UHGV virus genome: UHGV-0168745
DNA length: 21,678 nt
Direction: 5' to 3' (one strand)
Source: a virus
Shown: positions 1 to 21,678 of the stretch, one piece after another
Layout of the letters: every line of letters begins with the position of its first letter
Position numbering within the stretch: the first letter of the stretch is position 1
The notes under the pieces: model-generated
Told to the model about the DNA's origin: nothing
What the model saw: only the letters and a program-made list of their open reading frames with translations
Database searches by the model: none
Translations under genes and position numbers: made by a program

Positions 1-4
1 GAAA

Positions 5-697
5 ATGGTGGGGCAGGTAACAAAGCTGAAGGAAGTGACGATTAACAGCAACCAGATGCTTTTGGAAATCGTGAATGAAGGCGACCACGTAGACGTCGAC
101 ACAATCCTATGCACGTTTACTGACGACTTGACAGGCGATATGAGTGCCTTTAGTCAGGAAGCAGCCGCAACGTTGCAAAGTTTAAGTTCGTACGCACCTC
201 GTGCAGGGGTACGTGGTATCGTGGATAAAATCGAAGTGGTGTATCACGGTGAAACCGAAGACATGACACCAAGTCTTGCTGAACTGGTGCGTAAATACGA
301 CAGAATTCGTCGTAAAGCGGCACTGGCAGTCGGTCGTGGTGATCCGGTTTCAGGTAGCGTAAACGGTGACTACCGTGTCGAGGGTGTACCATTGGCCTTT
401 AACTCACTGTGTGTTCGATTCTTTATTACACACGACGTTGAGATGGCCGCAGCGGATAAGATGGTTATTGCTAACCAGCTAAAAACCACCGTACAAGAAG
501 TTATGTACGGCGACAACAAAACAGAGGATGGTGATGACCTGGACGTGCTGTTCGGTCGTGATTCCGTCGATGCGCGTATCGTAGGTTCAATCCAACGTAT
601 CGGTACCTCGAATGCTGTAGGTGAACAAGCCGGGATTCTTATCGGGCGTATACTCGATGGGGAAGCTGTGCCTGATTTACCCGCGACACTTAAATAA
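5..697 (+). CDS. hypothetical protein (230 aa from first ATG); frame is open back to the window edge, so it may be 5'-partial
   Basis: 693-nt ORF with codon usage matching neighbouring genes (CGT/CTG/CCG rich); no in-frame stop between position 2 and the ATG at 5; stop TAA at 695-697 is followed by a GC-rich hairpin. No motif recognised. Confidence 0.5.
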   Translation: MVGQVTKLKEVTINSNQMLLEIVNEGDHVDVDTILCTFTDDLTGDMSAFSQEAAATLQSLSSYAPRAGVRGIVDKIEVVYHGETEDMTPSLAELVRKYDRIRRKAALAVGRGDPVSGSVNGDYRVEGVPLAFNSLCVRFFITHDVEMAAADKMVIANQLKTTVQEVMYGDNKTEDGDDLDVLFGRDSVDARIVGSIQRIGTSNAVGEQAGILIGRILDGEAVPDLPATLK

Positions 698-703
698 TCT
701 CAG

Positions 704-725
704 GGGGTGGGTCGCTCCCACCCTG
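704..725 (+). other. GC-rich intergenic stem-loop without U-tract (GGGGTGGG-tcgct-CCCACCCT)
   Basis: Inverted repeat read directly: 705-711 pair with 717-723 (7 bp plus a G-U wobble), 5-nt loop; lies between stop at 697 and next start at 745; no downstream T-run, so not a classic intrinsic terminator. Confidence 0.3.
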
Positions 726-744
726 GTAAACTCCGGAGAAGAGA

Positions 745-1038
745 ATGTCTATTCTAGATAAAATCAAGCAGCGGCACGGTATTCCGACTGGGAAAAATAT
801 TACCCAGCAAAACGTGGAGGGGTACAGTCCTATCCAGCGTACCAACTACGTGTCTTTAGGTAACACCGTCGAATTAGCAACGGAAATTGTACACGGTCTG
901 ATTCGCGGTAACTCAGGAATGTCTGACCGTATCGGTGATCAGAAACTGCTGAAACGTGATATTGCAGATCTGGTGGGCGCGCGTTTGTACGCGATGCTTC
1001 AGGCGAACATCAGCACGAATAAAGAGGTTAAACAATGA
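745..1038 (+). CDS. hypothetical protein, 97 aa
   Basis: ORF with GGAG 6 nt upstream of ATG; its stop overlaps the next gene's start (ATGA at 1035-1038), indicating translational coupling. Confidence 0.5.
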   Translation: MSILDKIKQRHGIPTGKNITQQNVEGYSPIQRTNYVSLGNTVELATEIVHGLIRGNSGMSDRIGDQKLLKRDIADLVGARLYAMLQANISTNKEVKQ

Positions 1039-2495
1039 TCAGTTTATACTCGCTGAATGCGGTTACTAACGCCATGAAGCTGTGCAAACAGCATAACGTT
1101 CAGCTTGGCACAGACGTTGACTCTCCCGTTGATTTGCTCAACCGTGCAGTCGATCCTACGCGTGTTTTCGATACCACGATCACCGACGAACAGTTCTTCC
1201 AGGAACTGCCTGCGATTACGCAGCTTAAACGTCCAACTGACGGTACGGCGGAAGCGTCGATTATTCGTGACGGTGCTGTTGAAGTTGAAGCGCTGCGGGT
1301 GGATGATCACGAAACCACACTGTTTGAACTGAAGAACATGGCTATCCAGCGCTGCAACGGAATGCTGGACTTTGCCCGTAACGTTGTTCAGCCGTTTGTA
1401 CAGTTGGTTATCCAGAACAACACGATTGAAGATGTTAAACCGTTGGTCGAAGACTGGAACCTGATTCCGGTAGGTATCGATCCGTGCGTAGATTCTCCTG
1501 TTGTTCAAGCCCTGATCCAAGAAATCGCTAACCCGATGGGTAACGGTACGACTTACGACCCGATCAAGTTCGACGTACCGACCAACATCGAGATTCCTGA
1601 AACGGGCGTAAAAGCGTACGATGAACTGGTCCGTAAACTGTTAAACGACCTGAACCTCAGCATGTACGATGCGGCAAAACTGCTGCTGGCAGGTAACTAC
1701 ACCGCACCGGTTGCAGATAATGCACCGCAGCTGGTAAGAGAACGTGTTCTGGTACTGCTGCTGTCCTCGTTCTTTATCGAACGTCCGTGGCCTGACTCAG
1801 GTGTTGATTCCCTGAAATGGAAAGCGGAAATGGGACGTGCGTACTACACGTCCATCGGTTGGGTATACGGCTTCGAAAAAGCGGTCGCTAACCGTGTTGC
1901 AACGGGTAACATCGTTTACTCTTACGACACTGCTGAGAAAAACGTATATATCTGTCAGGAAACGATGGATGACTACCTGGAAAAAGGGGGTATCGTTGAA
2001 GCCCTGCTGGGTGCTATCTATCTGATGGATGAAGGCGACTATAACGTCTCCGCACGTGTCGCGTCTCTACTGGAGAACCAGAAAACTTACGTTGAAGCTT
2101 ACAACCGTCGTGCTATTATCGTTCAGAAACGAAACGAACTCGATTGGGTAAGTCGTAACCGTCAGGCACTGAAAAACGCGTTCTCTATCGCTATCGATCA
2201 ACTGGATCAAGCTTACATCGACAATAGCGATTGGCCACGTACGCGACAAGACGTCAAAGTCGGTGTAATGTCTGCTTGCGATTTCTTCTTTGTCAACGCA
2301 GACGAAGACATTACGCTGTTTATCATCCAAACGGCGTGTAATGATGTTTTCCAAGCTTATGAGATTGGTCCGCTAATGCGTGCAATCCACACAGCGATGA
2401 TTGAAAACACCGACCCGGCAGAAGCCGCGACCAGTTGGATGATTGACTATGTACTGAACTGGATTGCAGGTTCAGTATTCGTCGAGAAACTTTAA
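1035..2495 (+). CDS. hypothetical protein, 486 aa (possibly virion/morphogenesis associated)
   Basis: Long ORF, GAGG 7 nt upstream of ATG, start overlaps upstream stop (ATGA). No catalytic motif recognised by eye. Confidence 0.65.
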   Translation: MISLYSLNAVTNAMKLCKQHNVQLGTDVDSPVDLLNRAVDPTRVFDTTITDEQFFQELPAITQLKRPTDGTAEASIIRDGAVEVEALRVDDHETTLFELKNMAIQRCNGMLDFARNVVQPFVQLVIQNNTIEDVKPLVEDWNLIPVGIDPCVDSPVVQALIQEIANPMGNGTTYDPIKFDVPTNIEIPETGVKAYDELVRKLLNDLNLSMYDAAKLLLAGNYTAPVADNAPQLVRERVLVLLLSSFFIERPWPDSGVDSLKWKAEMGRAYYTSIGWVYGFEKAVANRVATGNIVYSYDTAEKNVYICQETMDDYLEKGGIVEALLGAIYLMDEGDYNVSARVASLLENQKTYVEAYNRRAIIVQKRNELDWVSRNRQALKNAFSIAIDQLDQAYIDNSDWPRTRQDVKVGVMSACDFFFVNADEDITLFIIQTACNDVFQAYEIGPLMRAIHTAMIENTDPAEAATSWMIDYVLNWIAGSVFVEKL

Positions 2496-2513
2496 CGCGC
2501 TTAGGAGGTGATC

Positions 2514-3242
2514 GTGAGTGCGATTGAAACAGCCCGTCGTGACCCTACTAAGGTTCATGCGGACTTGGTAAATAACGGCACGGTCACCACTACCAAAGGG
2601 GGATGTTACATTTACATCCCCGTTGGGTTTGTGGCGAAAGAGTTGGCGGTTATTTCTTCTACGGTAACAATTGTAGGGATCTTTGCGATTTCTACCGACC
2701 GTAAAACATATGGGGTGTCCAGCGTTACAACGCTTATGGAAATTACCCCAACGGCGTTTGAAGAGATCGACGTCTTTGGCGTTCCTTATTACGAATTTCG
2801 TTTTGATCCCGGTACAGTGGTTTTCCCCAACCGCAATTTACAGGTGTTGTCTCAGCCTATTTACAACATTGCGTCGTATATTTACGACTTTGGTAATCGT
2901 CCTTTCTGGTTTACTGCGGCGGATGATGCTGAACTTTTGGCACCCGATAAAGTCAAGAAATGGAACGGTTTTACTGTATTTGCCGATCAGATTACCGCTG
3001 ATGTTTACGCAGCACACACACAGCGTAAAGTGGGTGATCCGAGAACGTTCTTCCGTTACACACTGAAGAAAGATAGCGATCTTAACAACCCTGTGCAGTT
3101 TATTCCGTTGCGCAGTGGTTCACTTAACAAAACGTCGAGACTGGCGAAGCTTGCGGACGTAGAACTTAAACGTGGTATCCGTTCTGCGCTACAGGTTGAC
3201 CCAGTGCGTGCCGAACCGCTCGAAGATTTGTTTATGAGGTAA
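2514..3242 (+). CDS. hypothetical protein, about 242 aa (start GTG 2514 preferred over GTG 2508)
   Basis: AGGAGG at 2503-2508 sits 5 nt before GTG at 2514; the GTG at 2508 given in the ORF track lies inside the Shine-Dalgarno itself. Stop TAA 3240-3242. Confidence 0.6.
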   Translation: MSAIETARRDPTKVHADLVNNGTVTTTKGGCYIYIPVGFVAKELAVISSTVTIVGIFAISTDRKTYGVSSVTTLMEITPTAFEEIDVFGVPYYEFRFDPGTVVFPNRNLQVLSQPIYNIASYIYDFGNRPFWFTAADDAELLAPDKVKKWNGFTVFADQITADVYAAHTQRKVGDPRTFFRYTLKKDSDLNNPVQFIPLRSGSLNKTSRLAKLADVELKRGIRSALQVDPVRAEPLEDLFMR

Positions 3243-3273
3243 TTTTACCTTTTACTTTTACTCGGGGAAAACA

Positions 3274-4077
3274 ATGGACAACTTAACACTGCGTTACAAC
3301 TGTGTAGCGTTAGCCGGTGTTAACGCTCCAGCCACGCTGGAGAAAGACGCGGATGGTTATTACCGCGTACTTTTGGGTGCTTTGAATATCTTTAACTCGG
3401 AAGGGATTTTCTACGCCTATAACGAGTCTAAACACGTATTCGAACGCTCTAACATTTTCATGCGTAAAGTGAAAGCAGGGAATCTGTTCGGGGAAGAAGA
3501 TCACCCGGCACCAGAGCCTGGTATGACCGAAGCGCAATGGATTGATCGCAACGAATGGATTGAGACGAAAAACGTCTGTATGCACATTCGTGAAGTTGAA
3601 GTGATTCCAACCGACCAAACCTGTAACGGGTTGCCGGTTATGGAAATCTGGGGCTGGATTAAACCGAACCGTGAACGTGGTCCGTACTTAGCAGAAGCAC
3701 TCGAAAACCCGCACCAGAATGTGTGTTTCTCTCTGCGCGCGATCGTACGTGAAGGTTATGTGGGTGGCGTGAAAACACGTCGCTTGGATCGTCTGGTGAC
3801 GTTTGACTGGGTTATCGAAGACGGGTTGCAGATTTGTAACAAATACTCTGCGATTCAGCGCGGTAGCAAAGTTGCTCAAGAATCCACCCGCGTCCTGCTG
3901 GACCGTCGTGTTTCTCTCCAGGCGCTGGAGGACATCCTGCGGAATCCTAACACGACATCTGCTATCGCGACTGAATCTCGTCGTGGTGAAGTTCGTGCGT
4001 TGGCGCAGGAGTACCTGGCAATTGCTAACAAGAAAACTAACCTGCGTGTTATGGGTTTAGGTAACGGGAAGTGGTAA
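3274..4077 (+). CDS. hypothetical protein, 267 aa
   Basis: ORF preceded by GGGGA Shine-Dalgarno and a triple TTTTAC repeat; stop TAA 4075-4077 abuts the next ATG at 4078. Confidence 0.65.
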   Translation: MDNLTLRYNCVALAGVNAPATLEKDADGYYRVLLGALNIFNSEGIFYAYNESKHVFERSNIFMRKVKAGNLFGEEDHPAPEPGMTEAQWIDRNEWIETKNVCMHIREVEVIPTDQTCNGLPVMEIWGWIKPNRERGPYLAEALENPHQNVCFSLRAIVREGYVGGVKTRRLDRLVTFDWVIEDGLQICNKYSAIQRGSKVAQESTRVLLDRRVSLQALEDILRNPNTTSAIATESRRGEVRALAQEYLAIANKKTNLRVMGLGNGKW

Positions 4078-4716
4078 ATGGCTGATACTATTGAACCTTC
4101 GTTGGTGAAGTGGTTAGAACAGCAACTACCACGCACCGCAAAGAAAGTTTCTTTGAAAAAGTTAGATAGTGCCCCGTTACATATCAGCGATCGAAAGATT
4201 CCGGTTTTCACACCTCGGATTCCTTATAGCGTTTACAGCGACGAAGACAAAACGGTACCCCGTATTTGTTGTTCTGTCGATTTAGAACGTTGCCTACGTG
4301 GTGTCCGTCGTTACTTTACGCCTGCGGAAACCGCGAATGTGGTGCCACGTTTTTATCTGTATGGGTTCGACGAACGTGATGTTGTGCAACCCTCGATAGA
4401 ACTGTCGGCTGAACCGTACCGCGCTAATGAAGTCTGGATTGTTCCTCACCGTTTATCGAACTGGGAAATTAAACCCAGTGTGGTTGGTGAATTGCGTTTA
4501 GTTCGCCTGGCAGATAACGGATATTCTCACACATTAGCAGTAGCGCTTAACCAAGACGTTCGTTTGAATGCTAACCAACTATTAAAAGGTGGTTCGTTCT
4601 ACGAGCTTACGGTAACGTGTAGTGAGCGGGAACCACAAATTACGATTTCTGATGCAAAAGAAATCTCTCGGGGTATTTTTGACGCTGCGTTAAACGAATA
4701 CACTGTAACTCCATAA
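4078..4716 (+). CDS. hypothetical protein, 212 aa
   Basis: ORF starting immediately after the upstream stop (TAAATG), suggesting coupled translation; no motif recognised. Confidence 0.6.
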   Translation: MADTIEPSLVKWLEQQLPRTAKKVSLKKLDSAPLHISDRKIPVFTPRIPYSVYSDEDKTVPRICCSVDLERCLRGVRRYFTPAETANVVPRFYLYGFDERDVVQPSIELSAEPYRANEVWIVPHRLSNWEIKPSVVGELRLVRLADNGYSHTLAVALNQDVRLNANQLLKGGSFYELTVTCSEREPQITISDAKEISRGIFDAALNEYTVTP

Positions 4717-4765
4717 TCGCCCAGTTCATGGTCTGCAACCCGAATTTGTCGATTGTGAGGGAAGC

Positions 4766-5065
4766 ATGAAAGTGGTTAACATTGCCATACCTCCGACTTT
4801 GCAAGCTTTAACGCCTGAGGAACTGAAAGCGCTAACCATCTACGCCGTTCAAGGACGTGCTGGAAAGGAAGTGCTTTCTTCGATACTCGCTGAACGTTTT
4901 GACACCAAACGTAAAGTCAACAACATTGTCGCAGGTATTTCACAACAAGATATCGCGAAATTTTATTGCGATGTGCGTCAAGCCGGTACCGAGATCGACT
5001 TTACACGTACGTACCTCTTGTTAACTGAACCGTATCGGTTCATTCTTTCTATTAAGCAGTCCTGA
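4766..5065 (+). CDS. hypothetical small protein, 99 aa
   Basis: ORF with GAGGGA 4-5 nt upstream of ATG; followed by an AT-rich intergenic region. Confidence 0.45.
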   Translation: MKVVNIAIPPTLQALTPEELKALTIYAVQGRAGKEVLSSILAERFDTKRKVNNIVAGISQQDIAKFYCDVRQAGTEIDFTRTYLLLTEPYRFILSIKQS

Positions 5066-5132
5066 TTTTATTATTTTTACGATTTCTACCGTTATTGTGT
5101 CGGAGGAACTTCTACAAAAAGGATAATCAAAA

Positions 5133-5684
5133 ATGTTCAATTTAGATAGTGACGGCGTATTCGCAAGTTGGCGCAAATACGTGCTGACACACCACTTTCA
5201 AGGAATGTCCATACAAGAATTTCATGGAATGCCGGAATTGCACCGCCGTGCACTGGTTCGGGAAATGTATTTAAAGGACCCGGATCTTTTTTATAAACTA
5301 GACCCTATACCCGAGGCAGCAAAAATCCTTGAAACGGTAGAAAGTCTGGGGGAATGCTGGGCGATATTAACGTCAGGTTCGGAAGATCATTTCGACCACG
5401 ACCGTGTTGTTGAGTGTAAAAAGTTATTCTTCGAGAAACACTTTGGTGTGCCTGGTCACAAAGTTATCGTGACTACAAACTCTGCGGAAAAAGCGACTTA
5501 CGCTGATAAGGGGAGATTGTTAGTGGATGACTATGGCCGGAATTGCCGTGAGTGGGTGTTAAAGAACGGGACCGCGATTTATACGCGAACGGATGAGCCT
5601 GACGTTGACGCAGTTTGTCGACAGCTCAGAACATTCGCAGAAAACCCCTTCGAATACTCAGGTCAGATTTTGTGCGTGCAGTAA
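5133..5684 (+). CDS. HAD-superfamily 5'(3')-deoxyribonucleotidase-like protein (NT5C family), 183 aa
   Basis: N-terminal LDSDGV fits the HAD motif I DxDx[TV]; from memory it parallels the human cytosolic/mitochondrial 5'(3')-deoxyribonucleotidase pattern (DMDGVLADF ... LEPIPGA ... LIDD) as DSDGVFASW ... LDPIPEA ... LVDD. AAGGA Shine-Dalgarno 9 nt upstream. Confidence 0.7.
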   Translation: MFNLDSDGVFASWRKYVLTHHFQGMSIQEFHGMPELHRRALVREMYLKDPDLFYKLDPIPEAAKILETVESLGECWAILTSGSEDHFDHDRVVECKKLFFEKHFGVPGHKVIVTTNSAEKATYADKGRLLVDDYGRNCREWVLKNGTAIYTRTDEPDVDAVCRQLRTFAENPFEYSGQILCVQ

Positions 5685-5692
5685 AACCTTTC

Positions 5693-5732
5693 GGGTAGTC
5701 TATTCGATGAATAGACTACCCTACCTTTATTT
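5693..5732 (+). terminator. putative intrinsic terminator (13-bp perfect stem GGGTAGTCTATTC / GAATAGACTACCC, 3-nt loop, then TTTATTTT)
   Basis: Perfect inverted repeat 5693-5705 / 5709-5721, immediately after stop at 5684; T-rich tract begins 5 nt after the stem. Confidence 0.45.
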
Positions 5733-5827
5733 TAACCCTATTGAAAAATATCTTGGATATATTTTACTTAGGTGAGCGTTGTAGAATTACACGCTATTCG
5801 ACTGTTTAACCTAAAGGAGAATTAAGC

Positions 5828-6253
5828 ATGAAAAGCGAATTATTTAAAGACCCGTTTGTTGCAATGATGGTTGCTGTCAGAGCAGCGGGAGACTCTAAGG
5901 ATTTAAAACGACTCCTCACCGATGAAGAATACTTACGCGAACAACGCACTGAGTATTTAGAAAAAGAAATCCAGGAATTTCCTGGCAATATGAAAGTGTT
6001 AATTGAAACGCTTAAAGAAGAGAAGTGGAGAAAAACACATCCGTTATCTGAGCACATTGATTTATCAATTGAAAAACTATTTCTGGAAGTGAAGGCGGAT
6101 AAAAAGCTTTGGGCTAAACTGGATGTGTCCGACCATGAGGTGTTAGTAATTGTTTTACGGGCAGCCATCCGCAACATCAAGTTGGTAGCAATTGAACTTG
6201 TAGGTAACACTCAAGGAGATGCAGCTCATGGTCTGGTCAGAACAATTCATTGA
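5828..6253 (+). CDS. hypothetical protein, 141 aa, K/E-rich (coiled-coil-like)
   Basis: ORF with extended Shine-Dalgarno ACCTAAAGGAG 8 nt upstream of ATG; overlaps the next ORF by about 26 nt. Confidence 0.5.
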   Translation: MKSELFKDPFVAMMVAVRAAGDSKDLKRLLTDEEYLREQRTEYLEKEIQEFPGNMKVLIETLKEEKWRKTHPLSEHIDLSIEKLFLEVKADKKLWAKLDVSDHEVLVIVLRAAIRNIKLVAIELVGNTQGDAAHGLVRTIH

Positions 6254-6617
6254 TATTTGTCGTGACCCCTTCACCTTATGGATACTGTGTAGCTTACGTC
6301 GTGATGACAGATTCTATACATTTGTTACAGACCCTCAAGCACTCGAGCTCCACGTAAAACGCGTTGAGGCGCATTTAGAGACGTTAAAAGGGGAAAGCAA
6401 TACCATTGAGCCTAAAGATGCATTTCTGTGCCGTATGGCGTCTCCTAAGTGGCGTGAAGCACATCGGTTAAAAGCACCTACACTCCCGGATATGGTACAG
6501 GAGCTTGCAAGGGCGGTAAGCGCTGACCATATCCTCTATCGAAACATTATCCAAGAACCTGACGATTGGAAAAACCATCGTATTTTGTTGGCACGTTGTC
6601 AGTTCACATTCTCTTAA
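6228..6617 (+). CDS. hypothetical protein, about 129 aa (start ATG 6228 preferred over 6219)
   Basis: AAGGAG at 6213-6218 abuts the ATG at 6219 (zero spacing) but is 9 nt from the ATG at 6228; the ORF runs to TAA at 6615-6617. Confidence 0.45.
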   Translation: MVWSEQFIDICRDPFTLWILCSLRRDDRFYTFVTDPQALELHVKRVEAHLETLKGESNTIEPKDAFLCRMASPKWREAHRLKAPTLPDMVQELARAVSADHILYRNIIQEPDDWKNHRILLARCQFTFS

Positions 6618-6638
6618 TCGACTTGTAAGGTATTATCA

Positions 6639-7310
6639 ATGGAAGCTACTGAAATTAATAAATTCTGGGAACGTGTACTTGGCCACTTCCGCGATTTCTA
6701 TCGCTATACCGATAGCGCGCATCGACTAGACCACATTCTTTCTGTGAAGTCGAATGCGATTCGTATCGCCTACCTGTTGAATGAAACTCAACACTTAAAG
6801 AACATTCTGGTTGCCGTGGCAGCGCACGATATTTTCTCCACACCTGCTGACCGTGCTTCTCACCACATCAAAGCATTCAACTACGTGCTTGATTCTGCAC
6901 CTATTCTCAAACGTCGCTTTAAGCTTAGTTGTGACGATGTAACCGAGGTAGCGTATGCGGTATTAGAACATCGGAGTTCCCACAAGGGTGGTTATAATTC
7001 CATTGTTTCTGAAATTGTCGCTGCTGCCGATCGTGGTATTCCCACCATCGAAGAAGTTAAAAATTACATGCACCGCTCTTACTTATACGCACGTGACCAT
7101 GGAAAATCCGTTACCGATTCAAAATTCCATGCCATCCGTCACGTACAAGATAAGTTCGGTCGTAATGGTAAATCCCGTGTTCCAGATTGGTATAACGCAT
7201 TGTTTGCGAAAGAAATCATGGAACGCCAAGAGTACGTTGAAATGCTCGACTTAGCGTATTTCACCGACGAAATCATCACTGGCTTAGAAAGCCGTCTTCA
7301 ACAACAGTAA
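6639..7310 (+). CDS. HD-domain metal-dependent phosphohydrolase (YfbR-like 5'-deoxynucleotidase-type), 223 aa
   Basis: Motif order SAHRLDH ... VAVAAHDI ... EHRSSH ... ADRG matches the H...HD...H...D pattern of the HD superfamily; TAAGG Shine-Dalgarno 8 nt upstream. Confidence 0.55.
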   Translation: MEATEINKFWERVLGHFRDFYRYTDSAHRLDHILSVKSNAIRIAYLLNETQHLKNILVAVAAHDIFSTPADRASHHIKAFNYVLDSAPILKRRFKLSCDDVTEVAYAVLEHRSSHKGGYNSIVSEIVAAADRGIPTIEEVKNYMHRSYLYARDHGKSVTDSKFHAIRHVQDKFGRNGKSRVPDWYNALFAKEIMERQEYVEMLDLAYFTDEIITGLESRLQQQ

Positions 7311-7329
7311 ACCTTAAGGAATAAATCAA

Positions 7330-7812
7330 ATGGCAAAAGTAATGTCTACTAAAGAACTGGCTGCAATGATCGACGCGCTGGAAACTCCGGCAATGACCCT
7401 GGGCGAAGATGCTGTACTTAACGCAGACCCGTTAATCAAAATCTACGAAGAATCGCTTCCGGTCATCAAAGTGAACGATACCGATTATCGACTGACGTTA
7501 CAGGATGCGGATGCAGTTCGTCAACATGATGCGAACTTCCTGGAAGTCTACGGTAAGGTTGCGTCAGAAGTTATCGTTGAGAAAGCAAAAGCAGACGATG
7601 AACTGGTCGCGCTGGACCTTACCACGAATATTGGTAACGCGTCGTTCTCTACGGTGTTCTCACGTCCAACTGGGGAAACAGTAGGGGCGTCTGAATGGGC
7701 AGCTTCTATCGGCTTTGGTTACGGTGTACCTAAGTCAAAAGAGCTGGAAGGGAAAATGCGCAAAGTGTTTGCCGATGCGATGATGGCGGTCGATGACGAA
7801 GACGACGAATAA
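7330..7812 (+). CDS. hypothetical acidic protein, 160 aa, C-terminal DDEDDE tail
   Basis: ORF with TAAGGA 9 nt upstream; about 19% D+E by manual count and an acidic C-terminus; followed by an intrinsic terminator. Confidence 0.5.
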   Translation: MAKVMSTKELAAMIDALETPAMTLGEDAVLNADPLIKIYEESLPVIKVNDTDYRLTLQDADAVRQHDANFLEVYGKVASEVIVEKAKADDELVALDLTTNIGNASFSTVFSRPTGETVGASEWAASIGFGYGVPKSKELEGKMRKVFADAMMAVDDEDDE

Positions 7813-7830
7813 GATCGCCATTATTTCAGG

Positions 7831-7856
7831 AGCCCGACTACATCGGGCTTTTGTTC
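7831..7856 (+). terminator. intrinsic terminator (AGCCCG-actacat-CGGGCT + TTTTGTT)
   Basis: 6-bp GC stem, 7-nt loop, U-tract immediately after, 19 nt beyond stop codon at 7812. Confidence 0.55.
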
Positions 7857-7973
7857 CTGAAGAAAAAATCAATCCTACAAAATGGCAACAACCTCTTTCT
7901 CGGAAGCCAGGGCCACCCAGACCAATTGATGGTCTGGTTTACCTGAGTCACCGACGGAGAAAATAAAATCTAG

Positions 7974-8004
7974 GGCGGTCTTATGACCGCCTTATTTTTT
8001 TTTT
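7974..8004 (+). terminator. strong intrinsic terminator (GGCGGTC-ttat-GACCGCC followed by a 13-nt T-rich run)
   Basis: Perfect 7-bp GC stem, 4-nt loop, then TTATTTTTTTTTT at 7992-8004; second terminator in tandem, about 120 nt after the first. Confidence 0.65.
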
Positions 8005-8023
8005 GATTTCAGGAGATAAAACA

Positions 8024-8581
8024 ATGCAAAACTTATTCGACGGGTATCCCATGGCCAATGAAAAGCCGAATACAGAACGGGCTGTCCCGCTTCCTAACGT
8101 CATGAATCGTACAGAAGTCATTAACCGCCTTAACCAGATCGGTGAAATCTTTACGTTGTCTATGGAAGCCACTTTAGATGATGCGTTTCCACACATCGCA
8201 GGTTGGCCTGCTGAAACGATCCCACACACCATCAACGGCTACCAGCGTTTCTTAACCGAAATACGTAGCAGTTCCGTCGGCAATATCATCGCCGGTTACA
8301 TTATCCGTTTCAAACAACTTCTACTGATTGAATTCGGTGAAGGTGTGTTGGAAGCATTGGAATCTGAACTGATTACTTTACACAACAACGAAATTATACG
8401 CAACGAAAAAGGAAACGGTGACGCAGAACCAACCCTGTGGCGTGTTGCTTATCCAGACGATACCACCAACACACCGCCTACCACGTTCGATTTACTCTCT
8501 ACGTTCCTGCTGTTAATGCAGATGAAAAACTTAATTATTCGTTCTTCCGCTCGTAAACATCTGGCGCAAGAAGAAAAATAA
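8024..8581 (+). CDS. hypothetical protein, 185 aa (start ATG 8024 preferred over TTG 8003)
   Basis: AGGAG at 8011-8015 lies 8 nt before ATG 8024; the ORF-track start at 8003 is a TTG inside the terminator T-run. Stop TAA 8579-8581. Confidence 0.55.
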   Translation: MQNLFDGYPMANEKPNTERAVPLPNVMNRTEVINRLNQIGEIFTLSMEATLDDAFPHIAGWPAETIPHTINGYQRFLTEIRSSSVGNIIAGYIIRFKQLLLIEFGEGVLEALESELITLHNNEIIRNEKGNGDAEPTLWRVAYPDDTTNTPPTTFDLLSTFLLLMQMKNLIIRSSARKHLAQEEK

Positions 8582-8585
8582 AAGC

Positions 8586-8626
8586 TACCTACCTCCTTGA
8601 CGGAGGTAGGTAAACTTATTTTTTTT
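8586..8626. terminator. bidirectional intrinsic terminator between convergent genes (TACCTACCTCC-ttgac-GGAGGTAGGTA, T-run on + strand, GCTTTTATTTTT on - strand)
   Basis: Perfect 11-bp inverted repeat 8586-8596 / 8602-8612, flanked by T-rich tracts on both strands; sits between the + gene ending at 8581 and the - gene ending at 8629. Confidence 0.6.
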
Positions 8627-8628
8627 GC

Positions 8629-9504
8629 TTAACGAAGCTGATTTGCCATCTGCTCGTCGGACACAGAACGATAACCGCCAGCCGTAGCATCGACGTCTGG
8701 GTTGATACCGTTGGTCTGCTGAGACGGAGTAAGCCACAGTTTGCGCTCGTAAGGACGCAGACCGTAAAGCTTCATGCGCTCCAGTTCTTTCTGAGCTGCC
8801 TGCATCGGACCCCAACCTGTCCATTGCTGGGAGGTGAAGGTGATAGACAGTTCGTTGGTCTGAGGACCGGTGTTCGGATCGCGTTCACCGATATCCTGAC
8901 CGTTAGACTCAGGAGCCATGTTCGTCAGCCACCACGCGTTCTGCGGTTTACGCTGATACGCATCCGGTTCGAAATACAGCACGGTCATGCTGTACATATC
9001 CGGCAGGTGATCCGGCACGTTCGGGTTGATTGCCGCCAGACCAGGGTGGCCAGTGTGCGGGTCACAAACACCGTAAACCAGCCACGCCCACAGCATGTTC
9101 TGATACACTTTACCCAGTTTATCCGGGGTCGTGTGTGTAACGGAAGACAGTGCTTCCGTTACCAGACCAGCTTCGTACTGAACGCGGTTGTTACGTCCCT
9201 GCTGAGTCTGTACGTACTCAGCACTCAGGGATTTGTCCAGACCGGTAATCGTGGTGTGAACTTCGATGAATGATTTGATTGCCTGACGCCACAGTTGTGG
9301 GTTCGGCATGTAATCAACCCAACGAGGGAATTCCATCACACGAGCGATTACGTTACGGCGCAGACGGTGGGCGTTGGTAACGAACTTACCAACCTGACCG
9401 ACCGGACCGTTTTGACCAGACGAGAAGGGGTTAACCATATCGTACTGGCCGCCATCGACATGGAGGCCCTGGTCAGGTAAAATCATGCGTTCTTTAATAG
9501 ACAT
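8629..9504 (-). CDS. virion structural protein, 291 aa; tentatively tail tube (position-based)
   Basis: ORF starts 3 nt after the stop of the upstream 685-aa gene on the same strand, with GGAGAG inside that gene's 3' end as Shine-Dalgarno. A large protein followed by a tightly coupled protein of about 290 aa recalls the sheath/tube arrangement of phiKZ-like myoviruses (recalled from memory). No sequence motif confirms it. Confidence 0.4.
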   Translation of the reverse strand: MSIKERMILPDQGLHVDGGQYDMVNPFSSGQNGPVGQVGKFVTNAHRLRRNVIARVMEFPRWVDYMPNPQLWRQAIKSFIEVHTTITGLDKSLSAEYVQTQQGRNNRVQYEAGLVTEALSSVTHTTPDKLGKVYQNMLWAWLVYGVCDPHTGHPGLAAINPNVPDHLPDMYSMTVLYFEPDAYQRKPQNAWWLTNMAPESNGQDIGERDPNTGPQTNELSITFTSQQWTGWGPMQAAQKELERMKLYGLRPYERKLWLTPSQQTNGINPDVDATAGGYRSVSDEQMANQLR

Positions 9505-9507
9505 CTA

Positions 9508-11565
9508 TTAGCTCTCCGTACTGTCGCGACGATAAACTTTGATCGTCGTGTTGAACTGCGTCAACAGTACACCGCCTTCAGCTTTAATGTCCAGCGTGAT
9601 AGAGTAGCCATTGGCTTTATCATCCGCTGTCATATACGCACTCGGAGTAATGTCGGCAATATTATCCAGGCGACCTTCCAAACGCTCGGTGATTTTGTTT
9701 TCAATCATTTTCGCGCGTTCGTCGTCCGTCATACGGCTTTCACCGGACATATCTGCCCAAACTTGATCACTGACACGATAAACGTAGGTCAGGATGAAGT
9801 TAAACAGTGCGTTGTTCAGCACTGAACGTTCTTCGCTATAGATGGACTGGATAGCTGGGATGAACAGACGATAGTAGTCGCGGGAACGTGCAGTAACCAG
9901 AGACACATCCCAGTCGGACGCGTAAACCTCGTTACCTTTCCACGGCATACTCAGATCGTACAGATCTTCAATAATCGTCTCTTCACCACGGCTGAAACGA
10001 TACGCCGGTTTTGCACGACCTTCACCGGAACCGAGATACTTCGAGAAGAAGTTCGCAATGCTATAACACATCGGAACCGGTTTCTTGTAGCTCGAGTTAC
10101 GAATGAACGCAGACTGGCCGGTAATCATCCCACGACACGCTGGGGTACCGTAGTAAGATGATTCAGGTACGGACGTAATCATTTCGATCAACGCTGTCTT
10201 CACGTTCTCTTCGGTTTGTAAGTCATTACGACCTTCGTTATAAACGTGAGTACAGAGCGTCAGGAACGTATTACGAGAACGACCGATGAAATTCGTCAGT
10301 GCTTTCTTGGTATCCATGCTAAAGCCAGAATCCCAGAAACAGCCCAGAGAGTATTTCAGCTCGTTATCGTAACGGACTTTACCGCCATCCGGGAACAGGC
10401 TCATTTCACGACGTACGAGTTCGTCGTAAACGTCATTGCTCATGGTCCCGTTGCTACCGCCTTGCAGGTAGTGAATATTCGAAGCAGAGAAAACGATTTT
10501 ACCTACTTCATCAGACGGGTTAACTTGTAAACCGTCATACATCTGACCGGTTAAATCCAGACCGCCGAAGATATCGACCATATACGGGTCAGTGATGGCC
10601 GGTTTTGCATTCTGAATTTTGGACTGTGCCAGTTTCAGAACGGTTTCCAGGTTTTCACGATAGATGTAAAACTCTTCGAACGGACCGTAGTCGGGCAGGC
10701 CACCAATGTCCGGCATCGTCTGACGATAAGCATCTGGAACAACGACTTCGAAGTCCAGTTGGGTAGCCATCGGCTGATAGTATGCATCGGGCTTGAAGCT
10801 AACATTGATGCTGCTGAGACCTTTAAGGGTCTTCCAAATCACCGGTGATGTAACGCCTGCTAAGGTTTCAAACCACTGCAAAGCGTACATACGACCACCT
10901 ACGTTAGTCTGATAAGCAGACGCGATAGATGGGCTGGATTTTTCGTTCAGCGGAACCAGTTTAAAACCGAAACCGTTGACATCAGCACCCGCGTACGGGC
11001 CTTTAATGTCGAAGATCGGATAGAGTTTTGATTTCGCTTGGGTGGTTTCATCGGTCATTGTCCCTTCAGTTTCCACGCCTTTTTTCAGGGTGGATACATC
11101 TTCGACAACTTGCAGACGGAAGACCACTTTCAAGCCATCAACGTCTTCTTTCTTCTTCGGCTTACCACTTACGTCGTACTGGATAACGCCGTTCTTACGC
11201 TCATAAGCGGGAACTTTAGTTTCGAGTACGTCAGCCACCAGACGGACAGCTGCGATTTTCGCATCATCCGGTACCAGACGCTGATACATACACTCGTTAC
11301 CGTTGGCATTAAACATCGCCTGGAAGGGTGTGTTAAACGTCGCGTAATCGCCACGCAGGTCGAACAAATCACGACCAAGCAGAGACAATGCATTATCCCC
11401 GGATAACGGGAACGCCTCGTCGTCTACCCCGCGTGATGCAAAGGTGAAGATCAGCGGCTTATGAATCGGGTCACCAGTGGGACTCCGAACAAGTTCAGGG
11501 ACAGAGTTGTCCTGCCACCCTTGCTTGTTATTCAACGGCGCGCCGTTTCGTGGAATAAAACTCAT
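9508..11565 (-). CDS. large virion structural protein, 685 aa; tentatively contractile tail sheath (major capsid protein not excluded)
   Basis: Long ORF with GGAGA 6 nt upstream of ATG; size and coupling to the downstream 291-aa gene fit a sheath/tube pair. Assignment is architectural only. Confidence 0.4.
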   Translation of the reverse strand: MSFIPRNGAPLNNKQGWQDNSVPELVRSPTGDPIHKPLIFTFASRGVDDEAFPLSGDNALSLLGRDLFDLRGDYATFNTPFQAMFNANGNECMYQRLVPDDAKIAAVRLVADVLETKVPAYERKNGVIQYDVSGKPKKKEDVDGLKVVFRLQVVEDVSTLKKGVETEGTMTDETTQAKSKLYPIFDIKGPYAGADVNGFGFKLVPLNEKSSPSIASAYQTNVGGRMYALQWFETLAGVTSPVIWKTLKGLSSINVSFKPDAYYQPMATQLDFEVVVPDAYRQTMPDIGGLPDYGPFEEFYIYRENLETVLKLAQSKIQNAKPAITDPYMVDIFGGLDLTGQMYDGLQVNPSDEVGKIVFSASNIHYLQGGSNGTMSNDVYDELVRREMSLFPDGGKVRYDNELKYSLGCFWDSGFSMDTKKALTNFIGRSRNTFLTLCTHVYNEGRNDLQTEENVKTALIEMITSVPESSYYGTPACRGMITGQSAFIRNSSYKKPVPMCYSIANFFSKYLGSGEGRAKPAYRFSRGEETIIEDLYDLSMPWKGNEVYASDWDVSLVTARSRDYYRLFIPAIQSIYSEERSVLNNALFNFILTYVYRVSDQVWADMSGESRMTDDERAKMIENKITERLEGRLDNIADITPSAYMTADDKANGYSITLDIKAEGGVLLTQFNTTIKVYRRDSTES

Positions 11566-11627
11566 GGAACGTCTCCATATTCAGTCTTTAAGACCTTGAA
11601 AAAGGGTCATACTAAGGTATCATACTC
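11566..11627. promoter_or_regulatory. 62-bp divergent intergenic region (putative divergent promoters/operator)
   Basis: Separates divergent starts at 11565 (-) and 11628 (+); contains near-palindrome GTCTTTAAGAC (11584-11594) and direct repeat TCATACT x2 (11608-11614, 11620-11626). No canonical -35/-10 pair identified. Confidence 0.3.
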
Positions 11628-12536
11628 ATGGCACTCAAAAACGCTTACAACGGTACTCCGTTTAATACCATAGACCTTACCCGCTTACACGCGGATTTGG
11701 AACTGGCTCGTAAAGTCAATCAGACCGTTGCACAGTCTGACGAGGTACATTACGTTATCGAAACTGCCGATGTAAAACCGTTCCCGTTACCGATCGTCAT
11801 CGGTGATGACGTGTACGTTGACGCACGAACTTTCACTACGCTGGATAAGAATGGCGTACTGAAAATCCGTAACCCCATTGAGCACCAATTACGTCTCGAC
11901 GAAGCACGTTGGGAATTAGTGTGGAAACGGAACAATGATAAGCTCGGTACATTAATGTCACGCATGTCTTATCACCATGAGATCTTCAGCAGGTGGATTA
12001 GCGATGCGATTGAACACACCTACGCACTTGCTCCATATCAAAGCGGTCAAGTCAAGGCACTCGCTGCCCTGTTTTCCGTAGGACAGTTCTACAACAACTT
12101 CGAAGATGAAGTTAAAATGCTGAGAATGCAGCAATCGTTAGAGCGTGAACTTCGCCTCGGACCACAGATTTTTGAAACCGTTACTGGCAACACAGAATTC
12201 CTGTTCCCGCGTAATATCGGTGAATTTGTCGAGATGGTCAAAGCCGCGGACATTACCGCACGCTTAAAAGATCTGAGTGTCGTTAGTCTGCAAGGTATGT
12301 TGGCGACAAGCCTGGGTAGCTTTATCAGCTACGACCGTCAGCTCGTTACCAGCGCTATCGAATATCCACCATCTCTGTTCGTCATTGTCCGCACGTGTTT
12401 AGAGAACGTGATATTTAACCGCTCCCGTTTAGGTGGCCTGATTAAGAAATGTGACGTGGCAAAACGTAAAGACGCGTTTATCATGGCATACGACACGCTG
12501 CTTAATCAAAACACCAAACCGATAAACATCCAGTAA
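11628..12536 (+). CDS. hypothetical protein, 302 aa
   Basis: ORF with TAAGGT 9 nt upstream; first gene of a + strand block that ends with the terminase. Confidence 0.6.
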   Translation: MALKNAYNGTPFNTIDLTRLHADLELARKVNQTVAQSDEVHYVIETADVKPFPLPIVIGDDVYVDARTFTTLDKNGVLKIRNPIEHQLRLDEARWELVWKRNNDKLGTLMSRMSYHHEIFSRWISDAIEHTYALAPYQSGQVKALAALFSVGQFYNNFEDEVKMLRMQQSLERELRLGPQIFETVTGNTEFLFPRNIGEFVEMVKAADITARLKDLSVVSLQGMLATSLGSFISYDRQLVTSAIEYPPSLFVIVRTCLENVIFNRSRLGGLIKKCDVAKRKDAFIMAYDTLLNQNTKPINIQ

Positions 12537-12546
12537 GAGGTCCACT

Positions 12547-15063
12547 ATGGAGAACTGGCTGGTCGCCCACGCCATCCAAAAAGCGTGGCAGCGTCCATAT
12601 CTCGACGGGGTGCTTAACATCGCACCCTTCCGTCTTTCACCCAAGACCGGGGCGATCGGCTTTTTCAAACACGGTCGGATTCCGGTCGCTTTACCGAAAG
12701 AGAATTCGTGGTGGCACGCTTACGCAATTGATAAGCTCCACGTAAACTGGGGGAACCTTGCTATTCCCCTAAACCGTTGGAAGAAGCTTTCTACGTGTGT
12801 AAACGGCTTCAGTACCTGGATTCAGGTGTATAACGAAAACGGAACAACGATTCCGTCCGAATACGTGTACTTCTACCGTAACAGCGCAGGGATGGTTTAC
12901 ATGGCTATCCCGCAATCCGATCGCTACGCCTGGCTGGACAACGATCCTTGCTACCTGCGAATTTATCCGGGTTACAGCGGGGGTGAAAACGCACCGTATA
13001 TTAACCCGACGACGGTTGAGTTCTATTCACCGCCGAACCGTGAACAGGTGCAAAAAGTTATTGACCGATTCAACTATCTGAAGCAACAAAACAAAGGGTA
13101 CGTTGAATTCTGGTTAAACGGGGAACTGGTTGATTCTCCGAAGCCTGCGGACATTAAAACGTGGGACGATATCGATATCCGGGTTGATGGTCGTGTTCGT
13201 CGCGTTGTGGAATTCCGTTGTGGGGACTTACAGACGTTTATGTCCACACTGGACAGCAAACGAAAATACCTCCTTCACATTCCGAAAAAAGACGGTATCT
13301 GGATTTTTAATAACGATGCAGAAATCCAGCTTTACTGGAAAGGCAGGGGGCGTTATTACCACCGTCATCGTCACCAGGCATTGCGGCAACTGACATGGAA
13401 CGATCTGTCTATTCCGACTGAACGTATTGCGAAATACCGTAATGTCTTTAGCGAATCTATCACCGACTTGGATGATTTGGTCATCCGTCTGATTATTCGC
13501 GATGACTATCTGGATATTACACCGCTGTATAACTCCGCACACATTCATGATCTGTATCGGTTGTCTGATGACCTGATTATCGATGCGATGATTGGTGCAA
13601 ACGCAAACGTAACAGAGTGGCAAGCGGCTAATCTGGAACAAGCTGCTTTTAACCGACTGGCAGCGGCTAAGCTTGAGAACATCACGCGAGATTTGTGTAC
13701 CGATGCCTACGGTTACAACGCAGTAAGTCGTTATACTGCTGACACCCCACAACGACTTACGTTAACCGAAGGGGGCTACCGTGCTACGCTGCCTGCGTTA
13801 CTGGCAACCAACTCGACGGTATACGAATACGACGCCGATGGGTTGTTGTTAGAGGCGCATCAAAACCGTGGCTACGACGTTTACCAGGCACGTAACCCTA
13901 ACGCCAGAATTATCGAAGCGATTGAAGGGGATAAAGACGAGGCAGTAACTATCGTTGATAACGCCGCCGACTTCGAGATTCAAGAAGGTCAAAACGTTAA
14001 CTTGTGGTTACGTAAAGTTATCGATGACATTCCACGAGACGAATATCTGAAAGCGGTAGAAGGGACGGATTACACCCGTGACGGTAATAACATTACCTGG
14101 ACGGTGGACCGTACTCGTCGTCATCCTACGGTGATTTACGACGATCGTCATCTGTATTTCGAAATCGATGTGGCAGTCAGAGAAGGGGAGATTCGTATTC
14201 CTATTCTGGCTCGTAACCAAGAAGGTAGTCAGCGCACGTTATGGATTCCGATGGAAACCGTTGAAGTGTGGTTAAACGGGCACCCTCTGGTACACGGTAT
14301 CGATTATCATGTCATTTGGCCAGAAATCGTCGTAGTGTGTAAAGCGTGGATGAGTGACGGGGACGAAAACCGTATCGCGGTACGTTGTCGTGGTGTAACC
14401 GGTGAACTTCGTGTTCCAAAACACGGCTTTGTCTCCAGTGGCTTGCTGTCGAACAACAGCCAGTTCGATTGTCGTGATGATAAAGTTATCCGTGTAGTTG
14501 CAGGCGGTTCTTTACTGTTACGCGACGAAGTGGTATTCCGTGAAGACAACACGGTGGGTGTCAATATTGTCGATGACGGCTATCCGTACTCTGTTGACGA
14601 TCCAACCATACCGTTACGTACGCTGGTAACAGGGGATACGTATACGTTACGTGATGTGGCTCGTGACTTGGACTCCCGTGTAGAAAACTACATGTCTAAC
14701 TGGTTCCCGACACCGCCACCACAGAATCCTGTACCGTTGCCGCATTTGTATCATCTTTATTCGCCAACGTTGAATAAAATCTTGTGGGATTACTTACAGG
14801 GTATTCTCACCCTGGTAGAAGACGACCCGGATTACCGTATCTCAACGACACAGTTGGATGAGATTATGGAGCGGTATAAAGACCTGCTTCCGTTCGACCC
14901 TGCGTATATCGGTTACGATAAAGCGTTTGTCAAACTCCATCCTCATGTGAAATATCAAACCGTGGAAGTTAACGAACTCGGGTTCGCGTTTTTGGATCGC
15001 GTTAACGAGCGGTATCTGAATGGTGAAGTTCAGCTGAACCAGTATCTGAAAATCAAGGGTTAA
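12547..15063 (+). CDS. hypothetical large protein, 838 aa (possibly virion/morphogenesis)
   Basis: 2.5-kb ORF with TAAGAGG 6 nt upstream; no enzymatic motif recognised by eye; co-oriented with and upstream of the terminase. Confidence 0.65.
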   Translation: MENWLVAHAIQKAWQRPYLDGVLNIAPFRLSPKTGAIGFFKHGRIPVALPKENSWWHAYAIDKLHVNWGNLAIPLNRWKKLSTCVNGFSTWIQVYNENGTTIPSEYVYFYRNSAGMVYMAIPQSDRYAWLDNDPCYLRIYPGYSGGENAPYINPTTVEFYSPPNREQVQKVIDRFNYLKQQNKGYVEFWLNGELVDSPKPADIKTWDDIDIRVDGRVRRVVEFRCGDLQTFMSTLDSKRKYLLHIPKKDGIWIFNNDAEIQLYWKGRGRYYHRHRHQALRQLTWNDLSIPTERIAKYRNVFSESITDLDDLVIRLIIRDDYLDITPLYNSAHIHDLYRLSDDLIIDAMIGANANVTEWQAANLEQAAFNRLAAAKLENITRDLCTDAYGYNAVSRYTADTPQRLTLTEGGYRATLPALLATNSTVYEYDADGLLLEAHQNRGYDVYQARNPNARIIEAIEGDKDEAVTIVDNAADFEIQEGQNVNLWLRKVIDDIPRDEYLKAVEGTDYTRDGNNITWTVDRTRRHPTVIYDDRHLYFEIDVAVREGEIRIPILARNQEGSQRTLWIPMETVEVWLNGHPLVHGIDYHVIWPEIVVVCKAWMSDGDENRIAVRCRGVTGELRVPKHGFVSSGLLSNNSQFDCRDDKVIRVVAGGSLLLRDEVVFREDNTVGVNIVDDGYPYSVDDPTIPLRTLVTGDTYTLRDVARDLDSRVENYMSNWFPTPPPQNPVPLPHLYHLYSPTLNKILWDYLQGILTLVEDDPDYRISTTQLDEIMERYKDLLPFDPAYIGYDKAFVKLHPHVKYQTVEVNELGFAFLDRVNERYLNGEVQLNQYLKIKG

Positions 15064-15065
15064 TC

Positions 15066-16706
15066 ATGGCCTTAACAACTGACATTATCAACAAGGATCG
15101 CGGGTTCCGTGTGTGGCGTCCTGAGGAACTCTATGCGCCCGAACGCCCTACCGGATACGTACCGAACCCGAAAGATCTGATCGTTAACGATATCACTTCA
15201 GGTTTCGATATCGTCGTAAGCGTTAACTACGCCAAACCGTCATGGGAAACCGAACCGTGGGGTGGTGTAGGGGTGGCTAACCAAGACGGACGTCTGAACG
15301 GCCACTACCCGCTACGCAGTGATAAATACCGCGTCTACGTGGATTCTACGAAGCTTCCAGCAACGATGGTGTTGGATAATGCACTCACCTTCGAAGGGCC
15401 GGATGTGGACGGCGTGCGTATTTTCCGGGGCAGTAAAGTCGACGACAGTGCTGAAATCCTCTCCGGCTATTACAAAGACGGTAAGTTAAAATACACTTAC
15501 CTGCCGGTACAGACGATTTCCGTCGAAGGTGCTGAACGTGTCGTTAAACAAACGCTACCGGGTGCCTGCCTAGCTGAGGTCGAAAACGGTGAAGAGTGTA
15601 TGTTCGCGGTTTACTCCGACGTCGGTAACGTGGTACAAATCGGTCATGCGCACATCATCAAAACGAATCTGGTGATGGCACAAGAGACGCCAGCGCGTAC
15701 GGTGTTAGGTATTAAGTTGGTGTCACCGTTCCTGGTGGACAACGACGGCACCACACTGACGCTACCGATCAACATGCCAATCGAATCCATACCGCTTTGG
15801 TGTGATGTGGTTTACAGTGACGGTACAAAACGTTTACCTATCGACCAGGCGCGTGTAAAATTCAATGGGCTGCGTAACGCAGGCTCTCACGACACGTTCT
15901 ATATCGCCTCTAACTCAGGTAATACGTTACCTTGTGTACTGAGCTATAAGCTGTCCAAAGGTGAAACTTACGGCGGTACCGATATCGTAGGCGATACCAT
16001 CGTGAAGAACTACACGGCGGTAACAGAACAGGTCGACGGTGCCTACAGCATGAAACTATTCGTTGTACCGAGATGGTTAGATGCAACGCGTGGTTATCGT
16101 CTGGACTTCTTGCTGTATAACCTGACGCGTGGTAAAGTTTACGATGCAACCGCACACGTGAACTACACCACAGGTACAACGTTTGACCCGTTACTGATGG
16201 GTGTTAAACAGCGTCTTAACGTCCAGGTCGATATCAGTAAGGTGGACAGCAAGTTCCGTGCGTTTATTCAGTCGCAGTCGTTTGCGATTACGCTGGTCAA
16301 TCCGGGTAACGAACTGAACTCGAACTTCATTCTGGAATACCTCCCAGACGGTATGAAGTACGGGGAAAACGTGTGGGCGGAGTTTAAATACTCTAACGTC
16401 AGCTATTCTGAAATCGACGTCAGCAACAAAGTGGCTTCGAAAGCAGAATGGCTGAAGTTGTTGTACGAACCGATTTATCCGTTGTACGATCGTCGTAATG
16501 AGTCTGAGCCACCTGAACCCACCCACTTCGAAATCCACGTCGGGGGTAAAGTCTACACCTACAGTGTCGATGAGTGGTTGGATAAAAAGGTTATCGATTA
16601 TCGCGTACCACTCGATGCACCGTTGGTGATTCGTTGGATACGCCGTACACCAACCGATACCTTAAACTTAGCCGCATCACCAATGCTGGCGCACCACATC
16701 GAATAA
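15066..16706 (+). CDS. hypothetical protein, 546 aa (possibly virion/morphogenesis)
   Basis: ORF starting 2 nt after the upstream stop (TAATCATG); AAGGG Shine-Dalgarno; no motif recognised. Confidence 0.65.
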   Translation: MALTTDIINKDRGFRVWRPEELYAPERPTGYVPNPKDLIVNDITSGFDIVVSVNYAKPSWETEPWGGVGVANQDGRLNGHYPLRSDKYRVYVDSTKLPATMVLDNALTFEGPDVDGVRIFRGSKVDDSAEILSGYYKDGKLKYTYLPVQTISVEGAERVVKQTLPGACLAEVENGEECMFAVYSDVGNVVQIGHAHIIKTNLVMAQETPARTVLGIKLVSPFLVDNDGTTLTLPINMPIESIPLWCDVVYSDGTKRLPIDQARVKFNGLRNAGSHDTFYIASNSGNTLPCVLSYKLSKGETYGGTDIVGDTIVKNYTAVTEQVDGAYSMKLFVVPRWLDATRGYRLDFLLYNLTRGKVYDATAHVNYTTGTTFDPLLMGVKQRLNVQVDISKVDSKFRAFIQSQSFAITLVNPGNELNSNFILEYLPDGMKYGENVWAEFKYSNVSYSEIDVSNKVASKAEWLKLLYEPIYPLYDRRNESEPPEPTHFEIHVGGKVYTYSVDEWLDKKVIDYRVPLDAPLVIRWIRRTPTDTLNLAASPMLAHHIE

Positions 16707-16715
16707 ACATAACAA

Positions 16716-16741
16716 GCCTCCTACCCGAAAGGGTAGGAGGC
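16716..16741 (+). other. perfect 11-bp hairpin with GNRA (GAAA) tetraloop upstream of the terminase start
   Basis: GCCTCCTACCC-gaaa-GGGTAGGAGGC read directly; no U-tract; the terminase Shine-Dalgarno GAGGAG (16742-16747) starts right after the 3' arm. Confidence 0.45.
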
Positions 16742-16752
16742 GAGGAGTCTGT

Positions 16753-18861
16753 ATGATATTGCGAGAATCGGATTGGCGTTATTATCCGGGCGCGATTGTG
16801 GACGATAAAACCACGAACAAATCGTTTATCAAGTTTGCCAATATCCTAAAAAAGTTAGGCGTAAAACACTGGTATATCCACCTCGCGTTACATAACCCTT
16901 TACTGCAAGGGGTCGATCCTTTTGACGAAAACCTAACGGATGAACAGAAGGCGTACATCACTATCGAGTGCGCCGAAAACCCCTGGTACTGGTTTAGAGA
17001 ATGTGTCAGGGTACCTGCGGACGGTATGAAATACGGTTCCCCGTTCCGTATCGACCGTGGTAACTTTTCAATGTATTGGATTTTCTTCAACAACATTGAC
17101 GCCGCAGTCGAGTTCCTACGTCAGCACGGTAAAACCGTCGGGATGAGTGGGTTACTGTTATGGTTAATCCGGTTTCTGGAAAACTCCCGTACGATTCTTA
17201 TCACAAAAGGCCCAGCCCTGCGTGAAGAAACCATTAACAAACTCAAACAGTTACGTAATGGTCTACCGCCGTATCTGTGGCCTGCACATCCCGATGACCC
17301 AGATAACCGTGAAACGTTTGCCTGCTTAGCGCAGGGTAATAAACTGATTACCGGTATCGGCCAAAACGACCCAGAATCTGCTAACGGTATCGGTCGTGGA
17401 CTGACCGCAGGACGTCTGTTCTCGGACGAAGGCCCCTTTACCAAAAATATCCATCACATCCTACCTGCTGCACTTGCATCAGGTACAGCAGCGCGTTTGA
17501 TTAACGAATCTGAAGGGGTTCCTTACGGTAACGTATTTGCAACAACACCTGGCGACTTAGCCACGGAAGAAGGCAAATACATGTACGAGCTGATGACGTC
17601 AGGGATTATGTGGGATGAACGTTACATTGATATCCCAACACGTAAACAGCTGATTGAGATTATTCGCTCGAACTCAACAGCAGAAGTCCCACGTATCATG
17701 TTCTACGTGAAATACAACCACCGTCAGCTCGGTACCACTGATGAACAGTTGGCAGCAATGATTGCGAACGCCAAAGGTACGCCTGATCAGATCCGTCGTG
17801 ACTTCGGGGGTGAATGGACAACCGGTGGTCTGAACAAGCCGTATTCGGTGGAAGATGCAGATCGTATGAATGCATCCCGTATGCGTGCCGTGTTTAAAGA
17901 TATTTCACCACAAAACTATGTTACCGACTGGTACTACACCGAAGCGGAAATGATGACGAAGCTCAAAGACCGTCACGTCATCGGCCTGGACACTTCCGAA
18001 GCGGTAGGTCGAGACGCGATCGCGATGTCCATCGTCAACGCCGTCACTGCGGAGTACGCCGGTAAGTTAACCGTTAACGAATCCAACGTTATCTCGTTCG
18101 CGATTCATTTAGCGGATTTTATGGTGCGATATCCTAACACGGTACTGATCCTGGAACGACGTTCTACGGGCTCGTCTGTGGCTGATGCAATTATCTTACA
18201 GCTTCAGAGTCGAGTGACAGATTTACATCGTAGATTGTTTGTGCGAATCACTCAGGACTACTCACGAACGGACGATCTCTACAAAGAGTATCACCGTGGC
18301 CCTATTGGTAGTGCCGAGAAGTTCTGGAACAAATTCCGCAAATACATCGGTTTCTCTACTGACCAGGAAAAACGTCGTAAACTGTACGGTGAGGTATTCA
18401 CTACAGCGTTGCGCTTATCCGCGGACAAACTCCGTTGCGGAGAACTCATCGACCAAATACTTAACCTCGTGGAGAAAAATGGTCGTATTGACCACAAAGC
18501 TTCAGGTCACGATGACCTCGTGATTTCTTGGTTACTTGCAATGTGGTTATTGCTGTTTGGGAATAACTTAGGGCATTACGAAATCAACAACAGTCGTTTG
18601 ATGATGCGTAATAGAAACTTAGCGGAGAATCGAGAAGGGGTGGATGAAGAGTTACAGCTCGAGGAGGAAGCGCGACAGCAGGAACTGATGGGGGAAATTG
18701 AGCGTCTTGTACGAACCACCAACGGGTTATTAGACCCGATTCAAGCAATGGCTGCTCGTAACCGTCTCCAGTCCCTCATTGCTCAACTTAACACTGATAC
18801 ACAAAACGTGGCGTCAATGGAAAGCTTGAGAGAGCTTATCCAGCGTCAGAGGATGAAGTGA
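16753..18861 (+). CDS. terL: terminase large subunit (T4 gp17-type ATPase/nuclease), 702 aa
   Basis: Deviant Walker A FLRQHGKT (residues about 121-128) resembles T4 gp17 SRQLGKT; C-terminal GHDDLVISWLLA resembles the T4 gp17 nuclease-domain motif (recalled as GYHDDLVMSLVIF). Extra C-terminal coiled-coil-like segment (EELQLEEEARQQELMGEIERL). Confidence 0.8.
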   Translation: MILRESDWRYYPGAIVDDKTTNKSFIKFANILKKLGVKHWYIHLALHNPLLQGVDPFDENLTDEQKAYITIECAENPWYWFRECVRVPADGMKYGSPFRIDRGNFSMYWIFFNNIDAAVEFLRQHGKTVGMSGLLLWLIRFLENSRTILITKGPALREETINKLKQLRNGLPPYLWPAHPDDPDNRETFACLAQGNKLITGIGQNDPESANGIGRGLTAGRLFSDEGPFTKNIHHILPAALASGTAARLINESEGVPYGNVFATTPGDLATEEGKYMYELMTSGIMWDERYIDIPTRKQLIEIIRSNSTAEVPRIMFYVKYNHRQLGTTDEQLAAMIANAKGTPDQIRRDFGGEWTTGGLNKPYSVEDADRMNASRMRAVFKDISPQNYVTDWYYTEAEMMTKLKDRHVIGLDTSEAVGRDAIAMSIVNAVTAEYAGKLTVNESNVISFAIHLADFMVRYPNTVLILERRSTGSSVADAIILQLQSRVTDLHRRLFVRITQDYSRTDDLYKEYHRGPIGSAEKFWNKFRKYIGFSTDQEKRRKLYGEVFTTALRLSADKLRCGELIDQILNLVEKNGRIDHKASGHDDLVISWLLAMWLLLFGNNLGHYEINNSRLMMRNRNLAENREGVDEELQLEEEARQQELMGEIERLVRTTNGLLDPIQAMAARNRLQSLIAQLNTDTQNVASMESLRELIQRQRMK

Positions 18862-19097
18862 TGGCTCCAATTTACTATTTGCTCGTGTTCTTTTCGTGGA
18901 TCGCGACGTATAAAATGATCCGAGAGAGTTACCAAGCGATAAAGGACTACGGTCGAACGCAAGGAATTCCTTTACGAAAAACACGATACGCGCAAGCATT
19001 GGCAGTATTTGGACTCATGATTGCGGGGACGTCAACCACGTACGCGCTAAACATGGTCTACTCGATACACCTCCTGGTAATGTCCGGGGCCCATTGA
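18861..19097 (+). CDS. small membrane protein, 78 aa, two predicted transmembrane segments; start overlaps terminase stop (TGATG)
   Basis: ATG 18861 overlaps the terL stop TGA 18859-18861; GAGGA 7 nt upstream; hydrophobic stretches PIYYLLVFFSWIATY and ALAVFGLMIAGTSTTYALNMVYSIHLLVM separated by a charged loop. Confidence 0.4.
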   Translation: MAPIYYLLVFFSWIATYKMIRESYQAIKDYGRTQGIPLRKTRYAQALAVFGLMIAGTSTTYALNMVYSIHLLVMSGAH

Positions 19098-19114
19098 AAT
19101 CTGTTAAACTAAAC

Positions 19115-19157
19115 TAGCCAGTAACCCGTTCGGGTTACTGGCTAACTCTTATTTTTT
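19115..19157. terminator. intrinsic terminator between convergent genes (13-bp stem TAGCCAGTAACCC / GGGTTACTGGCTA, loop gttc, then CTTATTTTTTATTT)
   Basis: Perfect inverted repeat 19115-19127 / 19132-19144; T-rich tract on + strand overlaps the stop codon of the - strand gene. Confidence 0.55.
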
Positions 19158-20532
19158 ATTTCTGCAACGAACGAATCAAGAAATACAACAGCAGCGCATT
19201 GCGTAATGCGGCTAATGCCGATTCGTGTCGGATATGAGTTTCTTTTGCTGCGAGTTTTTCAATTCGTGAGCGTAAAGATAACACATACGGGTTCGGCGAT
19301 TTAGACGCCTGATACAACGCACGCATACGCTGTAATACCGTTACCGCATCGTTAAAGTTAATGCGGTTAGTGACGATTTCATCGAACGCATGAGACAACG
19401 TGTCTTCCATGATGCTGTTGATTTCATCACGTTTCTTACCAATCGGTAATCCTGCGATGTACGCCAGGAGCGTTTTAAGGGCAGCGGGTGATGCTTTAGG
19501 CACCATCTCCAACACCACACGGGCCAGTTCCTCTTTGTACAGATTGTTAATGTCGTAAGACGCATCAAACAAATTCTGTTTTGCGATTTCCAACGCGCCG
19601 ACCTTGTCACGAATCACAGACTGACCGTCTAACTCGATACGCGCAGATTGGCTCACCACACGGGCGTTCTCACGGCGTACGCGGTCGAGCACCGCGTAAT
19701 AGTCCTTCACAGTTTGTTTGGTACGTGTGTTCAAATCCGTGATATAACGCAGAACCAGATCGGGGGTATCAAAACGTTTTACCGCGTCGTAGTTCGGGTA
19801 TTCCGGGGAACAGAAATAGGTTGAGCGTTCTGCCATATGCAGACCCCAGTTCCCCAAACGCCGAATATCGAACTTCATCGACAACATTGAATACGCAGCT
19901 TCTGCGGCAGGTAGGTCAACCGGTTTCGGAAAGAAGTGATAGTAGATACTCGAGTAGAATTTAAACTGGAGTATCGTCACTAAGTCAATTGCTGCGGCGT
20001 GGATTTCTTTGTCGCCAAACTTCGGAATCATCAGATGCAGTAAATACACAATCGTGAGGTTGTAGGTGTCCCCAGCAACCTGCCAATCGGTATTAATCGA
20101 CTGAGATTCTTTAATCAGTTCTGACAGATAGTCTTCGTCAACGTTGATAACTTCGTCGAACAGACGATTACGGTCGGAATCGAAAAAACGAATGCTCTGA
20201 ACCCCGAGTAAGTTAGACCCTAACCATTCCACGTTCCCTTCTCGGGAAAGCACGCCACTCACATAGTGGCGAATTTTAGAGGCCAGTTTTCGGTCTACGG
20301 TGACACGATTAAATACGCTGTCGAACGCTTTACGTAGGCTGTCGTCACGACGGGATTCGTGCGCAACACCCAGCCCCATCGGGACGTAACCGCCGAAGCC
20401 ATAATCGTAATACAAACCAGGGTTGTGGGATTCGGTATCGAAGAACGGATCACGGCCGAACGATTCCTGAGCGACCCGCGTTCCGGCTTTCTGGTAGCAG
20501 CCGGATGTAAAATCATAAACCAGTTCAGCCAT
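19156..20532 (-). CDS. hypothetical protein, 458 aa
   Basis: Long - strand ORF with GAGG 5-9 nt upstream of ATG; no catalytic motif recognised. Confidence 0.6.
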   Translation of the reverse strand: MAELVYDFTSGCYQKAGTRVAQESFGRDPFFDTESHNPGLYYDYGFGGYVPMGLGVAHESRRDDSLRKAFDSVFNRVTVDRKLASKIRHYVSGVLSREGNVEWLGSNLLGVQSIRFFDSDRNRLFDEVINVDEDYLSELIKESQSINTDWQVAGDTYNLTIVYLLHLMIPKFGDKEIHAAAIDLVTILQFKFYSSIYYHFFPKPVDLPAAEAAYSMLSMKFDIRRLGNWGLHMAERSTYFCSPEYPNYDAVKRFDTPDLVLRYITDLNTRTKQTVKDYYAVLDRVRRENARVVSQSARIELDGQSVIRDKVGALEIAKQNLFDASYDINNLYKEELARVVLEMVPKASPAALKTLLAYIAGLPIGKKRDEINSIMEDTLSHAFDEIVTNRINFNDAVTVLQRMRALYQASKSPNPYVLSLRSRIEKLAAKETHIRHESALAALRNALLLYFLIRSLQK

Positions 20533-20605
20533 TAGTGAACCTCGAAATAATTACGGATAGATATTATCCTAGTGAGAGTCTTATTCTACCTAAAGGAGTT
20601 TTAAA
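20533..20605. promoter_or_regulatory. 73-bp divergent intergenic region (putative divergent promoters/operator)
   Basis: Between divergent starts 20532 (-) and 20606 (+); contains inverted repeat GGATA-gatat-TATCC (20553-20567), direct repeat TAGTGA x2 (20533-20538, 20568-20573) and extended Shine-Dalgarno ACCTAAAGGAG (20588-20598). Confidence 0.3.
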
Positions 20606-21629
20606 ATGAGAAATTACTTACGTAAACCCGCTTGGCACAGAATGCTGCGTGAGGGCACCATCGACCGCAATCAAAACGTCAAGATGTGGGTACTCCCACA
20701 TGGCGTGATTTGCGATTTAGTTCGCGTCGGTGGTATGGACATCCTGCGTAACGGAACTTACGATGCTGTCAACTCGTTTCTTGCTCGAGAGCTGGCAGAA
20801 GCCGGGTTACACGGAGAGATTCTGTTTTACACTACCCGTGTGATTCCACAAACCCTGTCGAAATGGTTAACATACTGGTTATCCAGTGACCCCGACGCGT
20901 CAGACCCCGAACTGAGTTCGGTGACGATTACGACACTGGGGCAATACCCCACTAAACCGTTACCGTTCCAGGTCAACGTGGTAGAACCGTTAATCGTGAG
21001 AGCTGGGGATGTGTTTGACATGATCAAAGTCAAATCCAGAAACCAAGCGGTGTCGCAATTCCTCATCGAAACGGAAAACGACGTGTTTCGATTGGAGCCG
21101 GTACGCAAGACAGACGCCACGCTACTGGCGGTTACCGATTACGGGATTGTCTGTCGTTCCGCAGAAGGTCACACGTTCCTGTGCACGATTTTGTCACGAC
21201 GTATCCAAGCTCAGTTAGCGCATTACAAACTGAGCTTAGAAGACATCATCGGCACCACGTTACGTATCGAATACACGATGTACACCGAAGGGAATCGACT
21301 GTGTAATTACAAGTCGCCTATCGCTTATCGCGCACTGGCGTTAGACAACCTCGGTGATTGGGTTTCAACGACATACGATGGGCCTTCGCCGTTTAAAACG
21401 ATACCGACACAACGGCCTGCATTGCTAACGGTAACGCGCTGCAACCGGGCGGAAATCTACGAAGAAAACGGGGTGATTTACGGCCTGGAACGGGAGACGG
21501 GTTTAACACTGTTTCGTTTCCGTCGTGGCCCGGAATACGGGCGTTACGCTGCTGTTTTCGAACGGGAAGGGGAACAAGAAACCTGGCTATTCGATTCGGA
21601 TTTCTCGGTTGACGTTATTGACCCTGAGG
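20606..21629 (+). CDS. hypothetical protein, 3'-partial (at least 341 aa); not in the supplied ORF track because no stop occurs before the window ends
   Basis: ATG 20606 with AAGGAG 7 nt upstream; frame translated by hand stays open to the window end and runs into adapter sequence from 21630. Confidence 0.55.
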
Positions 21630-21678
21630 CTGTCTCTTATACACATCTCCGAGCCCACGAGACCCTAAGACATCTCGT
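21630..21678 (+). other. Illumina Nextera library adapter (Tn5 mosaic end + read-2 adapter + 8-nt index + start of P7), not biological sequence
   Basis: CTGTCTCTTATACACATCT (reverse complement of the Tn5 mosaic end) followed by CCGAGCCCACGAGAC, then CCTAAGAC (index-length octamer), then ATCTCGT (start of P7 ATCTCGTATGCC...). Confidence 0.9.

Follow-up and report, generated by a model that had tools for sequence, protein, structure and literature searches.

A conserved non-structural gene cassette with two predicted nucleotide hydrolases in an SPN3US-like jumbo phage

Gene content and conservation of the locus

The window, a stretch of 21,678 nucleotides from the virus genome UHGV-0168745, originates from an SPN3US-like, phiKZ-related jumbo phage. 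The phage represents a lineage apart from SPN3US and Asesino, with a nucleotide identity of only ~68% at the cassette. The cassette is flanked by the late prohead-protease operon on one side and by the convergent operon of the tail tube and sheath genes on the other, and comprises the following features:

4078..4716, + strand: 212-aa protein (phrog_5043), directly 3' of the prohead protease gene; GC3 0.385; orthologues in all relatives
4766..5065, + strand: 99-aa protein (phrog_8261), conserved neighbour upstream of the NT5C-like gene; dN/dS 0.08
5092..5107, + strand: conserved locus-specific element, TTCATGTGTTGGGGA, identical in four relatives
5133..5684, + strand: NT5C-family HAD 5'(3')-deoxyribonucleotidase-like enzyme, 183 aa, assigned by PHROG match, Pfam scores of orthologues and HAD motifs
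5693..5721, + strand: intrinsic terminator (hairpin plus T-run); -20.6 kcal/mol, z -7.4
5755..5776, + strand: virion-RNA-polymerase early-promoter-like motif, GGATATATTTTACTTAGGTGAG; orthologous site in 10 phages
5828..6253, + strand: ORF A, 141 aa (phrog_27024), fast-evolving, first gene of a putative early unit
6228..6617, + strand: ORF B, 129 aa (phrog_23206)
6639..7310, + strand: 223-aa predicted phosphohydrolase with a stand-alone HD domain, YpgQ/YedJ/2pq7 type, assigned by profile, AF2 and Foldseek
7330..7812, + strand: acidic 160-aa protein (phrog_7952), always immediately 3' of the HD gene
7793..7966, + strand: 57-aa basic protein, pI 11.7, with a hairpin inside the gene
7971..7994, + strand: strong intrinsic terminator with a 10-T tail; -18.7 kcal/mol
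8024..8581, + strand: 185-aa protein (phrog_8407), last plus-strand gene ahead of the convergent tail genes
8586..8612, no strand assigned: bidirectional terminator separating the cassette from the convergent operon of tail-tube and sheath genes

The ORFs named in the original prediction were present as described. The AT-richer stretch reported there was also recovered: GC content is 43.9% at positions 5066-8023 versus 48.5% elsewhere in the window, which places this segment within the lowest 5% of same-size windows. The dip is modest and wider than had been noted, spanning ~4078-8600 with a minimum window that begins at 4401, and it starts already at the gene of the 212-aa protein. The low-GC gene block is real, but the cassette does not end where it had been delimited and extends through the 185-aa gene to the terminator at 8586-8612.

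The gene order protease, 212-aa protein, 99-aa protein, NT5C-like enzyme, zero to two small ORFs, HD enzyme, acidic protein and small genes recurs up to the convergent tail tube and sheath genes. It is kept in SPN3US, Asesino, phiEaH2, SPAsTU, Huxley, ChrisDB, Wellington, CR5 and Phobos, relatives which span at least five genera. Variation in gene number among them is confined to the slot of ORF A and ORF B (0-2 genes), and the core genes of the cassette were found in 47-61 phage records. In SPN3US (ACQ60_gp019 to gp012) and Asesino (gp269-gp275) the gene order and the flanking protease and tail-sheath operons match those of the window, and in both phages a terminator and the promoter motif separate the NT5C-like gene from the HD gene. 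The proteins are 43-72% identical to those of these two cassettes; divergence is strong in ORF A and the 57-aa gene, and Asesino has one small ORF in place of two. Every gene of the cassette showed a dN/dS between 0.05 and 0.34; all are real genes under purifying selection. For five of the nine cassette proteins no function could be inferred.

The description of the segment as an accessory island was not borne out. Recent acquisition by horizontal transfer would account for the AT-richness, and a GC content below that of the flanks as well as short genes, mostly without known function, would suit such an origin. Against this stand identical genes, order and locus across five genera, and a GC dip common to all 10 relatives checked (the nine phages with the full cassette plus pVa-21), in which the orthologous cassette lies 2.9-4.9 GC points under its flanks. 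Mobility genes, tRNA genes and flanking repeats were absent from the locus, and only the ORF A/B slot varies. The cassette with its GC dip occurs in all relatives examined, which contradicts a horizontally acquired island and makes it extremely improbable. The low GC content instead reflects the composition of non-structural genes together with AT-rich regulatory spacers.

Two predicted phosphohydrolases

The first enzyme had been proposed to be a HAD-type deoxyribonucleotidase on account of a DSDGV motif, and a PHROG match, orthologue scores and conserved motifs supported this assignment. The protein matched phrog_2643, annotated as '5'-3' deoxyribonucleotidase', with 1.7e-17, while its top PHROG was the unannotated phrog_420. 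Against Pfam NT5C (PF06941) the window copy scored 22.7 bits, below the cutoff of 24.8; four orthologues passed this threshold (SPN3US 34.1, CR5 25.0, pVa-21 26.3 and Wellington 38.0 bits). The protein resembles members of Pfam NT5C and PHROG 2643 in length and in the DxDxV nucleophile, Thr, Lys and DD motifs. DSDGV corresponds to HAD motif I (D5-S-D7-G-V9). Across 11 orthologues, D5, D7 and G8 of this motif never vary, nor do T80, K120, D132 and D133 of motifs II-IV. The dN/dS of the gene is 0.06. A profile search against PDB sequences gave no significant match. Judged from its sequence, in which the catalytic motifs are intact, the product of 5133-5684 is predicted to act as an NT5C-family HAD 5'(3')-deoxyribonucleotidase. 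The element TTCATGTGTTGGGGA upstream of the gene differs from the early-promoter motif; it is locus-specific, with a single occurrence in the SPN3US genome.

The second enzyme, described originally as an HD phosphohydrolase with an H...HD...H...D signature, kept this assignment: H28, H63, D64, H111, D131 and also R146 are invariant in 27 homologues, 13 of which matched Pfam HD. The residues for metal binding (H28, H63, D64 and D131, together with H111) line up with the corresponding motifs in 2pq7 and YedJ, two structures that were also recovered in a profile search against the PDB (9e-8 and 7e-3, respectively). The AF2 model reached a pLDDT of 93.2, and its best Foldseek matches were 2pq7, 2pjq, 2qgs and YpgQ 5dqw with TM 0.46-0.63 and probability 1.00, at weak E-values (2e-3 at best). 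YpgQ of B. subtilis (5DQV/5DQW), YedJ of E. coli (3GW7), 2PQ7, 2QGS and PenF are stand-alone HD nucleotide hydrolases which share with the window enzyme the all-helical HD fold, the H...HD...D ligands and a length of ~200-240 aa. An arginine and an aromatic residue after the last Asp (R146, Y150) resemble, as matched by spacing only, the substrate residues R136 and F140 of YpgQ (PMC8177086). Identity to the YpgQ/YedJ group amounts to only 15-21% and, unlike that group, the HD family of the window occurs in jumbo phages only, with 63 clusters. Sequence and model together suggest a metal-dependent, stand-alone hydrolase of the YpgQ/YedJ/2pq7 type.

This placement bears on the proposal that the enzymes degrade cyclic (oligo)nucleotide messengers or alarmones and thereby act against CBASS, Thoeris, Pycsar or (p)ppGpp signals. 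Within the HD superfamily such molecules are substrates of certain branches, HD-GYP and the RelA/SpoT hydrolases, and HD-GYP structures appear far down the fold-search list of the HD enzyme, from rank 20 onward and with TM ~0.36. Yet the nearest relatives in sequence and fold are the mononucleotide hydrolases YpgQ, YedJ and 2pq7. The 27 homologues matched generic Pfam HD only, and none matched HD_5 (HD-GYP) or HD_4 (RelA/SpoT). The HD protein sequence contains no GYP motif and the top 50 fold matches of its model include no SpoT or Mesh1 fold; identities as an HD-GYP protein and as a RelA/SpoT-type (p)ppGpp hydrolase were both rejected. Known phage enzymes that degrade messengers use other folds, Acb1 being a 2H phosphoesterase and Apyc1 an MBL protein. 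Neither a 2H nor an MBL fold was found for the cassette enzymes, and PADLOC returned no matches. Degradation of cyclic nucleotides or alarmones is thus very unlikely.

Transcription units and small genes

The internal hairpin terminator of the original prediction was recovered at 5693-5721. A GC-rich hairpin, differing between phages, occupies the same position in each of 10 phages, and the terminator ends the transcription unit of the NT5C-like gene. The motif at 5755-5776 is AT-rich, intergenic and co-oriented with the downstream genes. In the SPN3US genome it is present in six exact copies and one near copy, all on the plus strand and each 65-90 nt upstream of a gene. The motif matches the published early-promoter consensus, TATATTAC in phiKZ and ...BTATATTACDWHDGTG in 201phi2-1 (PMC7058600 Table 2; PMC7598289). 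The SPN3US site, TATATTACTTAGGTG, fits the 201phi2-1 consensus exactly, and the window copy, with TATTTTAC, departs by one change from the core. As an AT-rich, intergenic, co-oriented and genome-repeated sequence, the motif is a good candidate for a phiKZ-like virion-RNAP early promoter. It had gone unmentioned in the original prediction.

Because a conserved terminator and a promoter motif separate the two enzyme genes, these do not form one operon. The NT5C-like gene lacks the early motif, so a concerted action of the two enzymes is unsupported.

Two overlapping small ORFs had been listed without known function. Both exist, and they are tandem paralogs, with an hhalign value of 98.8% between them; ORF B opens at 6219 and most likely starts at the ATG at 6228. 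ORF A is a divergence hot-spot: it shares 36-51% identity with relatives whose flanking genes reach 84-99%, and its dN/dS is 0.34 (ORF B: 0.15).

The acidic character of the 160-aa protein is confirmed by a pI of 4.3 and a net charge of -16. The protein has no match among solved structures and resembles only uncharacterised proteins from other phiKZ-like phages; this orphan may be common to such phages. The segment had also been described as ending in two tandem terminators. The one at 7971-7994 was retained, while the other hairpin (7830-7849, -16.9 kcal/mol) lies within the 57-aa gene. This gene at 7793-7966, situated between the supposed tandem terminators, is real: its product is homologous to SPN3US ACQ60_gp013 and Asesino gp274, though diverged from them, and the gene is undisrupted in diverged relatives including L019, has a dN/dS of 0.15, and four of its five substitutions relative to L012 are synonymous.

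Probable deoxynucleotide pool remodelling and alternative roles

Both enzymes belong to ordinary families, NT5C and YpgQ/YedJ/2pq7, and the gene order is conserved in relatives. These two computational results had been set beforehand as speaking against an undescribed functional system; such a system was not supported, and routine dNMP-pool remodelling, which the original prediction had also considered, is therefore the better-supported reading. The locus is probably a lineage-conserved non-structural cassette of at least two transcription units, with enzymes that reshape or sanitise the deoxynucleotide pool and an HD unit that is expressed early. The first unit would consist of the NT5C-family HAD 5'(3')-deoxyribonucleotidase gene, closed by the conserved terminator. 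The second would begin at the early-promoter-like motif, encode the tandem paralogs, the YpgQ/YedJ-type HD phosphohydrolase, the acidic orphan and the 57-aa basic protein, and stop at the strong terminator, with the 185-aa gene next. The HAD enzyme may convert dNMPs to deoxynucleosides via an Asp5 phospho-enzyme intermediate. With H28, H63, D64 and D131 as a mononuclear metal site, the HD enzyme may hydrolyse tri- or monophosphates of (deoxy)nucleosides. Together they could reshape or sanitise the deoxynucleotide pool of the infected cell, and the HD unit would work early in infection. Those of its relatives that have been characterised use mononucleotides as substrates: YpgQ, which depends on Mn, is a pyrophosphohydrolase of (d)NTPs, and PenF a nucleoside 5'-monophosphatase (PMC8177086; PMC11592144). 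These relatives are those of the HD enzyme. SPN3US also encodes thymidylate synthase, thymidylate kinase, DHFR and MazG, so nucleotide-pool enzymes are normal in the lineage. The two enzymes look ordinary and the region is largely routine. The most likely function is deoxynucleotide pool remodelling, which presumably takes place partly early in infection. For a phage that is replicating its DNA, breaking down dNTPs and dNMPs seems counter-productive, barring substrate selectivity of the enzymes.

In a house-cleaning role, the HD enzyme and the MazG of the lineage would remove non-canonical triphosphates (dUTP, dITP, 8-oxo-dGTP), the NT5C enzyme would clear the resulting monophosphates, and the 225-kb genome would be guarded from misincorporation. 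Human NT5C-family enzymes favour dUMP and dTMP, and the annotation of SPN3US includes MazG but no dUTPase. YpgQ, the sole biochemically characterised family member, hydrolyses NTPs and dNTPs (PMC8177086). House-cleaning is, however, a variant of pool remodelling from which it is inseparable by sequence, and as an explanation of its own we consider it unlikely.

A counter-defence role was also weighed, in which mononucleotide danger signals are erased and systems such as Kongming or PUA-Cal-HAD are blunted. In this scheme dAMP, m6-dAMP or dIMP would be removed by the NT5C-like enzyme and dITP or another triphosphate messenger would be cut by the HD enzyme, so that the two jointly destroy precursors and messengers of these systems. 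The acidic protein and the fast-evolving paralogs ORF A and ORF B would serve as additional host-interaction or counter-defence factors. All of them would act before the phage nucleus forms, non-homologous to and independent of the deoxynucleoside-5'-monophosphatase Dmp of phage T5. This early phage 5'-dNMPase is proven to counter Kongming by depleting dAMP (bioRxiv 10.1101/2024.12.20.629578; PMC12967843), and the trigger of PUA-Cal-HAD is m6-dAMP (PMC12871103). The early-promoter-like motif of the HD unit and the arms-race-like divergence of ORF A are in line with such a role. But the likeness of the NT5C-like enzyme to T5 Dmp is one of functional analogy only: BLASTP detected no similarity (E = 38), T5 Dmp does not match Pfam NT5C, the two have no Pfam family in common, and the NT5C-like gene differs in lacking an early-promoter motif. 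Furthermore, Dmps occur mainly in phages with a dNMP kinase (Kongming preprint), whereas SPN3US is annotated with thymidylate kinase only, and the strong conservation of the enzymes (dN/dS ~0.06) is housekeeping-like. The removal of mononucleotide danger signals is accordingly quite improbable; if true, it would represent a second, independent origin of Dmp-type counter-defence and the first case in phiKZ-like (nucleus-forming) phages.

If routine pool remodelling holds, the value of the locus lies chiefly in annotation. The GC dip between late operons of these jumbo phages would then mark a conserved non-structural cassette, in part under an early-type promoter, and no mobile island. The 'putative HD domain protein' could be assigned to the YpgQ/YedJ subfamily of mononucleotide hydrolases, SPN3US-like phages would gain a usable early-promoter consensus, and ORF A/B would be flagged as a fast-evolving slot.

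Lineage and conservation of the cassette

The window derives from a jumbo phage that is related to phiKZ and falls within the SPN3US group. A megablast search of 4700-8700 against 50,697 phage records returned no close match, only a single match of 94 bases. With blastn, about 60% of the same region aligned with 47 Salmonella, Erwinia, Escherichia and Proteus jumbo phages, at an identity of about 68%. Metagenomes and assemblies of Salmonella and Shigella contained copies of the HD protein with 95-100% identity, on contigs about 221-226 kb long, and relatives of the neighbouring genes also occurred on contigs of about 223-226 kb from E. coli and Shigella assemblies. The gene neighbours encode the beta subunit of the virion RNA polymerase, the prohead protease (Peptidase_S80) and other virion proteins, as well as the tail tube (Phage_TTP_14) and the tail sheath (phiKZ_gp29PR).

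The phage represents a distinct lineage; the closest phage on deposit shares only about 68% nucleotide identity with it over this stretch, yet the tail-tube proteins of this phage and Asesino are 96% identical. The last 49 bases of the window (21630-21678) are Illumina Nextera adapter read-through, consisting of CTGTCTCTTATACACATCT and CCGAGCCCACGAGAC followed by an index and ATCTCGT. The contig end is thus an assembly artefact, and the final codons of the open reading frame running off the window are non-phage sequence.

The anatomy of the cassette is well supported and comprises the following features.

Features of the cassette (window coordinates)
5133-5684, + strand, NT5C-like HAD gene, 183 aa
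5755-5776, early-promoter-like motif, first of two copies in the window
5828-6253, + strand, ORF A
6228-6617, + strand, ORF B
6639-7310, + strand, HD gene, 223 aa
7330-7812, + strand, gene of the acidic protein, 160 aa
7793-7966, + strand, 57-aa gene
8024-8581, + strand, 185-aa gene, the last gene, which closes the block

The original prediction had described 5066-8023 as an AT-richer accessory island. Its composition was borne out by a GC content of 43.9% against 48.5% in the rest of the window, placing it among the lowest 5% of windows of this length. The low-GC extent reached from about 4078 to about 8600, with the minimum window beginning at 4401, and third-position GC was 0.36-0.48 in the cassette genes compared to 0.51-0.59 in the adjacent structural genes. 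The accessory character was contradicted by the conservation of the locus. Nine annotated loci from five genera (SPN3US, Asesino, phiEaH2, SPAsTU, Huxley, ChrisDB, Wellington, CR5 and Phobos) shared the order protease, a protein of about 210 aa, one of about 99 aa, the NT5C-like protein, zero to two small ORFs, the HD protein, the acidic protein, one to three small genes and the convergent tube and sheath genes. In Vibrio phage pVa-21 this locus contained the NT5C-like gene and no HD gene. In all ten relatives (the nine and pVa-21) the orthologous cassette lay 2.9-4.9 GC points below its flanks, indicating that the composition is an old property of the gene block and not the trace of a recent transfer. 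Among phage records, 61 contained the acidic protein and 116 the NT5C-like protein. The feature is real and largely ordinary: the version, in a new lineage, of a cassette that dozens of deposited jumbo-phage genomes contain and whose genes are partly annotated there already as "putative HD domain protein" and "NT5C".

The two enzymes and their putative role

The 183-aa HAD protein contains the predicted DSDGV motif, and all four HAD motifs (D5xD7, T80, K120 and D132-D133) were unchanged in 11 orthologues. It matched phrog_2643, "5'-3' deoxyribonucleotidase", with 1.7e-17 and the unannotated phrog_420 with 1.1e-29. Against Pfam NT5C it scored 22.7 bits, just below the cutoff of 24.8 bits; the orthologues in SPN3US, CR5, pVa-21 and Wellington passed with 25-38 bits. 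Compared with a sister lineage, the gene had a dN/dS of 0.06. Single-sequence and profile searches against solved structures yielded only noise. A kinship with Dmp, the 5'-dNMPase of phage T5, was considered and rejected, as the two proteins share no sequence similarity.

The expected H...HD...H...D residues were likewise found in the HD protein, and H28, H63, D64, H111, D131 and R146 were invariant in an alignment of 27 sequences. Profile searches matched 2pq7, a "predicted HD superfamily hydrolase" (9e-8), E. coli YedJ (7e-3) and SE1688 (0.2), with all four metal-motif segments aligned. The AlphaFold model (pLDDT 93.2) was closest to the folds of 2pq7, 2pjq, 2qgs, B. subtilis YpgQ and 3djb, and HD-GYP proteins matched far more weakly. 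The 63 clusters of the homologue family all originated from jumbo-phage-sized contigs. YpgQ, whose ligands are H29, H58, D59 and D124, acts as a Mn-dependent (d)NTP pyrophosphohydrolase, and another protein of its group, PenF, acts as a nucleoside 5'-monophosphatase (PMC8177086; PMC11592144).

The function assigned to both enzymes would follow from their family membership. The most economical reading is a putative role in deoxynucleotide-pool remodelling or sanitation, because mononucleotides are the substrates of those relatives of the two enzymes that have been characterised, and thymidylate synthase, thymidylate kinase, DHFR and MazG are encoded by SPN3US as well. The original prediction had alternatively proposed an anti-defence module degrading cyclic nucleotides or alarmones. 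This proposal gained no positive support: 13 of the 27 HD homologues matched Pfam HD, and none of the 27 a Pfam HD-GYP or RelA/SpoT family. A counter-defence role of another kind is conceivable, since dNMP-derived molecules serve as immune triggers or messengers (bioRxiv 10.1101/2024.12.20.629578; PMC12967843; PMC12871103) and a phage dNMPase can disarm the defence system Kongming (bioRxiv 10.1101/2024.12.20.629578; PMC12967843), but we assign it a low probability. PADLOC gave no matches, and NCBIfam no meaningful match.

Terminators, promoter motif and transcription units

The hairpins at 5693-5721, 7830-7849, 7971-7994 and 8586-8612 folded far better than shuffled sequence, and a terminator scan reported all of them except 7830-7849. 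The internal terminator proposed behind the NT5C-like gene was thereby confirmed at 5693-5721; all ten phages possessed their own GC-rich hairpin with T-run at this position. Only one of the two terminators proposed for the end of the island held, namely 7971-7994, found by scan and folding. The other, 7830-7849, falls inside the 57-aa gene. A C-terminal motif links this reading frame to SPN3US gp013 and Asesino gp274; the frame was intact in diverged relatives, with a dN/dS of 0.15 and four of five differences to the relative L012 synonymous, which places the hairpin within a gene. One substitution in L012 weakens the hairpin. A further hairpin flagged by the scan, 5026-5042, was discarded, as it lies within coding sequence and is non-palindromic in relatives. 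An Rfam search of 4700-8700 gave no family at threshold.

Behind the hairpin of the NT5C-like gene, the ten phages shared a conserved motif (consensus AGATATATWTTACYTAGGTGAG) located about 50-70 nt before the gene that follows, and a pattern scan recovered it at the orthologous site in every locus. In 232 kb of SPN3US, six exact copies and one near copy of TATATTACYTAGGTG were detected, each on the + strand with a gene 65-90 nt further downstream; Markov-shuffled genomes contained 0-2 matches even with two mismatches permitted. This motif agrees with the early-promoter consensus published for phiKZ, TATATTAC, and for 201phi2-1, ...BTATATTACDWHDGTG (PMC7058600 Table 2). The virion RNA polymerase recognises promoters of this kind (PMC7598289).

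A different, locus-specific element precedes the NT5C-like gene at 5092-5107, TTCATGTGTTGGGGA, identical in SPN3US, Asesino, SPAsTU and phiEaH2. It occurs only once in the SPN3US genome and is thus not a repeated promoter; it could serve in regulation or as a non-early promoter. The terminator and motif between the enzymes, together with this different upstream element, place the two enzymes in separate transcription units. Of the two, the HD unit alone has the early-type signal, and the sequence of this signal would suggest early timing. Literature searches on SPN3US yielded no usable gene-specific or transcriptome data for these genes.

The second copy of the motif in the window, GGATAGATATTATCCTAGTGAG at 20555-20576, is followed 30 nt downstream by an ORF on the + strand that starts at 20606 and shares an identical ribosome-binding site, CCTAAAGGAG, with ORF A. 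The combination at 20555-20606 suggests another early unit. GC-rich hairpins are also present at 698-744, 16707-16752 and 19098-19155 in spacers separating late genes, for example GGGGGTGGGTCGCTCCCACCC downstream of the RNA polymerase subunit gene, and are probably terminators or RNA-processing sites.

The small genes and the acidic protein

ORF A and ORF B both touched phrog_27024. They did not match each other by BLASTP; profile-profile comparison related them with 98.8% probability (E = 7e-17), with DPF and KWR motifs in common. Their family comprised 87 clusters, all "hypothetical" and restricted to Seoulvirus- and Erskinevirus-like phages. The slot holds one copy in Asesino and phiEaH2, none in CR5, Phobos, Wellington and ChrisDB, and an unrelated 63-aa ORF in Huxley. 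ORF B probably starts at 6228, since the Shine-Dalgarno spacing fits and an independent gene call agrees. In two sister-lineage contigs ORF A showed 36-51% amino acid identity, whereas the flanking genes showed 84-99%; its dN/dS of 0.34 was the highest of the block (neighbours 0.05-0.15). Judged from these comparisons, such a local divergence hot-spot would be typical of host-interaction genes.

The acidic 160-aa protein was present as described (pI 4.3, net charge -16) and always followed directly after the HD gene. Its model (pLDDT 86.6) had no significant match among solved structures and resembled uncharacterised proteins of phiKZ-like phages in BFVD, from KTN4 (TM 0.60/0.70), Phabio, PhiEaH1, Eowyn, D6 and RSF1. 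An exhaustive HMM search recovered only 28 clusters, all of short proteins and most of those inspected with acidic C-termini; the remote members mapped only to uncultured phages. The HMM of these 28 members found no counterpart in the first 50 kb of phiKZ. In CR5 (4943-4957 of its locus) and Phobos (4947-4961) an extra early-promoter-like copy lies directly upstream of the acidic-protein gene, so that the protein can be transcribed there independently of the HD gene.

A 415-aa protein carrying the acidic domain, P0080, was considered as a fusion with the HD enzyme. Its N-terminus proved to be HNH-type and homing-endonuclease-like, and it therefore provides no Rosetta-stone link. In this SPN3US-like relative, about 250 aa of such sequence form an in-frame fusion at the upstream end of the acidic-protein gene, suggesting that a homing endonuclease was inserted between this gene and the HD gene.

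Follow-up and report, generated by a model that had tools for sequence, protein, structure and literature searches.

A phiKZ-type tail sheath and tail tube gene pair on a metagenome contig of the Asesino/SPN3US group

Two adjacent minus-strand genes in a 21,678-bp metagenome contig (the window, meaning the whole stretch of DNA analysed) almost certainly encode the two helical polymers, sheath and inner tube, of a contractile phage tail. Our analysis observed their gene structure, protein families, predicted folds, synteny and the conservation of the terminator that follows them. The pair belongs to a well-known family and the finding is an ordinary one, with little significance beyond the correct annotation of two genes. 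It fixes a function for genes annotated in public databases as 'Structural Protein', 'hypothetical protein', 'virion structural protein' or, in error, 'baseplate wedge protein', and it places the contig in a lineage of ~225 kb phiKZ-like jumbo phages of enterobacteria. No cultured representative of this lineage above ~80% DNA identity was found in the phage collection searched, and the lineage is well marked by its sheath and tube.

The sheath and tube genes and their products

The tail sheath gene (685 aa; 9508–11565, minus strand, ATG start) is the orthologue of phiKZ gp29, SPN3US gp256 and phiKp24 gp118, and the tail tube gene (291 aa; 8629–9504, minus strand, ATG start) that of phiKZ gp30, SPN3US gp255 and phiKp24 gp119. 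In the list of open reading frames of the window the 685-aa frame comes first and the 291-aa frame begins 3 nt downstream on the same strand, with coordinates identical to those given in the original prediction. At 2058 and 876 nt in DNA of ~48% GC both frames are far longer than chance would give, and a database search returned hundreds of homologues for each. The junction (9505–9517, minus strand) packs an SD and two stops ahead of the tube ATG at 9504: the sheath stop TAA lies at 9510–9508, the spacer itself is a second in-frame stop, TAG (9507–9505), and the tube SD GGAGAG (9517–9512) sits within the last sheath codons, 7 nt ahead of the tube ATG. The sheath gene has its own SD, GGAGA (11576–11572, minus strand), 6 nt ahead of its ATG at 11565. 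The layout of the junction suits co-transcription and possible translational coupling. Sheath and tube genes are adjacent, in this order, in all 80 sequences compared (79 related loci and the window); the distance between them ranges from −8 to 148 nt (median 6) and is always 3–6 nt in close relatives.

Family membership and modelled fold make the 685-aa protein a tail sheath of the phiKZ gp29 type over its full length, as originally predicted. It matches PHROG 3242 ('tail sheath') at 4.6e-285 over residues 1–683 of 685 and covers the entire 231-position model of Pfam PF20961 (phiKZ_gp29PR; 1e-70). By sequence it also matches the cryo-EM chains of phiKp24 (8au1, 3e-73), Goslar (3e-64) and phiKZ gp29 (9xpf_A, 5e-55), the chains 8au1_A, 11ei_L and 9xpf_A aligning to approximately residues 8–681. 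A confident AF2 monomer model (pLDDT 91.3, pTM 0.87) was matched by Foldseek to 8au1_A (E 1.3e-59, TM 0.87) and 9xpf_A (E 1.2e-53, TM 0.86/0.89), in alignments spanning 686–698 columns, and to the isolated gp29PR crystal structure 3spe (TMt 0.84). Sheaths of T4 (gp18), P1, phi812, pyocin, AFP, PVC and VipA/B ranked lower, and the best 50 Foldseek matches were all chains of contractile tails or contractile injection systems, nearly all of them labelled sheath.

The model has the architecture of a gp29-type sheath, with inner N- and C-terminal domains and an outward gp29PR-like domain exposed at residues ~109–380. Among close relatives this outer domain is the least conserved part of the protein (identity 0.68 vs 0.82–0.84 elsewhere). 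The terminal arm segments have an identity of 0.83–0.84 in close relatives and a pLDDT of 50–68 in the monomer model; the arms of phiKp24 gp118 (M1–S21 and A667–G689) align with residues 1–21 and ~666–685 here (PMC9700779).

The original prediction had named a major capsid or shell protein as an alternative for the 685-aa product, taken here as an HK97-fold major capsid protein or a phage-nucleus shell protein (chimallin). The resemblance is one of size only, capsid and shell proteins of jumbo phages being ~600–750 aa long. Against it stand full-length membership of the gp29 sheath family and the high-confidence model with its TM of 0.86–0.89 to solved sheaths. Neither Pfam nor PHROGs gave a capsid or shell family for the protein, its PDB sequence matches and best 50 Foldseek matches hold no capsid chain, and the capsid protein of SPN3US is a separate gene, gp75 (PMC5105663). 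With no HK97 fold found, the outcome named as refuting the original prediction did not arise, and we excluded the capsid or chimallin identity on the family, PDB-sequence and Foldseek results; the probability left to it is vanishingly small. Judged by its 81% identity to SPN3US gp256, the sheath protein would assemble in the virion into a helical sheath able to contract, as cryo-EM has established for phiKZ, phiKp24 and Goslar and mass spectrometry for gp256 itself (PMC13250141, PMC9700779, PMC5105663).

By the same kinds of evidence the 291-aa protein is a phiKZ gp30-type tail tube, again in line with the original prediction. It matches Pfam PF23806 (Phage_TTP_14) at 1.2e-92 over residues 4–290 of 291 and is also assigned to PHROG 3185; its sequence matches in the PDB are the Goslar tube (1e-34), phiKZ gp30 (1e-22) and phiKp24 8bfk (7.5e-19). 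The monomer model is of moderate confidence (mean pLDDT 69.7), with a core at residues 50–245 of pLDDT 70–90. Its best Foldseek matches are 9xpf_G (phiKZ gp30, 2.6e-20) and 8bfk_A (phiKp24, 6.8e-18), followed more weakly by AFP 6rao_F (5e-6), T4 gp19 5w5f_A (1.2e-5), PVC and other tubes, and it contains the tail-tube beta-sandwich core common to T4 gp19 and the eCIS tubes. A fold comparison had been proposed for both proteins; once run, it matched the one to sheath and the other to tube folds. Residues 1–49 and ~245–291 of the tube align with gp30 and are poorly predicted (pLDDT <65), which fits arms that would become ordered only on assembly; the roles of the N- and C-terminal segments are known from the phiKZ and phiKp24 assemblies (PMC13250141, PMC9700779).

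A tube fold is not confined to the major tube subunit. Initiators such as phiKZ gp88 have it too (PMC13250141), the tube model also matches tube-like chains of the T4 baseplate and neck, and in some records the tube orthologue goes by the name 'baseplate wedge protein' or 'baseplate tail-tube junction protein'. The 291-aa product could on these grounds be a minor tube-fold protein, for example a tube initiator, a baseplate-tube junction or a ring close to the tail terminator. The best sequence and fold matches, however, are chains of helical tubes (9xpf_G, 8bfk and the Goslar 'Tail Tube'), the match to the gp30 tube family of Pfam runs the whole length, and the place immediately after the sheath gene is kept throughout the family. 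We set the minor identity aside on these points and regard it as very unlikely.

Known contractile tails and a proposed mechanism

The closest solved structures by sequence are the sheath and tube of phiKp24 (gp118/gp119; PDB 8AU1, 8BFK) and of Goslar, although these phages are from other lineages and the identity in structural alignments is only ~26–27%. With phiKZ gp29/gp30 (PDB 3SPE, 9XPF) the window proteins have in common their families, domain architecture, fold (sheath TM 0.86–0.89) and the gp25–gp30 gene block, but identity is only ~24–26% and the phiKZ spacers are longer, at 128 nt upstream of gp29 and 31 nt separating it from gp30. Core folds and the principle of contraction extend to T4 gp18/gp19, pyocin R2, AFP, PVC and the T6SS (VipA/B and Hcp). 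Sequence similarity to T4 and other contractile injection systems is, however, undetectable and TM falls to only 0.3–0.5; the outer domain of the sheath differs, and the tube, at 291 aa, is almost double the 163 aa of T4 gp19, with extra N- and C-terminal segments.

By analogy with the tails of phiKZ, phiKp24 and Goslar and with the proteomics of SPN3US, an assembly geometry, a contraction step, late timing, promoter use and coupling can be proposed for the pair. The 291-aa protein would stack as hexameric rings into a rigid inner tube serving as the conduit for DNA and ejected proteins, each subunit touching a neighbour within its ring through the N-terminal segment and the ring above through the long C-terminal one. 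Around this tube the 685-aa protein would polymerise into a six-start helix that is extended and metastable. Its lattice would be built by the inner N- and C-terminal domains and both terminal arms. The arms would enter the C-terminal domains of next-ring subunits, giving a mesh, and the gp29PR-like outer domain would face outward without lattice contacts. On a trigger from the baseplate, the sheath would contract and drive the tube through the cell envelope. Expression would be from a single late transcript carrying the sheath first and the tube second. This transcript would probably start at a TATG-type promoter in the 62-nt divergent spacer, used by the phage's own non-virion RNA polymerase, and would end at a bidirectional hairpin terminator. 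Tube translation would probably be initiated from the SD embedded in the 3' end of the sheath gene.

Genome context

Upstream of the sheath gene, and divergent from it, lies a homologue of phiKZ gp28 (302 aa; 11628–12536, plus strand; PF25614 1.3e-57, PHROG 3227) of the Pfam family named 'vertex-binding protein'; in relatives it is the divergent neighbour wherever it is detectable. It is followed at 12547–16706 (plus strand) by homologues of phiKZ gp27 (838 aa, DUF7193) and gp26 (546 aa), assigned by Pfam and PHROG and by sequence comparison with phiKZ (24% identity, E 1e-62, and 31%, E 6e-73, respectively). In phiKZ, gp27 is a scaffold and gp26 a cross-linker of the outer baseplate region (PMC13250141). 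Next comes the terminase large subunit (702 aa; 16753–18861, plus strand; PHROG 2 8.9e-64), where phiKZ has gp25 and SPN3US gp260. The block formed by tube and sheath on one side and gp28, gp27, gp26 and terminase on the other is thus collinear with phiKZ gp30–gp25, including the divergent gp28/gp29 junction. The window also carries an S80 prohead protease (3274–4077) and a fragment of a virion RNA-polymerase subunit.

Relatives whose sheath is 95–97% identical lie on contigs of 220,786, 224,831 and 225,000 bp, contigs carrying members of the same cluster reach 229 kb, and the tube family is found, among the matches listed, in phage records of 167–322 kb. The suggestion that this is possibly a jumbo phage is supported by the close relatives on contigs of 220–229 kb together with the phiKZ gp25–gp30 gene block. 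The evidence supports a phiKZ-like jumbo phage (>200 kb) with a genome of ~225 kb as estimated from close relatives.

The genome is that of an uncultured phage related to Asesino of Erwinia (Erskinevirus) and SPN3US of Salmonella (Seoulvirus), which are phiKZ-like jumbo phages of ~225–245 kb. The closest cultured relatives are Erwinia phages vB_EamM_Asesino (gp277/gp276) and phiEaH2 (Erskinevirus), which have the same gene order. In these relatives the sheath is 82% and the tube 96% identical (the tube vs Asesino gp276), and nucleotide identity to Asesino and phiEaH2 is ~76–80% over 52–62% of the window. The host genus of Asesino is Erwinia, whereas assemblies of Salmonella, Shigella and E. 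coli are the recorded source of the window's close relatives. SPN3US gp256 and gp255 (Seoulvirus) are 81% and 89% identical to the sheath and tube at equal lengths (681/685 and 291/291 aa). SPN3US has the same 3-nt spacer, divergent neighbour and terminator layout, and its 217–238 kb region is collinear with the whole window. It differs in a DNA identity of only ~75–80%, in the sequence of the terminator stem, in genome size (240 kb vs ~221–229 kb for the close relatives of the window) and in a small gene, absent from the window, between the homologues of 7330–7812 and 8003–8581. Mass spectrometry of SPN3US virions identified gp256 as the sheath (686 spectra) and gp255 as their 'major tail tube protein', and tailless mutant particles were without both (PMC5105663).

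Sheath and tube folds are common to tailocins, eCIS and T6SS, and many cluster members are filed under genome assemblies of Salmonella, Shigella and E. coli, as would be the case if the pair came from a bacterial contractile injection system or a defective prophage. The window, however, carries the terminase, the S80 prohead protease, the RNA-polymerase fragment and the gp26–28 homologues, is collinear with SPN3US and contains no tRNA or integration signature. Moreover, where a 'bacterial' record is of sufficient length for a judgement, it is a separate contig of ~120–244 kb, in many cases of 223–229 kb, which matches the size of a whole phage genome. We dismissed a tailocin, eCIS or T6SS origin on the phage head and packaging genes and the separate, phage-sized contigs, and consider a bacterial system or defective prophage extremely improbable.

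Flanking transcription signals

The divergent spacer between the sheath gene (minus strand) and the gp28-like gene (plus strand) is 62 nt long (11566–11627) and holds the SDs of both, GGAGA on the minus and AAGG on the plus strand. An alignment of 10 lineages revealed within it a 13-nt block, CCTTAGTATGACC (11605–11617, minus strand), that is invariant in all ten, down to a sheath identity of 62%. The block contains TATG at 11611–11608 (minus strand), the core of phiKZ nvRNAP late promoters, in which G is +1 (PMC4666361, PMC12809450). This match predicts a putative promoter with the sheath transcript starting 43 nt ahead of the ATG, at 11608. The phiKZ gp28–gp29 spacer carries CTAGTATGGTC, and TAGTATG occurs as a motif in the phiKZ and the window spacer alike. 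On the plus strand the same block gives TAAGG, likely the SD of the gp28-like gene; conservation of the 13-mer may in part reflect this SD of the opposite gene, the promoter core itself being only 4 nt.

The CCTTAGTATGACC block is single-copy in the window. A search before the other genes of the window found no recurrence of the motif TAGTATGAC, which is therefore not a general late-promoter consensus. Scanning 7800–12000 for sigma-70 sites gave 5 against 4.9 expected, thus no enrichment, and the one in the divergent spacer (11596–11623) is not meaningful because phiKZ-type phages use their own polymerases (PMC4666361). The divergent promoter region of the original prediction thus holds as a 62-nt divergent spacer, without sigma-70 enrichment and with a TATG promoter that is only predicted. 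A small hairpin (GACC...GGTC) in the 5' leader, past the putative +1, was rejected: it is no more stable than shuffles (z −0.61), and both its arms are invariant, without covariation. Rfam and tRNA scans found nothing, and a search of the literature library found no transcriptome or promoter map for SPN3US. It is possible, though we think it less probable than the contrary, that CCTTAGTATGACC and the GGTC after it act as an extended late promoter or leader element, specific to the sheath gene and read by the non-virion RNA polymerase. If so, it would be a natural, phylogenetically defined case of the determinants beyond TATG that make late promoters of jumbo phages strong. The conserved spacer motif is in this respect a small testable lead on late-promoter recognition.

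Downstream of the tube gene, the 47-nt convergent spacer (8582–8628) contains a hairpin at 8585–8613, TACCTACCTCC-TTGAC-GGAGGTAGGTA, with a perfect stem of 11–12 bp, an A-run upstream and a T-run downstream. A terminator scan called it on both strands, and its folds (−24.1 and −20.7 kcal/mol; z = −7.8 and −5.6) were equalled in stability by 0 of 200 shuffles, in agreement with the bidirectional terminator originally predicted. On its sequence, this predicted intrinsic terminator is one that ends both the sheath-tube transcript and the oncoming plus-strand transcript. An RNAalifold consensus of 12 terminators was uninformative (4 pairs, −1.75 kcal/mol), the stems varying so in sequence and length that MAFFT misaligned them, and conservation was therefore judged by folding each sequence separately. 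Each of the 17 sequences checked, 16 relatives and the window, had A-run, hairpin and T-run in this order after the tube gene, and the stems differed in sequence.

Identity and structure of the sheath and tube proteins

Two minus-strand ORFs of 685 aa (9508–11565) and 291 aa (8629–9504), whose coordinates were reproduced by the six-frame ORF list, had been proposed to be the sheath-then-tube pair of a phiKZ-like myovirus, with a major capsid or shell protein as the alternative for the larger product. The 685-aa protein matches Pfam PF20961 (phiKZ gp29PR; 1e-70) and, end to end, PHROG 3242 'tail sheath' (4.6e-285). Over almost its entire length, and on sequence alone, it aligns with sheath chains solved by cryo-EM from phiKp24 (8AU1; 3e-73), Goslar (3e-64) and phiKZ (gp29, 9XPF chain A; 5e-55). 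For structure prediction homologues were collected and 50 were aligned, giving a model with pLDDT 91.3 and pTM 0.87. Compared with the PDB using Foldseek, this model matched the sheaths of phiKp24 (E 1.3e-59, TM 0.87) and phiKZ (1.2e-53, TM 0.86/0.89), followed by those of T4, P1, phi812, phiCD508, R2 pyocin, AFP, PVC and T6SS. No capsid fold, the outcome named beforehand as speaking against a sheath, was found among these matches to the PDB, and the capsid reading of the 685-aa protein is thereby ruled out. Conservation of the sheath among close relatives is lowest in its outer domain (residues ~109–380; 0.68 identity, compared to 0.82–0.84 elsewhere), consistent with the exposure of this domain in solved homologous tails.

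The 291-aa protein matches PF23806 (Phage_TTP_14, 'Phage tail tube protein'; 1.2e-92) and PHROG 3185, and its sequence aligns with the tube chains of Goslar (1e-34), phiKZ gp30 (1e-22) and phiKp24 (7.5e-19). The tube model is less confident than that of the sheath (mean pLDDT 69.7, with the core, residues 50–245, at 70–90); its best structural matches are phiKZ gp30 (2.6e-20) and the tube of phiKp24 (6.8e-18), after which come the tubes of AFP, T4 (gp19; 1.2e-5), PVC and further eCIS. Both termini of the model are poorly predicted; these segments are the counterparts of arms through which subunits touch their neighbours in the tubes of phiKZ and phiKp24 (PMC13250141, PMC9700779), and their low confidence would fit such a role. 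Fold recognition returned sheaths for the one protein and tubes for the other; both parts of the original prediction are correct and the alternatives are excluded. By analogy with solved homologous tails, tube hexamers would stack on the baseplate and sheath subunits would polymerise around them into an extended lattice of high energy, in which an exchange of N- and C-terminal arms holds the subunits together; a baseplate trigger would then contract the sheath and drive the tube through the envelope.

Gene order and relatives

Read in the coding sense, the 3-nt sheath-tube spacer is TAG and adds a further stop, also in frame, to the sheath TAA. A Shine-Dalgarno sequence (GGAGAG) lies within the last sheath codons, 7 nt upstream of the tube ATG, and GGAGA stands at the usual distance upstream of the sheath ATG. 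Of the related loci in IMG/VR, all 79 have the tube gene 3' of the sheath gene and in the same orientation, across gaps of −8 to 148 nt (median 6).

The window is collinear with 217–238 kb of Salmonella phage SPN3US, whose gp256 and gp255 are 81% and 89% identical to the window's sheath and tube, respectively, and are absent or nearly so from tailless mutant particles (PMC5105663). Erwinia phage Asesino gp276 is 96% identical to the tube. The window's order, tube-sheath on one strand and gp28-gp27-gp26-terminase on the other, is that of phiKZ (gp30-gp29 / gp28-gp27-gp26-gp25), and of the two proteins encoded within 12547–16706 (+), that of 838 aa is a homologue of phiKZ gp27 (E 1e-62) and that of 546 aa a homologue of gp26 (E 6e-73); gp27 and gp26 build the outer baseplate of phiKZ (PMC13250141). 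An S80-family prohead protease (3274–4077, +; PF20034, 1.1e-82) and, by synteny with SPN3US, the 3' end of a gene for an RNA polymerase beta subunit, truncated where the contig begins (1–697, +), are hallmarks of phiKZ-like phages. The closest cultured phages share only about 75–80% DNA identity with the window, and none above about 80% was found in the phage collection searched; the sheath-tube pair adds a new, uncultured member to a family that is already well characterised.

Where SPN3US (ACQ60_gp013) and Asesino (ASESINO_274) carry a small gene of 67–68 aa, the window has a 190-nt gap (7813–8002), in which tblastn for a gene of this type found no trace. A strong terminator hairpin (7971–7994) followed by a T10 run closes this gap. 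The adjoining ORF (8003–8581, +) was mechanically called as 192 aa from TTG; gene callers predict 185 aa for it on this contig, its PHROG match starts at residue 23, and the true start is probably an ATG near 8024.

Terminators and a predicted late promoter

The original prediction had bracketed the pair with a divergent promoter region and a bidirectional terminator. Every structural detail of the pair (ORFs, 3-nt gap, terminator hairpin and 62-nt divergent spacer, 11566–11627) was confirmed; the promoter is predicted only, a sigma-70 scan giving no signal above chance. The terminator scan places a perfect 11–12-bp hairpin (8585–8613, both strands) in the 47-nt convergent spacer 8582–8628. 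This hairpin sits between an A-run and a T-run and is far more stable than its shuffled counterparts (z −7.8 and −5.6). An A-run, GC-rich hairpin and T-run occur 3' of the tube gene in 17/17 sequences (window and 16 relatives), with stems that vary by lineage (e.g. CCTACCTCC, CCTCACTCC, CCTCTCTCC, CCCACTCC, CCGACCCC, CAGAGACCGGC). This retention of stem structure with changing sequence argues for a functional bidirectional terminator. Further GC-rich hairpins, which look like terminators or attenuators, lie in spacer 16707–16752 upstream of the terminase gene (CCTCCTACCC-GAAA-GGGTAGGAGG, its stem resembling the sheath-tube terminator stem) and, followed by a T-run, in the convergent spacer 19098–19155 beyond 18858–19097 (CCAGTAACCC-GTTC-GGGTTACTGG).

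The spacer between the sheath gene and the divergent gp28-like gene contains a 13-mer, CCTTAGTATGACC (11605–11617, sheath strand), that does not vary across ten lineages reaching down to 62% sheath identity. Within it lies TATG, the core that late promoters of the phiKZ non-virion RNA polymerase require and whose G is the transcription start (PMC4666361, PMC12809450), and the phiKZ gp28-gp29 spacer carries CTAGTATGGTC at the equivalent place. On these grounds we infer a late transcript start at 11608, 43 nt upstream of the sheath ATG. We keep this start as a prediction since a stretch of the block that reads TAAGG on the opposite strand probably serves the gp28-like gene for ribosome binding, since the motif has no second copy within the window, and given the sigma-70 result.

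Genome size, occurrence and the contig end

The window is a metagenome contig from ENA (NODE_202_length_21678 of ERZ1026973). An identical sheath sequence is in NCBI (DAL76565.1, 'MAG TPA: Structural Protein [Caudoviricetes sp.]'), and the exact tube sequence is recorded on 557 contigs. A possible jumbo genome had been suggested, and this is well supported for the phage of which the window is a fragment because IMG/VR relatives with 95–97% identical sheaths lie on contigs of 220,786–225,000 bp and, among the matches listed, phage records with a member of the tube family measure 167–322 kb; the size is taken from these relatives. Many entries in the 90% protein clusters of sheath and tube are filed under assemblies of Salmonella enterica, Shigella flexneri or E. 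coli isolates, where they occupy separate contigs about 120–244 kb long (many 223–229 kb). Such contigs look like complete genomes from this lineage of jumbo phages that accompany bacterial isolates, be it through a carrier state, pseudolysogeny or contamination.

The last 48 bases of the window (21631–21678) consist of CTGTCTCTTATACACATCTCCGAGCCCACGAGAC, CCTAAGAC and ATCTCGT, which we take to be Illumina Nextera transposase adapter read-through with an i7 index (N726). They also match termini of unrelated phage records (90–100%) and are an assembly artefact, not phage sequence, giving the last ORF a false C-terminal peptide (...AVSYTHLRAHETLRHL).

Follow-up and report, generated by a model that had tools for sequence, protein, structure and literature searches.

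Stem-loops that lie between cistrons and stabilise mRNA are exemplified by the REP hairpins of malE-malF, the hairpin of the Rhodobacter puf operon and the 3′ hairpins of T7 processing sites. Hairpins immediately 5′ of a Shine-Dalgarno sequence (SD) are represented by those of the ompA 5′ UTR and by the T4 gene 43 operator, which are located at transcript 5′ ends or are bound by protein via conserved nucleotides. The hairpin described here, located between a virion structural gene and the gene of the terminase large subunit, shares features with both groups. With the intercistronic stabilisers it has in common a stable stem-loop between co-directional cistrons, the lack of a U-tract, a structure that is kept over sequence and an upstream product needed in excess, but its sequence is unrelated to REP and it is far too short for a T7 RNase III site. 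With the ompA hairpins and the gene 43 operator it shares the position directly 5′ of the SD, but it is internal to a probably polycistronic RNA and has no conserved nucleotides across genera.

A further counterpart is found in phiKZ, and phages related to phiKZ transcribe genes by their own multisubunit RNA polymerases (PMC10914365). The phiKZ gene order gp27-gp26-gp25 is the order also found at the locus studied here, and the 139-nt gap between gp26 and gp25 holds a hairpin directly 3′ of the gp26 stop codon, AAAGCCCCCTAGG-TGGTT-CCTAGGGGGCTTTATAACGT, with the tail TTTAT. This hairpin is the mapped termination site T006 at 14840 (ONT-cappable-seq; Putzeys et al. 2024, PMC10914365 / bioRxiv 10.1101/2023.10.13.562163). 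In the same gap lies the late promoter P006 with its TSS at 14812 and a 75-nt leader, and the transcription units cover the terminase gene gp25 (bioRxiv 10.1101/2023.10.13.562163). The present hairpin resembles T006 in its syntenic place, its GC-rich pyrimidine/purine arms and its short loop, but it has no tail, its gap is only 46 nt long and the SD stands right against the stem.

The hairpin at the terminase junction

The window (the whole stretch of DNA that was analysed, 21,678 nt) shows in its region 14000-19000, with more than 90% of the length covered, approximately 75% nucleotide identity to the Erwinia phages phiEaH2, Asesino and Stratton, to Salmonella phage SPN3US and to their relatives, and by this similarity it is assigned to an SPN3US-like jumbo phage genome. 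The terminase protein has 81-85% amino acid identity to the SPN3US and Asesino terminases and 34% to those of phiKZ-like Pseudomonas phages. Uncultured relatives in IMG/VR, with genomes of about 220-225 kb, are closer, their terminase identity being 96-98%. The features of the junction and of the genes around it are as follows.

11628-12536 and 12547-15063, + strand: two further upstream cistrons of 302 and 838 aa (ORF list; PHROGs 3227 and 3184)
15066-16706, + strand: upstream cistron, a 546-aa virion structural protein with its TAA stop codon at 16704-16706 (ORF list; PHROG 3430, E = 2e-216)
16707-16715, + strand: A-rich, G-free spacer ACATAACAA, 9 nt from stop codon to hairpin, single-stranded
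16716-16726, + strand: 5′ arm GCCTCCTACCC, pyrimidine-rich, resembling an anti-SD and covarying with the 3′ arm
16727-16730, + strand: GAAA (GNRA) tetraloop, read from the sequence
16731-16741, + strand: 3′ arm GGGTAGGAGGC, holding an SD-like AGGAGG at 16735-16740 that is paired in the stem
16742-16747, + strand: terminase SD GAGGAG, 0 nt after the stem and 5 nt before the ATG at 16753, mean P(unpaired) 0.72
16753-18861, + strand: terminase large subunit, 702 aa (ORF list; PHROG 2, E = 9e-64; same annotation in relatives)
18858-19097, + strand: gene after the terminase, in the same co-directional tight block
19115-19144, + strand: canonical tailed terminator, a 13-bp stem then ACTCTTATTTT, between convergent genes and closing the block, the reference for a true terminator of this phage

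The 546-aa protein is homologous to SPN3US gp259 and corresponds by synteny to phiKZ gp26, and in relatives it is annotated as a virion structural protein. The identity of the downstream gene, called a terminase in an earlier note made from the sequence of the window, is borne out by the PHROG match and by the annotation in relatives. In the intergenic table the gaps of the upstream block are 10 nt between the 302-aa and 838-aa genes and 2 nt before the 546-aa gene, and these genes and the terminase gene are probably co-transcribed. The block is met from the other side by a minus-strand gene at 19156-20532, which converges on it.

All 11 pairs of the stem are perfect Watson-Crick pairs, 8 being G-C, and in an inverted-repeat search its arms were 100% complementary. 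The perfect 11-bp stem with a GAAA loop at 16716-16741 that the earlier note had reported is thereby confirmed, and it lies far beyond what shuffled sequences yield. Alone the hairpin has a dG of -23.4 kcal/mol; its 76-nt context folds with -29 kcal/mol, compared with -12.9 +/- 3.1 in dinucleotide shuffles (z = -5.3), and none of 200 shuffles equalled it. Perfect hairpins of at least 11 bp occur 4 times in the window where 0.025 are expected (200 dinucleotide shuffles), and in the window and in SPN3US alike the terminase-junction hairpin has the highest GC content and stability in its length class. Past the stem the sense strand reads GAGGAGTCTG, with only 2 T in 10 nt, and the SD follows with a gap of 0 nt rather than the single nucleotide claimed before. 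A search of Rfam for a known RNA family gave nothing usable: the whole window gave no match to Rfam 15 at the gathering threshold, and in E-value mode the sole match with E <= 1 in 16600-16850 was DUF3800-X, at 18 bits compared with a gathering score of 38.2.

Conservation of the pairing and its strand

The earlier note had proposed a search for the same hairpin before the terminase genes of related phages, and a tetraloop hairpin of 9-12 bp was found at all 27 junctions investigated. The set comprised 18 GenBank phages in the five genera Erskinevirus, Seoulvirus, Machinavirus, Wellingtonvirus and Derbicusvirus, together with 9 IMG/VR contigs. In these relatives the stem is GC-rich, the loop has 4 nt and the whole gap spans 42-55 nt, the stem beginning 5-12 nt past the stop codon after a variable, A-rich spacer. 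The stem itself varies greatly, being CCTCCTCTCC in phiEaH2, CCTCCACCCC in SPN3US, CTCCTCCCC in ChrisDB, GTACCCCCGGCC in Wellington, AGGTCTAGGGG in CR5 and Derbicus and GGGTCTAGGG in Phobos. The pyrimidine/purine design is exemplified by CCTCCTCCCC as well as by the SPN3US stem, and Derbicusvirus has its purine and pyrimidine arms exchanged. The loops found across lineages are GAAA, UUCG, GCAA, AAAA, GCUU, GGUY, GGCC and UUGC.

Since MAFFT misaligned the Derbicusvirus hairpins with their swapped arms, covariation was scored in 16 distinct sequences. Double-sided changes were found at 7 of 12 pairs, and the covariation score was 0.342 compared with 0.117 in shuffles, of which 0 of 500 reached the observed value, while registers slid along the alignment gave at most 0.16. 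Paired cells made up 88.5% in these sequences and 77% in shuffles. Among the closest relatives the basal pair is G-C in the window, G-U in the relative L023 and A-U in the relative L024, while the loop goes from GAAA to GCAA and so remains GNRA. No nucleotide of the hairpin was found to be invariant across all lineages once Derbicusvirus was counted. It is thus the folded structure that is selected, with pairing under purifying selection and a structure of generic kind.

The strand on which the structure acts was read from the pairs and from the loops. Counted by a loop-anchored script over the inner 10 pairs of all 19 distinct sequences, there were 182 Watson-Crick pairs, 5 G-U pairs and no A-C. 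Of 22 lineages, 15 have a GNRA or UNCG loop when read on the + strand and 1 when read on the - strand. The hairpin is a sense-strand RNA structure, and the one-way wobble pairs together with the strand-biased tetraloops rule out a symmetric DNA palindrome. An element acting as DNA, such as a cruciform or a palindrome bound by protein when packaging starts, could be suspected from the perfect inverted repeat adjoining the terminase gene, but it is effectively excluded. Tolerance of G-T in one orientation and strand-specific tetraloops are RNA signatures, whereas a palindrome or cruciform is symmetric; a sequence-specific DNA-binding site is moreover unlikely because the sequence is not conserved, and hairpins of identical type stand at about 50 SPN3US gene ends.

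The wobble pairs and the tetraloop bias are also evidence against a purely antisense function, in which antisense RNA running through the terminase gene, for example from the 19156-20532 gene, would be stopped by the hairpin while sense transcripts pass. Read on the minus strand, the spacer forms a T-rich tail containing TTAT, and in a consensus scan the minus-strand reading was the top terminator-like site of the window. The window has TTGTTATGTTTATTC as this tail and L024 has TTTTATTTTTTATTC (with a C before it if the stem is 11 bp), and 12 of 22 lineages pass the criterion for a minus-strand tail. The 19115 terminator, for its part, has a weak minus-strand tail in the window and in SPN3US, and 9% of the mapped terminators in six phages are antisense to genes (PMC10914365). 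Such strand-selective termination of antisense RNA is nevertheless very unlikely. On the minus strand the 5 G-U pairs become A-C mismatches, with none of the reverse kind, and the stable tetraloops are nearly all lost there. The hairpin persists in the lineages of Derbicusvirus and of Huxley-type Machinavirus although no minus-strand tail is present there, and a TAA stop codon followed by an A-rich sense spacer accounts for most of the T-richness.

Terminator-type hairpins in the window and in SPN3US

Every other strong hairpin of the window is followed by a T-rich tail with TTAT or a T run, namely TACCTTTATT at 5693, ten consecutive T at 7971, AACTTATTTT (+ strand) and GCTTTTATTT (- strand) at 8586, and ACTCTTATTT at 19115. 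A whole-genome scan of SPN3US for stable sense-strand hairpins at most 35 nt downstream of a stop codon gave 51 such hairpins, 37 of them with a T-rich or TTAT tail. Among the 37 tailed hairpins UUCG is the top loop (15) and the 5′ arms are G-poor, as in CCCTCTTACC, CTACCCTCTCC, ACCCTACTCC and CCTACCTCCC. The G-poor 5′ arms, short loops and TTAT tails in SPN3US agree with the published phiKZ terminator motif, BCCYCCCC-HWWD-GGGRRGG-BYTTATKYYGT (PMC10914365).

The window stem, GCCTCCTACCC-GAAA-GGGTAGGAGGC, has the pyrimidine 5′ arm and purine 3′ arm of the phiKZ type, and its start 9 nt past the TAA is likewise a position of phiKZ type. A covariance model built from the terminase-junction hairpins alone retrieved about 20 canonical SPN3US terminators, with E = 0.004-1. 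Canonical SPN3US-like terminators (those at 5693, 8586 and 19115 and the 37 tailed ones) share with the junction hairpin a 9-13-bp stem, a UUCG or GNRA loop, a G-poor 5′ arm often containing CCTAC or CTCC, and a location 3-30 nt past a stop codon. In the canonical ones a YTTAT or T-rich tail comes 1-4 nt past the stem, and what lies beyond is in most cases a long gap or a convergent gene, whereas the junction hairpin is never tailed and abuts the next ribosome-binding site (RBS). A T-rich or TTAT sense tail after the junction stem was found in 0 of 22 lineages, the G-rich SD being there instead. The junction hairpin is therefore best seen as a tail-less member of the terminator-hairpin family of the clade and not as an invention specific to the terminase gene.

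Composition of this family also accounts for a link that the earlier note had drawn, by CCTACC/GGTAGG-type sequence, between the junction hairpin and those at 5693 and 8586. The sequence is partly common to the three: the 8586 hairpin has CCTACC/GGTAGG in both arms, and the 5693 hairpin shares GGGTAG/CTACCC with the junction hairpin while a CCTACC overlaps the boundary of its stem. The hexamer occurs 12 times in the window where 6.1 copies are expected, an approximately 2-fold enrichment reached in 5 of 100 shuffles, and it was not found conserved at the junction in the other genera. A specific connection of the three sites was accordingly rejected, and the shared letters are reinterpreted as general terminator-stem composition.

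Kinship with terminators raises the question of termination at the junction itself. As a leaky terminator or pause site the hairpin would stop a fraction of the phage RNA polymerases and hold the terminase transcript below that of the upstream structural genes. Its stem and loop are of the type of the clade's terminators, it has the position of the mapped phiKZ site T006, and it tops its length class in GC content and stability in both genomes. In phage 201phi2-1, 52 of 132 mapped 3′ ends are canonical and intrinsic-like, and non-canonical ones terminated in reporters (PMC11512511). A tail-less hairpin might still terminate part of the time. As an account of the junction this is judged unlikely, however, as a G-rich sequence (GAGGAG in the window) follows the stem in every lineage. 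With multisubunit RNA polymerases a strong RNA:DNA hybrid after a hairpin disfavours intrinsic termination, which is established for bacterial RNA polymerase and presumed for the phage enzyme, and the retention of a tail by 37 of the 51 SPN3US post-stop hairpins makes the tail appear to matter.

The earlier note had held the hairpin to be an RNA element rather than a terminator. What stands of this is that it is a sense-strand RNA structure, that it is selected and that a U-tract is absent in 22 of 22 lineages; the distinction from terminators is weakened by the terminator-family stem and loop and by the T006 position.

Possible roles in terminase expression

Stem end and ATG are 10-12 nt apart in four genera, Derbicusvirus having 20-22 nt, and this distance leaves no possibility of a promoter downstream of the hairpin. 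The late promoters of phiKZ end in TATG at the TSS (bioRxiv 10.1101/2023.10.13.562163), and the only TATG at the window junction, at 16752-16755, overlaps the terminase ATG. A late promoter of the terminase gene's own was rejected, as transcription starting at this TATG would give an RNA without start codon or SD; the motif is also absent at the junction in the Huxley-type Machinavirus lineages, CR5 and Derbicus. With no room for a promoter, the terminase is probably expressed from transcripts that cross the hairpin.

The preferred reading, given a probability of about 0.4, is that the hairpin is a read-through, terminator-derived intercistronic stem-loop that partitions the stability and expression of the late mRNA. 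A late polycistronic transcript would carry it as an intercistronic sense-strand structure, and the phage RNA polymerase would read through the tail-less hairpin into the terminase gene. If the phage enzyme behaves as bacterial RNA polymerase is known to do, intrinsic termination should fail here, given that the U-tail is missing and a G-rich sequence follows the stem. The helix would then most plausibly be a decay barrier at which 3′-to-5′ exonucleases are stopped and the mRNA of the upstream structural genes is stabilised, and after any cleavage in the A-rich spacer the hairpin would cap the 5′ side of the terminase segment. A single transcript might in this way yield virion proteins, which are needed in abundance, and terminase, which is needed catalytically, in unequal amounts. 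Within this proposal, read-through, co-transcription and a role in stabilising or partitioning the message are presumed. Compatible with a decay barrier are the stability of the stem-loop, its position between co-directional packed genes and the selection on pairing rather than on sequence, and the lack of room for a promoter argues for co-transcription. With no invariant nucleotide, the function appears from the sequences compared to be generic and not sequence-specific.

Two observations count against a decay barrier or add to it. The minus strand has a canonical-looking T-rich tail in about half of the lineages, which counts against this reading, and the near-fixed abutment of stem and SD is not required by a pure decay barrier and hints at a translational component. 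In addition, phiKZ, which is related to the SPN3US-like phages, encodes an inhibitor of the host RNA degradosome, and the need for decay barriers could be reduced by such an inhibitor. A literature search for a transcriptome of an SPN3US-like phage found none.

Processing by RNase III, one of the cleavages that the earlier note had envisaged, is unlikely. Substrates of this enzyme have about two helical turns, while the junction helix has 9-12 bp, to which at most 2-4 weak pairs are added, and a site of the T7 R1.1 type was rejected as the helix is too short. A protein-bound translational operator of the T4 gene 43 or MS2 replicase type was also rejected: the hairpin does adjoin the RBS, but loops and stems vary and no nucleotides are conserved.

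The translational component could in principle be the whole function, with the helix against the SD setting ribosome loading. [quoted passage not shown] The distance of 10-12 nt from stem end to ATG is kept in the four abutting genera despite differing sequence, in ChrisDB, SPAsTU and Wellington the helix is longer by 2-4 bp and includes the 5′ part of the SD, and Derbicusvirus has an outer helix in which UCUCG is paired with the SD region. In nucleus-forming phages transcription and translation are spatially separated, and the hairpin would on that account be fully folded before ribosomes arrive. Against this stand the 7-8-nt spacer between stem and SD in Derbicusvirus and BONAISHI, the lack of conserved nucleotides for a protein operator and the occurrence of the same hairpin type at many junctions without an RBS after it.

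Predicted accessibility of the SD does not favour ribosome loading as the whole function either. An SD-like motif precedes the terminase gene at the same spacing in all relatives, and P(unpaired) of the functional SD ranges inconsistently from 0.22 to 0.77 across the lineages in which it was scored; in four lineages the in-stem decoy GGAGG was scored instead and the zeros obtained are not meaningful. The functional SD lies outside the main stem, which is not the arrangement of an SD-sequestering thermometer or expression platform, and with accessibility intermediate and inconsistent, SD sequestration or a riboswitch-like switch was rejected as a conserved feature. The additional SD in the 3′ arm, which the earlier note had described as sequestered, is indeed paired as AGGAGG at 16735-16740, but this decoy is not conserved, GGAGG being absent from the Wellingtonvirus and Derbicusvirus stems, and it is a by-product of the pyrimidine/purine arms. 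Control of ribosome loading as the main function is on this balance considered rather improbable.

A stronger version, quite unlikely in our estimate, is that hairpin and SD together form a dedicated, lineage-wide device for terminase control in nucleus-forming jumbo phages, in which a very stable tetraloop helix, folded beforehand and stacked on the SD, would gate ribosomes on exported mRNA and perhaps double as a strand-selective terminator that lets sense transcription pass and stops antisense transcription. If this were true, the junction would represent a new type of bifunctional intercistronic element and not a degenerate terminator. The element as found is a previously undescribed instance of a terminator-derived intercistronic stem-loop, ordinary in kind, and it does not signal a new class of mechanism.

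For the read-through stem-loop that is preferred here, comparison within the wider family is informative on the tail. Annotators should be aware that 'terminators' called from a hairpin alone in these genomes may be RNA elements that the polymerase reads through. SPN3US is genetically tractable and the element is therefore directly testable, and the contrast between phiKZ and the SPN3US-like phages is a natural experiment on the part played by the U-rich or TTAT tail in termination by multisubunit RNA polymerases of jumbo phages. The same contrast bears on how these phages balance the amounts of structural proteins and packaging enzyme. Two solutions are seen in one phage family, a terminator plus late promoter in phiKZ and RP12 and a tail-less hairpin abutting the RBS in the SPN3US-like phages and BONAISHI. 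In Ralstonia phage RP12 a gap of 151 nt contains a GAAA-loop hairpin followed by the tail TTTTTATG, an arrangement like that of phiKZ, and Erwinia phage Ea35-70 has a 66-nt gap in which the hairpin is followed by a TTAT-containing tail. In Vibrio phage BONAISHI the gap is 51 nt and a tail-less hairpin is followed by 7 nt, GGAG and the ATG, an arrangement that resembles the window. A hairpin after the gp26-family gene is thus widespread in the family, with tail and promoter present in some lineages and absent in others.

Tailed and tail-less hairpins between genes

The canonical terminators of the window have a phiKZ-like architecture, in which a stem-loop is followed 1-4 nt on by YTTAT or a T run, and are located as follows.

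5693-5721, terminator
7971-7994, terminator
8586-8612, terminator between convergent genes
19115-19144, terminator between convergent genes

In both of the terminators between convergent genes the hairpin can be read on either strand. The minus-strand tail at 19115 is weak (TAGTTTAACAGA), and it is likewise weak in the counterpart of this terminator at 236771 of the concatenated pieces of the related Salmonella phage SPN3US.

A second intercistronic hairpin lacking a T-rich tail, in addition to the one at the terminase junction, was observed in the window, and two more were seen in SPN3US between co-directional genes with the next start codon close by.

Window 698-744, gap between ORFs 5-697 and 745-1038, holding at 704-724 the hairpin GGGGGTGG-GTCGC-TCCCACCC
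SPN3US 205184-205205 (L039-L043 concatenated), minus strand, TAGGGGGTG-GCAA-CACCCCCTA, separating gp238 from the tail-fibre gene gp239
SPN3US 33372-33399 (L039-L043 concatenated), plus strand, GCCCCTCTTT-TTTTGTGC-GAAGAGGGGC, 3 nt 5′ of the gp36 ATG

The local fold z-score at the 704-724 hairpin is only -1.2. Its SPN3US counterpart, GGGCGGG-TCGCT-CCCGCCC, occupies the gp241/gp242 gap (L043 18195-18241), and in this counterpart a T-A pair has become C-G, which is a compensatory change. In the SPN3US hairpin at 33372-33399 the 3′ arm contains the SD. Given the two further SPN3US examples, read-through-type hairpins in these genomes are not limited to the terminase junction.

A predicted outer helix at the Derbicusvirus terminase junction

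In the Derbicusvirus phages Phobos, CR5 and Derbicus, the stop codon is followed directly by a conserved UCUCG, which is able to base-pair with CGGGA around the terminase SD and so form an outer helix that encloses the main hairpin. The MFE structures of Phobos and Derbicus contain this helix; that of CR5 does not. The helix would be unwound by ribosomes as they finish translating the upstream gene, and it is possibly a translational-coupling switch specific to Derbicusvirus.

The divergent gap and the end of the window

The following features were found in the second half of the window.

11566-11627, 62-nt divergent gap between a tail-sheath-like gene (9508-11565, minus) and the gene at 11628-12536 (plus)
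about 20606 to the window end, plus strand, long ORF with a good SD, AAAGGAGTTTTAAA-ATG
20827-21120, minus strand, 97-aa ORF
21630-21678, last approximately 49 nt, CTGTCTCTTATACACATCT at the start and then CCGAGCCCACGAGAC

Read on the minus strand, the divergent gap is GAGTATGATACCTTAGTATGACCC...GAATATGGAGACGTTCC-ATG and carries three TATG motifs, the last of which directly precedes GGAGA, the SD for the gene on that strand. The late promoters of phiKZ end with TATG at the TSS, and the motifs in the gap are possible candidates for late promoters.

The long plus-strand ORF corresponds in position to SPN3US gp263 and is absent from the ORF list because it runs off the window end; the 97-aa ORF on the opposite strand at 20827-21120 is accordingly likely to be spurious. 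The terminal CTGTCTCTTATACACATCT and CCGAGCCCACGAGAC are what we take to be Nextera transposase/adapter sequence, and the contig seems to finish in sequencing adapter that was left untrimmed rather than in phage DNA.

Follow-up and report, generated by a model that had tools for sequence, protein, structure and literature searches.

The closest described relatives of the gene examined in this study are the large terminase subunits (TerL) of two phiKZ-related jumbo phages, SPN3US gp260 (YP_009153554, 703 aa) and Erwinia phage Asesino gp281 (YP_009290899, 702 aa). SPN3US gp260 has been reported as a TerL homologous to T4 gp17 that is absent from virions, and headful packaging was inferred for SPN3US (PMC5694885). 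In the Chimalliviridae, TerL is a core gene of 'Block 7', together with virion genes (bioRxiv 10.1101/2023.02.24.529968). T4 gp17 (3CPE, 3EZK, 2O0H) comprises an ATPase and an RNase H-like nuclease, a two-domain build shared by the protein described below. The T4 small-terminase gene 16 lies immediately upstream of gene 17 and overlaps it.

The window analysed here is the whole 21,678-nt stretch of a virus genome (UHGV-0168745). It carries an ORF whose product is very probably the TerL of an SPN3US/Asesino-like, phiKZ-related jumbo phage (Chimalliviridae), with an N-terminal ATPase and a C-terminal nuclease. Neither the TerL nor its helical C-terminal tail is unusual; both occur across the family, and the protein is already in the literature. 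The gene and its start are as follows.

16753–18861, plus strand: TerL ORF, with ATG at 16753 and TGA ending at 18861 (702 aa plus stop)
16742–16747, plus strand: Shine-Dalgarno sequence GAGGAG, 5 nt before the TerL ATG, read from the sequence
16753–17097, plus strand: N-terminal region, aa 1–115, upstream of the part alignable to T4 gp17

The ORF is a genuine gene. The N-terminus M-I-L was nearly invariant across 51 homologs, which indicates that the start codon is correct, and an AGGAG or GGAG counterpart of the Shine-Dalgarno sequence was found in 4/4 relatives compared. The segment aa 1–115 was the best conserved part of the protein against distant family members, with 51% identity.

The TerL showed 81% identity to SPN3US gp260 over the full length and 85% to Asesino gp281 (80.8% and 84.8% by tblastn), and the two genes differed from it by sequence divergence only (76–77% nucleotide identity). 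Both relatives have the same tail, ending ...NVASMESLKELIQRQRMK. Comparison with phiKZ-like terminases, as proposed in the preliminary description, gave 34.1% identity over residues 1–702 with the phiKZ-type TerL of Pseudomonas phage PA7 (gp011, 717 aa; tblastn); all catalytic motifs were shared and the helical tail was alignable. In the phiKZ type, as in many other clades, there is additionally a basic stretch and an aromatic C-terminus (...RYSRNSWY); the SPN3US-like clade has neither. The protein also aligned over its first ~610 residues with the TerLs of RAY, RSL2, 2050HW, and pEt-SU, which are of comparable length. By this orthology and by its position among virion structural genes, it fits Block 7 of the Chimalliviridae core genome. 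The ORFs scanned in the 21.7-kb window yielded no match to chimallin (ChmA). The tblastn search matched 339 phage records, most of which, among the matches listed, were annotated as large terminase. PHROG 2 'terminase large subunit' was matched with E = 8.9e-64 (217.5 bits), and phrog_32359 with E = 3.8e-33.

The preliminary description had named a T4 gp17-type terminase, and this was borne out by profile, structural, and PHROG 2 matches together with the literature on SPN3US gp260. Identity to T4 gp17 was only about 17%, and a PDB search with the single sequence gave marginal similarity to gp17 (E = 0.0057), so that a family profile was needed. With the family profile, gp17 was the best PDB match in hmmsearch (E = 5.8e-10), and hhalign aligned it with a probability of 97.3% (E = 1.7e-11, 394 columns), pairing aa 121–619 with gp17 160–573 and placing every catalytic motif in register. 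The AlphaFold2 (AF2) model of the protein had a pLDDT of 87.3 and a pTM of 0.81. In Foldseek, the best solved match of this model was T4 gp17 (3CPE, E = 3.3e-19); the ATPase domain matched 2o0h with a TM of 0.56, and the nuclease domain matched RB49 gp17 (3c6a) with a TM of 0.69.

Pfam and NCBIfam scans returned no family at E ≤ 1, and the TerL homologs had no precomputed Pfam domain. Failure of profile searches to align the terminase motifs had been named beforehand as grounds for rejecting the identification; Pfam and NCBIfam did fail, but the family-profile and structure methods succeeded. The silence of the two databases is a gap in their models and no argument against a TerL. It is one of two points that could be cited for another kind of ATPase-nuclease, such as a repair or helicase-nuclease enzyme, the second being a relative in Aeromonas phage D3 annotated as 'DNA helicase or terminase large subunit'. 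We consider that identity extremely improbable. Foldseek ranks 1–41 in the PDB were large terminases throughout, with DEAD-box helicases appearing only from E ~2e-3. The gene was single-copy per phage record among the matches listed, stands amid virion genes, and is part of the core genome, and no other scanned ORF of the window matched a terminase family.

The catalytic motifs were assigned by alignment to T4 gp17 as follows.

17119–17136, plus strand: Walker A (P-loop) RQHGKT, aa 123–128, aligned to T4 SRQLGKT 161–167
17425–17430, plus strand: Walker B D225 and catalytic E226 (RLFSDE), aligned to T4 MIYIDE 251–256 (D255/E256)
17542–17550, plus strand: coupling (C) motif T264-T265-P266, aligned to T4 TTTP 285–288
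17968–18588, plus strand: RNase H-like nuclease domain, ~aa 406–612, from the profile alignment, AF2 model, and Foldseek
17989–17991, plus strand: nuclease Asp D413 (GLDTSE), aligned to T4 LDCSE
18154–18156, plus strand: nuclease Glu E468 (ILERRSTG), aligned to T4 YIELNSTG
18508–18528, plus strand: HDDLVIS, aa 586–592, containing nuclease Asp D587, aligned to T4 HDDLVMS 540–546

The RQHGKT and HDDLVIS motifs, from which the terminase had originally been recognised, were thus located at aa 123–128 and 586–592, in register with T4. The motifs common to the two proteins can be written as RQxGKT, hhhhDE, TT(T/P), LDxSE, xxExxSTG, and HDDLV(I/M)S. In the 51 homologs (down to 35% identity), R123, Q124, G126, and K127 of the P-loop were invariant, as were D225, E226, T265, D413, E468, and D587, and T264 was nearly so. 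The N-terminal part is an ASCE ATPase with a T4-type P-loop, Walker B, catalytic Glu, and coupling motif. The C-terminal part is an RNase H-like nuclease whose acidic triad consists of D413, E468, and D587, the counterparts of D401, E458, and D542 in T4 gp17.

The TerL (702 aa) is longer than T4 gp17 (610 aa), as stated in the preliminary description, with a net excess of 92 aa. The attribution of this excess to the tail held for about half of it: the tail contributes 47/92 extra residues, and the remainder is supplied by insertions in the ATPase and nuclease domains. By motif positions, the N-terminus is 39 aa shorter than that of T4 gp17, and there are insertions of 18 aa in the ATPase core, 33 aa in the stretch from the coupling motif to the first nuclease Asp, and 35 aa inside the nuclease domain, with a difference of −2 between D413 and E468. 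The insertion of ~35 aa, between E468 and D587, is helical. After the HDD motif there are 116 residues in the TerL and 70 in T4, and this region was unalignable to T4 gp17 beyond aa 619.

The coordinates of the tail are as follows.

18589–18858, plus strand: C-terminal helical tail, aa 613–702, from AF2 models, conserved seams, and dN/dS
18646–18786, plus strand: central helix-turn-helix of the tail
18808–18855, plus strand: last helix of the tail

The tail helices cover aa 614–624, 632–658, 662–678, and 686–701. The enrichment in E, Q, and R noticed earlier was confirmed by composition: aa 611–702 contain 13% E, 13% R, 9.8% Q, 9.8% N, and 14% L, while E, R, and Q make up 6.1%, 6.9%, and 2.6% elsewhere in the protein. 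The heptad-like character was upheld. The tail is helical, the hydrophobic periodicity of helix 632–658 is maximal at 3.5 residues, and hydrophobic seams with 3–4 spacing (645/649/652/656, 668/672/675/679, and 686/689/692/696) are kept across the family despite low sequence identity. However, the helices are short and each seam spans only about two heptads, which suggests a bundle or hairpin of short helices more than a long coiled coil. Structure prediction, which had been suggested for this extension, gave a helix-turn-helix with pLDDT 82–86 plus two low-confidence helices; in the full-length model, the central hairpin had pLDDT 70–83 and the last helix <50. Found throughout the family, this appendage consists of short amphipathic helices grouped about a helix-turn-helix. 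It was present in every Gram-negative chimallivirus TerL checked, with 116–144 aa after the HDD motif. The tail is under purifying selection, with a dN/dS of 0.09 against 0.03 for the whole gene. A shorter helical C-terminal region, 92 aa long, follows the HDD motif in the TerL of Staphylococcus phage SA1, where the adjacent gene bears an AR9-like annotation.

The last helix showed 76% identity in the close SPN3US-like clade and 22% in distant clades. From this clade-specific conservation and the pLDDT below 50, we infer that the last helix may fold on a clade-specific partner. When the tail was modelled alone, Foldseek found nothing significant in the PDB (best E = 1.2); the tail profile against PDB sequences gave only weak, non-significant coiled-coil matches (GCN4 chimeras, ING4), and for 30 tails scanned with Pfam the only matches were weak and scattered over coiled-coil families. 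A phmmer search of 1.84 billion representative proteins returned three matches and no stand-alone or re-used tail module at this sensitivity; two of the three were TerL C-terminal fragments from internal Met codons, and the third was a spurious leucine-rich-repeat protein. Across the Foldseek, PDB profile, Pfam, and phmmer searches, there was no significant match indicating a partner and no tail homolog outside TerL, T4 small terminase included. Similarity to the tails of other terminases was likewise found in neither Foldseek nor the PDB profile search.

The surroundings of the gene contain the following features.

16716–16741, plus strand: stem-loop with an 11-bp stem and a GAAA loop, in the spacer between TerL and the 546-aa virion-protein gene upstream of it
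18861–19097, plus strand: 78-aa ORF matching phrog_8972 (E = 1.6e-16), whose ATG overlaps the TerL TGA by 1 nt (TGATG)
19115–19144, no strand assigned: stem-loop of 13 bp where the 78-aa ORF and the 458-aa minus-strand gene converge

The upstream neighbour is a virion structural protein (546 aa, phrog_3430). As in Asesino, SPN3US, and PA7, the gene order is sheath, PhiKZ gp28-type vertex protein (PF25614), two virion proteins, and TerL. The downstream gene differs in PA7, whereas Asesino (gp282) and SPN3US have a homolog of the 78-aa ORF in the same arrangement, including the 1-nt overlap. This start/stop overlap suggests that the 78-aa ORF is probably translationally coupled to TerL. Its product has two hydrophobic segments that, judged by eye, are probably membrane-spanning. 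The upstream stem-loop has a folding energy of −25.5 kcal/mol (z = −5.75; 0/200 shuffles fold as well), and in an alignment with Asesino and SPN3US the pairing survives base changes on both arms. An SD-like GGAGG lies in the 3′ arm. The element is probably a transcript 3′-end or stability element. The downstream stem-loop (−23.9 kcal/mol, z = −7.87) is terminator-like for both strands.

The preliminary description saw no small-terminase gene immediately upstream, and the wider comparison agreed. No small-terminase family was matched by the larger ORFs of the window in PHROGs or Pfam, nor was one found at the syntenic position in Asesino, SPN3US, or PA7. Where T4 has gene 16 adjoining gene 17, the TerL of the window is preceded by a virion-protein gene; this is a trait of genome organisation and not of the enzyme. 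A small terminase, if any, would be encoded elsewhere in the genome. In our literature search for a chimallivirus small terminase, the single mention was an unsupported one, PCH45 gp77 (bioRxiv 10.64898/2025.12.19.695335).

With no small-terminase gene adjoining TerL, the tail might replace or recruit one, either as a fused T4 gp16-like helical hairpin or as a docking site for a small terminase encoded at a distance. T4-type small terminases do have a helical-hairpin oligomerisation core (PMC9611059; PMC9958956), and a T6 small-terminase chain appeared among the non-significant fold matches of the tail (rank 47, E = 6.8). We regard such a role as very unlikely, as the Pfam scan of the 30 tails contained no small-terminase family and a separate, essential 'small terminase', the PCH45 gp77 mentioned above, has been reported in a chimallivirus. 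The fused T4 gp16-like form was rejected, since hhalign of the tail profile against T4 gp16 gave a probability of 0.45%.

By homology to T4 gp17, a TerL ring would dock on the portal of the empty prohead, drive concatemeric DNA into the head by ATP hydrolysis, and cut the DNA once the head is full, which would be headful packaging. We speculate that the tail, and the last helix especially, may serve as an arm by which the nuclease domain is docked to the portal or prohead; we hold this tentatively, at somewhat short of even chances, by analogy with other phages. In other TerLs, the portal or procapsid is the presumed binding site of the C-terminal tail (PMC5389665), and portal- or prohead-binding tails are described for lambda gpA and T3 gp19 (cited in PMC10643120). 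These two tails are likewise flexible extensions after the nuclease domain, a likeness that is one of functional analogy only. For T4, it was alternatively proposed that the ATPase domain at the N-terminus touches the portal (PMC5389665), so portal docking through the tail is no certainty for an enzyme of the T4 type.

The tail could instead act inside the motor, joining neighbouring TerL subunits in the ring, or folding back on the nuclease domain so that it does not cut before the head has filled. Heptad-like seams on short amphipathic helices are a usual sign of self-association, the weak profile matches (GCN4 chimeras, ING4) are coiled-coil oligomerisation domains, and the central hairpin is moderately confident in the full-length model. 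Steric-block control of the nuclease by the tail has also been proposed for other TerLs (PMC5389665). We think this action fairly unlikely, because the seams extend over only about two heptads, the monomer model leaves the last helix unstructured, and its clade-specific conservation better fits a co-evolving external partner than the conserved catalytic body.

The tail could also be an adaptation to the phage nucleus, given that it occurs in each Gram-negative chimallivirus TerL examined but is missing from T4; by it, TerL would be targeted to or through the chimallin shell and feed DNA to the capsids outside. Capsids dock on the nuclear shell, and the route of the terminase to the DNA is not described (PMC10643120; PMC12908238). 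Our literature search found nothing on terminase localisation or tail function in nucleus-forming phages. Such targeting is improbable in our view: the SA1 protein, from a phage that may not form a nucleus, also has a helical C-terminal region, the shell adaptor ChmB is confined to Pseudomonas phages (PMC10643120) whereas the tail is family-wide, and by phmmer the tail sequence was shared with no other protein, which argues against a common import tag. It is similarly doubtful that the tail serves as an adaptor for a T4-type motor at the chimallin shell, with the clade-specific and strongly constrained last helix (aa 681–702) coupling TerL to the portal or a shell pore. If it did, capsids docked outside could receive DNA from the phage nucleus.

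What was identified, correctly, is a well-known and essential enzyme from a phage family already known, and the finding carries little scientific weight in itself. NCBI copies of the exact protein appeared only as 'hypothetical protein' in Salmonella assemblies. More broadly, for want of a Pfam or NCBIfam model of the clade, hundreds of Salmonella, E. coli, and Shigella assemblies carry the TerL under the label 'hypothetical', and the same label occurs in ~222-kb records deposited as plasmids. A dedicated model of this TerL clade would flag these jumbo-phage genomes. The literature search found no biochemical or genetic test of this TerL or its tail, and the literature examined did not address how terminase and portal engage during packaging at the phage nucleus. 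SPN3US has an amber-mutant system, and the conserved tail offers a genetically tractable handle on terminase-portal engagement at the phage nucleus.

The large terminase (TerL) ORF comprised 702 codons on the + strand (16753-18861), and a Shine-Dalgarno sequence (GAGGAG) was read with the ATG 5 nt downstream. The start codon is correct, since the Met-Ile-Leu N-terminus was nearly invariant among 51 homologs. Residues 123-128 were RQHGKT and residues 586-592 were HDDLVIS. The T4 large terminase gp17 (NC_000866, 610 aa) has SRQLGKT at 161-167 and HDDLVMS at 540-546. In the last 92 aa of TerL, E and R each made up 13%, Q and N each 9.8%, and L 14%; in the rest of the protein, E, R and Q made up 6.1%, 6.9% and 2.6%, respectively. 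The ORF, motifs, E/Q/R-rich tail and greater length than gp17 reported in the preliminary description are therefore all present in the sequence.

TerL was assigned to phrog_2 'terminase large subunit' (PHROGs, E = 8.9e-64). A single-sequence PDB search with TerL found gp17 at E = 0.0057 only, while a family profile of 27 sequences found it at 5.8e-10. The hhalign comparison of the family profile with gp17 gave a probability of 97.3% (E = 1.7e-11), aligning TerL 121-619 with gp17 160-573, and every catalytic motif was in register.

Catalytic motifs of TerL and T4 gp17
P-loop lysine: TerL K127; gp17 K166
Walker B / catalytic Glu: TerL D225/E226; gp17 D255/E256
Coupling motif: TerL T264-T265; gp17 T285-T287
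Nuclease triad: TerL D413, E468, D587; gp17 D401, E458, D542

K127, D225, E226, T265, D413, E468 and D587 were invariant in the 51 homologs (down to 35% identity), and T264 nearly so. The AlphaFold2 model built from the family alignment was confident (pLDDT 87.3, pTM 0.81). Its top solved-structure match in Foldseek was T4 gp17 (3CPE, E = 3.3e-19), followed by T7, HK97, D6E, Sf6, P74-26 and herpesvirus terminases. By domain, the gp17 ATPase domain matched with TM 0.56 and the RB49 nuclease domain with TM 0.69. These profile, motif-register and structural matches support the earlier call of a T4 gp17-type large terminase. The preliminary description had named failing profile searches as contrary evidence. 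Such failure was confined to Pfam and NCBIfam, which gave no match even at E <= 1 and have no model able to detect this clade at that threshold; hhalign and the family profile did align the motifs. Precomputed Pfam domains were also absent from 120/120 listed TerL homologs. Residues 1-115 (16753-17097), outside the region aligned with gp17, were the most conserved among distant members (51% identity; ATPase domain 46%, nuclease domain 41%).

From the motif positions, the net excess of TerL over gp17 was 92 residues.

Length differences by region, TerL relative to T4 gp17
Before the P-loop: -39 aa
P-loop to Walker B: +9 aa
Walker B to coupling motif: +9 aa
From the coupling motif to the first Asp of the nuclease (linker and ATPase subdomain II): +33 aa
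First nuclease Asp to catalytic Glu: -2 aa
Within the nuclease domain, between E468 and D587 (modelled as a helical insertion): +35 aa
After the last catalytic Asp: +47 aa

The extra length was thus confirmed, but the tail accounts for about half of it (+47 of 92) and is not its whole source. The residues following HDD of the nuclease numbered 116 in this window, 124 in PA7, 144 in RAY, 136 in RSL2, 118 in 2050HW, 132 in pEt-SU, 92 in Staphylococcus phage SA1 and 70 in T4. The tail was found in every Gram-negative chimallivirus TerL examined. It is a family trait, whose discussion we did not find in the papers searched.

The full-length and tail-only models agreed on helices at 614-624, 632-658, 662-678 and 686-701. 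Only the central helix-turn-helix (632-678) was reasonably confident (pLDDT 70-83 in context, 82-86 alone), and the last helix was below 50 in the full-length model. Hydrophobic seams at 645/649/652/656, 668/672/675/679 and 686/689/692/696 were kept across the 51 homologs, and the first long helix showed a periodicity peak of 3.5 residues. The coiled-coil-like character proposed earlier holds for helicity and periodicity, but each seam is only about two heptads long; the tail appears to consist of several short amphipathic helices rather than one long coiled coil.

Tail identity among distant members was low (22-24%, against 41-46% for the catalytic domains). In comparisons with the relatives from E. 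coli 98232 and Enterobacter ludwigii, dN/dS was 0.09 for the tail, 0.03 for the whole gene and 0.025-0.03 for the catalytic domains, and purifying selection acts on the tail. The last 22 residues had 76% identity within the SPN3US-like clade, the level of the catalytic core, and 22% between clades. The SPN3US-like TerLs end in ...QRQRMK. Other TerL tails (P0075, P0077, P0090, P0093, PA7, RAY, RSL2, 2050HW, pEt-SU) run on through a basic stretch to an aromatic end; the C-terminal residues outside the clade were SWY, GFF, TVY, NYY, NRF, TFA, EWH, SWA and NYA. This C-terminus may be a docking peg.

Searches with the tail returned no informative homolog. Foldseek against PDB gave nothing significant (best E = 1.2), and neither a comparison of the tail profile with PDB sequences nor scanning 30 tails with Pfam yielded more than generic coiled-coil noise. 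With phmmer, 1.84 billion representative proteins gave two C-terminal TerL fragments and a spurious hit to a leucine-rich-repeat protein.

The domain architecture and catalytic residues of TerL are directly established. By analogy with T4 (PMC9958956) and from the SPN3US literature (PMC5694885), a TerL ring would assemble on the portal, drive DNA translocation with ATP and make the headful cut. The kept seams, together with a last helix that is clade-specific yet tightly constrained and of low monomer confidence, fit a segment folding on a co-evolving partner. C-terminal tails of TerLs are held to bind portal or procapsid (PMC5389665), and we tentatively favour portal docking as the role of the tail. 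Self-association or nuclease gating by the tail is rather unlikely. Chimallivirus capsids dock on the nuclear shell during packaging (PMC10643120). The tail could be an adaptor that lets the motor package DNA at the phage nucleus; we consider this improbable. The literature searched (PMC10643120, PMC12908238, bioRxiv 10.1101/2023.02.24.529968) does not state the location or route of TerL during packaging. A small-terminase-related role is very improbable, as hhalign of the tail profile with the T4 small terminase gp16 gave a probability of only 0.45%. The tail is a modest structural feature, and these roles are proposed.

No window ORF matched a small-terminase family (PHROGs, Pfam), and the regions of Asesino, SPN3US and PA7 that are syntenic with it have no such gene annotated, which agrees with the earlier remark that none is recognisable immediately upstream. 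In T4, by contrast, gene 16 overlaps gene 17. The sole chimallivirus small-terminase mention found was PCH45 gp77, reported as essential; it lies far from TerL (gp159), and its annotation basis is not given (bioRxiv 10.64898/2025.12.19.695335).

Genes of the window, with those around TerL in order
Minus strand, tail sheath
11628-12536, PhiKZ gp28-type vertex-binding protein (PF25614, E = 1.3e-57)
838-aa virion protein, then 546-aa virion protein
16753-18861, + strand, TerL
18861-19097, + strand, 78-aa ORF with two hydrophobic segments (phrog_8972)
Minus strand, convergent 458-aa gene
Elsewhere: 5-697, C-terminal end of the phage multisubunit RNA polymerase beta subunit (phrog_3148)
Elsewhere: 3274-4077, prohead maturation protease (phrog_3014)

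The gene order around TerL was the same in Asesino and SPN3US. Its upstream part was also found in PA7 (phiKZ-type), whereas the downstream gene differs there. The TerL stop codon is overlapped by the ATG of the 78-aa ORF (TGATG), with the same 1-nt overlap in Asesino (gp282) and SPN3US; the hydrophobic segments, judged by eye, are probably membrane-spanning.

A stem-loop that separates TerL from the virion-protein gene upstream (16716-16741; -25.5 kcal/mol, z = -5.75) has a perfect 11-bp stem and a GAAA tetraloop. In relatives the stem changes on both arms with pairing kept, and the loop is GCAA in the 'plasmid' relatives and UUCG in Asesino and SPN3US. In its 3' arm, GGAGG resembles an SD and shortly precedes the real one; the + strand has no T-run. 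A second stem-loop (19115-19144; 13 bp, -23.9 kcal/mol, z = -7.87), between the 78-aa ORF and the 458-aa gene, looks like a bidirectional terminator. Sigma-70-like promoter matches in 16400-19400 numbered 0 on both strands, against 4.0 +/- 1.9 expected from shuffles; this would be compatible with RNA polymerases of the phage itself transcribing the region.

The tblastn search of 50,697 phage records with TerL gave matches in 339, with at least 80% protein coverage in 297. The nearest relative was Erwinia phage Asesino gp281 (84.8%), followed by SPN3US-type Salmonella phages (80.8%) and phiKZ-type phages such as PA7 (34% over residues 1-702). Nucleotide identity to any deposited phage was only 76-77%. 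The match was split in two, about 0.8-1 kb apart, in several other jumbo phages, namely KpGz_1, USC-1, Aphrodite1, BUCTxx100, MIZ-Pa99, Aeromonas D3 and PBS1, and in PBS1 a hypothetical gene is annotated between two terminase CDSs. Such splits suggest that an intron, intein or homing endonuclease interrupts the gene; in the window it is uninterrupted.

The TerL identification is correct, yet already known, because SPN3US gp260 is a published large terminase homologous to T4 gp17 (PMC5694885, PMC5105663), TerL is among the Chimalliviridae core genes (bioRxiv 10.1101/2023.02.24.529968; PMC12908238), and the exact protein is in NCBI. It is there only as 'hypothetical protein [Salmonella enterica]' (e.g. 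EDC4983387.1, UYL17110.1), a PGAP label given because the Pfam and NCBIfam models miss this clade. The 90% cluster of TerL has 212 member sequences, and its proteins were found on hundreds of 223-249 kb contigs assembled from isolates of Salmonella, E. coli and Shigella. E. coli 98232 and Enterobacter ludwigii have relatives with 87% nucleotide identity, deposited as circular 'plasmids' of ~222 kb. In deposited records, the TerL locus lies at NZ_CP173450.1 156357-158465 and NZ_CP134650.1 81456-83564. This jumbo-phage lineage seems to accompany bacterial isolates, perhaps as a carrier-state or pseudolysogenic phage, and to go unrecognised.

Follow-up and report, generated by a model that had tools for sequence, protein, structure and literature searches.

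Nextera tagmentation relies on the mosaic end (ME), the synthetic recognition end of a hyperactive transposase, and Read 1 from such a library puts out the ME, the Read-2 site, the i7 index and P7, in that order, when the read is longer than the insert. The 19-mer is an engineered hybrid of the outside and inside ends of IS50 and corresponds to neither natural end. A run of As after P7 is the usual signal that a read has gone off the end, and adapter contamination of this kind is what UniVec/VecScreen and NCBI FCS-adaptor are built to detect. The read-trimming strings given in PMC6460022 include the 34-nt combination of the ME and its adjoining segment, the bare mosaic end and an i5-side string. 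A literature search on CheckV and on inverted terminal repeats that stem from adapters turned up no paper that, by title and abstract, seemed directly on point, and one on adapter contamination in general yielded incidental mentions only.

The stretch of DNA analyzed here (the window, 21,678 nt) is the whole of the ENA contig ERZ1026973 NODE_202_length_21678_cov_5.686445, as identified by an exact-protein look-up. Judged by the style of the contig name, the assembler was SPAdes; the k-mer coverage is low, at approximately 5.7x. The window is a fragment of a phiKZ/SPN3US-like jumbo phage of roughly 223 kb, and carries structural and packaging genes for an S80 prohead protease, a tail tube, a tail sheath and a phiKZ gp28-like vertex protein, with profile matches in the same block to DUF7193, virion proteins and the terminase large subunit. 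To the GenBank phages Asesino, SPAsTU and SPN3US, the window shows a nucleotide identity of only about 75–76%. No tRNA genes or Rfam families were found in the window. The 223-kb contigs of two NCBI assemblies, GCA_020703495.1 and GCA_015624795.1, are 99% identical to the window. Two circular records of roughly 222 kb that are filed as plasmids, from E. coli 98232 (NZ_CP173450.1) and Enterobacter ludwigii (NZ_CP134650.1), are approximately 84% identical to it; the latter is typed as non-mobilizable, and all of its listed genes are labeled "hypothetical." These records appear to represent a phiKZ-like jumbo phage that enterobacterial isolates harbor, or that was co-purified with them, and that was mislabeled as a plasmid.

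A sequence-only reading of this DNA had proposed that its last 49 nt are Nextera adapter arranged in four parts. When the read-through layout was searched for as a pattern, with the index entered as N, a single match was obtained in the window, on the plus strand at 21630–21678 and with 0 mismatches, and there were 0 matches in 100 dinucleotide-preserving shuffles; direct reading of the sequence also showed the proposed coordinates and four-part layout to be exact. The window end reads ...gaccctgagg, followed by CTGTCTCTTATACACATCT / CCGAGCCCACGAGAC / CCTAAGAC / ATCTCGT, and the lengths of the parts (19+15+8+7) add up to the 49 nt. The features at this end of the window are as follows:

20606–21629, plus strand: genuine part of the last gene, codons 1–341 of 374, PHROG 8136 (from translation; intact in four assemblies)
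21629/21630, no strand: phage/adapter junction; the last phage base, 21629, is G and the first adapter base, 21630, is C
21630–21648, plus strand: Tn5 mosaic end CTGTCTCTTATACACATCT, 19 of 19 positions matching; sole copy in the window and none in the shuffles
21649–21663, plus strand: CCGAGCCCACGAGAC, complement of the Nextera Read-2 / i7-side adapter segment GTCTCGTGGGCTCGG, 15 of 15 positions matching
21664–21671, plus strand: i7 sample index CCTAAGAC, Nextera XT v2 N726 (PMC7589761, Appendix B)
21672–21678, plus strand: ATCTCGT, first 7 nt of ATCTCGTATGCCGTCTTCTGCTTG, the complement of the P7 flow-cell oligo

The octamer at 21664–21671 had been likened, in the sequence-only reading, to a Nextera XT v2 i7 index, and this assignment proved right. 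Appendix B of PMC7589761 lists the N726 oligo as CAAGCAGAAGACGGCATACGAGAT-GTCTTAGG-... (with ...CGAGAT before the index), which is read as CCTAAGAC, and the P7 oligo itself is given there as CAAGCAGAAGACGGCATACGAGAT; since this source supplies both the N726 oligo and P7, the index and the P7 start ATCTCGT are confirmed. P7 has 24 bases, of which the window includes just the first 7 before the contig breaks off. Compared with an i7-side read-through from a Nextera (XT v2) library bearing N726, the window thus has the ME, CCGAGCCCACGAGAC, the 8-nt kit index and P7 in the same order, pointing outward at a contig end as on at least 139 other contig ends in IMG/VR, and no difference was seen. Within the window, the 5′ end included, no second copy of the mosaic end was detected on either strand at up to 3 mismatches, and the TruSeq adapter AGATCGGAAGAGC was not found. 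No notable shift in composition was seen near the window end at a resolution of 200 nt, a scale that could not resolve a feature of 49 nt.

Independent assemblies of the same phage located the point at which the biological sequence stops. Four were retrieved through the identical 458-aa protein encoded next to the last gene: Logan SRR36525901 (a 100-kb contig), NCBI GCA_020703495.1 (a 223-kb contig), Logan ERR10009646 and Logan SRR16676103. All four are the same as the window over the 80 nt leading up to 21629, and the BLAST alignments, with 98.8–99.4% identity over 5.6–8.5 kb, stop exactly at that base in each case. The next base is G in 4/4 assemblies (GGTTTGTTGCG...) vs. C in the window, and beyond the junction the assemblies read GGTTTGTTGCGTCTATCGGG...GCACTGTAA where the window has adapter. 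Because the phage base differs from the adapter base at 21630, the junction is defined to the base, and the earlier placement of the last biological nucleotide at 21629 is borne out by four assemblies that match to that position and then diverge. None of the four (0/4) carries the 49-nt tail, which is the opposite of the refuting outcome named in the sequence-only reading, namely independent assemblies in which the 49 nt run on into further genome.

The same comparison exposed what had happened to the last gene. The ORF begins with an ATG at 20606, preceded by AAAGGAG, and remains open to the last base of the window over 357 codons, which consist of 341 real codons and 16 that are adapter-coded (AVSYTHLRAHETLRHL). 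In the four assemblies the gene runs for 33 more codons past 21629 to a stop, and hence its true length is 374 aa; the orthologue in the Enterobacter ludwigii record is likewise 374 aa, and the homologues Asesino gp284, SPN3US_0263 and that of phiEaH2 are 377 aa each. Similarity to the homologues, Asesino gp284 among them, ends at the junction at both the protein and the DNA level. The ORF had been suspected of artificial truncation, and it has indeed lost 33 codons and the stop and gained 16 adapter-coded residues. In the gene table of the ENA contig, the last ORF (3–1073 there, equivalent to 20606–21676 of the window) is entered as a 357-residue product.

The intact 374-aa orthologue matched PHROG 8136 with E = 4e-158 over about positions 1–371 of 377; it is thus a full-length member of this family, and the window copy consists of 341 aa of the same protein. 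In common with SPN3US_0263, Asesino gp284 and their relatives in PHROG 8136, to which it shows 58–64% amino acid identity over residues 1–341, the window gene adjoins the terminase and a divergently transcribed gene of 458 aa; unlike them, it lacks the last 33 residues and has 16 adapter-coded residues instead. PHROG 8136 is annotated as "unknown function," and a Pfam search of the intact 374-aa protein returned no domain. A homologue in Proteus phage 7 (MT679221.1, 240101–241123) is labeled "putative DNA ligase," a label that looks unsupported given the absence of a Pfam domain and the PHROG annotation.

Searches of public collections revealed the same string in unrelated company. An exact copy of the 49-mer caps 16 ends among 14 IMG/VR contigs, every one of them from dataset 3300045988. 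These copies always point outward, each with different sequence before it, and the 14 contigs have only the 49 adapter nucleotides in common with the window, whose own contig was not among the IMG/VR contigs with an identical 49-mer. In the contigs that run longer, the 49-mer continues into ATGCCGTCTTCTGCTTG and then poly-A. That one string should cap 14 unrelated contigs and run on into the P7 complement and poly-A bears out the assignment of the last 49 nt to adapter. The index-free 34-nt core is present in at least 120 IMG/VR contig stretches; among the matches listed, it lies 34–76 nt from a contig end in 139/140 copies and is followed, after the index, by the P7 prefix in 136/140. Elsewhere in IMG/VR the index slot holds, among the matches listed, a restricted set of recurring octamers, e.g., CGTACTAG, GTAGAGGA, GGACTCCT and TAAGGCGA; these and others we take to be other Nextera i7 indexes. 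No match to the 49-mer was obtained among 5,426 complete E. coli genomes.

The tail also matched GenBank phage records and PLSDB plasmid records from unrelated hosts (Bacillus, Streptococcus, Staphylococcus, Klebsiella, Acinetobacter and Paracoccus). Identity was 88.7–94% to the phage records among the matches listed and 90–92% to the plasmids over the full 49 nt, rising to 100% where only the 34–35-nt core aligned. Among the adapter-bearing records are ones deposited as "complete." In Bacillus phage Tomato (MT584805.1, 107537–107585) the adapter sits between two CDS pieces that are both named DNA polymerase; Escherichia phages vB_EcoM_G10400 and G4500 have it internally, and Lambda_ev110 and Streptococcus phage 142 have it at the ends of their records. 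The PLSDB plasmids with adapter come from S. aureus, K. pneumoniae, A. baumannii and Paracoccus, and some of these adapters lie under annotated genes, e.g., for a replication initiation protein and a ThiF family protein.

Four IMG/VR contigs (IMGVR_UViG_3300045988_029076, _124641, _001800, and _092106) carry the Nextera adapter at both ends in inverted orientation. Adapters placed in this manner produce a false inverted terminal repeat of at least 34 nt, which could pass as evidence for a complete linear genome. The window shares the adapter tail with such catalog entries, but differs from them in having it at one end only, and consequently shows no false terminal repeat. The sole internal core among the 140 copies, among the matches listed, was seen at 3701–3734 of IMGVR_UViG_3300010234_000504 (190,684 bp). 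There the core runs into non-adapter sequence, TAGATTCCGACTCATAAATT..., for which reason this contig is probably a chimeric join through adapter.

Taken together, the 49-nt tail is almost certainly an untrimmed Illumina Nextera adapter that became joined in assembly to the end of a metagenomic contig of low coverage: the ME, the Read-2 complement, the kit index and the P7 start are all present, the tail is absent from independent assemblies, and no data contradicted this explanation. Every element of the original interpretation of the contig end as a library artefact has held. That a natural end of Tn5/IS50, or of a related IS4-family transposon, lies in the phage gene and the contig broke in the repeat might be entertained, since IS50 ends are the source of the first 19 nt and insertion sequences are a frequent breaking point for assemblers; none of the results obtained here speaks for it. 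The resemblance extends to the mosaic end, which derives from the outside and inside ends and is bound by Tn5 transposase; in contrast to a natural element, the window tail has no transposase gene or IS50 sequence, but Illumina primer sites instead, and the hallmark of a natural insertion, an outside or inside end leading into IS50 sequence or a transposase gene with a 9-bp target duplication, is missing here. We consider a natural IS50 end to be vanishingly improbable and exclude it, because the mosaic end is followed by the Illumina Read-2 site, the kit index and P7, because four assemblies of the same phage have the gene uninterrupted at this site, and because the string is absent from the complete E. 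coli genomes. Adapter-mediated chimeras do exist, as evidenced by the internal 34-nt core and unrelated sequence in IMGVR_UViG_3300010234_000504, and the tail could in principle be the real sequence of another organism or of a cloning vector joined to the phage. Against such a join, every database match to the tail is an adapter remnant, located at the end of a record or contig from an unrelated taxon; as the adapter layout covers all 49 nt and nothing follows in the window, a chimeric join is extremely unlikely and is likewise excluded.

Two further proposals concern position 21629 itself. Were the phage genome truly to end at this base, with a packaging terminus followed by adapter, the SPN3US and Asesino records, whose homologous gene lies within about 1–4 kb of their ends, would be in keeping with it. 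The same gene is found mid-record in phiEaH2 and several SPFM records, however, which indicates that the record ends in SPN3US and Asesino reflect a numbering convention. Moreover, the conserved 374-aa gene around 21629 runs unbroken through the site in four near-identical assemblies and in every relative, and the window has no direct or inverted terminal repeat: the repeats detected were chance-level ones of 19–22 nt, with none at the ends. At its other end the window simply breaks off within a 1388-aa gene, with no adapter; the ORF at 5–697 (window 1–697) encodes the C-terminal ~230 residues of that gene, which is intact in six other assemblies that match from base 1 and continue upstream. 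The end at 21629 was not reproduced independently, and no repeat links the two ends. A packaging terminus is therefore very unlikely, and the caution that any genome end or terminal repeat read from this site would be spurious was well placed, since neither is present and the independent assemblies read through it. That 21629 could be a preferred physical break or a Tn5-accessible site in packaged DNA, e.g., the start of a packaging series near the terminase region, strikes us as highly improbable too, and none of the results points to it.

An untrimmed Nextera adapter could have reached the contig end in the following manner. From the layout of Nextera libraries, we infer that a tagmented fragment ended at 21629 and that its insert was shorter than the read, in which case 21629/21630 would mark the Tn5 insertion point of the fragment behind the read-through read. 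Read 1 would have run through the insert into the far-side adapter, giving the observed orientation, and the reads would have entered assembly without adapter trimming. At a k-mer coverage of ~5.7x, there may have been no genuine read path competing beyond 21629, so that a de Bruijn assembler could let the contig finish in k-mers spanning genome and adapter; the path would have stopped on merging with adapter k-mers common to the library's other read-through junctions. Under this scheme a contig would end at the first k-mer common to another junction, and the tail would be shorter than k by the length of the genomic suffix that the two junctions share. For k = 55 and a 49-nt tail, that suffix would be 6 nt long, which would explain the stop after ATCTCGT and would be expected with a few thousand distinct read-through junctions (4^6 = 4096). 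Tail lengths at the 139 IMG/VR contig ends among the matches listed, taken regardless of assembler, showed a peak at 47–49, a stop at 54 and a spike at 76. This pattern is compatible with de Bruijn assembly at k = 55 and k = 77, without proving it.

An adapter on a contig end is a well-known, ordinary artefact without biological novelty, and the finding matters for data hygiene only. The contig is to be trimmed to 1–21629, dropping 21630–21678, and its last ORF marked as 3′-partial. Left untrimmed, it introduces a chimeric protein of 357 aa with the adapter-coded AVSYTHLRAHETLRHL into protein databases; given the 357-residue product on the ENA contig, a chimeric protein ending in ...IDPEAVSYTHLRAHETLRHL is likely to be found in derived protein collections. 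The artefact is widespread in IMG/VR, GenBank phage records and PLSDB plasmid records alike, and calls of completeness or of genome termini could also be misled by an adapter tail.
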